Of a stretch of DNA of 64,000 bases, positions 1 to 64,000 are shown piece by piece. Source of the stretch: Dendrobates tinctorius (Eukaryota). The stretch is from assembly GCF_039654945.1 (NCBI RefSeq), contig NW_027361817.1:10912001-10976000 (forward strand). The letters are read 5' to 3'. The translations under genes were made by a program, and so were the position numbers. Position 1 is the first letter of the stretch. Each line of letters opens with the position of its first letter. The notes under the pieces are model-generated. The model was given only the letters and a program-made list of their open reading frames with translations. It searched no databases and was not told the DNA's origin.

Positions 1-1386
1 TGGCTCTCACAGACCTGTAACTTCTTCTTTAAGAGTCCCCTCTTTCCTCCACTCATTACCTGTAGTAATGGCACCTGTTTAAACTTGTTATCAGTATAAA
101 AAGACACCTGTGCACACCCTCAAACAGTCTGACTCCAAACTCCACTATGGTGAAGACCAAAGAGCTGTCAAAGGACACCAGAAACAAAATTGTAGCCCTG
201 CACCAGGCTGGGAAGACTGAATCTGCAATAGCCAACCAGCTTGGAGTGAAGAAATCAACTGTGGGAGCAATAATTAGAAAATGGAAGACATACAAGACCA
301 CTGATAATCTCCCTCGATCTGGTGCTCCACGCAAAATCCCACCCCGTGGGGGTCAGAATGATCACAAGAACGGTGAGCAAAAATCCCAGAACCACGCGGG
401 GGGACCTAGTGAATGAACTGCAGAGAGCTGGGACCAATGTAACAAGGCCTACCATAAGTAACACACTACGCCACCATGGACTCAGATCCTGCAGTGCCAG
501 ACGTGTCCCACTGCTTAAGCCTGTACATGTCCGGGCCCGTCTGAAGTTTTCTAGAGAGCATTTGGATGATCCAGAGGAGTTTTGGGAGAATGTCCTATGG
601 TCTGATGAAACCAAACTGGAACTGTTTGGTAGAAACACAACTTGTCGTGTTTGGAGGAAAAAGAATACTGAGTTGCATCATCAAACACCATACCTACTGT
701 AAAGCATGGTGGTGGAAACATCATGCTTTGGGGTTGTTTCTCTGCAAAGGGGCCTGGACGACTGATCCGGGTACATGAAAGAATGAATGGGGCCATGTAT
801 CGTGAGATTTTGAGTGCAAACCTCCTTCCATCAGCAAGGGCATTGATGATGAAACGTGGCTGGGTCTTTCAACATGACAATGATCCAAAGCACACCGCCA
901 GGGCAACGAAGGAGTGGCTTCGTAAGAAGTATTTCAAGGTCCTGGAGTGGCCTAGCCAGTCTCCAGATCTCAACCCTATAGAAAACCTTTGGAGGGAGTT
1001 GAAAGTCCGTGTTGCCAAGCGAAAAGCCAAAAACATCACTGCTCTAGAGGAGATCTGCATGGAGGAATGGGCCAACATACCAACAACAGTGTGTGGCAAC
1101 CTTGTGAAGACTTACAGAAAACGTTTGACCTCTGTCATTGCCAACAAAGGATATATCACAAAGTATTGAGATGAAATTTTGTTTCTGACCAAATACTTAT
1201 TTTCCACCATAATATGCAAATAAAAGGAAAAAAAAAACAGACAATGTGATTTTCTGGATTTTTTTTTCTCAGTTTGTCTCCCATAGTTGAGGTCTACCTA
1301 TGATGTAAATTACAGACGCCTCTCATCTTTTTAAGTGGTGGAACTTGCACTATTGCTGACTGACTAAATACTTTTTTGCCCCACTG
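1..1386 (+). mobile_element. Tc1 DD34E transposon, 5' end outside window, transposase (147-1169) frameshifted
   Basis: Split ORFs 147-416/322-702/723-1169 with paired HTH, WSDETK, HDNDPKH...SPDLNPIE (34 residues between D and E); ends ...GCCCCACTG then TA. Confidence 0.92.
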
Positions 1387-1418
<32 letters not shown>

Positions 1419-1421
<3 letters not shown>

Positions 1422-2606
1422 AATATATAAAGCTCAAAGTGTGTATGTATGTATGTATGTATGTGTGTGTGTGTATGTCTGGGATAGGCATCCGCATCGT
1501 TGCAGCTACAGCCACAAAATTTGGCACAGTCACACGTCTGAGCGTCCTAAGTTATGTTGTGAGGCGAAATTTTAACCCCGCGTGTTCCAATTCACCAAAC
1601 AATTTTGCCCCTATCTACATACTGGGGAAAAAGTGTGTGCACGTCAAGCCCCGCCCCTCATTATGTCATAATACCCCTATCTACATAATGGGGAAACAGT
1701 GTGTGCGTATCAAGTCCCGCCCCTCATTATGATGTCACAATGGTTGCCACGACGACGCTGATGTCATCAAGCCCCGCCGCTCATTATGATGTCATAATGG
1801 TTGACTATGGGATGGAGGATGTGTGATGGGTATATGGGCACTGGACTGTGGGATGGAGGATATGTATGACGGGTATATGGGCACTGGCCTATGGGATGGT
1901 GGATATGTATGACGGGTATATGGGCACTGGACTATGGGATGGAGGATATGTATGACGGGTATATGGGCACTGGACTATGGGATGGAGGATGTGTGATGGG
2001 TATATGGGCACTGGACTATGGGATGGAGGATATGTATGACGGGTATATGGGCACGGGACTATGGGATGGCGGATATGTATGATGGGTATATGGGCATGGG
2101 ACTATGGGATGGAGGATATGTATGATGGGTATATGGGCATGGGACTATGAGATGAAGGATGTGTGAAGGGTATATGGGCACGGGACTATGGGATGGCGGA
2201 TATGTATGATGGGTATATGGGCACGGGACTATGGGATGGAGGATATGTATGATGGGTATATGGGCATGGGACTATGAGTGAAGAATGTGTGATGGGTATA
2301 TGGGCACTCGACTATGGGATGGTGAATATGTATGATGGGTATATGGGCACGGGCCTATGGGATGGAGAATATGTATGATGGGTATATGGGCACTGGACTA
2401 TGGGATGGAGGATGTGTGATGGGTATATGGGCACTCGACTATGGGATGGAGGATATGTATGATGGGTATATGGGCACGGGCCTATGGGATGGAGGATGTG
2501 TGATGGGTATATGGGCACGGGACTATGGGATGGAGGATAATTATAATTTGCTATAACTAACCACAGTTAGTTACTATGCCCGGGCAGCGCCGGGCTCTTC
2601 AGCTAG
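1419..2606 (+). mobile_element. Non-autonomous Helitron, copy 1
   Basis: A|TCTAATATATAAAGC start; GCCCGG-gcagcg-CCGGGC hairpin at 2578-2595, then CTAG|T end; no TSD. Confidence 0.85.
1808..2538 (+). repeat. 41/43-bp G-rich minisatellite (about 17 units) inside Helitron 1
   Basis: Unit ATGGGATGGAGGATATGTATGACGGGTATATGGGCACTGGACT and variants. Confidence 0.95.
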
Positions 2607-2622
2607 TATATATATATATATG

Positions 2623-2658
<36 letters not shown>

Positions 2659-2663
<5 letters not shown>

Positions 2664-4124
2664 AAGACCAAAAATTTGGACACACCTTCTCATTCAAAGA
2701 GTTTTCTTTATTTTCAAGACTATTAAAATTGTAGATTCACTCTGAAGGCATCAAAACTATGAATTAACACATGTGGAATTATATAATTAACAAAAAAGTG
2801 TGAAACAACTGAAAATATGTCTTATATTCTAGGTTCTTCAAAGTAGCCACCTTTTGCTTTGATTACTGCTTTGCACACTCTTGGCATTCTCTTGATGGGC
2901 TTCAAGAGGTAGTCACTGGAAATGGTCTTCCAACAGTCTTGAAGGAGTTCCCAGAGATGCTTAGCACTCGTTGGCCCTTTTGCCTTCACTCTGCGGTCCA
3001 TTTCACTCCAGACCAACTCGATTGGGTTCAGGTCTGGTGACTATGGAGGCCAGGTCATCTAGCGTAGCACCCAATCACCCAATCACTCTCCTTCTTGGTC
3101 AAATAGCCCTTACACAGCCTGGAGGTGTGTTTGGGGTCATTGTCCTTTTGAAAAATAAATGATGGTCTAACTAAATGCAAACCGGATGGAATAGCATGCC
3201 GCTGCAAGATGCTGTGGTAGCCATGCTGGTTCAGCATGCCTTCAATTTTGAATAAATCCCCAACAGTGTCACCAGCAAAGCCCCCCCACACCATCACACC
3301 TCCTCCATGCTTCACGGTGGGAACCAGGCATGTAGAGTCCATCCGTTCACCTTTTCTGCGTCGCAAAAAGACACGGTGTTTGGAACCAAAGATCTCAAAT
3401 TTGGACTCATCAGACCAAAGCACAGATTTCCACTGGTCTAATGCCCATTCCGTGTGTTATTTAGCCCAAACAAGTCTCTTCTGCTTGTTGCCTGTCCTTA
3501 GCAGTGGTTTCCTAGCAGCTATTTTACCATGAAGGCCTGCTGCACAAAGTCTCCTCTTAACAGTTTTTGTAGAGACGTGTCTGCTGCTAGAACTCTGTGT
3601 GGCATTGACTTGGTCTCTAATCTGAGCTGCTGTTAACCTGCGATTTCTGAGGCTGGTGACTCAGATGAACTTATCCTCCGCAGCAGAGGTGACTCTTAGT
3701 CTTCCTTTCCTGGGGCGGTCCTCATGTGAGCCAGTTTCTTTGTAGCAGTTGATGGTTTTTGCCACCACACTTGGGGACACTTTCAAAGTTTGCAACCCCA
3801 TTTATAAGGAAAGAAATCCCACTTATTAAACCTGACAGGGCACATCTGTGAAGAGAAAACCATTTCCGGTGACTACCTCTTGAAGCTCATCAAGAGAATG
3901 CCAAGAGTGTGCAAAGCAGTAATCAAAGCAAAAGGTGGCTACTTTGAAGAACCTAGAATATAAGACATATTTTCAGTTGTTTCACACTTTTTTGTTAATT
4001 ATTTAATTCCACGTGTTAATTCACAGTTTTGATGCCTTCAGAGTGAATCTACAATTTTCATATTCATGAAAATAAAGAAAACTCTTTGAATGAGAAGGTG
4101 TGTCCAAACTTTTGGTCTGTACTG
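2659..4124 (-). mobile_element. Tc1-like DD38E (Intruder-type) element, internally deleted and decayed
   Basis: TIRs of about 265 bp (2659-2925 / 3860-4124) that include the ORF 3' end; WSDESKF; removing an 8-bp duplication restores DNDPKH...SPDLNPIE with 38 residues between D and E. Confidence 0.8.
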
Positions 4125-4631
4125 TATATATATATTTGTGTGTGTTTTGATGAATATTTCCTTCGATGTCTAAATGACAGAGAACTGCTGTATGTAAAAG
4201 CTCATGTTAAAATCGCATTGCAATCGGGTAATAATCGCACTGCACTCGGATGTAAATCTGATGCTAGGTGCGAAAATCGGATTGTACACACATGACATTC
4301 GTGACTCTCGACAGGGAAGCTCGGACCGATTTTTCATTCGTTTAGTGTGACTCCTGCCATAGTGCAGGAATCGAACAATGATAAGCAATTGCTTCTTAAA
4401 TATGGTGACTTCCCTGCACCATTTTCAAGTCAGTTCAATGTTTTATAGGTTTTTAGGTGCTCCAAATTTTGTGGATTTTTCTGAATGTCACATGTACAGA
4501 TTTTCTATATACTGTACATTTAAAATGTATCTAAGGAACAAAAAAGCCATATGACTGTAATAAAGTCCATTTTGTTTTTTGCCTATTAAGCCCTAATAGA
4601 CTAAGTCTTACCTCCTCATCAGTGCTCATAA

Positions 4632-5582
4632 TCTAATATATAAAGCTCAAAGTGTGTATGTATGTGTATGTGTGTGTGTATGTCCGGGATAGGCATCCGC
4701 ACCGTCGCAGCTACAGCCACAAAATTTGGCACAGTCACACGTCTGGACCCCGAGAGCGTCCTAAGCTATGTTGTGAGGCGAAATTTTAACCCTGTGCGTT
4801 CTAATTCACTAAACAATTTTGCCCCTATCTACATACTGGGGAAAAAGTGTGTGCGCATCAAGCCCCGCCCCTCATTATGATGTCATAATGCCCCTATCTA
4901 CATAATGGGGAAACAGTGTGTGCGTATCAAGCCATGCCCCTCATTATGATGTCATAATGGTTGCCATGGCGACGCTGATTCATCATAGGTTGCAAGCCCC
5001 GCCGCTCATTATGATGTCATAATGGTTGACAATGGGATGGAGGATGTGTGATGGGTATATGGGCACGGGACTATGGGCTGGAGGATATGTATGACGGGTA
5101 TATGGGCACTGGACTATGGGATGGAGGATATGTATGACGGGTATATGGGCACGGGACTATGGGATGGAGGATGTGTGATGGGTATATGGGCACTGGACTA
5201 TGGGATGGAGGATATGTAAGACGGGTATATGGGCACGGGACTATGGAATGGCGGATATGTATGATGGGTATATGGGCACGGGACTATGGGATGGAGGATA
5301 TGTAAGACGGGTATATGGGCACGGGACTATGGGATGGAGGATATGTATGACGGGTATATGGGCACGGGACTATGGGATGGAGGATATGTATGATGGGTAT
5401 ATGGGCACTCGACTATGGGATGGAGGATATGTATGATGGGTATATGGGCACGGGCCTATGGGATCGTGGATATGTATGATGGGTATATGGGTACGGGACT
5501 ATGGGATGGAGGATAATTATAATTTGTTATAACTAACCACAGTTAGTTACTATGCCCGGGTAGCGCCGGGCTCTTCAGCTAG
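4632..5582 (+). mobile_element. Non-autonomous Helitron, copy 2 (same family as copy 1, about 11 minisatellite units at 5032-5514)
   Basis: A|TCTAATATATAAAGC ... GCCCGGgtagcgCCGGGC tcttcag CTAG|T. Confidence 0.87.
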
Positions 5583-5759
5583 TATTACATATAAATACTA
5601 CCAAGTAGAAGAATATGACTATCTTCTGTCTCACACATTCAAAGCTCTAATAAAAGTGATGCTGCAAGATGTTATTAAATGTCCTCAATTACAGAACAAT
5701 GTATTTGTACATACAGTATAGTTGCAGGTGCTAATGCTAAAAAATATTTGCGTGACTAC

Positions 5760-5936
5760 CTGATCATCAGCAAATTTCAATAATGCGGCCATCGGATCAG
5801 CGCCAGGAGACAGAACAAAGATCAGTGGGGCGCAGCAGTGGCTGTCACCAAATGCTTTTGACAGGTCAAATGGAGGAGGTTCAATAAACTGTCGCCCCAG
5901 ATTCACTGTTACAAATTCCTGAATCATTGGAATTAC
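5760..5936 (-). CDS. DNAH7: Dynein heavy chain exon VIPMIQEFV...[23 protein letters not shown] (start of AAA6)
   Basis: FIEPPPFDL and [12 protein letters not shown] motifs; tctag acceptor, GTAGTC donor; 177 bp. Confidence 0.9.
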
Positions 5937-6789
5937 CTAGATAAAGAAATATTTGTGGAGATGCAGTCAGGAAAATTACCTGCAAATAACGCCATTAATG
6001 ACCATATATCGGTACTTTATCATTTCTGAGCAAGGTTACAATTATAACAACTGTGCCATAGGAATATTATGTATAACATGCTTCCTATATGGCTAACATT
6101 AGGTAAAGCAGGCAGTGTATTCATGTGAAAACAGAATGTAATTCAGCAATAATGCTTCACACAACAGATGACATCATGAATCCAGAACCTAAATGTTACT
6201 GGTACTACTTATCATTACAGATTCCCTGTAGTTCCAGTCCAGTCCCTGCTAGTCTGTGCTTTTTGGTCCTTTTCTCGACACCGAAAATACCCACAAAGCG
6301 AATATCTTGGTGGGATGAAGGTTACTGTTGCAGCCAATTTTTTGTATATGGAGGTCAGGACCAGTAAACATAGACCATCAGGGTCCAGGTAAGCCTCAGA
6401 GTGGAATCAGAAGGGATGACTTTTATTTTTAAGCAATAATTTCTATATTACAGAAAACATTTTTAAATGCTTATTATGGATCCTGATCGTGAAGAGCATC
6501 TTACTGTATATGCCCAATCCATCTTTTCTAAATGATTATTAATTGGATTATTTTGGTAGATCATTTATTTAATTTCTCTTCACGTATCGGATTTCTCTGG
6601 GATTAGTAAAAAAATAACTAAAAGAAATATCACTATAAGTAAATTCCTAAATACCTTTAACTGTACAATTAAAATGTCTGCCATCCTGTTACACTTACAG
6701 AAACCTGTACTAGAATGTTACAACAGATGCCAGTGAGCATGTGTAGTAGGAACCTCCTCAGGTGAGACCTGGAGATAACCATATCATGT

Positions 6790-7740
6790 CATACAGAATA
6801 TGGCGGACAGCAGTGTGAATGGTCTCTTCTTGCTACAACACTCCTTGTATACCCAATATTAGATCAGACAGATAGGGTGGACAGCAGTGTGAGGGGCATC
6901 TTCTTACCTCAGCACCCCTGGTATCTTTGGTGTAAGATCAGATATAGATGATGGACAGCAGTGTGAGAAGCCACTTCTTACCTCAGCACTCCTTGTATCC
7001 CCAGTTATCACATAGACAGGGTAAACAGCAGTGTGAGGGGTATCTTCTTACCTTAGCACCCCTTGTATCTCCGGTATTAGATCATATACAGATTGTGGAC
7101 AGCAGTGTGAGCAGCCACTTCTTACCTCAGCAGTCCTGGTATTCCCAGTATTAGATCAGATAGACAAGGTAGACAGCAGTGTGAGCAGTCTAGTCTTACC
7201 TCAGCACCCCTGTTATTTGTAGTATTCGATCAGAAAGACAGGGTGGACAGCAGTGTGAAGGGAATCTTTCTATCTCAGCATCCCTGGTATCTCAATTCTT
7301 CGATCAGATAGATAAGGTGGACAGCAATGTCAGTGGCCTAATCTTACCTCAGTACCCCTCGAATTTCCAGTTTTAGATCATAAAAGCATGCTGAAGAGTA
7401 GAATGAGCAGTCTATTTTTTTCTCAGCACTTCTGATATTTCCAGTATTATATCGGAAATACAGGTTGGGCAGCAGGGTAAGCAGCCTCTTCTAACCTTAG
7501 CACCTCTGGTTATTTCAGTATTAGATCAGAAAGAGAGGGGGGACAGAAGTGTGAGTGACTTCTTCTTACCTCAACACCCCTAATATGTCCAGTATTAGAT
7601 AAAAAGACAGTGTGGACAGCAATGTTAACATCATGTTCTTACTTCAGCAACCTGGGAATCTCAAGAATTAGATAAGAAACATATGGTGGACACCAGAGTG
7701 AGTGGCATGTTCTTATCTCAGCACTATCAGTATAGCCATG
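6790..7740. repeat. Diverged tandem repeat, unit about 73-74 bp, about 13 copies
   Basis: Recurring GGACAGCAGTGTGA ... TTCTTACCTCAGCAC ... GTATTAGATCAG at about 74-bp spacing. Confidence 0.85.
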
Positions 7741-8126
7741 ATTCATCTGTGTGCAATTTTAATTCTAAGCAATCATCCTTCCGTGGATTGGTAGGCTGAG
7801 AGTGGTTGTTTCATCAGTATTATGCACCTGTGTTACCTACCAAGGGGATCTGCTGCATGTTTGTGCATTTCGCTTTGTAACCTTGGCTGGAAAATACCAA
7901 TACTTTTTCACTAGATCTATAATTGAAGTATATCCATTGGAAGCAAATCTTCAGGAACATGAGTGGAAGGCTACAGACATTCTACTGCCTAAGCTCAGAG
8001 GCATCCATACTAACATTCTGGGACAGGTTTCATTTAGTGTAACAAGGCCGTCATTTTAATTCTATAATGATAACCTGCTTAAAGAAAACTATCTTCATTT
8101 TCTAATTAGAAATATTGAGGAATCTA

Positions 8127-9712
8127 CAGTGGTTACAGAAAGTATGCAGACCCCTTTAAATTTTTCACTCTTTGTTTCATTGCAGCCATTTGGTAAATTC
8201 AAAAAAGTTCATTTTTTTTTTCATTAATGTACACTCTGCACCCCATCTTGACTGAAAAAAATGTAGAAATTTTTGCAAATTTATTAAAAAAGAAATACTG
8301 AAATATCACATGGTCATAAGTATTCACACCCTTTGCTCAGTATTGAGTAGAAGCCCCCTTTTGAGCTAGTACAGACATGACTCTTCTTGGGAATGATGCA
8401 ACAAGTTTTTCACACCTGGATTGGGGGATCCTCTGCCATTCTTCCTTGCAGATCCTCTCCAGCTCCATCAGGTTGGATGGTGAACGTTGGTGGACATTCA
8501 TTTTCAGGTCTCTCCAGAGATGCTCAATTGGGTTTAAGTCAGGGCTCTGGCTGGGCCAGTCAAGAATGGTCACAGAGTTGTTCTGAAGCCACTCCTTTGT
8601 TATTTAAGCTGTGTGCTTAGGGTCATTGTCTTGTTGGAAGGTGAACCTTTGACGAAGTCTGAGGTCCAGAGCACTCTGGAAGAGGTTTTCATCCAGGATA
8701 TCTCTATTCTTGGCCGCATTTATGTTTTCTTTAATTGCAACCAGTCATCCTGTCTCTGCAGCTGAAAACCCCCCATAGCATGATACTGCCACCACCATGT
8801 TTCACTGTTGGGATTGTATTGGACAGGTGATGAGCAGTGCCTGGTTTTCTCCACACATACTACTTAGAATTATCACCAAAAAGTTCTATCTTCGTCTCAT
8901 CAGACCAGAGAATATTATTTCTCATGGTCTCGGAGTCCTTCATGTGTTTTTTTTTAGCAAACTCTATGCAGGCTTTCACATGTCTGGCACTGAGGAGAGG
9001 CTTCCGTCTGGCCACTCTACCTTAAAGGCCAGACTGGTGGAGGGCTGCAATGATAGTTGACTTTGGGGAACTTTCTCCCATCTCCCTACTGCATCTGTGG
9101 AGCTCAGCCACAGTGATCTTGGGGTTTTTTCTTTACCTCTCTCTCTCCAAGACTCTTCTCCCATGATTGCTCAGTTTAGCTGGATGGCCAGGACTAGGAA
9201 GACTTTTGGTGGTCCCAATCTTCTTCCATTTAAGGATTATGGAGGCCACTGTGCTCTTAGGAACATTGAGTACTGCAGAAACTCTTTTGCAACCTTGGCC
9301 AGATCTGTGCCTTGCCACAATTCTGTCTCTGAACTCCTTGGCCAGTTCCTTTGACTTCATGATTTTCATGTGGTCTGACATGCACTGTGAGCTGTGAGAT
9401 CTTAAATACACAGGTGTGTGCCTTTACAAATCAAGTCCTATCAGTTTAATTAAACATAGCTGGAATCCTATGAAGGAGTAGAACCATCTCAAGGAGGATC
9501 ACAAGGAAATGGACAGCATGTGACTTAAATATGAGTGTCTTTTTTAATAAATTTGCAAACATTTATACATTCCTGTTTTTTTTTCAGTCAAGATGGGGCA
9601 CAGAGTGTAGATTAATGAGAAAAAAAATGAAATTTTTTGAATTTACCAACTGGTTGCAGTGAAATAAAGAATGAAAAATTTAAAGAGGTCTGAATACTTT
9701 CCATACCCACAG
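8127..9712 (-). mobile_element. Decayed Tc1 element with long (about 200 bp) TIRs
   Basis: TA|CAGTGG... and ...CCCACAG|TA; ORF fragments MKSKELAKEFRDRIV... and [15 protein letters not shown]...KGASTQY. Confidence 0.9.
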
Positions 9713-9887
9713 TATAATGACATTTTCATTTCTTATTTTATTTTCTTCTTTCTCATAGAACACCTTTAAGAATATTAAAGCCTGCATAAACTATTTCAAA
9801 GTTTATGTATACATATACAGTATGATAACAAAAACAAAGGTATTTAAATTAGAGAAAAGTTTCTTTTCTTCTTGTTCATAGGCTCTG

Positions 9888-10787
9888 TGTCACGTCGCCA
9901 CTCGCGCCTGTCACGCCACCGCTCGCACCGCCGCCCCTCGTGTCTCATCATACTTACCATGCCGCAGCTTCTCGGCGCGTCCCCGTCCTCTCTCCTGCTC
10001 TGACAGCGGCGTCTCTGCTCCTCCTCGGGCACGCGCACACTGCAGGCCTCGCGGCGCATGCGCACTTCGCCCCTTGTAAGCTCAGCCGCTCCTCCCGGTC
10101 CTCTCTATGATCTGGAGGACCCTGACCCGGAAGCACCTCCTCACCTTCCTATATCAGGCCGCCTCTTCCTATGGACGCTGCCTGATCATCACTTGTATCC
10201 TTAAGTGATTCTGGCCCCACTCTTGCTTGTGTCCTCCCACTCCTTCCTTCAGCCTCCTGTTACCTCCTGCCCTGTGTTACCTTCACCGTTTATCTGTGCT
10301 CCTGTGTTTCAGCTGTGTCAGCCTGTGTCTCCACCCTGCCTGTGCTCCTGCGCTCCAGCCGTGCCATCCTGTGTCTCTGTCCTGCTCGAGTTCCTGTGTT
10401 CCAGCTGTGCCACCCTGTGTCTCCATCCTGCCTGTATTCCTGTGTTCCAGCCGTGCCACCCTGTGTGTCCATCCTGCCTGTATTCCTGTGTTCCTGCCTT
10501 GCCAGCCTGTGTCTCCATCCAGCCCAAGTTCCTGTGTTCCAGCCGTGCCTGCGTGTATCTCTGCTCTCTCCGTAGTTCCTGATTCTTGTTTTCGCCAGTC
10601 TACCCGGCTGTCCTGCCTGCCATCTGTTACGTCCACCGTGTCTGCCCCGGGTACCAGCTGCCACGGTAATAGTTTCCCCTGGGCCTGTCCCTAATGCTCC
10701 CTGTATAGGGGGTGGTCCTCCTGGCCCACTCGCCCAGGGGAGGTTCGTTGCCGTGGTCCAGTGGGTTCACCCTCGGGTATCCTGACA
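9888..10787. mobile_element. Solo LTR (Gypsy-type), 900 bp, with internal tandem repeats at about 10290-10550
   Basis: TGTCA...TGACA termini, exact 5-bp TSD CTCTG (9883-9887 / 10788-10792). Confidence 0.85.
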
Positions 10788-11499
10788 CTCTGTCTGGTAC
10801 TAGGGTCGTACCTGTCGTAAAGCAAGTTGAGCATCAGTCATCGCAGAGGGGATGACACTGCAACTAAGTGCTTTGAATTGAGATACCCTCATAAACGGTA
10901 CCTCACTGTACAAAAAGCAACAGCGAGAGCTGTTTACAGCTTGACAATCAGAGCAGAAAAAGAGAGGGTGCAGTGAAGGGTGCCAACAAATACAGTGCAG
11001 GTCAGGGGAGGCTGAGGAAGGTCCTAGCTCTACACATGTTCTCAACTCACCCCTTGAGATATCCTTTGTAAAAAGTAGGTGTGTGTTTGTGTTCAGGAGT
11101 TTGAAATTGAGTAAGAGTGTGTGTGCATGTTTTACGTATATACAGTATATGTGATGTGAGCGTAGGGATGTATAAGCAATTGTTGTACAGTATGTCTGTG
11201 ATATGTACATGCATATAATTTATATATAGTTACCGGTATATATTTTATTTATACTTGTACAGCATGAAAAATATATATTTTATATAAATATCAATTATTA
11301 GGGGCACAGGCAGGACAATCTGTCACAAGGACTGGAATCATTGAACAGTGTGTTGTCTTCCTGGCACTCGAGATTGACACATCGCGGATCAGGTTGACTG
11401 ATCCCTGGGACGGGTTGGTGAGGACCCTGGGGTCATGGTACAAATTGGAAACCATAACAAAGAGGGAGGTGGAATGTCCTTATAAATTATGTACACACT

Positions 11500-12254
11500 A
11501 TAGGTTGAAACAAGAGCGCAATAGGGTCTTATCTGGGTAAACCGTATATGATATAAAAGTTTTTATACTCACCCTTTCCAGGAGAGAGTCAAGCCTGTAT
11601 AGTTGGTATGTCAGCCTGCTGCACGTCCAACGGTCCACATCGGTGAACGCAACATAGATTCTTTGGAATAAATTCTTGGACTTTTAGGTGCGCTGCCAGA
11701 CAGATTTCATATCCAAACCAGGTTAATGAAATAACCCTTTATTCCCTACGCGTTTCGAAGTATAACACTTCTTCCTCAGGGGATGACATATGAGTACAGG
11801 GAGCTGTCTCCAGATTTATACATTCACAATTCAAACTTGGCGCCATAAATGACATGTGATGCACCACAGAGGTCAAAGATCAAAACAATTCAAATGTCAT
11901 AAAATGTCAAAGTCATTTCATCTATGGTTGATAAAATCAATTATACCTTTATTTTATTTTGCAGGAACTCTAAAATTGGAATTAAAATAGGAAAAAAAGA
12001 AGAAAAAGAGGAGAATTAAAAAGGAACTTGCGTTGTGAGGAAAATGAAAGGACCACAGTCCAGTACTCACACCATTATACCAGGGAAGGTGTCAGGACAA
12101 AAGAAGAAAATATATATTTCTCTTGGAGATATATATATTTCCTTTTTTAGTTCCAATTTTAGAGTTCCTGCAAAATAAAATAAAGGTATAATTGATTTTA
12201 TCAACCATAGATGAAATGACTTTGACATTTGAATTGTTTTGATCTTTGACCTCT
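11500..12254 (-). mobile_element. Penelope-like element fragment (pLTR-like) with inverted duplication
   Basis: Contains a minimal hammerhead motif and an inverted repeat of about 120 bp (11868-11994 / 12138-12254); no RT or GIY-YIG ORF visible; left boundary approximate. Confidence 0.55.
11743..11783 (-). ncRNA. Minimal type I hammerhead ribozyme
   Basis: Minus strand TCCC CTGAGGA A GAAG tgttata CTTC GAAA CGCG TA GGGA: CUGAnGA and GAAA core boxes, 4-bp helix II, palindromic CGCG helix III, UA cleavage site, 4-bp helix I. Confidence 0.75.
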
Positions 12255-12839
12255 TTCTCTTCACCATGGAGATTATTCTGCGATCATCCACCACTGTTGT
12301 CTTCCATGGATGCCCAGGTCTTTTAACATTGATGAGTTCACCAGTGCTTTCTTTCTTTCTCAGGATGTACCAAACTGTAGATTTTGCCACTCCTAATGTA
12401 GCAATTTCTCAGATGGGTTTTTTCTGTTTTTGCAGCTTAAGGATGGCTTGTTTCACCTGCATGGAGAGCTCTTTGACTGCATGTTTCCTTCACAGCAAAA
12501 CCTTCCAAATGCAAGCACCACACCTCATATCAACTCCAGGCCTCTTATCTGCTTAATTGAGAATGACATAACGAAGGGATTGCCAACACCTGTCCATGAA
12601 ATAGCCTTGGAGTCAATTGTCCAATTACTTTTGGTCCCTTTAAAAACAGGGTGGCACATGTTAAGGAGCTGAAACTCCTAAACCCTTCATCCAATTTTAA
12701 TGTGGATACCCTCAAATGAAAGCTGAAAGTCTGAACTTCAACTGCATCTGAATTGTTTTGTTTAAAATTCATTGTGGTAATGTCTAGAACCAAAATTAGA
12801 AAAATGTTGTCTCTGTCCAAAAATATATGGACCTAACTG
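12255..12839 (-). mobile_element. Tc1 5' fragment (TIR plus N-terminal transposase)
   Basis: ...GGACCTAACTG|TA end; AKSTVWYILRKKESTGEL...DDRRIISMVK HTH remnant. Confidence 0.8.
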
Positions 12840-13574
12840 TAATTGCCACTAGGAAAACCACTTTCCAAGAGTGAAAAGGTAGTGATACATCCTGCAGTGG
12901 TTCAAAAGGAGCATCCTGTAAGGCTCCAAGGACTAAGTTAAGATCCCATGATTCCAACTTTTATAGGGAGGCGCCATATGGGAAACTCCCTGAATCAACG
13001 TCTTCACCTTCAATCTGGTGGCAATTTTGCGTTGGAATAGAACTGACAAAGCTGAAATTTGATCTTTGAGCGAGCTAAGCGCGAGACCTGACTCTAATCC
13101 AGATTATAGGAATTCCAATATGGAAGGAATGGAGAACACCAGAGGGGAACATCCATGGTCGTTGCACCACGAGAAGAAGGTTTTCCAGGTGTGGTGATAA
13201 ATGCGCATGGACACGGGCTTCCTAACACTAATCATGGTGGAGATCACCTCCTGAGAGAAACCAGCTTGAGCTAAAATCCAGGATTCAATGGCCACGCCGT
13301 CAACGACAGGGCCCCGGAGTTCTGGTGGTAAATCGGGCCCTGTGAGAGTAGATCAATGCGATCTGGAAGTCGCCAGGGAATGTCGGCGACAAGTTGGACT
13401 AGTTCTGCGTACCATGCCCGGCGCAGCCAATCCGGCGTGACTAGGATCACTGGTACCCCCTCTGCTCTGATTTTCTTGATGACCCTTGGAAGCAAGGTAA
13501 GAGAGGGAAAAATGTACGGGAGTTGAAACCGGTGCCACGGCAGAACTATGGCGTCTGCTCCGATGGCGCATGGA

Positions 13575-14595
13575 TGTAGTGTGAATATAAAAATGGCTAT
13601 TTTGAGTCCATATATTGAAATATACAGACTGCATTTAGACCAGGACAGAGCTGCATTTCTAGTCAAACAATTACAGACAAGATAATGGTTACAGTGACAA
13701 TCTTGAGAATCTATGTTTGCTGTTTGTCCTTGTAAAACATAAAGGTTTATTCAACCTCTGTCTGTGGTGAGTTTATCAGACCATTAGCTGCATTTCTGAT
13801 GTGATGTTTCCACAGGACACAATGTCGAGTATATTAAAAGACAATGCTTGTTGAAACAGTATGTTTAATCTTGATTACTGGAAAGAATTAACCTTTGTGT
13901 ACGCTGTTGACTTACTTGAATTTTAAGAGCAGCGAATGGTGTGAGTATACTGACAAGGCATCACCTGATATTTGTGTCATATGGGGGTTAAACGTGGACC
14001 AGGCATATAGACAATTGCACATTATTGTACATAAGGCTATAGAAATATGGCTGGGGAAGCCTAATGTAGATGCAGGAATATAGGTGGCGACCTGAAACCC
14101 ATTATAGTGTATTCAATCTTAAAGATCTCTTTAACTGTAGTCTGAAATATATATATTTTGTGCTAGGGTTCTGATCATTGTGTAAACCTTTGTTTAAAGC
14201 ATATAAAAGCTGGTGAAGCAGTCACTGAAGGCAGAAGCTTTTGTGGACCTGTGTAAGGGGACACTTCGCAGTGTAGATCCTAGGAAGCATTCTCTGTCTT
14301 CGCTGACCGCTTCTCCAGCTGAATTATTTCCGGACAGATGACGTAAATGCCCCTAGTGAAGACTCTTTCTCTTCTTCTTTCTGATGTGAGTATATGTACC
14401 GAAACCTTTGTAGTCTGAATATATATAAGTATATGCAATATCATACTATTTTCTATTTCCGTAATTGCTATATCATTGTCATATATTCCATTAATTTTGT
14501 GTTTTTATCATTTAAATTAATCATTGTATAATAAAATTGTGTCATATCCAAGTGGTGCCTTCTTTAAAGCCATATCCGAACCTCATTGCTAAACA
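13575..14595 (+). mobile_element. LTR of about 1 kb (ERV/Gypsy-like) replacing part of DIRS A
   Basis: TGTAGTG...CATTGCTAAACA termini, TATAAAA near 14202, AATAAA near 14530, followed by GTTGGC (PBS-like stub); DIRS sequence deleted across the site; no TSD. Confidence 0.55.
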
Positions 14596-15968
14596 GTTGG
14601 CAATACACCTTGGTAAAGACTCTGGGGGCGGTGGCGAGTCCGAAAGGCAAAGCAACGAACTGGAAGTGTTCCTTGCAAATTGCGAAGCGCAGGAACTGCT
14701 GGTGGGATGGACAAATTGGGATATGATGGTAAGCATCCTTGATATCGATGGATGCTAGGAACTCTCCTCTTTCCATGGAGGCGACGACTGAACGGAGAGA
14801 TTCCATTCTGAATCGCCATACCTTGCCAAAATGATTTACCAGCTTGAGGTCCAGTATGAGCCACATCGTTCCATCCTTCTTTGGAACCACAAAAATGTTT
14901 GAATAAAAACCCTTGAACCTTTCGTCCTGAGGGACCAGAATAATGACTTTGTCCCTTTGCAGCGCATGAACGGCCCGAAGGAAAGCTGTTGTCTTTGCTT
15001 TGGGAGGTGAGGACCGGAAAAAACGTGTCAGAGGGGGGGAAGAGAACTCTATTTTGTGTCCAGAGGACACCAGCTCTCTGACCCACTCGTCGTGGACAAC
15101 CGCGAGCCAGGCCTGACTGAACGAAAGTAGATGACTGCCTACTTTGTCGGTGTCCGCCGGATACCGCAACAAGTCACTGTTTAGAGAATCTATGGGATCT
15201 GGCTCCCCTAGTTCCAGATGTCCTTGGTCTGGGTTTCCAGGAGCGGTTAGGTCTGTATGAGACCTGGGAACCTCTGTCTCCACACGGGGGCCGACCTGAT
15301 CCAGAAGAGAAGGTTGTGGAGGACCAACTGGAATTGTTGCGAAAAGGCCGAAAACGAGTTGGCTGTAGATTCCAAAACGGCCGGACGAGCCTTTGTTGGG
15401 GAAGGAATTTACTCTCCCCCCGGTAGCATCAGAAATGAGCTGATCCAGTTTCTCTCCAAATAGGCGACCAGTTTAATAAGGCAGAGAAGTCGACGATCTT
15501 TTGGAAGTGGAGTCCGCCCGCCACTCGCGGAGCCATAGGGCCCTTCTAATGGAGACTGCATTTGCGGCTGCCTGTGCAGCGCAATTGGCGGCATCTAAAG
15601 AAGTGTCCACTACAAAGTCTCCTGCGTGAACTATCTGACTGGCGAGACTGGCTGCTTCCGAAGGTTGCTATCCTGGATGGCAGTAACTAACACTTCTGCA
15701 CAAGCGGCCATAGCCTTAGCCACCCAAGTCGCCGTGAAAGATGGAAAGAGTGACGCTCCTGAAGCTTCAAAAACTGAGCGAGCAAGGTAGTCAATTTGAC
15801 AATCAGAGGAATTTCTGACTGAAGGACCTTCAGAAATGGATAGAAGAGTTTTGAAAGCAAGACAAGATATAGGAGGGTCCACAGAAGGGGACTGTAACCA
15901 ATCCTTCATTAGTTCTGGAGCAAAAGGGTATTTAGCCTCAATAGGCTTTTGACCTGAGAACCGTTTAC

Positions 15969-16756
15969 TGTATGTGGCCGGTCCCTGTGTCTTGTAAGGT
16001 AGCGCTTGTTATTCGGGTTGGGGATACTCGCTTTGCAGCCAAATAACCAGGTCCGGCACGGGTTTTTCATAAAACATTAACATAGTCCATGCGGTTTAAT
16101 CATCATTAACCAAAGCAATATGCAACAGTCTTATAGCAGACAGCAGGGTATCTTCACAGTGGAGCTCTACTCCTGTTAGCCCTCTGGTCAGACAGGCTGT
16201 GCTTCATACAGCCAATAGGCTATACAGTCTCTTAGTTACAATCCTGTGTCTGGGTTACGTCTTAGCGGCTTCACCACACTGCAGACGTCCATTCCCTCCA
16301 GGGAACTGTCAGACACACATCGCCATTACTCACAGCATCCACACGTGCACTCAGGAAGGCAGCCACATCTTCCAGCACGTCAGCTAGACGAGACCTTCCA
16401 TACGGACCAACCGGGTCCAGGCATTCACTCATGTGACCTACCCTGGTCATCTTATATGGTCCGTAGCCACGCCCACCGGATCACATGGCTATGACCTCAT
16501 CGCAAGTCCTACAACCATTCACAGGTGCCACCCATCTCACCAACCACCTGAAGGCTTCTCCCTGACACATTGTCCCAGAAACATCAGCAGTACCGCTGCT
16601 GATCAATACATAATCAAGCCTTCATCCCAAGGCCACCCACCTTGGGATACATAATGGTCCTTTAGCACCCTACTCCTCTTACTACACTGGATATGCCTGT
16701 ACACCCAACCTGGGACACCCACACAGCACCCCCTAGTGGACACAGTGGTCACTACA
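15969..16756 (-). mobile_element. Solo LTR inserted in DIRS A gag
   Basis: TGTA...TACA termini, non-coding interior interrupting gag; TSD not clear. Confidence 0.55.
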
Positions 16757-17639
16757 CCACAGTCTCTGGACAGTGCTCTTAAACTATGGATGGCTGGCAA
16801 ATACCCTGTGCACAAGTTTAGTCTTCTTAAAGGAAACAACGTGTTCTGGAGCAGGAATACTCTCCTCGTCCAACCTCAGAATTGACTGACTCTATAAGAG
16901 AATCAAGCGATTCTTGGTCATTTGGGGGATTCTGAGGTACTGACATGTCAGACTCGTATTCAGAGTCTTGCTCACTGCGAACATTAGGAGAGGGAGAGCG
17001 AGAGACAGAGCTCACAGATGCTGAAGCGCGAGCGTGACTAGGGGACGTGTCATGGGTCCGCTTTCTAGTGACCTGACCATCCCTTTACCGAGTAGGACCC
17101 CTGCTGGTGGACGGTTCCCAGCTGTCGCCAGAGCCCTCCTTGGTCGGCAAAGGCACGCTCTGACTTAAAGAGTCCCGAAGGGAGTCTATAGCCTTGGTCA
17201 GTGACTCCACAGACCGTGACAGGGACGCAGCCCATTCAAGGGGACTAAATTCAGAGGGCGCTGTGGTGGCGGCGGCGGATGGCACTTGAGCACAAGCCGG
17301 GTCGCAATCCGTGCATAATGGATTAGTTTGGGCACTGGGCAAGGCAGTCTTGCAAGTGGCACAAGAGGTAAAGAACGCAGTGTGCTTCTTAGTAGCCCTT
17401 TTGGCTTCCTTAGATTGAGACATAGTGCCCCTAAAGGGTTACAGGCAGAGCCTGGACTGCAGATAATGTAAATGTGCAGAGAAGGGGTTAAGCTTTCTTC
17501 CTAAGGCAGATGCAGTTTACTCAGGGTCCTGATGCTGTGTCCCCAGGAGAAATATCGGTGGCCCTCCAGAGTCGCCAGGTGCTGTCAGTCAATGCGCGCC
17601 TCCCACAGCTGTCACAGAGCAGGCTGAGGCAAAAGACAA

Positions 17640-18231
17640 TGTAGCTGTCTCGCGTGACGCTACGTCATCTGGGGTCATTGTCGCAAGGTATCGCTGGGAA
17701 CGGGACTTGCCGCGAGCATTGCTGAGGCCTTGGGACACTGCGTGGGACGTCGGAAGGTGAGAATAACACGATTTTTTTTATTATTATTATTTTTAACATT
17801 ATATCTTTTTGCTATTGATGCTGCATAGGCAGCCTCATAGTAAAAAGTTGGTCTCACTAGTCAAACATCGTTGTGGCCTGGGAACGCTGAAGGGGATGCC
17901 GGAAGGTGAGAATATCACAATTTTTTATTTTTTTTATAGTTTTTAACATTATATATTTTTACTATGAGGCATAGGCAGCCTCATAGTAAAAAGTTGGTCT
18001 CACTAGTCAAACACTATGTTTGAGGAGTGTGACCAACCTGGCAATCAATTTTCCAAGCAATGCTACAGATCGCTTGGAAAACACTAGCATTCTGCAAGCT
18101 AAATTACGCTTGCAAAACGCTAGTTTTTCATGGGAATTCCGCATGCGGATTTCTCGCGTATTTCCCGCGGCAGGGAGTTGCAGAATTCCCGTGGAAATTT
18201 CCATGGAAATTCCGCATGTGTGCACATAGCC
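17640..18231. mobile_element. Harbinger-type non-autonomous element fragment with an internal tandem duplication
   Basis: Ends GTGTGCACATAGCC; duplicated block GGTGAGAAT...TAGTAAAAAGTTGGTCTCACTAGTCAAACA. Confidence 0.5.
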
Positions 18232-18603
18232 TGAAGGAGTGTGTAATCTAGGGACTAAGAGAAGGGCAATTACAGTACAGGGGGTGGGGATCGTGTATGG
18301 GGGTGGATTGGGGGGAGGTGAGATAACAGTTAATACAGAGAGGAGGAATAGATATGGGAACAGGCATAAAGTGCATATATACTAATGCCAGAAACCTCAC
18401 AATCAAGATAAAGAAAATTAGAATGTTTTTCAAAGAACATTATGATATCATGGAGATAGCAGGGACATGGCGGGATGGGAGCTATGACTGGGCTGGTAAT
18501 CTACAGGGCAACAGTCTGTTCAGGAATGACCGTACAAATAAGCGAGGGGGAGGGGTATATTTATATGTAAAATCACCTCTAATGTCCATTCAGCATGATA
18601 ATA

Positions 18604-20806
18604 CAGTCATGCCAAAACTGTCGGCACCCTTGATATTGTTCCAGAAAATTGTTGCAATTGCACATATTTTGTTAAATACATGTTTATTTCCTTTGCATGT
18701 ATTGTAACAACACAAATAAAAAGAAAAAAAGGCACATTGTACATCCTTTCACACAAAACCTCATAAATGAGCCAGACAAAATTGTTGGTAAATGCACACA
18801 AAATTGTTGGCACCCTCAACTTAATATTTGGTTGTACCCCTTTTGGAATAAATAACTGCAATCAATCGCTTCCTATAACTATCAACAAGCTTCTTACACC
18901 TCTCAACTGTAATTTTGGACCACTCTTCTTTTACAAACGGCTCCAGGTGTAACATATTTGAAGGCTGTCTTCTCCCAACAGCAATTTTAAAGAGAAGCTT
19001 GTCACCCTTTTCTTTGCCTATCAGCTGCCGGCATTGACATCAGGGGCTTAGATAACTACAGCATTCTGTAATGCTGTAGATAAGCCCCCGATGTAACCTG
19101 AAAGATAAGAAAAACACATTAGATTATACTCACCGGAGGGGGCGGTCCGGTCTGATGGGTGTGGCAGTCCGGTCCGATGCCTCCCATCTACATACAATGC
19201 CATTCTCTTCTTTCCTTCCTGTCGTGGCTTCGGCGCAGGCGCACTGCTCTGCCCTGTTGAGGGCAGAGCAGAATACTGCAGTGGACAGGCGCCAGACCTC
19301 TCCCGACGCCTGCACACTGCAGGACTCTGCTCTGCCCTCAACAGGGCAGAGCAGTATGCCTGCGCCGGAGCCAGGACAGGAAGGAAAGAAGAGGATGGCA
19401 TCGCTAGAAGATGGGAGGCACCAGACAGTGACACCCATCGGACCGGATCGCCCCCTCCGGTAAGTATAATCTAATGTGTTTTTCTTATCTTTCAGGTTAC
19501 ATCGGGGATTTATCTACAGCATTACAGAATGCTGTAGATAAGCACCTGATGTCAATGCCGGCAGCTGATAGTCAAAAAAAAGGGTGACAGATTCCCTTTA
19601 AGATCTCGCTACAGGTATTCAATGAGATTTAGAAACAGACTCATGGCTGACCAGTTCAGAAGTCTCTAGAGCTTTGTTTTCATCAATTTCTGGGAGCTTC
19701 TTGAAGTATGTTTGGGATCTTTGTCTAACTGGAAGACCAATGACCTAGGACTCAAACCCAGCTTTCTGACACTGGGCACTACATTGCGACCTAAAATCCT
19801 TTGGTAATCTTCAGATTTCATCATGCCTTGCACACAGTCAAAGCACACAGTGGAGGAGGCACCAAAACATCTTTGAATCTCCATTATATTTGACTGAAGG
19901 TCTTGTGTTCTATTCTTCCTCATCCTGTTTTCGGTAAACAGTAGAATGATGTGGTATACCAAACAACTCTATCTTGGTCTCATCTGTCCACAAGATGCTT
20001 TCCAGGAAGGATTTTGACTTATATAAATTTTGGCAAACTGCATTCTAGCTTTCTTTATGTTTCTATGTCAGTAGTGGGGTCCTCCTGGGTCTCCTGCCAT
20101 AGCTTTTCATTTCATTCAAATGTAGAAAGTTTGTGCTGACTCTGATGCACCCTGAGCCTAAAGGACAGCTTGAATTTGTTTGTAATTTGATTTGGGCTGC
20201 TATCCACCATCCAAATTATTTTGCCATGCAACCTTTCATCAATTTTTCCTAACCATCCACGTCCATGGGGATTAGCTACAATGCCATTGTTTTTAAACTT
20301 CTTTGATTATGTTGCGCATCATGGACAAAGGAACATCAAGATCTCTGGAGATGGACTTGTAAGATAGAGATTGTTGATATTTTTCAAACTTTTAGTCCTC
20401 AAGTCTTCAGTTCTCTTATCCTCTTTCTGTTCTCCATGCTTAGTGTGGCAAACACAAACAAACGATGCAAAGACTGAGCCAACTTCTCCCTTTTTTTTAT
20501 CTGGTTTCAGGTGAGATTTTCATATTGCCCACACCTGTTACTTGCCAAACGTGAGTTTGAATGAGCATCACATGCTTGAAACAAAGTTGGTTACCCACAA
20601 TTTTGTCCGGCCCTTTTTAGGGGGGGTTTGTGTTAAATTTTGTTCAATTTGCCTTTTTTTCTCTGTTTTTTTTTGTGCTGTTCAAATATACACAAAAGAA
20701 ATAAACATGTATATAACACAACATATTTAATTGCAATAATTTTCTGGGAGAAATACTTTATTTTCTGGAGCAATTTCAAGGGTGCCAACACTTTCAGCCA
20801 TGACTG
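18604..20806 (-). mobile_element. Decayed Tc1 element
   Basis: TA|CAGTCATG... and ...CATGACTG|TA TIRs; MKSEDYQRIL...LDKDPKHTS remnant. Confidence 0.85.
18991..19597. mobile_element. Palindromic T2/Kolobok-type MITE nested in Tc1
   Basis: TTAA TSD on both sides; AG(A/G)GAA...GTCACCC termini; near-perfect 600-bp fold-back. Confidence 0.85.
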
Positions 20807-20948
20807 TATATGTGAGGCCAACGAAAATGTAAAATCTCTATGACTAGAAATAAAGGAAAAGACAAAGAATAATAAAAGGAAAGTAAACATGAGTTTGATA
20901 ATAATAAAAGACAATTACCTTTCTAATATTCAATGATTCCATAATAAT

Positions 20949-21784
20949 CCCTTGGGGTGATCCTCGACTCTGCGCTCTCTTTCAAACCACATATCCAAGC
21001 TCTCGCCTCCTCCTGCCGCCTCAAACTCAAAAATATTTCCCGGATCCGCTCATTCCTCAACCACGAAACCACAAAAACACTAGTGCATGCTCTTATCTCC
21101 CGCCTCGCCTACTGCAACCTCCTACTCTCTGGTCTCCCTCTAGCACTCTGGCTCCGCTCCAGTCCATCCTACACTCTGCTGCCTGACTAATCCACCTGTT
21201 TCCCCGCTATTCCCCAGCCGCCCCCCTATGCCAGGCCCTTCACTGGCTTCCTATTGCCCAGAGGCTCCAATTCAAAACCCTAACCATGACATACAAAGCC
21301 ATCCACAACCTGTCTCCTCCATACATCTGTGACATGATCTCTAGGTACCTACCCGCACGCAACCTTCGATCATCTCAAGATCTCCTTCTCTACTCCCCCT
21401 TATCTCTTCTTCCCACAACCGCATACAAGACTTCTCCCGTGCTTCCCCCATACTCTGGAACTCTCTGCCGCAACACATCAGACTCTCACCATCAACGGAA
21501 CCCTTCAAGAAGAACCTGAAGACCCACCTATTCCGACAAGCCTACAGCCTGCAATGATCCTCGGTCTAGTGAACCACCGCACGACCTGCTCTACCCTCTC
21601 CTACTATATCCTCACCCATCCCTGTAGACTGTGAGCCCTCGCGGGCAGGGTCCCCTCTCCTTATGTACTTGTGCGTCCCTTGTCTTACACATGTTTATTA
21701 TAATTGTCTATATTTCCCCTTTTCACATGTAAAGCGCCATGGAATAAATGGCGCTATATAAATGCATAATAATAATAATAATAA
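20949..21784 (+). mobile_element. L2 LINE 3' fragment
   Basis: LGVILDSALSFKPHI...LVHAL.ISRLAYCN..., LHWLP motif; (TAA)n tail. Confidence 0.85.
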
Positions 21785-22712
21785 CAGGGTCTTTACTACA
21801 GGACTGGCGCATAGGAAATGTGCAGCCAATATTTAAAAAGGAGACAAAATCTGAGCATGGAAATTATAGGTAAGTCTAGCTTCCGTGGGCAAAATCTTTG
21901 AGGGTTTTCTATAAGAATAACCACATGACCCAACATCCATATGGGTGTATGAGGGACCGGTCCTGTCAAACATATCTTATTAGATTACATGAGGAAATAA
22001 GTTCCAGACTGGTCCAGGGTAACACCATGGATGTTGTCTATCTGGACTTTTAAAAGTCATTTGATACACTGCCACATAAAAAGGCTGATAGATAGAATGT
22101 AATTAGGGGAAAATATGTGAAATTAATTAACTGTCTCAGTGAGAAGAAACAGAGGCTGGTTATTATGGAACACTCTCAGATAGGTTAAAAGTGGGGTGTT
22201 GTTAATGTTCAAATGTATGAAGGCACAGTACAGAGATCTTTCTAATACTCTTTTTACACTACACCTATGCCTGCAACAATGATAAGGGGGCATCCTCTTA
22301 GTGTAGAGGAAAGAAAGTTTAATCCTAATCACAGACTGAGATTCTTTGCTGTAAGAGCAGTGAGACTGTGGAGCTCTCTGCCACGATGATATTGTAATTG
22401 TTGATTCACTTAAAAAGTACAAGAAAGGCTTGGATGCCTTTCCTGAAAAATATAATTTTACAGGTTATATCCAGGGAACTAGTCTCAGTGGGGTATGTGG
22501 AGTCAGATAGGAATTTTTTTTACAGATGCAGTTCGTGTATCACAAGGATACAAGCCACGGTCATAAAGGTAGGCTTAAAGTGAACCTGACAGCTGTAGTG
22601 TGCAGCCCAATCCATGGACAGTACGGTATGTATCAGACTCTGGCTGTATGAACACAGCTAGGAATATTTGACTCTGAAATGTTGCAGTGTTTCAGAGAAA
22701 AAGGTACTTTAA

Positions 22713-25700
22713 CCCCTTTACCCCCAAGGGTGGTTTGCACGTTCATGACCTGGCCAATTTTTACAATTCTGACCACTGTCCCTTTATGAGGTAATAACTT
22801 TACGCTTCCATGGATCCCGGTGATTCTGACAGTGTTTTCTCGTGACATATTATACTTCATGTTAATGGTAAAGTTTCATTCAAATAACTTGTGTTTATTT
22901 GTGAAAAAAATGGAAATTTGGCGAAAATTTTGAAAATTTCGCAATTTTCCAACTTTGAATTTTTATGCCCTTAAATCACAGAGATACGGCACACAAAAAA
23001 ATTAATAAGTAACATTTCCCACATGTTTACTTTACATCAGCACAATTTTGGAACCAAAATCTTTTTTTCGTTAGGAAGTTATAAGGGTTAAAAGTTAACC
23101 AGCGATTTCTCATTTTTGCAACACCATTTTATTTTTACGGACCACATCACATTTGAAGTCACTTTAAGGGGTCTATATGATAGAAAATCCCCAAAAGTGA
23201 CACCATTCTAAAAACTGCACCTCTCAAGGTGCTGAAAACCACATTCAAGAAGTTTATTAACCCTTCAGGTGCTTCACAGGAATTTTTTGAATGTTTAAAA
23301 AAAAATTAACATTTAACTTTTTTTCACAAAAAAATGTACTTCAGGTCCAATTTTTTTAATTTGACCAAGGGTAACAGGAGAAATTAGACTGCAAAAGTTA
23401 TTGTGCAATTTGTCCTGAGTACGCTGATACCTGATATGTGGGGGGAACCACTGTTTCGGCGCATGGCAGAGCTCAGAAGGGAAGGAGCGCCGTTTGACTT
23501 TTTCAATGCAAAATTGGCTGGAATTCAGATCGGACGCCATGTCACGCTTGGAGAGCCCCTGATGTACCGAAACAGTGGAAACCCCCACAAGTGACCCCAT
23601 TTTGGAAACTAGACCCCCCAAGGAACTTATCTAGATATGTGGTGAGAACTTTGAACTCACAAGGGCTTCACAGAAGTTTATAACGTACAGCCGTACAATT
23701 AAAAAATCATATTTTTTCCACAAAAATGATCTTTTCACCCCCAATTTTCTTTCCCAAGGGTAATAGGACCCTAAAAGTTATTGTGCAATTTGTCCTGAGT
23801 AAGCTGATACCCCATATGTAGGTGCAAATGACTATTTGGGCGCATGGCAGAGCTTGGAAGGGAAGCACCGCCATTTGACTTTTTTGGCTGGAATTGAGAT
23901 CGGACACCATGTCGAGTTTGGAAAGCCCCTGATGTACCAAAACAGTGGAAAACCCCCACAAATGACACCATTTTGGAAACTAGACCCTCTAATGAACTTA
24001 TCTAGATGTGTGGTGAGCACTTTGAACCCCCCAGTGCTTCATAGAAGCTTATAACGCCCAGGGATGAAAATAAAAAAAATCATATTTTTTCACAAACATG
24101 ATCTTTTAGTCCCCAAATTTTTTTATTTTCCCAAGGGTAACAGGAGAAATTGGACCCCAAAAGTTGTTGTCCAATTTGTCCTGAGTACCCTAATACCCCA
24201 TATGTGGGAGAAAACTACTGTATGGGCACACGTCGGGGCTCGGATGGGAAGTAGTGACGTTTTGGAATGCAAACTTTGATGGAATGGTCTGCTGGTGTCA
24301 TGTTGCCTTTGGAGAGCTCCTAATGTAACTAAACAGTGGAAACCCCCCACACGTGACCCCATTTTGGAAACTAGATCCCCTAAGGAACTTATCTAGATGT
24401 GTGGTGAGCACTTTGAACCCCCCAGTGCTTCATAGAAGCTTATAACGCCCGGGTGTGAAAATAAAAAAATCATATTTTTTCCACAAACATGATCTTTTAA
24501 TCCCCAATTTTTTTTATTTTCCCAAGGGTAACAGGAGAAATTGGACCCCAAAAGTTGTTGTCCAATATGTACTGAGTACCCTGATACCCCATATGTGGGA
24601 GAAAACTACTGTATGGGCACATGTCAGGGCTCGGAAGGGAAGTAGTGACATTTTGGAATGCAGACTTTGATGGAATGGTCTGCTGGTGTCATGTCGCGTT
24701 TGCAGAACCCCTGATGTACCTAAACAATAGAAACCCCCAGAAGTGACCCCATTTTGGAAACTAGACCCCCCTACGGAACTTATCTAGATGTGTGGTGAGC
24801 ACTTTGAACCCCCAAGTGCTTCACAGAAGTTTATAACGTCCGGGCGCGAAAATAAAAAAATCATATTTTTTTTCCACAAAAATGATATTTTTGCCCACAA
24901 TTTTTTATTTTTCTAAGGGTAACAGGAGAAATTGGACCCCAAAAGTTGTTTTGCAATTTGTCCTGAGTAGGCTGATACCTCATATGTGGGGGTAAACCAC
25001 TGTTTGGGCGCATGGCAGAGGTTGGAAGGGAAGGAGCACCATTTGACTTTTTCAACGCAGAATTGGCTGGAATTGAGATCAGACGCCATGTTGCGTTTGG
25101 AGAGCACCTGATGTGCCCTAACAGTAGAAACCCCCAAATTCTAACCCAACCCTAACCCCAACACACCCCTAACCCCAACACACCCCTAACCCTAATCTCA
25201 GCCCTAACCCTAGCCCTAACCCTAATGGGAAAATGGAAATAAATACATTTTTTTTTAAATTTTATTATTTTTCCCTAACTAAGGGGGTGATAATGGGGGT
25301 TTGATTTACTATTTATGGCGGGTTTTTATTTTTGGCAGCTGTCGCACGCTAAAAGACGCTTTTTATTGTAAAAATAGTTTTTGCATCACCACATTTTCAG
25401 ACCTATAATTTTTCCGTATTTTGACGCACAGAGTCATGTGAGGTCTTATTTTTTGCGGGACGAGTTGACGTTTTTACTGGTACCATTTTCGGGCACATGA
25501 CTTTTTTTATCGCTTTTTATTCCGATTTTTGGGACGCAGAATGAATAAAAACCAGCATTTCAAGAATTTCTTTTGGGGGGTGCGTTTACACCGTTCCGCA
25601 TGCGGTAAAATTGATAAGGCGGTTTTAGTCTTCGGGTCAGTATGGTTACAGCGATACCTCATTTATGTCATTTTTTTATGTTTTGGTGCTTTTATGCAAT

Positions 25701-26677
25701 AAAAACAATTTTATATAAAAAATAATTATTTTTGCATCGCTTTATTCTGCGAGCTATAACTTTTTTATTTTTTCGCTAATGATGCTGTATGGTGGCTCGT
25801 TTTTTGCGGGATAAGATGACGTTTTCAGCGGTACCATGGATATTTATACGCGTCTTTTTGATCGCGCGTTATTGCACTTTTTGTTCGGTGGTATGATAAT
25901 AAATCATTATTTTTTTCTTCATTTTTTATTTTTACTTTTTAAGGGGTTCACTAAAGGGGTTAACTAATGGGACAGTTTTATAGGGTGGGTCGTTACGGAC
26001 GCGGTGATACCAAATATGTGCACTTTTATTGTTTTTTTTATTTCCAAAAAATGAATTTATTAGGGAATTTTTTTTATTTATTTATGTAGCGATTTTTAAA
26101 AAATTATTTTTACACTTTTTTTTTTTTTTTAACTTTATTACATTGTCCCAGGGGGGACATAGCTGTCATGTGACAGAATACTGATCTGTCACATCACAGA
26201 TCACTGTGACAGATCGGCGATCTGTCACAGGCATAGAATCAGACTTCCTCATGCCTGCGCTTTGCAGGCACTGAGGAAGCCAGCTCCCTGCAGGCCCCCG
26301 AAGGTCCCCGTCGCCATCTTGGATCCGGGGACCTGCAGGGAAGGAGCCCCCCGCAGCAGCGCTGCACATTGCACTGCTGCGGGGGGCTCAGGGAAGCACG
26401 GAGGGAGCCCCCTCCCTGCTGATGCTTCCCTTTAACCCCCGGTACACCGCGATCGTGTTTGATCGCTGTGTGCAAGGGGTTAACGTGTTGAGGGCGGTAC
26501 GTGACCCCCCCTGACACATAGTGCCGGGTGTCAGCTGTGATAATCAGCTGACACCCGGCCGCGATCAGCTGCGATCCCCCCGTGAGCGCAGCTGATCGCG
26601 CTAGACGTACTATCCCATCCATGGGCATTGGGGCCCAGGTCCCATGGACGGAAAGTATGTCTGATGTCAGAAAGGGG
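22713..26677. mobile_element. Large non-autonomous piggyBac-type element (about 4 kb) with a tandem array of about 390-bp units (about 23200-25135)
   Basis: TTAA|CCCCTTT ... AAAGGGG|TTAA; CCATTTTGGAAACTAGA recurs at about 23597, 23968, 24359, 24749; no transposase ORF. Confidence 0.8.
25141..25225. repeat. Degenerate (CCCTAA)n telomere-like tract
   Basis: CCCTAA / CCCCAA / CCCTAG hexamers. Confidence 0.8.
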
Positions 26678-27389
26678 TTAAGAGCTGCCAGGGACTGAGC
26701 CGTGCTGTAGACTAGCTACATAGGTGGGTCCCCATGGCTTCTCGCCGCTCACTGCCTTGGATTGATAGGTCTCTCCCTATGCAGTCGGGTGAGGAGAAGC
26801 CGCCAGGGACCAAGCCGCGCTGTAGACTAGCTAGATAGGCGTGTCCCCTGTGTCTTCTCCCCGCTCACTGCCCTGGATTGAAAGGTCTCTCCCTAGGCAG
26901 TAGGGTGGGGAGAAACCGCCAGGGACTGATCTGCGCTGTAGACTAGCTAGATAAGAGGATTCCCAGCGGCTACTCCCCACTCACTGCCCTGGAAAGATAG
27001 TTATCTCCCTAGGGTGGGGAGAAATCACCAGGGACCTATCCACACTGTAGACTAGTCGGCTATTAAAGTATGTTTTTCTTTGACATGTCACAGTGTTTCA
27101 GAGTCAAATATTACTGGCTGAGATCATACATGGTACATGATACACATGGAGTGGGCAGCATGTGTCAGCTGTCAGGTTCATTTTAAAAAACAAAAGAGAG
27201 GTTTTCCCACAAAAGATATTTATCACCAATGCACAAGGTAAGTGATAAATGTCTTATTGAAGGGACACCCAACAGTCTCTGGAAGCGTGGTTCAGAGCCC
27301 CCGTTCCTCTGTGGTGTTTGCAGGTACGCAGGATGCAGTGACGAGCCGCAAAGCAATTTGGTGCTTTCTATAATAACGTTTATAAGACT

Positions 27390-28425
27390 AGAGGGAACTT
27401 TCCTCAGTCACGACCTGATCACCAAAAGGGGTAACACGGGTTGCCCTCGCAGGGGCTCTATACAAGCAAACACAAACGGGTAGAACACGACTACTTCCGG
27501 CAATAGCCGGTCACTATAGGGCCGCGGTATAGCCGACTATTGGTCCTTAATTATATAGTCAACTTAGCCATCCAGACGTCCCTCGCCGTTCGGGATGGTG
27601 GTCTTTCGGCGTAGTAGTTGCTGGGCCCAGTTGCTGAGGCGTTGACGAAGTCTTCGCACGCTGATGGCACTGGAGCCCCACAGGCCCCGGCGGAGTTCTT
27701 GGACGGATGGGCCGCAGCCTCCGGACTGGGGCAAGCGGCAGCGATGTGTGGTGGCGAATGACAGGCCACCTGCGCAGCTAACGGCTGCGACGGGGAGTCC
27801 ACGGTCAGCAGAGGCCCGGCCCCTGCTGCGGACCGGAGCGGGACAGTGGTGGCCACCGACGGCGCTGTACTTGCCGTAGCCACTGGTGAGAGCAGGGCGG
27901 CTGCGGGTGGCAGGGAACAGGCCGCAGCCGCGACCTAGAGCGAGATGGCAGCGGCCGCGGGCGACCGCCGGTAGGCCGCAGCCTCCGGCTGAGGGGAGGC
28001 GGCAGCGGCCGCGGGTTGAACTGAGGCCGCAGTGGCCGCAGGCTGGAGCGGGGCAGCAAGTCTCAGATGATCGCCTTGGCACCGTCCCTCTGGAGTCCTC
28101 TGTGAGCGTCTTCCCTGGCACTGATCAGTCGCTCAAGCTTTCAGTCGCTCCCACGGTCTCCTGCTGCCTCTGTCCCGGTCTGCTGACTCATCGTCCCAGG
28201 AATTCCCCGCTTCCTTTATACTGGTCCCTCCCCCAGCCCATCTGTCTGTCACAACGGTCTGTCCCCGAATTCTGTCCCCCGGGGACAGTTCCCCCCGGAA
28301 CCCAGATGACGGCTCCCTCGGTTCCGGCCCGGACACTCGACGGGGGCCGTTTCTCCCACACCTCTACCCTGCAAGACCCCAGTAAAAAGAAGTTTGAATT
28401 GAGTATTGATAAAGCATCCGCCCTC
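27390..28425 (-). other. CpG-rich segment of about 1 kb, possibly the 5' UTR/ORF1 start of an L1/Tx1-type LINE
   Basis: Sharp GC and CpG enrichment, Ala/Pro/Arg-rich low-complexity ORFs; no diagnostic domain recognised. Confidence 0.3.
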
Positions 28426-28743
28426 TGAACTCCAATAAAAGTTTAAAGGGATACTAGAAGCAGTCAAGCATGGTATGGGGGCAAGATTTCTAATTTTCAC
28501 ATTAGGCAACAGAAATGCTATAATTGTTCCTGGCTGATACTGTAGCTTATATGTATTCAGATGAATGGGGCTGGAGGGAAATGTAGAACTGATGTAGGAA
28601 AGTCAAACTGTTCTTTCAATTTAGAAAAAGTTGACTTTTTTTCAAATGTGAAACAAAACCTACAATGAAAGTGTATGTAAAGCGAAACCAGAGATATATG
28701 GAAGGCTAAAGGCATGTACAATTAGAAATGAATAAGCAGATTA

Positions 28744-30024
28744 ATCATAGAATCGTCGAGTTGGAAGGGACCTCCTGGGCCATCTGGTCCAACCCCCTGC
28801 TCAAAGCAGGATTCGCTAAATCATCCCAGTCAGATGTCTGTCCAGCCTCTGTTTGAAGACCTCCATTAAAGGAGAACTCACCACTTCTCGTGGCAGCCTG
28901 TTCCACTCATTGATCACTCTAACTGTCAAAAAGTTTTTTCTAATATCTAATCTGTGTCTCTTCCCATTCAGTTTCATCCCATTGCTTCTAGTCTTTCCTT
29001 GTGCAAATGAGAATAAAGTTGATCCTTCTACAATGTGACAGCCCTTTAGATATTTGTAGACAGCTATTAAGTCTCCTCTCAGTCTTCTCTTTTGCAAACT
29101 AAACATTCCCAAATCCTGCAACCTTTCCGCATAAGACAGGGTTTGCAGACCGGTCACCATTCTGGTCGCTCTTTTCTGAACTTGCTCCAGTTTGTTGATG
29201 TCTTTTTTAAAATGTGGTGCCCAAAACTGGACACAATATTCCAGATGAGGTCTGGCCAAAGAGGAGTAGAGGGAAATAATGACTTCACGTGATCTAGACT
29301 GTATGCTTCTGTTAATACATCCTAGAATTGCATTTGCCTTTTTTGCTGCTGCATCACACTGTTGACTCATATTCAGTCTGTGATCTATTAGTATACCCAA
29401 GTCTTTTTCACATGTGCTGTCACTTAGCCCTATTCCTCCCATTCTATATATGCTTTTTTCATTTTTATTGCCCAGATGTAGTACTTTGCATTTCTCCCTG
29501 TTAAAAACCATTCTGTTAGTTGCTGCCCACTTCTCCAGTTTATTTAAATCTTTTTGAATCCTCTCTCTCTCTTCTCTAGTATTAGCTATCCCTCCTAGCT
29601 TTGTGTCATCAGCAAATTTAATCAGTTTACCCTCAATTCCTTCATCTAAATCGTTGATAAAGATGTTGAACAATACAGGGCCCAGGACAGAGCCCTGTGG
29701 TACCCCACTTGAGACATTCTTCCAACTGGATGTGCAGCCATTTACGACCACTCTTTGGGTCCGATCACTAAGCCAGTTATGAATCCACCTAACAGTTGCC
29801 TTGTCCATTCCATACTTAGTCATTTTTTCAATAAGGATTGTATGAGAGACTTTGTCAAATGCTTTGCTGAAGTCAAGATATACTATATCTACAGCATTTC
29901 CTTGATCCACCCAATCAGTGATACCGTCATAGAAGGAAATTAAGTTAGTCTGACATGACTTATTAGTTAGAAACCCATGCTGACTCTGTTTAATCACTTC
30001 ATTCTTATCCAGGTATTGACATAC
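28744..30024 (-). mobile_element. 5'-truncated CR1 LINE with uninterrupted RT ORF
   Basis: QHGF..KSC, YLDFSKAFDKV, SGVPQGSVLGP, KFADDTKL, RPHLEYCVQFW; 3' UTR ending in a GATTCTAT-type tail. Confidence 0.95.
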
Positions 30025-30097
30025 ATTAAGGGTAATGGTATATGCCCTTCTATTCTGATCAGTGAAGGACTGACTGCTGAAACCCCCACCAAGGATC

Positions 30098-33000
30098 CCA
30101 CCATGGTTACTTACCGGTAGCTGGTTTTTCCGGAACCCATGACAGCACACCTGAGAGAGGGATCCGCCCCGCCAGGACAGGAACCTACTGAAATATAAGG
30201 CGCGGCACCTCTCCCCCGCTTCAGTCAGTTACAGATCATTGAGAGGACTTCCCAGTTAGTTACATGTTTATCCAACACCACATCACACAAATACATCCTA
30301 CTAACGTGCACACCCATATGGTGAAAAGGGGGGGGAATATACGGGTGCTGTCATGGGTTCTGGAAAAACCGGCTACCGGTAAGTAACCATGGTGGTTTTC
30401 CCTTCACCCATGACAGAACACCTGAGACTTCGAAACACCTTAGGGAGGGACCACCGCTTGCAGCACCCTTCTACCAAAGGTTAAGTCAGCAGAGGAGGAT
30501 AGATATAATCTATAGTGCTTAAAGAAGGTTGATGGTGTGGCCCAGGTAGCGGCCTTACAGATTTGCTCAATTGATACCTCTGCCTCTTCATCCCAGGAGG
30601 TCGCCATGGCTCTAGTGAAATGAGCCTTAATGCCGTCAGGAATCGGAACACCACTAGCTGAGTAGGCTACACTAATGGCTTCCCTAATCTATCTGGCAAT
30701 AGTCCCTTTTGATACTCCATAGCCCTTTCTGGCACCCTGGAAGGCTACAAATAGGGACTGGGACCTCCTCCACTGGCTAGTCACTGATATATATTCTAAC
30801 AGGGCCCTTTGAACATCCAGTTTGTGGAATTTCTCCTCCCCTGGGTTTTTTGGAGTCTCACAGAAATCTGATACCACTTTAGGCAGATAGGCGGGGTCTG
30901 TCTTTAGGACGACCCTGTTCTGGTACACCTGGGTATAAGGTGGATTCACTAAGAGGGCCTGCAAGTCACTTACTCTACGGGCCGATGTAAGGGCCACTAA
31001 AATAATGGTCTTTAGGGTAAGATATTTTACCGGCTGTTGTTGAATTGGTTCAAATGGCTCTTCCGTAAGGGCTTCTAACACCAGGTTTAAATCCCACGGG
31101 GCTATTCTTGGCATTGGAATCGGTCTGTACCTATGGCAGGATTTAATGAATCTAGCTTCCCATCTGTTTGCCGCTATGTTGCAGCTATATAGCGCACCCA
31201 GTGCAGATACCTGAACTTTAAGGGTATTTACTGCTAGACCTAGCTGTAATCCTGCCTGTAAGATTTCCAAGATGGCCTTAATCGGGGGCTTTTGGTCTAA
31301 CGGCTTCCCCAGGAACTGTAGAAACTTATTCCATGTTCTACCATATATGTTAGTTGTCACCGGCTTCCTACTTTTCAACAGCGTAGCCACCAACCCCGGA
31401 GAAAAACATCTATTCCTTAAAAGTGACCTTTCAAATTCCATGCCGTCAGATGGAATCCCTTGACTTGTGTGTGGAATATTGGACCCTGAGCTAGCATGTC
31501 TGGGATCTCTGGTAGTACCCATGGACCGAGAGGGACATCATTTGCAGTAGCGAAAACCAGGGCCTTTTCGGCCAGAACGGGGCTATTAAGATCACTCTGG
31601 CGTGATCTTCCCTTATTTTCCTCACAACTGTTGGGATCAGAGCTACTGGAGGAAATGCGTAACCAATTTGAAATTCCACGGAATTTGCAACGCGTCCACC
31701 GCCCATGGATTTTGTTTTGGGTTTAATGAACAAAACCTCTCTAACTGTCTGTTGCTTTTGTTGGCAAAGAGGTCTACTACCGGTTCTCCCCAGAGTTGTA
31801 CTATCTTCTAGATCACTAACTGATCTAGGGTCCATTCTCCTTGCCTTAGTATATTGCAGCTCAGCAAGTCAGCTTCTACATTTTCTACCCCTCTTATATG
31901 TAGTGCCATCAGGGAGAGTAGATGTCACTCTGCTCTGTGAAAAATCTTGTTGGCCGCGTTCATTAAGGAGTGTGACCTTGTTCCCCCCTGGTGATTGATA
32001 TACGCCACTGTCACTTTGTTGTCCGACATGATCTGGACATTGTGGCCTTTTAGACGGGGAATAAAGATTTTTAAGGCTTTGTTTACTGCCCGTAATTCTC
32101 TTATGTTGGAGGATGCGTTTTTCTCTTGAGGTCCCCAGGGTCCCTGGGCCGCCTGTCCCCTTAGGTGCGCCCCCCACCCCGAGGAACTTGCATCTGTCAG
32201 GATTATGTCGGACACTGGTCTGTGCCATAACATTCCTGACATCAGGTTTGTCCTGTCTAACCACCATCTGAGAGAGTTTTTGACCTTTAAGGAAAGCTCC
32301 AGCCTTCCTTCCAAACGCCCTATTAGCGATTTCTGTGCTGATAGAATTTCTGCCTGAAGTTGATGGGTATGAAATTGTGCCCACCTGAGCGCTGGAATAC
32401 ATGCTGTCAGGGTGCCTAGTAAGGACATTACGCCTCTCAGGGTCGTGTGAGGTTGGTCTAGGGCCGCCAAAGTCAAATTCCTCACCTTTTCCTTCTTGAC
32501 CTCTGGTAACAGACAAGTGTGTTGCTCTGAGTCCAGGATGAACCCTACAAAAATATGTCTCTTTAGGGGTTGTAGTTTTGATTTTTCGATGTTTACCATC
32601 CACCGGCGTTTCTGTAGGGTATTTGTTACCCTTTCTATCTGCTCTGTGCAGTGGTGTTCTGAGTTGCCCACTATTAGAAAATTGTCCAAATAGGGTATCA
32701 TAATTGTGTTGTGGATTCGGAGGAAGGCTGTCATCTCCGCTACGACTTTCGTAAACACTCTCGGGGCTATGGATATGCCGAATGGAAGGGCCCTGAATTG
32801 GAAATGCCTGAGATTGCCCTGGATGTAGAGAGCTACTCTTAAGTATCTTTGACAATCTGGGTGGATTGGGATGTGATAATAGGCATCATTTAGATCGACT
32901 ACGGCCAAAAAACAATTGTAGTGTAGTAGTTTTATGGCTGAAGTTACCGACTCCATTTTGAAGGTCTGGTTTTCTATCCACTGATTGAGGCCTCTGAGGT

Positions 33001-35303
33001 TTATAATTGTTCTGAATGACTGGTCCGGTTTTTTTATCAGGAAGAGGGGTGAGTAGAAGCTCGTTCTCTCCTGTCCGCTTGGGACTTCGGTCAGAACACG
33101 TTTGTCTAGCAGACTTAAGATTTCTGACTACAGGGCCAATTGTTCCTCTATCCTCACGGGGTCACCACAAATGATGCTCTCGGCCGCTGAAAAAACGGGA
33201 TTTTGAGGCCTTTTCTTATGATGTTTAAGATCAAGGCATTGGAAGAGGTACCTTCCCAGACCTGGGAAAAGAGCATCAGTCTCCACCCTACCGGGATGTC
33301 GGTGTCATTGTGGGGATTTTTTTGTAGATGAGGTGGCTCCTCCGAACATGAATCCAGACTCCTTGCTTTTGTCCTCCCATCTTTTCCTATCCCCCGGTTG
33401 ACGGCCCCTGTTGAATTTTCCTCTCCGAAAGGACGGCCTTCTTTGATCTCCTAGAAACCTGGGGAAGCCCTTCTTTCTATCACTTTCTTTTTCCAAGATG
33501 TCTTCTAGATTTTCCCCAAATAAAAATTGTCCGTCACACGGAAGAGAGCACAACTTAGCTTTAGACTGTAGGTCTCCTGGACAACCTTTAAGCCATAATG
33601 CGCACCTTGCGGCTTTTGATAGCCCTGCTGCTCTCGCCATCAGTCTCATGGAATCGGCGGAAGTGTCAGCCAAAAAAGCTGCTGCTCCGTGTAGAAGATA
33701 CATATCCGCCAGAATTTTTTCCCTTGAGACCTTTGAAGCGAGTTTCTCTTCCAGCTGCTGTAGCCAAATCATTAAGGAACGAGCTGTGCAGGTGCCGGCT
33801 ATTGCTGGTTTTAGTCCTCCTGTCGCTGCTTCCCATGTATGTCTTAGGTAGGAATCCGCTTTTCTATCCAGTGGGTCTCTAAGCACACTTGAGTCTTCCA
33901 GGGGCAGGGCCGATTTTTTGAGACGACCTAGACACTGCTGCCTCAATCTTTGGGACTTTGTCCCATATTTCCGTGTCTTTATGCTCAAAGGGGTATCTCC
34001 TTTTAGAGGAGGAGGGAAGTGCTCCTGATCTTTCAGGCTTCCTCCATTCTCTTTCAATGAATGCCTGGACTTTCTCATTGACTGGAAAGGTGCGCTTCTT
34101 TCTTTCCTGTAGACCCCCGAACATGATGTCTTCCAGAGACTTAGTCATTTTTTCCTCCTGTAGGCCCATGGTTACCCTAATGGCTTTGAGGAGAGCATCC
34201 GTATCCTCTACGGAAAACACGGCTTGCCACCCGTGTCACTATCCGAGGAGGAGGACAGGTGTTCGGCCTGATATTCAGCCGAGGAGGAGTCTGATGAAGA
34301 ACTAGGGGAGTCTGTCCTACTCTTTTTCTTTTTCTTTAACAACACTTTAAGTGAGCCTTCCACCTCGGACCTGATGACCGATCTGAAGTTAGTTGCAAAG
34401 CTCGGCACCTCCTCCACCATGGTTCGCTGGATAAAGCTGGTGCAAAGGTCTTTCTGCCAATCTCTCGCTAGGGGGCTCCTACATATGGCACAATCCCTAT
34501 TGTTTCTCTTGCTCCCTGCTTTTTTGGCCTTCTCCTAAGGAAAATAACACACAAGAAGGACCCTATTAACAACATACTAACATTCATGGAGATCACTCAC
34601 CACCCATAAAGTCGGGTACCGGACTCGGAGGCTGTGGTGGAGCACGTGACCTGTGCTCTCTGGACATCGAGGAGTCTCCTGACCTGTGGCTCGGGCGACT
34701 GCTGCTTTTGCCACTTGAATGGCTGCCATGCTTGCGAGCGGAGGTTTGTGATGGAGGCAGAGATGGTGGAGACGGTGATCGTTCCTGCTCTGACCCCATG
34801 GCTTTACCTGGCCGCAGTGCCGTCCTTCCTCCTTTAAATAGGTCCGTCCCGGTGAGCGTTTCCCCTCTTTCTCCCCTCCCCCTTCGACCGCCGGCCGACC
34901 GCTATTCTTCTTAATGCGACCGGCGTCGCACCAGGCGCCATCTTGCCGTCGCTTCTGTGACGTCAGCCGGCGCGCTCCCAGGATGCCCTGCGCCGCTGAC
35001 GTTAGAAGCCGGAAACCGCCCCCGGCTCTCCCTGTCAGGTTGTGAGGGAGAAAGTTCGGGTGCGCGCAAGGGGAGGGAGGCACAGAGGAGTGCCCCGATC
35101 ACAGAGGCCGCCTAGCCGCACCCGCACGAACCCGGAGCCTGCAGGAGGACCCCGGGCACCGCTGCTGTCAGACTGGGATTCCCTTCCTAGGACAGGAACC
35201 CAACTGAAGCGGGGGAGAGGTGCCACTCCTTATATTTCAGTAGGTTCCTGTCCTGGCGGGGCGGATCCCGCTCTCAGGTGTGCTGTCATGGGTGAAGGGA
35301 AAA
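30098..35303 (-). mobile_element. Full-length DIRS tyrosine-recombinase retrotransposon (copy B), ORFs disrupted
   Basis: ITRs about 30139-30224 / 35203-35292; ICR about 30343-30427 complementary to both termini; gag 33305-34534, RT/RNase H 31925-33300 (YLDN for YLDD, TDASSSGWG), methyltransferase-like 31491-31835 (YAFPP), YR about 30440-31522. Confidence 0.93.
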
Positions 35304-35743
35304 AAGTGATATCCTAACGATATGATATCATTTTCTGTGACTGGAAAAATTCAAATCAAAACAAAGCTTAAAACAATGTAGGCTCCTATAGGAACTCCAG
35401 ACTACTGGGAAGAAACAATTTGACTTCTCGAGCCTAGATACACTGAGCTGTAAGGAACATACAGTAATCATTTTGCTTCTGGAATGTCCCCTTTAAATTA
35501 ATATGGCTTTTGCAAGAAAACAAATACCCCATGTATTAAATTCATGCTCTGACTTCTGAGCCTTGCTGAGCTTCAACTAATATATTCTAATAATAAGGAA
35601 AACAAGTGTCGCATGTGTGCTGTTATAGCTCTCCGTCATGCTCCATTACACTCAATATGCAATGTTGGTTGTTTATCTGATTTCAAGGCACTAAGTCATC
35701 AAAGCCGTGTATGATGAGACTTTTAAATTGCTACCATACTTAC

Positions 35744-35836
35744 TTTGTCAGGCCTTAGGCATCGGATGATGAGCATCCTTTGGAACTGACCCACTTTTTC
35801 TTGCCATTCAGAAGGAAAAGCCTCATGGTGAGGTTC
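35744..35836 (-). CDS. DNAH7: Dynein heavy chain exon [31 protein letters not shown] (absent from the ORF track)
   Basis: Manually translated; RCLRPDK motif; ctcttgcag acceptor, GTAAGT donor; 93 bp, phase 0/0; bridges the neighbouring exons. Confidence 0.9.
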
Positions 35837-36369
35837 CTGCAAGAGCAGACACAGTAGGTTGACTTTATTTAATTTGTCACTTTTCATACCAGCTTCACAA
35901 CATTAAAGCCAAGATAATAGTAAAACTCCACTTTGTCTTTTGTAAATAATTGAACATTTACAGCATTCGGCAGCAAGAAAGAAGGAAGAGTAAATACAAT
36001 ACAATGATCACAGAGAAGTTAAAACTTTGCACAGAAAACACAAGACATTTGAGGGACAACTAGTAAATTAGCCCTTTAGAATGAGTTCATGTGCTAATAT
36101 AAACAGGGTTAATGCAGATTATTGAATAAATGAAAGCAGAATGAAGCAAATGGAGGAAATTTAACACAAAGTTGTCCATGTGTAATAACAAAAAATAAAG
36201 AAATGGGAAAGATTCTTTACTCCATTTTTCTAAGCTTTCTTTGTCATGCAAATTGCAATCACCAGATCCAGTCCAATTGCTGTGGATGCTAGTGGTCTCT
36301 TATAGATGGCTGCCTGGGTTCAAGAATTGCTGTTTTTTAAGCAGTTGTGTGAAGTTATACCAACATACA

Positions 36370-37260
36370 GGTCAACACTAAGTGTGCACCTCAAAGAAGG
36401 AGGAATGGTGGAATTATGAGAATTGTAGGATGGATTGACATGTTAATTTTCTAAATATCTCAAATTATTCAGCATTGAGCCATGAGCACAACAAGCAGAA
36501 ATCCCTGCACTTACAGGCCTATCCATGGTATCAATTAGGTCACTAATGGTTGTTGAAGGATAACTCCAGAACATGGTGGCACATTTAACACACGCAATGC
36601 TGCTCACAGTAGCATGAGCAACATGTTGCCTAGTGTCATTTTGAAAAACGGCTCTTGGGAGATTTTGGAGAAATGGCCATACCCCTGGTTCCACAACCAA
36701 ATCAATGTGACACTGAACTGTTAGTGTACCTGGAATGAAGAAGGGAAAGGTCAGGCTACCAAACATTGTGCCACTCCCCAGCATAAACCCAGGAGAATAA
36801 TCGGTGTGATGTTCCCTTGTGAAGATCTACCATGTGGTCTCCAAACCAATCTCCAGCTGTCATTGAATCCAAGACAAAAGACTCATCAGTGAATGGAAAA
36901 TAGAAAAGAATACAAACATCCTTTCTAGCCTCCATTTCTCCATTCCATTTAATGGTCTCCATCAGGAAGTCACATGGGCAACACCATGAAGAGGCCTTAA
37001 CACAGAGAATGTCACACCAGTCCTACTCCCAGGATAATGGTGTGCAGTGGCATAATATATGGAAACCAGATCACTTTAGCCTTCAACCCAAGTACACTAG
37101 CAGCTTGGGGTTACATAAATTTAGCGGTGGAACCAATGTTGCGGCCACTTTTCCAAAGTGTATAGGAGCTGCCAACAGCGGATCTTGATGATTTAACATG
37201 GCAGAACATTCTTCAGACATTCATTAACAGCCTCAGGGATAGGAGCCAAGGTGTCTAAGT
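36370..37260. mobile_element. Old scrambled Tc1-like remnants on both strands
   Basis: FTDES and FQNDT-like fragments; no termini recognised. Confidence 0.4.
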
Positions 37261-38703
37261 ATGGCACTCAAACACAACACCGAATAAATCAAGATGTTTT
37301 GAAAATTTTGTGTCCATTTTTTCGTCATTTGAATATCATTAGCATGATGTGCTTTCCATAAATCTACAACTTTTCCTTCTTGGTGTTGAGACTTCAATAT
37401 CGAGTAGTGTAAATATCTGCTAACACCAAGCAACGATATCATAATCAAAGAGTTCTGATAGAAATCCATTATAAGGGAAAATCCTTTATACCATTTCTTA
37501 CATTAAAGAACAGCACCCCAGAGGCAATGAAGAAACTTGAATTTTAAAGAGGCTGCACAAATTAAATAAAACTTTGTCTACGACCTCATTCAGATGTCAG
37601 AGATTTTTCTCATTTTTAAAATCACGAACCATGTTTTGTCAGTGTTTTAGATCCAATTTTACTCAGTGTTTGGTCAGTGTCAGAAGACAGGCTTATACAA
37701 AGAGAGGCTGGCCTCACCTGAGCAGAAAGGAACCCTCATATGTACCAAATTCAATATTTCTTGTGTCATCCAAGGGCTTGAACAGATGAATCGATTTTAA
37801 CTCCTAACCCAACCATTGCAGTGGGCTGTCAGCTGTAATGCACAGATGACACCTGCCGCTGATGGTGTGGGCACGGCGTTTATTTGCACACTGCAGGAAG
37901 TGGTTAAAAATAAGCTGCAATGTCTGTAAAGAGCTGATGTAAAGTGTGATCACTGAGCTAGTGCAATCTATAGGAAAACTATATCGGAGCATCAGTCTAC
38001 AACTACAGTCGCAATATACATAAATTCTAAATGCACATTGTTTTCTTATCTTGTTAGGGAAGATACGAAAATCACATCATATCATATTAATGATGAAAGA
38101 TGAAACATTGGACACAAATTTTTTAAAACATCTTGATTTCGTTCAAATTGTTAAAGCACCACTCTAGCAATAGTTTTTATTTCAGCTCTGCAGTGGTGCA
38201 ACTAGTATAAGGTTTCTGCCCTTTGTATTATACTTCCCACCCACCGTCTTCTTCTGTTATTGGCGCCACTCCGGTCATCTTCTGCAGTTTGGTAACCTAC
38301 CAGATCTCCAGTGTTTGCTGCAGTGATCTGGTGGTCACTACTCAATGTAGGTCTATGGCAGGAAGAACATCGCCAGAACGAGGCCCTCAGTCAGAAGTTA
38401 GGGGTCACAAGATGAACAGAGCGGCGCTAGGAAGAGCTGAAGATGGCGGCTGGTAAGTGTATTACTAGGGACAGGGAACTTAGATTAGTAGCACCAGTCC
38501 AGCGCTGAAATAAAATAGCATTGGAGTGGAAATGTAGACTACACAGGCAACAAATACACCAACTGTATCACAGTGCCTGATGTTCTCTGATCTATCTAGC
38601 GCACCCTAGATGATCTAGTCTATATTTTCACCAAATATCAGTTGGCTTACTATGATACTTTGCAATAAAAATTTAGCTTTCAGACATGTCATTGACCAGC
38701 TAA

Positions 38704-39014
38704 GAGGGGTTCTCCACTACTGTGCAACTCCACTTTAATCAATTCAGAACACTATATAAAAAAAACAGTGTATACTCACCTCCTGCAATAGTGTCATTCC
38801 AAAAATGCCGGCACTGCTTTTGCGGGAGAGCGACCGTGACTTTTTGTGTTACATGATAGCTGCAGCCAATCAGCAGCTACTCCTTGGCTGCAGCTCAACA
38901 ATATCCTGACAGGGCAGACATCTGCTATGTAATGGCTGCAGCTGATGAGCCATTCATTGCCTGCAGATGGCCCTGAATTGATTAAACTGGGTTTGCACAG
39001 TAGTGGAGAAGCCT
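38704..39014. mobile_element. Decayed T2-type palindromic MITE
   Basis: GGGGTTCTCCACTACTGTGCAA ... TTGCACAGTAGTGGAGAAGCC inverted ends. Confidence 0.6.
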
Positions 39015-41707
39015 TTCATGCTGGTCAATGAGGTCTGAACGATAAAGTAAAGGTGTCAGTGGAGCAAAACTAAAGTCTGTTTCCAAGGACATTGGAGCAT
39101 GAAAATATTCTATGTATATGAAATTCCCCACACTCCCTGCCAAGTTCTAGTAAGGCTATGCGCGTATGTTGAGTATTTGCTTGCAGAAATTTCTGCAAGG
39201 TTTCTGCATCTCTTGGCAGGAAAAATGCTGCAGAAAAAACGCGCGTTTTTGGTGCATTGTCACCAGCCTATGTAGGAGCTTTAATAGAACGAATGTACAT
39301 AAGCTGTAACCAGAGAGCAACTGTTAATTTTAAAGAAAAATAAATAAATAAAAAATATTGCGTGGGCTTCAGCACTGGATTTGCACTTTACCCTTTTTGG
39401 GACAGCATTCCATAATTATATCTTAAGTATACCCTTAATGCATTAGTGTCGTGCCTGTTATTCGTGGTAATTTTTGGGTTTTGTTGTCACTAACCTTTAT
39501 TATTGTCTTTACTTAAACCATTGTCTGCTCCAGAACCTCTTTTTAATATTTTATGTGCATGTGTGTTTATTATTTGTGTGAAATAAAATGTATACAGTTT
39601 TGATACATAGCATTGACTCAGCTCTTCCCTTCATGCAGTTTTAATAACCAGCAGAGGGAAAGCTGATGTCTGAGGGCTGATGTTCATCTTTTGGTAAGGA
39701 GCTAATAGCCATAATTGTTCCCAGGCTATCAATATCAGCTCACAGCTGTTTACTTAGACTTGACTGGCTTACAGGGGGACCCCAGAAAAAAACTGACATA
39801 GGGTCCCTATAAAATCTAACCAGCAAAGGCTAGGCAGACAGCTGCAGACTGACATTATTGGTCTAGGAAGGGGCCATGGATATTGGCGCCTCTCAGACTA
39901 AAAACATCAGCTCTCAGCGCCCCAGAAAAGGCAAATCTATAAGGCGCTTAGACTTGCTCTTCCCAATTGCCCTGTAGCGGTGGCAAGTGGGGTTCATATT
40001 TGTGGGGTTAATGTCACTTTTATATTGTCAGGTGACACCAAGCCCACAGGTTGGTAATGGAGATGCGTCTATAAGACACCTATCCATTACTAACCCCATA
40101 GTGATATTGTATAAAAACACAGGCACCCAGAAATAATGACACAGACTCCTTTAATAATCTTAATTAAACAACTCACAGAATGCATAATTCATCGAAGCCA
40201 ATGTCTCTTGCAACAAAAATAAAATAACAAACCACAATATTCCTCAGCTGTCCTCAGAGAAGATAATCCATAAGAGCCCACAACGATCCTGATCACTTTG
40301 AGATCAGTCACATCAGTAATGTCACATCTCTCAAAGATTGTCTGTGATGCACTGACAGGAGGTAATCATTCCCACCGTATATCACTGAGCTGCCGTGAGA
40401 TGTCATTGGAGTACATCAGCTGATCAGCTCCAATGATCTCCCTTATGGCACCCCTGCCACGTGGGAAAGTTCTCACACAGCGGTGCCGTAAGTGAGAGCA
40501 ACCGGAGCTGATGAACGCTGATGAACTCTCACAGCAGCTCAGTGATACACTGTGGGAGCAATTACCTCCTGTCAGTGTATCAACGGCGCCCGGGTAGAAC
40601 AGTCACATCTCCCAATCTCTACACATGAGATCGCCGTGGGACACTCGGATTACCTGGACTAAGGAGAACAGGTGAGTATATGTTGGTTTACTATTTTACA
40701 TTATTTCTAAGAAACGAGGGTGTCAGGGATTGGGCATTAAGGTGAGTATAATTTTTTTTTTATTTGACTATGTATGTAATTTTACGTTTTTTGTTTTTTT
40801 TTAACTGTGAGCACAGTTTCCTCACTGTTATTGTCTCCAACTTTGTCACACTCCATTGTGACTACATAAAGTGGCCTAAGATCAGATGTTTGGTATATAG
40901 CTCTTACACTAGAGAATTTACAGACATACATCACTGAGATATTACTGCTGTAATTACTATAAATTAATAACTGTATCTAATCCCGTGCCATAGGTTATTC
41001 AGGTTATAGTGGAGCCTTGATAATGGATTGCATTGTAATAAATTCATTCATTCCATCTATTTATAACACTCCTTGCTAGGTAATATGCAACCTTGCATAA
41101 TAATAGGGCAATATAAATTCTGGCTTGTGTAGATGAAAACATTCTATGTAATAAAGATATCATACAACCTGAAATTGGATATTCATGTAGGCTAAGACTA
41201 ATGGCAAAGGAAAATAGAATGTAAAAACCACTTTACATCAGCATGTTACAGACTCGTTAGCTCTCCTGAAATGGCTTCTTAGTAAGTACTTACATTTCCA
41301 ATTCTAGAACATCTTTTCTGGAATGTTGTTCCTCAGAATTTGACTTTGAGGAATCTAAGGTTAAACTCATATTCTGGTTTGTTTCACGTGTTTCCTTACT
41401 CCTTACATGTGTTCATGTAACATGTCTACCTTTGTGGTTTTGCTGCCTTCAATCTGAATCTACAATGTGCACATACCAATAACAAAACCATAACAGGTGG
41501 GTCCCAACTTGTCACCAGTATTGTGGATGATTTACCCAACACAAAACACTTGACATATATTGCTTAACACGCAAGAAAAATTTGGGTCTTCTAAAGAGTC
41601 CTTTCATGCACAAATCTAGATTTTTTCTGCTTGGTTTAAATTATTAAAAAACTATTTTCTTGACAGGAAGGGAATTTAAAAAGTTTTGTGGTGGGGTACC
41701 CTTCTAA

Positions 41708-41891
41708 GGCTGGGCTCACACATGTGAGAAACTCACACGAGTCTCGTATCTTAATACCCGGCACTGCCGCCGACACTCGGGACCGGAGCGCTCAGCTGCA
41801 TAGAAATACATGCAGCTGCATGCTTCGCTCCCGAGTGCCGGGTATTGAGACGCGAGACTCGTGCGAGTTTCTTGCAAGTGTGACCCCGGCC
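41708..41891. mobile_element. PIF/Harbinger (Tourist-like) MITE
   Basis: TAA TSD both sides; GGCTGGGCTCACAC / GTGTGACCCCGGCC TIRs; palindromic. Confidence 0.8.
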
Positions 41892-42581
41892 TAACAAAAA
41901 GTCACAGGAAGAGAGAGCATATACAGCGATAACTTGCTTGATAATAAGTTTTAAGTCTAAATAAAGAATAATACATTTCGACATACCACATAAAAAGTAC
42001 CATGTGCATTACAAGAAGAAAATGAGTTTCTGTTATAAAACCTTTCATGAACTTCATAAATGATAAATTCTGGTATGTTAGACAAAAAAATGGTATTATC
42101 TCTAAAACTGTCTGGGAAATGAAAAACTGCTCTAAACAAAAGAGATAATAGCGATAGTATCCTAATGTTCACAATGGAGCAAAATCTGCACTGGACGCTG
42201 CAATGAATTGTCATTATATACTGTATTCAGTATTTGTGCATAGATAACGCAAAGACTGGAGGAAGGTCCCATCCTGTGCTCACTTACCTTCATTACAGCT
42301 GGTGGACAAAGAGACATATGACAGCATCCGGAGGCAGAAAGAAGACAAAAGCTAAAAATCATTCTCACTGTAGTCGTATATTGCATCAAAACATGCTAGG
42401 TGACATCATGTTAGCGATGTACTTACACGTCACTGTGTGTGTAGGGTAGCATTAGTCAGATGGAGACAACAAGAGTGTTTGTGTTGTCACACATTTGTAA
42501 CCAATAAAAAACATAACTCCTTAAACTCATGGGAGCTGGATGCCACTGTATAACATGCACCACAGGCATATATTCAATGTA

Positions 42582-43450
42582 CAGGGTGGGCCATTTTTAT
42601 GGATACACCTAAATAAAATGGGAATGGTTGGTGATATCAACCTCCTGCTTGTGGCACATTAGTATATGGGAGGGGGGAAACTTTTCAAGATGGGTGGTGA
42701 CCATGGCGGCCATTTTGAAGTCGGCCATTTTGGATCCAACTTTATTTTTTTCAATGGGAAGAGGGTCATGTGACACATCAAACTTATTGAGTATTTCACA
42801 AGAAAAACAATGGTGTGCTTGGTTTTAATGTAACTTTATTCTTTCATGAGTTATTTACAGGTTTATGACCACTTATAAAATGTGTTCAATGTTCTGCCCA
42901 TTGTGTTGGATTGTAAATGCAACCCTCTTCTCCCACTCTTGACACACTGATAGCAACACCGCAGAAGAAATGCTAGCACAGGCTTCCAGTATCTATTGTT
43001 TCAGATGCCGCAAATCTCATATCTTCACAGCATAGGCAATTGCCTTCAGATGACCCCAAAGATAAAAGTCTAAGGGGGTCCAATCGGGAGACCTTGGTGG
43101 CCATTCAACTGGCCCACTATGACCAATCCACTTTCCAGGAAACTGTTCATGTAGGAATGCTCGGACCTGACACCCATAATTGATGGTATGATGTGGTATA
43201 TGGGGTTCAAAGATAGTGGGGCCATTGTTCATCAATGGAAACCTCAAAGCCACTGGATATCTGAAATTGCTACATGATGATATGTTGCCCTCTTTATGCA
43301 CTGATGATGGCACGTCCCCTGAGTTTTTCCAGCAAGATGGTGCACCACCACCTTATGAGTGTCAGGTCACTGCATTCCTACAAGGAATCTGACCCCCTTA
43401 GACTAGCATTTCTACTGCAGTGCTGCTATCAGTGTGTCAAGAGTGCACAT
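42582..43450 (-). mobile_element. Mariner-like DD41D (rosa/Visitor-type) fragment with internal inversion
   Basis: TA|CAGGGTG terminus; minus strand KWIGHSGPVEWPPRSPDWTPLDFYLWG; plus strand 43181-43370 ...VGPLFINGNL...FFQQDGAPP; joined spacing gives D41D. Confidence 0.7.
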
Positions 43451-43882
43451 ATTGATTTCTAACTGTACTTTAAAATGAGACGTTTAGCAAACAATTGATC
43501 AATTCTTTGAGCCACCCCGCCATGCCAAGGCATTCTCGTATGGGGCAGTCCTACTCTACATTTTTTAAATTCGCTGTGCCATTATGGCCTCATAAATGTA
43601 TTAAAAGCAAGACTATATTAAATGTAAAATGTACCTGAAGCATTTCAAAATCACTCCCATGGCGCCAGAAAGGGTGAGCGCATATAAAGCCTGACCTGGT
43701 CCGGATATGGACATTTCAGATCTAAACTCCACACTGCCAAACCAGCAACCACAGATGAAGGGTGAAACAGGCCCACACACAGGTGCACAGTCAAATAGAG
43801 CCTGTGGCAGGGCAAGGCTGCTGTATGTGTGTAAAACAGCCTAGATCAATCACAATAAAGACAGAAAGAATGGCCATAAACC

Positions 43883-46800
43883 TGTCATGATCTCAGTGTG
43901 GGTTTGACTCGCACACGTGGGGTTAATGTCTGGAACCAGTGCTGATGACTGGCATTTCTGGGGTTAAAGGTTGTGATCCCGATGCAGGCTTACCTGCACA
44001 CCTGGGGCTATGATTGTGGCCTCTCCCTGGTTCTGGGGGAGGCTTCTTATAGCCTCAGGACGCTCCCATCCCTGTCAGTTATACTTTCGCCCTTGGCATT
44101 GTGTGGTGACCCCTGAGTGTGTTTGTGCTGTGTTCTGGTTACTTGATTCTCTGTGTATGACTCGGTCTGTTCTCTGGATGTCGCTTTGGATTCTGCCTGG
44201 TACCTTATATGTCTGTTTGGTTTAGATCTCTGCTTGGCCCTGATTATCCGCTCTGTCTCATCCCTGGTACTGTACTGTGATCCTGTGTATGACCTTTGGC
44301 TTTGTCTGACCTCCCGTCTGTTTATCCCTCCTGTGCTGTTGTGACCTCCGTTTTGCCTGACTCTGAGTTGTTGTATGGTGTCCTGTCATATCTGAAAGCA
44401 GGACGCTAAGCCACGCCCCCTTGCAGTCACATGACCATAGGTCCTGTGCAAGCTTGTTCATTTTCAGTGTCCGCAGGTCCCATGCCTCTTTACTTTCCAG
44501 CGCTGACTGGACCCTGACACTAATAGTTGGAGCACGCCTGGTCACCTCTGCTGCCCTGCTCCCCAGGTAACTCTTAGCACTGCTTCTGTACTCAGGAAAC
44601 GTGCACTGGCTCTATGAGCAAGTGTAGTACGGTGTCTCTGACATTATAACTGACCGTTTCAGTTTTTTTTGTTTTTTTTCTGAAGAAAAAAAAAAAAGTG
44701 TGTGTTATCCTCATGGATCCCATACAAGCCTTGTCTGATCAGGTCAAGCACCTAACCCAAATGTTCCATAAGCTCAATGTGGAACAACGCACGATGGCCC
44801 AGACCCAGCAACAGTTGGTGGTTACTGTGCAGGGGGCTGTCAATGCAGGGGCTTCTGGTTCTGGGGGTAGGGATGTGTCATTAGCGTCCCCCGAATCTCC
44901 GGTCAAATTACCAGACCTTTTCTCAGGGGATAAAAAGGAGTTCAGGTCTTTCAGAGAAGGATGCAAGCTTTTTTTTTCTCTAAGGCCCCGCTCCTCCGGG
45001 GATGAGTTCCAGAGGGTGGGGGTCATTATTTCCCTACTTCGGGGGGGCTCCGCAAGCATGGGCTTTCTCTCTGTCTTCCTCTGCTCCTGAACGTATGTCA
45101 GTGAACGCATTCTTTGAGGCCCTCGGGCACATTTATGATGAACCTGACCGAGTGCGATTGGCAGAGGACATTTTGATGAGTGTCTGTCAGGGGAAACACT
45201 CAGCTGAGTGATTTTGTTCTGAGTTCTGCCGCTGGGCGGCAGAGGTCTCTTGGAGCGACGCCGCACTCCGAGGACTCTTTCGCAGAGGCTTGTCCGAGCG
45301 GCTGCAGGATGCCTTGGCGTTACATCCCCCACCTAACTCTCTCGAGGACGCCATGACCCAGGCCGTCCGGATGGACCGCAGGCTGCGGGCCAGAGGGGTG
45401 ATGAAGGTGGATACTCCATTATTCCCCAGTGGAGAAGAGACTGCCCCTGAGCCCATGGATGTAGGCACCCTCTCCCTGAAGGATACGGAGAGGAAACGCC
45501 GGAAGGACAAGCAGTTATGTTTTTACTGCGGTAAAACAGGGCATTGGAAAAGGGAGTGCCCGAATTGCCCGTCTTCAAACCCGGTCGGCGGGAAACGACT
45601 AGGTCTGGGTAGTCAACGGGGAGGCTGCTCAGACCCTCAGGTACCATTTTCCTCATTTTCTAAAGTAGTACTGCCTGTGGAACTGTTTGTGGATGGTAGT
45701 TCTTTTTCCTCTACAGCCTTCATGGACTGCGGATCATCTATTAATCTTATGGACTCCCAATTGGTCACACACTGCAAGATAGGGACAGTTATGCTCAAGG
45801 TTCCGATCAAGGTGATGGCCATTGACTCATCGCCCCTCACTAAGGAGGGAATTCGCTTTATGTCTGATGTGTTTTCGCTCAGCGTGGGCGCTACTCATGT
45901 GGAAAACATAAGTTGTTTTGTGCTGGACAATCTACCTGCAGGGTTGGTGTTGGGCATGCCCTGGTTACAACACCATAACCCAGTTATTAACTGGAAAACG
46001 GGGGAGATTGTACAATGGGGGTTTAATGATTTTGAGTTATGTGATAAATCTGCACTGCTGGTTGAACCTGTTAAAACTGTGTCTGTATCATCTGTCGAGC
46101 TGGAAGGTATTCCGGAATGCCTGAAGGACTTCGAAGATGTATTCTCCGAAAGCGAGGCCGAGACGTTACCGCCACATAGACCCTTTGACTGCGCTATTGA
46201 GCTGGTCCCGGGGGCTAAATTACCCAAAGCCCGTCTGTTTAATTTGTCCGGTCCTGAGCGCTTGGCTATGAAGGAGTACATTACAGAAAGTCTGCGCAAA
46301 GGACACATACATCCTTCAGTCTCACCTGTGGCAGCAGGTTTCTTTTTTGTAAAGAAAAAAGATGGCGGGTTACGTCCCTGTCTCGACTTCCGGGAGCTTA
46401 ATCAAATTACTGTACGGAATACGTACCCCTTCCGTTGATTCCCGATTTATGTAACCAACTATCAGGGGCAAAGTGGTTTTCTAAACTGGACCTTCGGGGG
46501 GCATATAATTTGATAAGGGTCCGAGAGGGGGATGAATGGAAAACCGCGTTCCTCACGACCGAGGGAGTATTTGAAAATTTAGTCATGCCGTTTGGTCTTA
46601 CCAACGCCCCTGCCATATTTCAGAATTTCATCAACGTGGTATTCTCGGATCTCATTGGTCATTTTGTCGTTATCTACTTAGATGATATTTTGATATATTC
46701 CCCCGACAAGTATTCTCATTTGGAACATGTACGAACTGTGCTCAAAAGGCTGAGAGAAAATGATTTATATGCCAAATTGGAGAAATGTGTATTCTGTGTA

Positions 46801-49503
46801 CAAGAGTTGTCCTTTTTGGGGTTAATTGTATCTGGTGAGGGTTTTCGCATGGACCCCAAGAAGGTGCAGGCCATTGCGGATTGGGTGCAACCCCGAGATC
46901 TTAAGGGTCTTCAGCGCTTCTTGGGGTTCGCCAATTATTACCGCAAATTTATCCGGAGGTTTTCTCAAGTGGTCAAACCTCTCACGGATCTAACATGCAA
47001 AGATGCGGATGTGAGAAATTGGTCCTTGCTCGCAAAAGAGGCCTTTGCGACGCTGAAAAAATGTTTTATGTCTGCTCCTGTGTTAGTGCAGCCAGATCCG
47101 TCCAAACCATTCGTCGTGGAAGTGGACGCCTCGGAGGTGGGGGTGGGGGCGGTGTTGTCCCAAGGGCCTGCCACTCTAACCAACCTCAGGCCATGTGCTT
47201 TCTTTTCCAAGAAGTTCTCTACTGCGGAAAGAAATTACGACGTAGACAATAGAGAGCTTCTTGCGGTCAAATTGGCGTTTGAAGAATGGAGGCACTTTTT
47301 GGAGGGGGCCAGTCACCCGGTTACGGTGATCACGGATCACAAAAATTTGTCGTACATTGAGTCTGCTAAAAGACTAACGCCCAGACAAGCCCGTTGGTCA
47401 CTTTTTTTTCCCCGTTTGTCCCAGAGCAACTTCGCCTGAAACTCTTGCAGGAGTTCCATGAATCCAAGCTGAGTGCTCACCCTGGTATTTCAGCCACACG
47501 TCTGGCGGTGGCTAGGATCTTTTGGTGGCCTACCCTTGGTTCGGACATAAAAAAATTCATTGCTGGTTGTGGGGTCTGCGCTCGTTCTAAAAGCTCTCAT
47601 AGCCGGCCGGCAGGGGAGCGGATACCCTTGGCAGTGCCCGAAAGGCCATGGACTCACTTATCCATGGATTTTGTTACCAATATCCCTCCATCTAAGGGTA
47701 ATACAGTGGTATGGGTAGTGGTGGACAGGTTTTCTAAGCAGGCTCATTTCGTACCCCTGTCCGCACTACCGTCAGCTGAGACGTTGTCCAGGTTGTTTGT
47801 GCAGCATGTGATCCGGTTGCATGGGGTACCCCTGAATGTGGTGTCTGATCGTGGTGTGCAGTTTGTGGCTAAGATTTGGCGTGCTTTCTGTAAAAAATTA
47901 GGTATGTCTCTGTCCTTTTCGTCTGCATACCATCCTGAGAGCAATGGGCAGACGGAGCGCACTAACCAGTCCCTGGAACAGATCCTCAGGTGTCTAACCT
48001 CTGCTAGACAGAGTGACTGGTGCGATGCACTGCCGTTGGCTGAATTTGCCTTCAATAGTCGGGTGAGTCAATCCACTGGTAGGTCCCCTTTCTTGATTAA
48101 CTATGGGTTTAGTCCTCATTTTGGTGAGTTTTCTCGTCTGGATTCGGGGTGCCCCGGGGCTGAGGACTCTGTTCAGCGGTTAAAAGATACATGGGCAGAA
48201 GTCCAGCGGCGTATATCCAGGTCTCAATGCAGGTATAAGTTTTTCGCGGACAGGAAACGAACACCTGGTCCCACGTTTCAGGTTGGAGAGAAAGTTTGGC
48301 TCTCCACGCGAAACATTAAGTTAAAGATTCCGTCAGCCAAGTTAGGACCCAAATTCATTGGCCCGTACAAGATTGTGGAAAAAACCAATCCAGTGGCGTA
48401 TAGGCTGTGCCTTCCACCCTCTTTCAAGATCCCTAACGTCTTCCACAAATCTCTACTGAAACCTTTTGAAGCAGCCCAGGGAGACTCCAAGTCTGCTGCT
48501 TCTCCTGTTTTGGTCGAGGGGCAGGTGGAGTATGAGGTTGGTCATATCGTAGATTCCAGGTTGGTACGGCGGTCGGTACAGTACCTGGTTCATTGGAAGG
48601 GGTATGGACCGGAGGACAGGTCCTGGATACCGGCCCGGTTGATGCATGCTGATCGCCTGGTACGGGTTTTCCATGCTAAGTACCCGGGCAAGCCTGGGGG
48701 TCCAGAGGCCCCCGTTGAGAGGGGGGTACTGTCATGATCTCAGTGCGGGTTTGACTCGCACACGTGGGGTTAATGTCTGGAACCAGTGCTGATGACTGGC
48801 ATTTCTGGGGTTAAAGGTTGTGATCCCGATGCAGGCTTACCTGCACACCTGGGGCTATGATTGTGGCCTCTCCCTGGTTCTGGGGGAGGCTTCTTATAGC
48901 CTCAGGACGCTCCCATCCCTGTCAGTTATACTTTCGCCCAGGGCATTGTGTGGTGACCCCTGAGTGTGTTTGTACCGTGTTCTGGTTACTTGATTCTCTG
49001 TGTATGACTCGGTCTGTTCTCTGGATGTCGCTTTGGATTCTGCCTGGTACCTTATATGTCTGTTTGGTTTAGATCTCTGCTTGGCCCTGATTATCCGCTC
49101 TGTCTCATCCCTGGTACTGTACTGTGATCCTGTGTATGACCTTTGGCTGTGTCTGACCTCCCGTCTGTTTATCCCTCCTGTGCCTCGTTTGCCCGTGCTG
49201 TTGTGACCTCTGTTTTGCCTGACTGAGTTGTTGTATGATGTCCTGTCATATCTGAAAGCAGGACGCTAAGCCACGCCCCCTTGCAGCCACATGACCATAG
49301 GTCCTGTGCAAGCTTGTTCATTTTCAGTGTCCGCAGGTCCCGTGCCTCTTTACTTTCCAGCGCTGACTGGACCCTGACACTAATAGTTGGAGCACGCCTG
49401 GTCACCTCTGCTGCCCTGCTCCCCAGGTAACTCTTAACACTGCTTCTGTACTCAGGACACGCGCACTGGCTCTATGAGCAAGTGTAGTGCGGTGTCTCTG
49501 ACA
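43883..49503 (+). mobile_element. Near full-length Ty3/Gypsy chromovirus (Tf1/sushi group)
   Basis: LTRs 43883-44643 and 48730-49503 (TG...CA), TSD AAACC, PPT GAGAGGGGGG before the 3' LTR; gag with CCHC, protease (MDCGSS), RT (YLDD), RNase H, integrase (GPY) and C-terminal chromodomain; frameshifts plus a deletion near 47412. Confidence 0.97.
44713..48737 (+). pseudogene. Disrupted gag-pol of the Gypsy element
   Basis: ORF pieces 44698-45090, 45002-45211, 45290-46438, 46435-47439, 47394-48737 in the order gag-PR-RT-RH-IN-chromo. Confidence 0.93.
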
Positions 49504-49981
49504 AAACCAATATCAAATAAAAAAGGGGGGAAGCCAGCGCTGTTAATGGTCAGAACGCAATAAATAAAGTGCATATGAAGACGGATCCTCCGTCGAAGCG
49601 CGTTGTGATTTAACCCCATCTCTCGTCGGAGTCTTTTTCCTGTGCTCCTAAGACCATTTTCCATTTTCTCATTGCTCCTATCCTCCATCGGAGGTTTTTG
49701 GCTGGAGCTGCGATGGAGACCTGACATTCTAATCTACCCCTGGGTTGCTTCCTAAGCGCTCCTCTATGACTGCTCATTACTGACTCTAGTATCTCTAAAT
49801 ACACACACATAGGGAGAAATGTGTCAGACATGGGGGATGTGAAGAAGTCGTCAGGACCGCCTCGAAGTAGTACTCAGAAGCATGGTCCATGAATGGCTTT
49901 CTAATGTATGTTTGCTCTAAAGTGCTACAGCATTTCACAGTAAAACACACACGGCTGCAATAACACAGCCAGTGTCAGCAT

Positions 49982-50292
49982 TAGTGATGAACGAGTATAT
50001 TCGTTACTCACGATTTCCCGAGCATGCTAGGGTGATCTCCGAGTATTTTGGTGTGCTCGAAGATTTAGTTTCTGTTGCCGCAGCTGCATGATTTGCAGCT
50101 GCTAGACAGCCTGAATACACGTGGGGATTGCCTGTTTGTTAGGGAATTCCCACATGTATTCAGGCTGTCTAGCAGCTGCAAATCATGCAGCTACGGCGAC
50201 AGAAACTAAGTCTCTGAGCACTTCAAAATACTCGGAGCTCACCCGAGTATGCTCTGGAAGTCTTGAGTAACGAGTATACTCGCACATCACTA
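49982..50292. mobile_element. hAT-type palindromic MITE
   Basis: TAGTGATG...CATCACTA TIRs; 8-bp TSD GTCAGCAT / GGCAGCAT (7 of 8 identical). Confidence 0.8.
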
Positions 50293-50325
50293 GGCAGCAT
50301 GGATCAGCTGACAGGGTCCCTTTTA

Positions 50326-51422
50326 CCCCTTCACAATGTGACGAATTTCCATTTTCCTCCCCTTCTTCCCAACATCATAACTTTTTTTTATTTTTCTGTC
50401 TATAGACACGAGGGCTTATTTTTTTTGTGGGATGTGTTGTACTTTTTAATAACACCATTCATTTTACCACACGATGTTCTGTAAAACGGGAAAAATATTT
50501 CAAGTGGGGAGAAATTGCAAAAAAAATTAAATTCTGACATTGTTTTTTGAGAATTGGTTTTACAGTCTACATTTTGTGGTAAAAATGACCTGGCAATATG
50601 ATTTTGCTCATCCGTACAATTATGGCGATACCAAACATGTCCCGTTTTTTTTATTATTTTAGCGGTGAAAAGAAATCAGAAGTTGCAAAATATTTTCGGT
50701 TTGTGTCTCCATTTTCCGAGACCCATAACATTTTTATTTTTTGGTCGATGGAGCTGTGTGATTGCTTATTTTTTGTGGAACTGCAGCATCCAAAAAATTG
50801 GCCTCCTTGATTTTCTTTTGTTTATAATGCCTACCTATTGGGTTATATATTTTTCTATTTTGATAGATCAATCTTTTCAGAACACGGTGATACCACATTT
50901 TTTTTTTATATATCTTTATTTTTAATGGGAGAAAAGGGGGGTGATTTCAACTTTCATGTTTCTTTTTACCTTTTTCATCTTTTTTAAAACATTTTTTTGT
51001 TTCCTTTTCACTGTTTTTAATAGTCCCCTTACATTGAGATGCGATCACCTGATCGTTTGTGCTATATACAGCGATGCCTCAGCAATGCTGTATTTCGTGA
51101 AAATCACAGTCTCCTTTGAAGTCCAGCCACAGGCAGAGTTTCACAGTAGCTTCATAATGACAAGCACGGGGTCTTCCGCTGCAATCCAACGGGAACCTGG
51201 GATCACGTCAACGGATGTGCCGATGGGCCCGTGCCGACACGTGTTAAATGCCACTGTCAGTTTGACAGCGACATTTAACAGTTAAACAATCGCAGGTGAA
51301 GCGGAGCTCCACTCAGGAATGTTAGAGCCAGGTGCTGGCTATAACACACAGCCATCACCTACCAGGTATAAGATGGGCTCCTTTACATGAGATGTACATG
51401 TATGGCACATGTTGTGATGGGG
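50326..51422. mobile_element. Non-autonomous piggyBac-type element
   Basis: TTTA|CCCCTTCACAA ... TTGTGATGGGG|TTAA; interior resembles 25380-26677. Confidence 0.7.
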
Positions 51423-51761
51423 TTAAGACTTTCAGAGTCATTTCTAGTGTCACCGAATCAGCACATTAGAGGAGCAGCACACTTGGAGAGACTGCTGAGA
51501 CATTTATATAACAATGCAAAATAATTACGCCTTATGTTTGTTTTTCCGACATGATTATTAACACAGGTATGTTGCTGCAACCGCTGCTTGGATAGAGAGA
51601 AGAAACAGTTGCATGTCATGGCCTCTGCAGTGATAGACACTATTTAAGAACTTTTTGATTTGATCTATTTTATGTTAAAAAAAAAATCCTGCTATGTGTT
51701 GAGTTAGAACTGCTCTGACTATGTGCGAAATGTCTGTACACCTTCCAAAATGGCAACTTAC

Positions 51762-51956
51762 CAAACTATCATATACAGACTTCCACCCGTCCTTTAGTCT
51801 CATAAAATCTTTCCGAATACCCTTGAATCTATGAACAGAATCAAGGCGACATATTTCATCCCAAGATTTCTGGGGCAGCCATGTGCATGGATTGGAGTGT
51901 GGATTGTCCAGTCCGAGGCCACCAGTCAGCAAGAACATCCATTCTGCTTCATCAAT
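51762..51956 (-). CDS. DNAH7: Dynein heavy chain exon [13 protein letters not shown]...WKSVYDSL
   Basis: EWxFLLTGG and [17 protein letters not shown] motifs; tttcag acceptor, GTAAGT donor; 195 bp, phase 0/0. Confidence 0.9.
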
Positions 51957-52543
51957 CTGAAACAGATCTGACCATTAGTATTTCATACATTAACAAGTGA
52001 GGACTGCTCCTGGCAGCATACACATTTTCTACTCTTCATAATTGCACTTTATTGCCTGAGAAACAAAGTTTGAAAAAATATACATTGCAAAAAACTCTTT
52101 CACCTATTATTAAAAAATGCCACTCACTAGTAAGCAGTGCACACAAAACATGATCCTTTCCATCCTGCATGAGCCACTCCTGGCTTTAGCTTGGCAAACT
52201 GCATCAAAAGCTGCAAGTGTCAAAAGGCCTTAAAAACACCAATGCTTTTCTTGCACACTTTTTGCCTTCCTGAACACAGCAGACTGACTGACTGCTGTAA
52301 CTCTACAGATCCTCTGATCAGTGCCGGTGGGTCATACAATATTCTAACAGTGGGTGTTACATCAGGATTACCAGCCAAACAAACATTTATGGAATTCTTT
52401 TTCCTGTGTCTGTAACAAAAAGTCTCAATTTTTGTTCATATTTTATAATGGTCAAACTCTACACTTAACAGGGCCTAGTAGTTGCTGGTAATGTGTATCA
52501 GTATACTAGTAGTATTTACGATCTATATATATCTTAATTTTAA

Positions 52544-52862
52544 AGGGAATCTGTCCGTAGATTTAACCCTCCTAAGCCGTCTATATGGACATGTAGGTCA
52601 TAGGAAGCTGAACACAATGACACCTTGATATCTGTGACCCGATGTCCTATTCCAGAGAAATCCATATTTTTCTTATATGTAAATGAGCTGTTCAGGACTA
52701 TGGGACACACATAGATCTGTATGAGAATCTGGCTCAAGCAATACATGGATTCCTCTGGAATAAGACATTAGATCGCAGCTATTAAGGTATCTTTCTATTC
52801 AGCTTCCTATGACCTATATGCCCATATAGACGACTTCGGATGATCGATCCTACTGACAGTTT
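52544..52862. mobile_element. T2-type palindromic MITE
   Basis: TTAA|AGGGAATCTGTC start; fold-back interior; right end eroded. Confidence 0.6.
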
Positions 52863-55489
52863 GATGTGCAGTGGACATGATTTTGTGGCACTCATTGATA
52901 TAGGATTACAGTTTCTGCAGAGCCCCATCTGAATGGAGCATATGACAAACATGCGCACCTCCTCTCCATTCCTTGTCTATGGGACTGCTGTAGAAAGCCA
53001 AGTACATGGCTTGACTATTTGTGAGATTCTATTAGACAATGAATGGAGCAGTGGTTTACATGCATGACTTCCACCCCATTCAGATGGGACTCTGCAGTTG
53101 TTCCAGCTTTGCCAATCCTGACACTTCATGTTTACAAACGTAATGTAATGGCACGTCAGATCCATGATGTTACACCATTTCACCAAAGGTGGAAGTCGTA
53201 TCATACACAACTTACATAGTTACACAGGTCCATCAAGTTCAACCTTTCTCCACCAGTTATGCATTCTCTAGCACTAGATTACCCACAATGACATTTGCTG
53301 CAAAAAAACAATTAGCCTTTTTTTAAAACCTGTTATAGTATCTTCCATTATTACCTCTTGAAGTAGGTCATTTTACAGTCTGACAGCTCTAACTGTAAAG
53401 AACCCTTTCCTATTTAGCTACCAGAATCACCTTCCACCACATGCAATGAATTCCCCCCAGTGTTTTGTAGTTCTCTGGAAGGTATAAATTGTGTTCCAGT
53501 GCTTCATATTGATGACACGTGTACTTGTAAATATAAATGAGATCTCCCCGGAGGAGTCTATCTTCTAACCTCTCATTACAGGAGTGGCTTCCAACCCATG
53601 TAATATTCTAATTGCTCACCTTTGAACTGACTCTAATTTGCAAATATTGTTTTTAAGCTGGAGTCACATTAGAGTAGAGCATCTGATGCGAGAGCTCAAG
53701 CTCTGCTGTGAGCGTAAGCAGAGTTTCAGTGCTCTGTGCAAGAGAGAATCGCAGCATAGGTGTGGAGAAGACGGAGAAAGTAATTTCTCCATCTCCTCCA
53801 TTGCAGGCATCTGAGGTAATTGGACTGCCCTAGGATGACATCCGAGTACAGTCCGATGTTTCATATGCACCCATAGACTTGTATGGGTGAGCCTGATTTG
53901 ATTCTCAGATGCACCCACAGCATACTGCAATTGTTTTCTCATGCCGAATCAACATGAGAAGAAAGTAATCGCAGATCTGAACTGCCCCATAGAATAACAT
54001 TTGCCCGAGTGCTAGGCCATGTTTAATCACACAGCACTCGGCCGTGTTATACACTCGTGTGAGCAAACCCTTAAAGTGTGGATACTAAAACTGGATGCCA
54101 TATTCTAGATGTGGCTTTATAAGTCACTAGCTGAAGAGCCCAGCGTTGCCTGGGCATAGTAACCAACTGTGGTTAGTTATAACAAATTATAATGATTATA
54201 TTGCACATAAAAACCGTGCATCTAATCCTATCCTGTGTGATACTGTCTGCTGAGCCGTGTCTCTAATCCTATTCTGTGTGATACTGTCTGCTTACCCGTG
54301 TATCTAATCCTATCCTGTGTGATACTGTGTGCTGAGCTGCGTATCTAATCCTATCCTGTGTGATACTGACTAATGAGCTGTGTATCTAATCCAACTGTGG
54401 TTAGTTATAACAAATTATAATGATTATATTGCACATAAAAACCGTGCATCTAATCCTATCCTGTGTGATACTGCTTGCTGAGCCATGTGTCTAATCCTCT
54501 CCTGTGTGATACTGACTGGTGAGCTGTGTATCTAATCCTATCCTGTGTGATACTGACTGCTGAGCCGTGTATCTAATCCTATCCTGTGTGATACTGTGTG
54601 CTGAGCTGTGTATCTAATCCTATCCTGTGTGATACTGGGCTCCCCCTGCAGTCTGTGTCAGAGGGTGGTCTGTGTTGGCACGGTAATAAATTGTGTTATT
54701 TCCAGCTTTACAGAAGGACGATAACACCATAGAAATTATAAGAATAATAGGCCTCAGTTACCACAACTGTCTACAAAGAAAACTGTTGCTGATATCAACC
54801 AATCACAGCTCATTTTTCATCTTTTAAACAGCTCTGGGACAGCGTGGCGAGTTTTGAGTGGCGACTTTTGTGTTTCGACTTTTATGTAGCGAGGTTGGTG
54901 TATGTGTGGTGAAATGTGTGCTGAGGGTGGTATATGTGTTGAAGCACGTGGTAGTGTGTGGCGCATTTTGTGTGTGTGTGTTCATATCCCCATGTGTGGT
55001 GAGTATCCCATGTCAGGGCCCCACCTTAGCAACTGTACGGTATATACTCTTTGGCTCCATCGCTCTCAGTCCCCCTTGTTCACATCTGGCAGCTATCAAT
55101 TTGCCTCCAACACTTTTCCTTTCACTTTTTCCCCATTATGTAGATAGGGGCAAAATTGTTTGGTGAATTGGAACGTGCGGGGTTAAAATTTCACCTCACA
55201 ACATAGCCTATGGCGCTCTCGGAGTCCAGATGTGTGACTGTGCAAAATTTTGTGGCTGTAGCTATGACGGTGCAGATGTCAATACATACACTTTTTCCCC
55301 ATTATGTAGATAGGGGCAAAATTGTTTGGTGAATTGGAACACGAGGGGTTAAAATTTTGCCTCACAACATAGCCTATGACGCTCTCGGGGTCCAGACGTG
55401 TGACTGTGCCAAATTTTGTGGCTGTAGCTGCGACGGTGCGGATGCCAATCCCGGACATACATACATACACACACACATTGAGCTTTATA

Positions 55490-56710
55490 CACTCACTGGC
55501 CACTTTATTAGGTACACCATGCTAGTAACGGGTTGGACCCCCTTTTGCCTTCAGAACTGCCTCAATTCTTCGTGGCAGAGATTCAACAAGGTGCTGGAAG
55601 CATTCCTCAGAGATTTTGGACCATATTGACATGATGGCATCACACAGTTGGCGCAGATTTGTCGGCTGCACATCCCTGATGCGAATCTCCCGTTCCACCA
55701 CATCCCAAAGATGCTCTATTGGATTGAGATCTGGTGACTGAGGAGGCCATTTGAGTACAGTGAACTCATTGTCATGTTCAAGAAACCAATCTGAGATGAT
55801 TCGAGCTTTATGACATGGCGCATTATCCTGCTGAAAGTAGCCATCAGATGTTGGGTACATTGTGGTCATAAAGGGATGGACATGGTCAGCAACAATACTC
55901 AGGTAGGCTGTGGCGTTGCAACGATGCTCAATTGGTACCAAGGGGCCCAAAGAGTGCCAAGAAAAAATTCCCCACACCATGACACCACCACCACCAGCCT
56001 GAACCGTTGATACAAGGCAGGATGGATCCATGCTTTCATGTTGTTTACGCCAAATTCTGACCCTACCATCCGAATGTCGCAGCAGAAATCGAGACTCATC
56101 AGACCAGGCAACGTTTTTCCAATCTTCTACTGTCCAATTTCGATGAGCTTGTGCAAATTGTAGCCTCAGTTTCCTGTTCTTAGCTGAGAGGAGTGGTACC
56201 CGGTGTGGTCTTCTGCTGCTGTAGCCCATCTGCCTCAAAGTTCGACGCACTGTGCATTCAGAGATGCTCTTCTGCCTACCTTGGTTGTAACGGGTGGCAA
56301 TTTGAGTCACTGTTGCCTTTCTATCAGCTCGAACCAGTCTGCCCATTCTCCTCTGACCTCTGGCATCAACAAGGCATTTCCGGCCACAGAACTGCCGCTC
56401 ACTGGATTTTTTTTCTTTTTCGGACCATTCTCTGTAAACCCTAGAGATGGTTGTGCGTGAAAATCCCAGTAGATCAGCAGTTTCTGAAATACTCAGACCA
56501 GCCCTTCTGGCACCAACAATCATGCCACGTTCAAAGGCACTCAAATCACCTTTCTTCCCCATACTGATGCTCGGTTTGAACTGCAGGAGATTGTCTTGAC
56601 CATGTCTACATGCCTAAATGCACTGAGTTGCCGCCATGTGATTGGCTGATTAGAAATTAAGTCTTAACACACAGTTGGACAGGTGTACCTAATAAAGTGG
56701 CCAGTGAGTG
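55490..56710 (-). mobile_element. Intact Tc1/mariner DD36E (Incomer-type) transposon, 1221 bp
   Basis: Perfect 29-bp TIRs CACTCACTGGCCACTTTATTAGGTACACC, TA TSD, single ORF. Confidence 0.93.
55522..56562 (-). CDS. DD36E transposase, 346 aa, uninterrupted
   Basis: ATG to stop; paired [18 protein letters not shown]...[11 protein letters not shown] with 36 residues between D and E. Confidence 0.93.
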
Positions 56711-57271
56711 TATATTAGATTTCTGGAGGGGTAACAACACATTGGGATCACTTATTTTTATCTCTCTTTTTATACACCCTAAAATCTTGTTAGCTTTTGC
56801 GGCTGCTTCCTGACATTGAGTACTGCTGCTCAGCTTACTTGTAACTAGAATACCAAGTCCTTCTCCTGCTCTGTAGTCCAGAGTATACTCCTATTTATTG
56901 TATATTTGATTACTAAGGGCTGTGATGCATCACTCTACATTTATCAACATTAAACCTCAGATGCCAAGTGTTTGTCCATTAAGCCATCTTACCAAATCGT
57001 TCGGTAGTATTATATTGTTAAGATCAGTTTTTGTTATCTCATAAAGTTTTCTCTCATCAGTAAAGACTTACTTGAAGTCCTGTGCACAAGGTCATTAATA
57101 AAGAGAATAAAAATAATTGGGCTTGTGGTTCTCACCACTGATTTAATCCATTTACAGAATGTACCAATCACAACGACTCTGTTTCCTGTCCTTAACTAGT
57201 TATTTTACCCAACTGCATATAATGTAGTTTCTCCTAGTCCCTGCTTCTGGAGCTTCAGTACAAAGCTGTTA

Positions 57272-59925
57272 CAGTGGCTTGGAAAAGTATTCACCCCCTT
57301 GGCTTTTTATCTATTTTGTTACATTACAACCTGTGTGTTAAAAATTTTTGTAATATGATTTGTGTGTGATGCATCAGCACTAAATAGTCTAAGTTGGTGA
57401 AGTGAAGTAAGAAAAATATAAGCATGAATTAAATTTATGGGATCAAATAACAAAAAATTGGCATGTGTATATGTATTCACCTCTTTTGCAATGAAGCCCT
57501 AAACATTTCTGGTGCAAGCAATTACCTTCATAAGTTACATGCTTAGTGAGAGGAAGTTGCCATATGTGCAATCTAAGTGTCACATGGTCAGTCAGATATA
57601 CACTTTACCTTTTCTGAGAGGTCACAGGGGCTGCAACACTATTAAGAGGCATCACTAACCAAACACCATGACGACCAAGGAGATCTCCAAACAAGTTAGG
57701 GATAAAGTTGTTGAGACGTATAAGTCAGAATTGGGTTATAAAAACAATATCCCAATCTCTGATGATCCTCTTGAGCACAATCAAATCCATTATCAGCAAA
57801 TGGAAAGAACATGGTACCACAACAAAACTCAAAATTTGCCAAGAGAGGGCCGCCCACCAAAACTCTCAGCCCGGGGAAAGAAGGACCTTAATCAGAGAGA
57901 CAGCACAAAGACCAAAGGTAGCCTAAAGGAGCTGCAGAGTTCCCAAGCAGAGACTGGAGTATTTGTCCATACGACCACAATAAGCCGTACACTACATAGA
58001 GGTAGCCTTTATGGAAAAGTGGGCAGAAAAAAAGCCCTTACTTACACATTAAAACTGTATGGTTCGTTTTGAGTTTTCCAAAAGACATGTGGGAGAATCC
58101 CCAAATGTATGGAGGAAAGTGCTGTAGCCAGATGAGACCAAAGTTGAACTTTTTGGATACCAAGGTAAACGCCATATCTGGCGCCAAGACAACACAGCAC
58201 ATCACCGCAAGAACATAAACTACACAGTGAAACATGGTGGTGGCAGCATCATGTTGTCGAGATGCTTTTCAGCAGCAGGTACTGGGAGAATGGTTGGAGG
58301 AAGATGGACAGTGCGACATACAGGGATATATTTGAGCAAAACCTGTTTCAGTCTGTCAGCAATTTGTAACTGGGATAACCATCCAACAAGACAATGACCC
58401 AAAGCACACTGCTAAAGCAGTGGCAGTGTCTTAAGGGAAAACATGTGAAGTGGCCTAGCCAAAGCCCAGATCTTAATCCAATGGAGACTCTGTGATCAGA
58501 CTTGAAGATTTTTGTTCACCAGAGGAAACCATCTCACCTGAAGGAGCTGGAGCAGTTTAACTTGAGGAATGTGCAAAAATTTCATTGGCAAGATGTGGAA
58601 AGCTCACAGAGACTTATCTGGGTTGCCCTCCCAGGGCTGTGGGGTACTCGGTACCGGGCCGGTCTCTCAGAGGGGAATGTCACAGCAGCGGTGACCCGGT
58701 CCGTGGCCCTGGGCAACCATGTAAAAGGGAATTAAGTGATGAAATAAAGTTTATGAGTGAATGATTCGTGACGCCACCTGTGGTGTTCGGCAATGAAGAT
58801 CTTAAGCCGACGCTGCGGACAGATCCTCTGGGACAGATGGTGGGGTGCAGCAATGATGGTGTAGCCCTCCACAGGCAGGGCTGTAGTCCCAGGGCAGAGT
58901 AGATGAAGAGGGTAGGTGTGGAGGAAGAGGGTGTAGTGTTTGGCACAGAGCTGTAGCAGTGCTGGAGAGTTTGCAGGAAGAAGGCAAGGACACAACAAGG
59001 TGCAGTTCCTTTAACTTTACTTTGCTTGGCAAATGCAGTCCAGAGTCCAGATTACAGATGGCACAGGAGCTGGTTAGCCTGGAAGCAACTTAGGAATCTC
59101 TCTAAGCAGATGGGTTATGCAGTCTCCTTCCTAGCGCTTAGTTTTAGGTACTTGCAGTACTGTGTTACACTGAAGTTCCACTTGCTTATTCTCTTTAGAA
59201 CTCCCTCGTATGGCAGACAGCTGTAGCCTTCCTCTTCTGGCTCACACGTCGCTGTTGTGCCTCCGAGTTTTATGTGGGAATAGAGCATTTACAGCTTCCT
59301 ATTCCTCCGGTTTCTGTTGCAGGACCATCAGTGTCCATACAGCCTTGGAGACCGGGCTCCAGATCATGAGCTATAGCTGGGAATGAGCCTGAACTCTCTG
59401 CTCAATCTCCCAGGCCTTCTCCTCACGTCCACACACGTTGCCCTCCTCACACAAACTCTTAATTCTCCCTTCCTGGCCCCCAGAGAGTAGCTCCTCCCCC
59501 AGTTTTGGGTTCAGAGCTCCCTCTGCTGGCCTGGAGTGGGAGCTGTGTTGTGTGCTGTGGTTAACTGCCAGAGAGATCCTTTATTGCATCCAAGCATGAC
59601 ATCATACTCCCTAGGAGGAAGGCAATGCCACTGTGGCGACCATACTCCTGGGGACGCCACATTTCCAAAGGGACTTGCAGCTGTAATTGCCATCAAAGGA
59701 GGCTCTACAAACTACTGACTTTAGGGGGGGTGACTAGTTATGCACACTGATGTTTTCACTTATGGTATTTTGTTGTTTGCTTCATACTAAAAAAAATGTT
59801 CACAGTAGTAGGCATGTTCTTTAGATGAACTGATGCAAACTCAAAAAAACAGAGACATTTCAGGTTGTGAGGTAGCAAAACATGGAAAATTCTGGGGGGG
59901 TGTTGAATACTTTTGCAAGCCACTG
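57272..59925 (+). mobile_element. Decayed Tc1 element
   Basis: TA|CAGTGGCTTG...CAAGCCACTG|TA; MTTKEISKQVRDKVV remnant, many frameshifts. Confidence 0.88.
58619..59661. mobile_element. Solo LTR inserted in the Tc1 3' coding region
   Basis: TG...GACGCCACA termini; Tc1 sequence resumes afterwards; imperfect TSD TATC/TTTC. Confidence 0.65.
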
Positions 59926-60125
59926 TATGTGGTACAGTATCAAATGCCTTTGCAAAGTCCAGATAAATCACATCAGCCGCATTACCAACATCTAGAAAGA
60001 ATAAAAATAGAGTAGCCTATTTAATCAGCTTTAACAACAACCTTACTAACACCATTTCATATTTCATATTCAATTACATGGTCACGTATTATATATTTTT
60101 TATTACTACACAGAATATAGCTTAC

Positions 60126-60252
60126 CATGTTTTCATGCTTCAATAGGTTTACTGTTAGGCAGAAAGAAAAGAGAAGCTTGTCCTTTTCAAACAGAGAACG
60201 GCATACATTTTTGTACAACGAGTATGTGAAGTGATCCTTCAGTATTTGCAAC
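60126..60252 (-). CDS. DNAH7: Dynein heavy chain exon [42 protein letters not shown]
   Basis: [16 protein letters not shown] motif; ttttaag acceptor, GTAAG donor; phase fits previous exon (AG|G = Arg); 127 bp. Confidence 0.9.
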
Positions 60253-60859
60253 CTTAAAACAAAAAATAAATGTTGTTACCATAAAAATTGTTTTGTAGAT
60301 GCGTCTATTGCTTAATTGCTGAATTTATAGCTGGAATGCAAGTGCTGTATCAAAGAATTAACCTTGTGGCACTGCACACTGTCGCTCCTGTACAGTACCA
60401 TGTCTGTCCGATGTAAGCTATTGTCTTCTGCAGCAGTATAGGTTCAGTGTGATTTTACATCGTTAGATGGTTCTAGCAGAGCTCAACTCTCCTGTCCTGC
60501 TTGGCAACAGCAGTGAAGAGCTGAGTTTGTTTCCTGCTGCTGACAGATCAGTGATGCGAATCTGTACATGCTGCTCTGATGATGCATATGACATAAGATA
60601 ATCTTCTATCATATGCATCAATGGAGAGCCATTTGAAGTTTCACATAACTGGTCTCTCAGCATCAGGCAAAAACACAGCTCAACTAATTTCAGCTCCTGT
60701 ATATATCTCCGTCCTGCAGTATATGCTCTAAGCCCCTATATAATGAGCCCTATCCTGCAGTATGTTGCTCCTTTTAACCCCTTCCTGAAGTTTATAAGTA
60801 CATCTCTCCTCTCAGTCCCCATAAATACAGCCCCCTCCTGCAGTGAATCACTCCTCTTA

Positions 60860-61280
60860 GGCTAGTTTCACACTAGCGTTACAGGGCGCAGCGCACGGCC
60901 GCTGCTAAGCTCCGCCCCTGGCCGCGCCCCTCCGGTCATCTCCTCCTCTGATCGCATGATGCTGCATGTGATCAGCGTACCCTATATTCGGCGTTGGGTA
61001 CACTGGTCGTGCGCTGGCACACTTTTGCCAGCGCATCTGCCCTTTTGGCGCTGCGCCGAGCGCACAAAAATGCAACACGTCGGCACAGCGCCAAAAGGGT
61101 GGATGTGCCGGAAAAAGTGTGCCAGCGCACGACCAGTGTACCCAACGCTAAATATAGGGTACGCTGATTACATGCAGCGTCATGCGATCAGAGGAGGAGA
61201 TGCCTGGAGGGGTCTCGGATGGGGGCGGAGCTTAGCGGTGGCCGTGCGCCGCGCCCTGTAACACTAGTGTGAAACTAACC
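60860..61280. mobile_element. PIF/Harbinger palindromic MITE
   Basis: TTA TSD; GGCTAGTTTCACACTAG / CTAGTGTGAAACTAACC; about 420-bp fold-back. Confidence 0.85.
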
Positions 61281-61394
61281 TTAGGCACCAGAAAACAAGC
61301 ACACCGACACTTTTTGGGTATGAGCTCTGCATTGTAATGTGACATCCTCCTTCACAGAAGAAGCTCTGTATAGATACATCCCAAAGCAGAGATA

Positions 61395-63025
<1,631 letters not shown>

Positions 63026-63245
63026 TATGTGGGCAGGAAGTCATCTGAGAGAGACTGCTCCAAGCATGATCAATTAGGGCCTCAGGAACTACTAGAGAAC
63101 CTATAGAGGGATCATTCGGGGGGATTTGGGGGTGAGCGATATGTGCAAAATGGGGCAAATTTAAAAATGTGTTATATTGGCACAAACTAATAATTACCGT
63201 ATATTATTATTTAAGTTCACATTGTGATTTTGAGAATAACCCTTA

Positions 63246-63439
63246 GGCCACGGTCACACATTCAGTAGTTGGTCAGTATTTTACCTCAGTATTTATAAGC
63301 CAAAACCAGGGGAGAAACAATAACAGGAAAAGTATAATAGAAACTCGTCACCACTTCTGGATTGATCACCCACTCCTGGTGTTGGCTTACAAATACTGAG
63401 GTAAAAAACTGACCAAATACTGAATGTGTGACCGTGGCC
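63246..63439. mobile_element. PIF/Harbinger palindromic MITE
   Basis: GGCCACGGTCACACATTCAGTA / TACTGAATGTGTGACCGTGGCC TIRs, TTA on the left. Confidence 0.75.
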
Positions 63440-63601
63440 TATAAATAAGAATTCAGGTACTAGAAAAACTCACCAATTACTTAGTTTCCTACTGAATTCT
63501 CTAAATAAGCTTCTCTAAATATAAAACTTTGAGCACAATGAATCTGATAATTAATCACCAACTGTTATTAATACAGAAATAATTGACATAAATTAACCTA
63601 C

Positions 63602-63937
63602 CTAGTCAGCAAATGTTCGGACTTCTCTGAGTTGTCTATTGACATAATAAAAAGATTAATAAACCATGTAAGTGAATATTGGTACATGGGCTCAATGTTG
63701 GCTAAGTCAGCAATGGAAAAAAACAGAATTGATGAATGGATAGAGATGGGCCGGTATCCCATTCTGGTTGAATCAATCTTTTTCTCTGTCGCCTCAGCAA
63801 CTGTTTGCTTCTCAGAAATTTCATTTGCTAGAGCCTTGGAGGAAGACAATATTTTAATGGCAGTTTCATCTTCTAATATGTTGCCTTCTGAAGTTGAAAG
63901 TACTTCTAAGATCTTGTCTTCAATTTCCTTCAGCTGC
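63602..63937 (-). CDS. DNAH7: Axonemal dynein heavy chain exon (first in window), QLKEIEDKILEVLS...SEKSEHLLTR
   Basis: Translation matches the dynein heavy chain region after AAA5 (GNILEDE, PMYQYSL motifs) as I recall DNAH7; acceptor ttttttccag at 63938-63947, donor AG|GTAGGT at 63601; 336 bp. Confidence 0.9.
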
Positions 63938-64000
63938 CTGGAAAAAAAATGTGCCAAGTGTTACATGGAAGGATATGATGGAAAATAAATACAATAAAAA

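Follow-up and report, generated by a model that had tools for sequence, protein, structure and literature searches.

The window, that is, the whole 64-kb stretch of DNA that was analysed, contains a Tc1/mariner element of 1221 bp at positions 55490-56710, which was delimited by direct reading of the sequence and by a repeat finder. With a probability of roughly 0.88, we regard this element as a structurally complete and very young copy of the Incomer (DD36E) family, belonging to a frog-specific subfamily that has recently been amplified to roughly thousands of genomic copies.

The repeat finder returned a 33-nt perfect inverted repeat (55486-55518 and 56682-56714), which is made up of a 29-nt terminal inverted repeat (TIR), CACTCACTGGCCACTTTATTAGGTACACC, and a TATA on either side. 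Because TATA stands on both sides, the boundary of the element is formally ambiguous by 2 nt; the boundary adopted here yields CACTC...GAGTG ends and a TA duplication, as in published Incomers. When up to three mismatches are allowed, the 29-nt TIR is found at exactly two sites in the 64-kb window, with zero expected from 100 shuffles. The features of the element are as follows.

55488-55489, no strand: TA target-site duplication, left, by direct reading; TA is present at both ends, as in all published Incomers
55490-55518, no strand: TIR, 3' end in the transposase sense, a perfect match to the other arm
55522-56562, minus strand: transposase open reading frame (ORF), uninterrupted, 346 aa and a TAG stop
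55714-55716, minus strand: codon of catalytic E283 (NPIEH), by alignment to Sleeping Beauty
55825-55827, minus strand: codon of catalytic D246 (FQQDN), by alignment to Sleeping Beauty
56098-56100, minus strand: codon of catalytic D155 (WSDES), aligned to the Sleeping Beauty WSDET motif
56563-56681, minus strand: 5' UTR between TIR and ATG, carrying the subfamily-specific CTGTGTGTTAAG
56682-56710, no strand: TIR, 5' end in the transposase sense, a perfect inverted repeat
56711-56712, no strand: TA target-site duplication, right, by direct reading

The sense (minus) strand carries a single AATAAA, at 55504-55509 within the 3' TIR, 12 nt past the stop codon and 14 nt ahead of the end of the element; it probably acts as the polyadenylation signal at which the transposase mRNA would end. 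The length of 1221 bp, the perfect 29-bp TIRs and the TA duplication, which an initial annotation of this DNA had reported, were borne out by the sequence reading, the repeat finder and the shuffles, and the unbroken 346-aa ORF, in which 36 residues separate the second D from the E, was likewise confirmed by the ORF itself and by alignments.

According to short-read contigs, both immediate flanks of the element are high-copy repeats. On the left, positions 55120-55485 hold two tandem units of about 170 bp of such a repeat, followed by a (CATA)n(CA)n microsatellite tail, and the Incomer starts a few bases past this tail. The repeat is abundant in organism A and absent, at 90% likeness, from organism C, a second frog species. 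Further to the left, 54300-54640 is a minisatellite with units of about 45 bp (GTATCTAATCCTATCCTGTGTGATACTG...GCTGAGCTGT); it is extremely abundant and common to both frog species, with a contig depth of about 4 million in each, which is far above that of the transposon.

The predicted transposase matches three Pfam models, all above their curated cut-offs: HTH_23 (aa 8-48), HTH_Tnp_Tc3_2 (aa 71-142) and DDE_3 (aa 151-295). Its catalytic residues are spaced by 90 residues (D155 to D246) and 36 residues (D246 to E283). In a search of solved structures, the sole match was the catalytic domain of Sleeping Beauty SB100X (5cr4; aa 117-346, E=1.6e-46), and in this alignment Sleeping Beauty has a 2-residue gap between D and E. 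The 36-residue spacing is present in 22 of 22 aligned full-length relatives, from 97% down to 60% identity. A structure predicted from an alignment of 28 sequences has a mean pLDDT of 53, with the catalytic domain below 50; the model is good for the DNA-binding domain alone and was used just for helix boundaries. It places six helices in the DNA-binding region (pLDDT 76-87); in Incomer this N-terminal region is bipartite, with two helix-turn-helix units, six helices, a GRPR-like linker and a nuclear localisation signal, and the linker of the window protein is CGRK. An exact-sequence look-up of the transposase returned no record.

The published description of Incomer (DD36E/IC) gives an element length of about 1.2 kb, a transposase of some 346 aa, TIRs of 22-32 bp and a TA duplication (Sang 2019, PMC6875036). 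Its hosts include 132 fishes, four frogs, four bats, hagfish and some arthropods (PMC6875036). The four frogs are Rhinella marina, Nanorana parkeri, Rana catesbeiana and Xenopus tropicalis, three of which have intact copies (1194-1225 bp, 346 aa), and the supplement has no entry for Oophaga or any other dendrobatid (PMC6875036). In that supplement, the entry for ends and duplications reads 'CACTC/CACTC, TA/TA' (PMC6875036). The element in the window agrees with this description in its length of 1221 bp, its one ORF of 346 aa, its DD36E spacing, its 29-bp CACTC TIRs and its TA duplication.

A word-based protein search gave 3331 relatives, the best of which are 346-aa proteins encoded on contigs of about 1.2 kb together with fish proteins. 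Identity peaks at 97.4%, with P0121, and lies at 93-95% for several fish proteins, including those of the Incomer hosts Cyprinodon and Fundulus; transposases of 93-97% identity come from Cyprinodon, Fundulus, Xyrichtys, Pimephales and metagenome contigs. The 90%-identity clusters of the two best matches include proteins of Cyprinodon variegatus, Fundulus heteroclitus, Xyrichtys novacula, Pimephales promelas, Pampus argenteus and Sinocyclocheilus. A maximum-likelihood tree groups the window protein with P0121 as its sister and nests the pair in a shallow clade of proteins from fishes of several orders. The tree was built without DD34E sequences, and separation from that group comes from the spacing of 36 and the limited similarity to Sleeping Beauty in the alignment. 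Taken together, structure and relatives support membership of the element in the Incomer (DD36E) family.

It is conceivable in principle that a DD34E Tc1 element, or a domesticated host gene, merely mimics Incomer. Incomer is the sister group of DD34E, and the catalytic domain of Sleeping Beauty aligns strongly with that of the window protein. Tc1 proper (DD34E), however, has 34 residues between the second D and the E, and here there are 36, a spacing common to the whole clade; since all relatives share it and Sleeping Beauty shows a 2-residue gap, it is characteristic of the family, not a private insertion within a DD34E protein. As for a domesticated gene, intact TIRs, a TA duplication and a huge copy number are incompatible with a single-copy gene. 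Both candidates, the domesticated gene and the DD34E element with a private insertion, were rejected on copy abundance, the gap in the Sleeping Beauty alignment and the clade-wide spacing, and we give them a negligible probability. The DD36E type proposed by the initial annotation thus stands: length, ORF size, spacing, TIRs and TA duplication all match the type, the protein is about 97% identical to that of R. marina as printed in the supplement, and it nests among transposases of Incomer-host fishes. A private insertion inside DD34E, which the same annotation had named as one contrary outcome, did not appear, the spacing being 36 in all relatives down to 60% identity.

The search also brought up public records in which fish Incomer transposases bear names such as 'E3 ubiquitin-protein ligase HECTD4', 'MAFGb', 'triokinase/FMN cyclase' and 'mitochondrial ribosomal protein L58'. 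Misnamed or misfiled Incomer records are among P0122-P0127, P0137, P0138, P0025 and P0107. In addition, a partial Incomer copy, 83% identical, is filed as a Vibrio parahaemolyticus transposase. The misnamed fish records are likely annotation transfer errors, and the Vibrio record is likely contamination of a bacterial assembly with fish DNA.

The best-known transposons of related build are Sleeping Beauty, Frog Prince and Passport, which belong to DD34E. They share with the window element the architecture of a paired-like DNA-binding region and a DDE domain, the targeting of TA and the cut-and-paste mechanism; they differ in that the second D and the E are separated by 34 residues instead of 36. 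Long repeats of IR/DR type and a length of about 1.6 kb characterise Sleeping Beauty and Frog Prince, both of which are reconstructed elements, not natural ones. The activity of all three is proven, whereas no published activity test of Incomer came up in the literature searched.

Among named Incomers, the closest comparison is with TMIC01Rrhma of R. marina (cluster B; PMC6875036), whose entry in the supplement gives 1225 bp with both TAs, equal to 1221 bp without them, as here. By the same entry, the type element and the window copy agree in having 346 aa, a DD36E triad, perfect 29-bp CACTC TIRs and a TA duplication, and they have in common the amphibian-type residues A9, A89 and V145. The two proteins are about 97% identical; a comparison by eye with the sequence in the supplement gave 10 differences in 346 aa, and in the direction from window copy to R. 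marina these are E11K, I15V, K52T, C103R, K173Q, R254G, W259C, R296M, S315T and L329M. Relative to the R. marina protein printed there, V15I, T52K, Q173K, G254R, M296R, T315S and M329L are shared across the family in the present frog, and R103C is private to the window copy. For R. marina, 5475 copies are reported (PMC6875036), so that both hosts have copies on the order of thousands.

For the comparison of DNA, we used the fish-type contigs L001 and L002 (Logan/ENA) and ten P0121-encoding contigs from metagenomes (L003-L012), whose flanks all differ. At TIR position 8, R. marina (as printed in the supplement) and all twelve contigs have C (CACTCACCGG), whereas T stands at both ends of the window copy; a 4-nt block also sets the 5' UTRs apart, with CTGCTCGTTAAC in R. 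marina, fish-type and metagenome copies and CTGTGTGTTAAG in the window copy. These TIR and 5' UTR differences are not variant in contigs of organism A or organism C, and the majorities of both organisms therefore match the window copy.

The ten metagenome contigs (ENA, JGI metagenomes) deserve a remark of their own. They carry the same 1221-bp amphibian-type Incomer (A9, A89, V145) at different TA-rich insertion sites, and, since these sites all differ, the contigs represent DNA of a host animal with many insertions of a sister subfamily.

Runs of organism A contain up to 94% of the element's 31-mers. In X42, a large DNA run of this organism, 75% of a 3.2-kb stretch including the flanks is present, and its contigs match the unique right flank (56825-57299 and 57566-57682) with zero differences at a depth of about 7; given this identity, X42 comes from the same species, possibly from the same individual. 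Over the element itself, the summed contig depth in X42 is 1.0e5 to 3.4e5, compared with about 7 for unique DNA, a depth that is not to be taken as a true copy number. The ratio of 10^4 to 10^5 indicates roughly thousands to tens of thousands of copies with a likeness of at least 90%.

The same-species comparison was made in three organism-A runs (X42, X40 and X25), in which just three positions have at least 10% of the depth differing from the window copy: 55959, 56202 and 56256. The longest listed pieces of X25 cover about 1,050 of the 1,221 bp with 2 differences in all. Apparently a single change in 1221 bp, at 56256, is private to the window copy, and it is a CpG transition. Because the copy is nearly identical to the same-species family majority, its insertion is very recent and belongs to a subfamily that was amplified not long ago. 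If neutral change in vertebrates is taken to proceed at about 1e-9 per site per year, we infer an age in the region of a million years or below, subject to a large error. A very recent insertion of a recently active and probably horizontally acquired family, as the initial annotation had put it, is thus well supported: instead of the divergence of several percent that it had set against this view, there are three differences from the same-species majority, one of them private.

Shortened relatives of the element were also seen. A derivative with an internal deletion of 322 bp (55850 to 56173) reaches a depth of 15,000 in X42, which points to mobilisation of non-autonomous copies in trans. In the second frog species, one contig joins TIR to TIR (55515 to 56687) and has a MITE-like look. 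Among the contigs listed, no joint skips the whole element; these are Logan contigs of 80-420 bp, and both junctions abut high-copy repeats.

The subfamily is not confined to one frog. In organism C, the depth of the element is 6e5 to 8e5, and the well-supported rows show just three differences from the window copy, two of them synonymous (55966 and 55999) and the third at 56256. For most of the flanking DNA, the unique part included, contigs of 90% likeness are absent from this organism. The element thus has a consensus identity of about 99.8% between two frogs that differ by more than 10% in the DNA around it, which fits a recent acquisition by both or a transfer between them.

The element also closely resembles copies from outside the frogs. 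It aligns with L001-L012 without gaps over all 1221 bp at 97.2-98.0% DNA identity, and the ORF gives a dS of 0.039-0.052 and a dN of 0.011-0.023; this check of identity and dS against fish-type copies, proposed by the initial annotation, gave values that fit the published horizontal transfer. The dN/dS is 0.22-0.26 against P0121-type copies and about 0.5 against L001 and L002, and the low ratio shows that the transposase was under selection during the divergence of the lineages. In the 180 non-coding bases, there are 6-7 differences from L001-L012. On these alignments, such non-coding identity between a frog and elements of several teleost orders cannot reasonably be vertical, and the family was probably acquired horizontally. 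The describers of Incomer concluded the same from a comparison of RAG1 and Incomer distances (Sang 2019, PMC6875036).

A contrary reading would take the family as old and vertically inherited in frogs, with the likeness to fish copies due to strong conservation and the low divergence due to gene conversion or assembly polishing. Repeat copies in long-read assemblies can indeed be smoothed to a consensus, and the reference letter at 56256 is without read support in the contigs. Selection on the protein, however, cannot hold the non-coding part at about 96-97% identity over the more than 400 My since the fish-frog split. Moreover, independent short-read contigs from three samples of the species give the same sequence, the element of the second frog is nearly identical despite flanks that are not recognisably orthologous at 90% likeness, and the published family analyses also conclude horizontal transfer. 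Vertical descent with polishing is accordingly very improbable, and we retain recent amplification of a horizontally acquired family. The polarity of CpG changes adds little: relative to a metagenome-type consensus, 5 of 26 differences are CpG losses here and 0 are in the opposite direction, a mild tendency with too few changes to build on. Viral contigs, scanned with a 31-nt TIR/UTR word for a possible viral vector, gave 0 matches. The same word found three loci in metagenomes, 90-96% identical or partial, which are of no use for dating the subfamily.

A family of similar description has been reported from another poison frog. In Oophaga pumilio, the 'Mariner-4_DR-like' family comprises contigs of about 1245 bp in 46,000-73,000 copies, with a peak at about 97% identity to a fish element and expression in ova, and a horizontal transfer between fish and frog was proposed (PMC6278860). 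It agrees with the window element in a length of about 1.2 kb, a very high abundance and 97-98% identity to fish-type copies. As the two were compared by description only, equating Mariner-4_DR-like with Incomer is a lead and not a match. In Dendrobates tinctorius, Tc1-type elements make up 6.57% of the assembly (PMC11152451).

By analogy with the family, binding to the 29-bp TIRs would fall to the two helix-turn-helix (HTH) domains of the 346-aa transposase, excision of the element would be the work of its RNase-H-like DDE domain (D155, D246, E283), and reinsertion would take place at a TA dinucleotide, which would thereby be duplicated. Whether the window copy can drive this process depends on a few residues, and the three codons at which it departs from same-species copies are as follows.

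55957-55959, minus strand: codon 202; the window copy keeps Trp, and half or more of the same-species depth has GGG (Gly)
56200-56202, minus strand: codon 121; the window copy keeps Arg, and 80-98% of the same-species depth has TGG (Trp), by 56202 G>A
56254-56256, minus strand: codon 103; TGC (Cys) here, CGC (Arg) at 96-100% of the depth in four runs

In two of these codons, the window copy retains what many of its sisters have lost. All 28 homologs compared have R121 and W202, and Sleeping Beauty likewise has Trp at the position of W202. The change 55959 A>C (W202G) accounts for 54% of the depth in X42, 61% in X40 and all of it in X25; neither R121W nor W202G occurs in the second frog species. 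Most copies in the host would then descend from masters with probably impaired transposases, which would imply mobilisation in trans.

In codon 103, it is the window copy that stands apart. In the three organism-A runs, 56256 A>G makes up 100% of the depth, and in X21 about 96%. The contigs lend no support to the reference letter, which may stem from an assembly error or from a rare allele that the assembler left out. Residue 103 is the second residue of a predicted helix (102-111; pLDDT about 80), the third of the second HTH. In Tc1/mariner transposases, this helix is expected to read DNA. Of 23 full-length homologs, 20 have Arg at this position, two have Ala and one has His. Two further changes, M329L and M296R, are carried by the whole subfamily, and M329 is Met in 23 of 23 homologs. 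Each of R103C, M329L and M296R could lower activity.

The copy may therefore be young and intact in appearance without being autonomous, moving only through the transposase of others because R103C or M296R/M329L cripples its own. This would accord with the private nature of R103C at a position that is mostly Arg, with the place of residue 103 in a helix of the confidently modelled DNA-binding domain, and with the full conservation of M329 among the homologs compared; most copies of any Tc1/mariner family are inactive in any case. Position 103 is, however, not strictly constrained, since some relatives have Ala or His there and the Rana catesbeiana copy printed in the supplement has Cys; M296R and M329L are common to a subfamily that amplified massively; and the window copy has kept R121 and W202. 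We hold such non-autonomy to be a serious contender, a little short of even odds. In favour of function are the two TIRs, which are intact and equal to the family majority, and the intact ORF and catalytic triad. We infer that the family may still be active and that the window copy may be autonomous rather than merely mobilisable in trans. Graded separately from these features, activity of the exact window ORF is doubtful, and the presence of active members in the subfamily today seems evenly balanced. A wider proposal, that the subfamily is still transposing, that it reached or passed between both frogs within about the last million years, and that its ancestral-type transposase (that is, bar R103C) is naturally active, is put forward tentatively, as clearly the less probable outcome. 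If it were true, a naturally active vertebrate transposase would be at hand from a family never bench-tested; a search of the literature found no published activity test of any Incomer.

It is important to separate what is new here from what is already in print. Intact frog Incomers, their horizontal transfer and the Tc1/mariner expansions of poison frogs have been published, and the novelty suggested by the initial annotation was overstated, as was its view of the copy as unique, since the genome holds roughly thousands of copies. What we add is modest: a host lineage not listed for Incomer, and a distinct subfamily that has changes at both TIRs, that is near-identical in two frogs, and in which most sister copies are altered at invariant residues while the window copy is not. 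A family known for jumps involving fish, frogs and bats thereby gains a host lineage and an extremely abundant subfamily. The window copy also provides a concrete natural ORF and TIR pair for a first test of Incomer activity, and the R121W/W202G pattern guides the choice among natural copies to be tested. The view of how such elements work is not changed.

The remainder of the window holds further mobile DNA. A tblastn search with the transposase found six other Tc1/mariner remnants, 26-43% identical to it and all partial, four of them split between frames, in agreement with the initial annotation, which had called the other copies broken. They are located as follows.

349-1166: Tc1/mariner remnant (tblastn)
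2846-3645: Tc1/mariner remnant (tblastn)
8340-9357: Tc1/mariner remnant (tblastn)
18824-18967: Tc1/mariner remnant (tblastn)
57999-58549: Tc1/mariner remnant (tblastn)
62073-62808: Tc1/mariner remnant (tblastn)

On the plus strand, positions 45290-48737 contain three adjoining ORFs, the first with a zinc knuckle and an aspartyl protease, the second with reverse transcriptase and RNase H, and the third with an integrase and a chromodomain. This segment looks like the nearly intact interior of a Ty3/gypsy LTR retrotransposon of chromovirus type. On the minus strand, a 257-aa ORF at 33305-34078 matches the Pfam model LAP2alpha (E=2e-12) and adjoins reverse-transcriptase ORFs at 28816-32956; a host fragment that was captured or retro-copied is one conceivable source, a transposable-element protein with that fold another.
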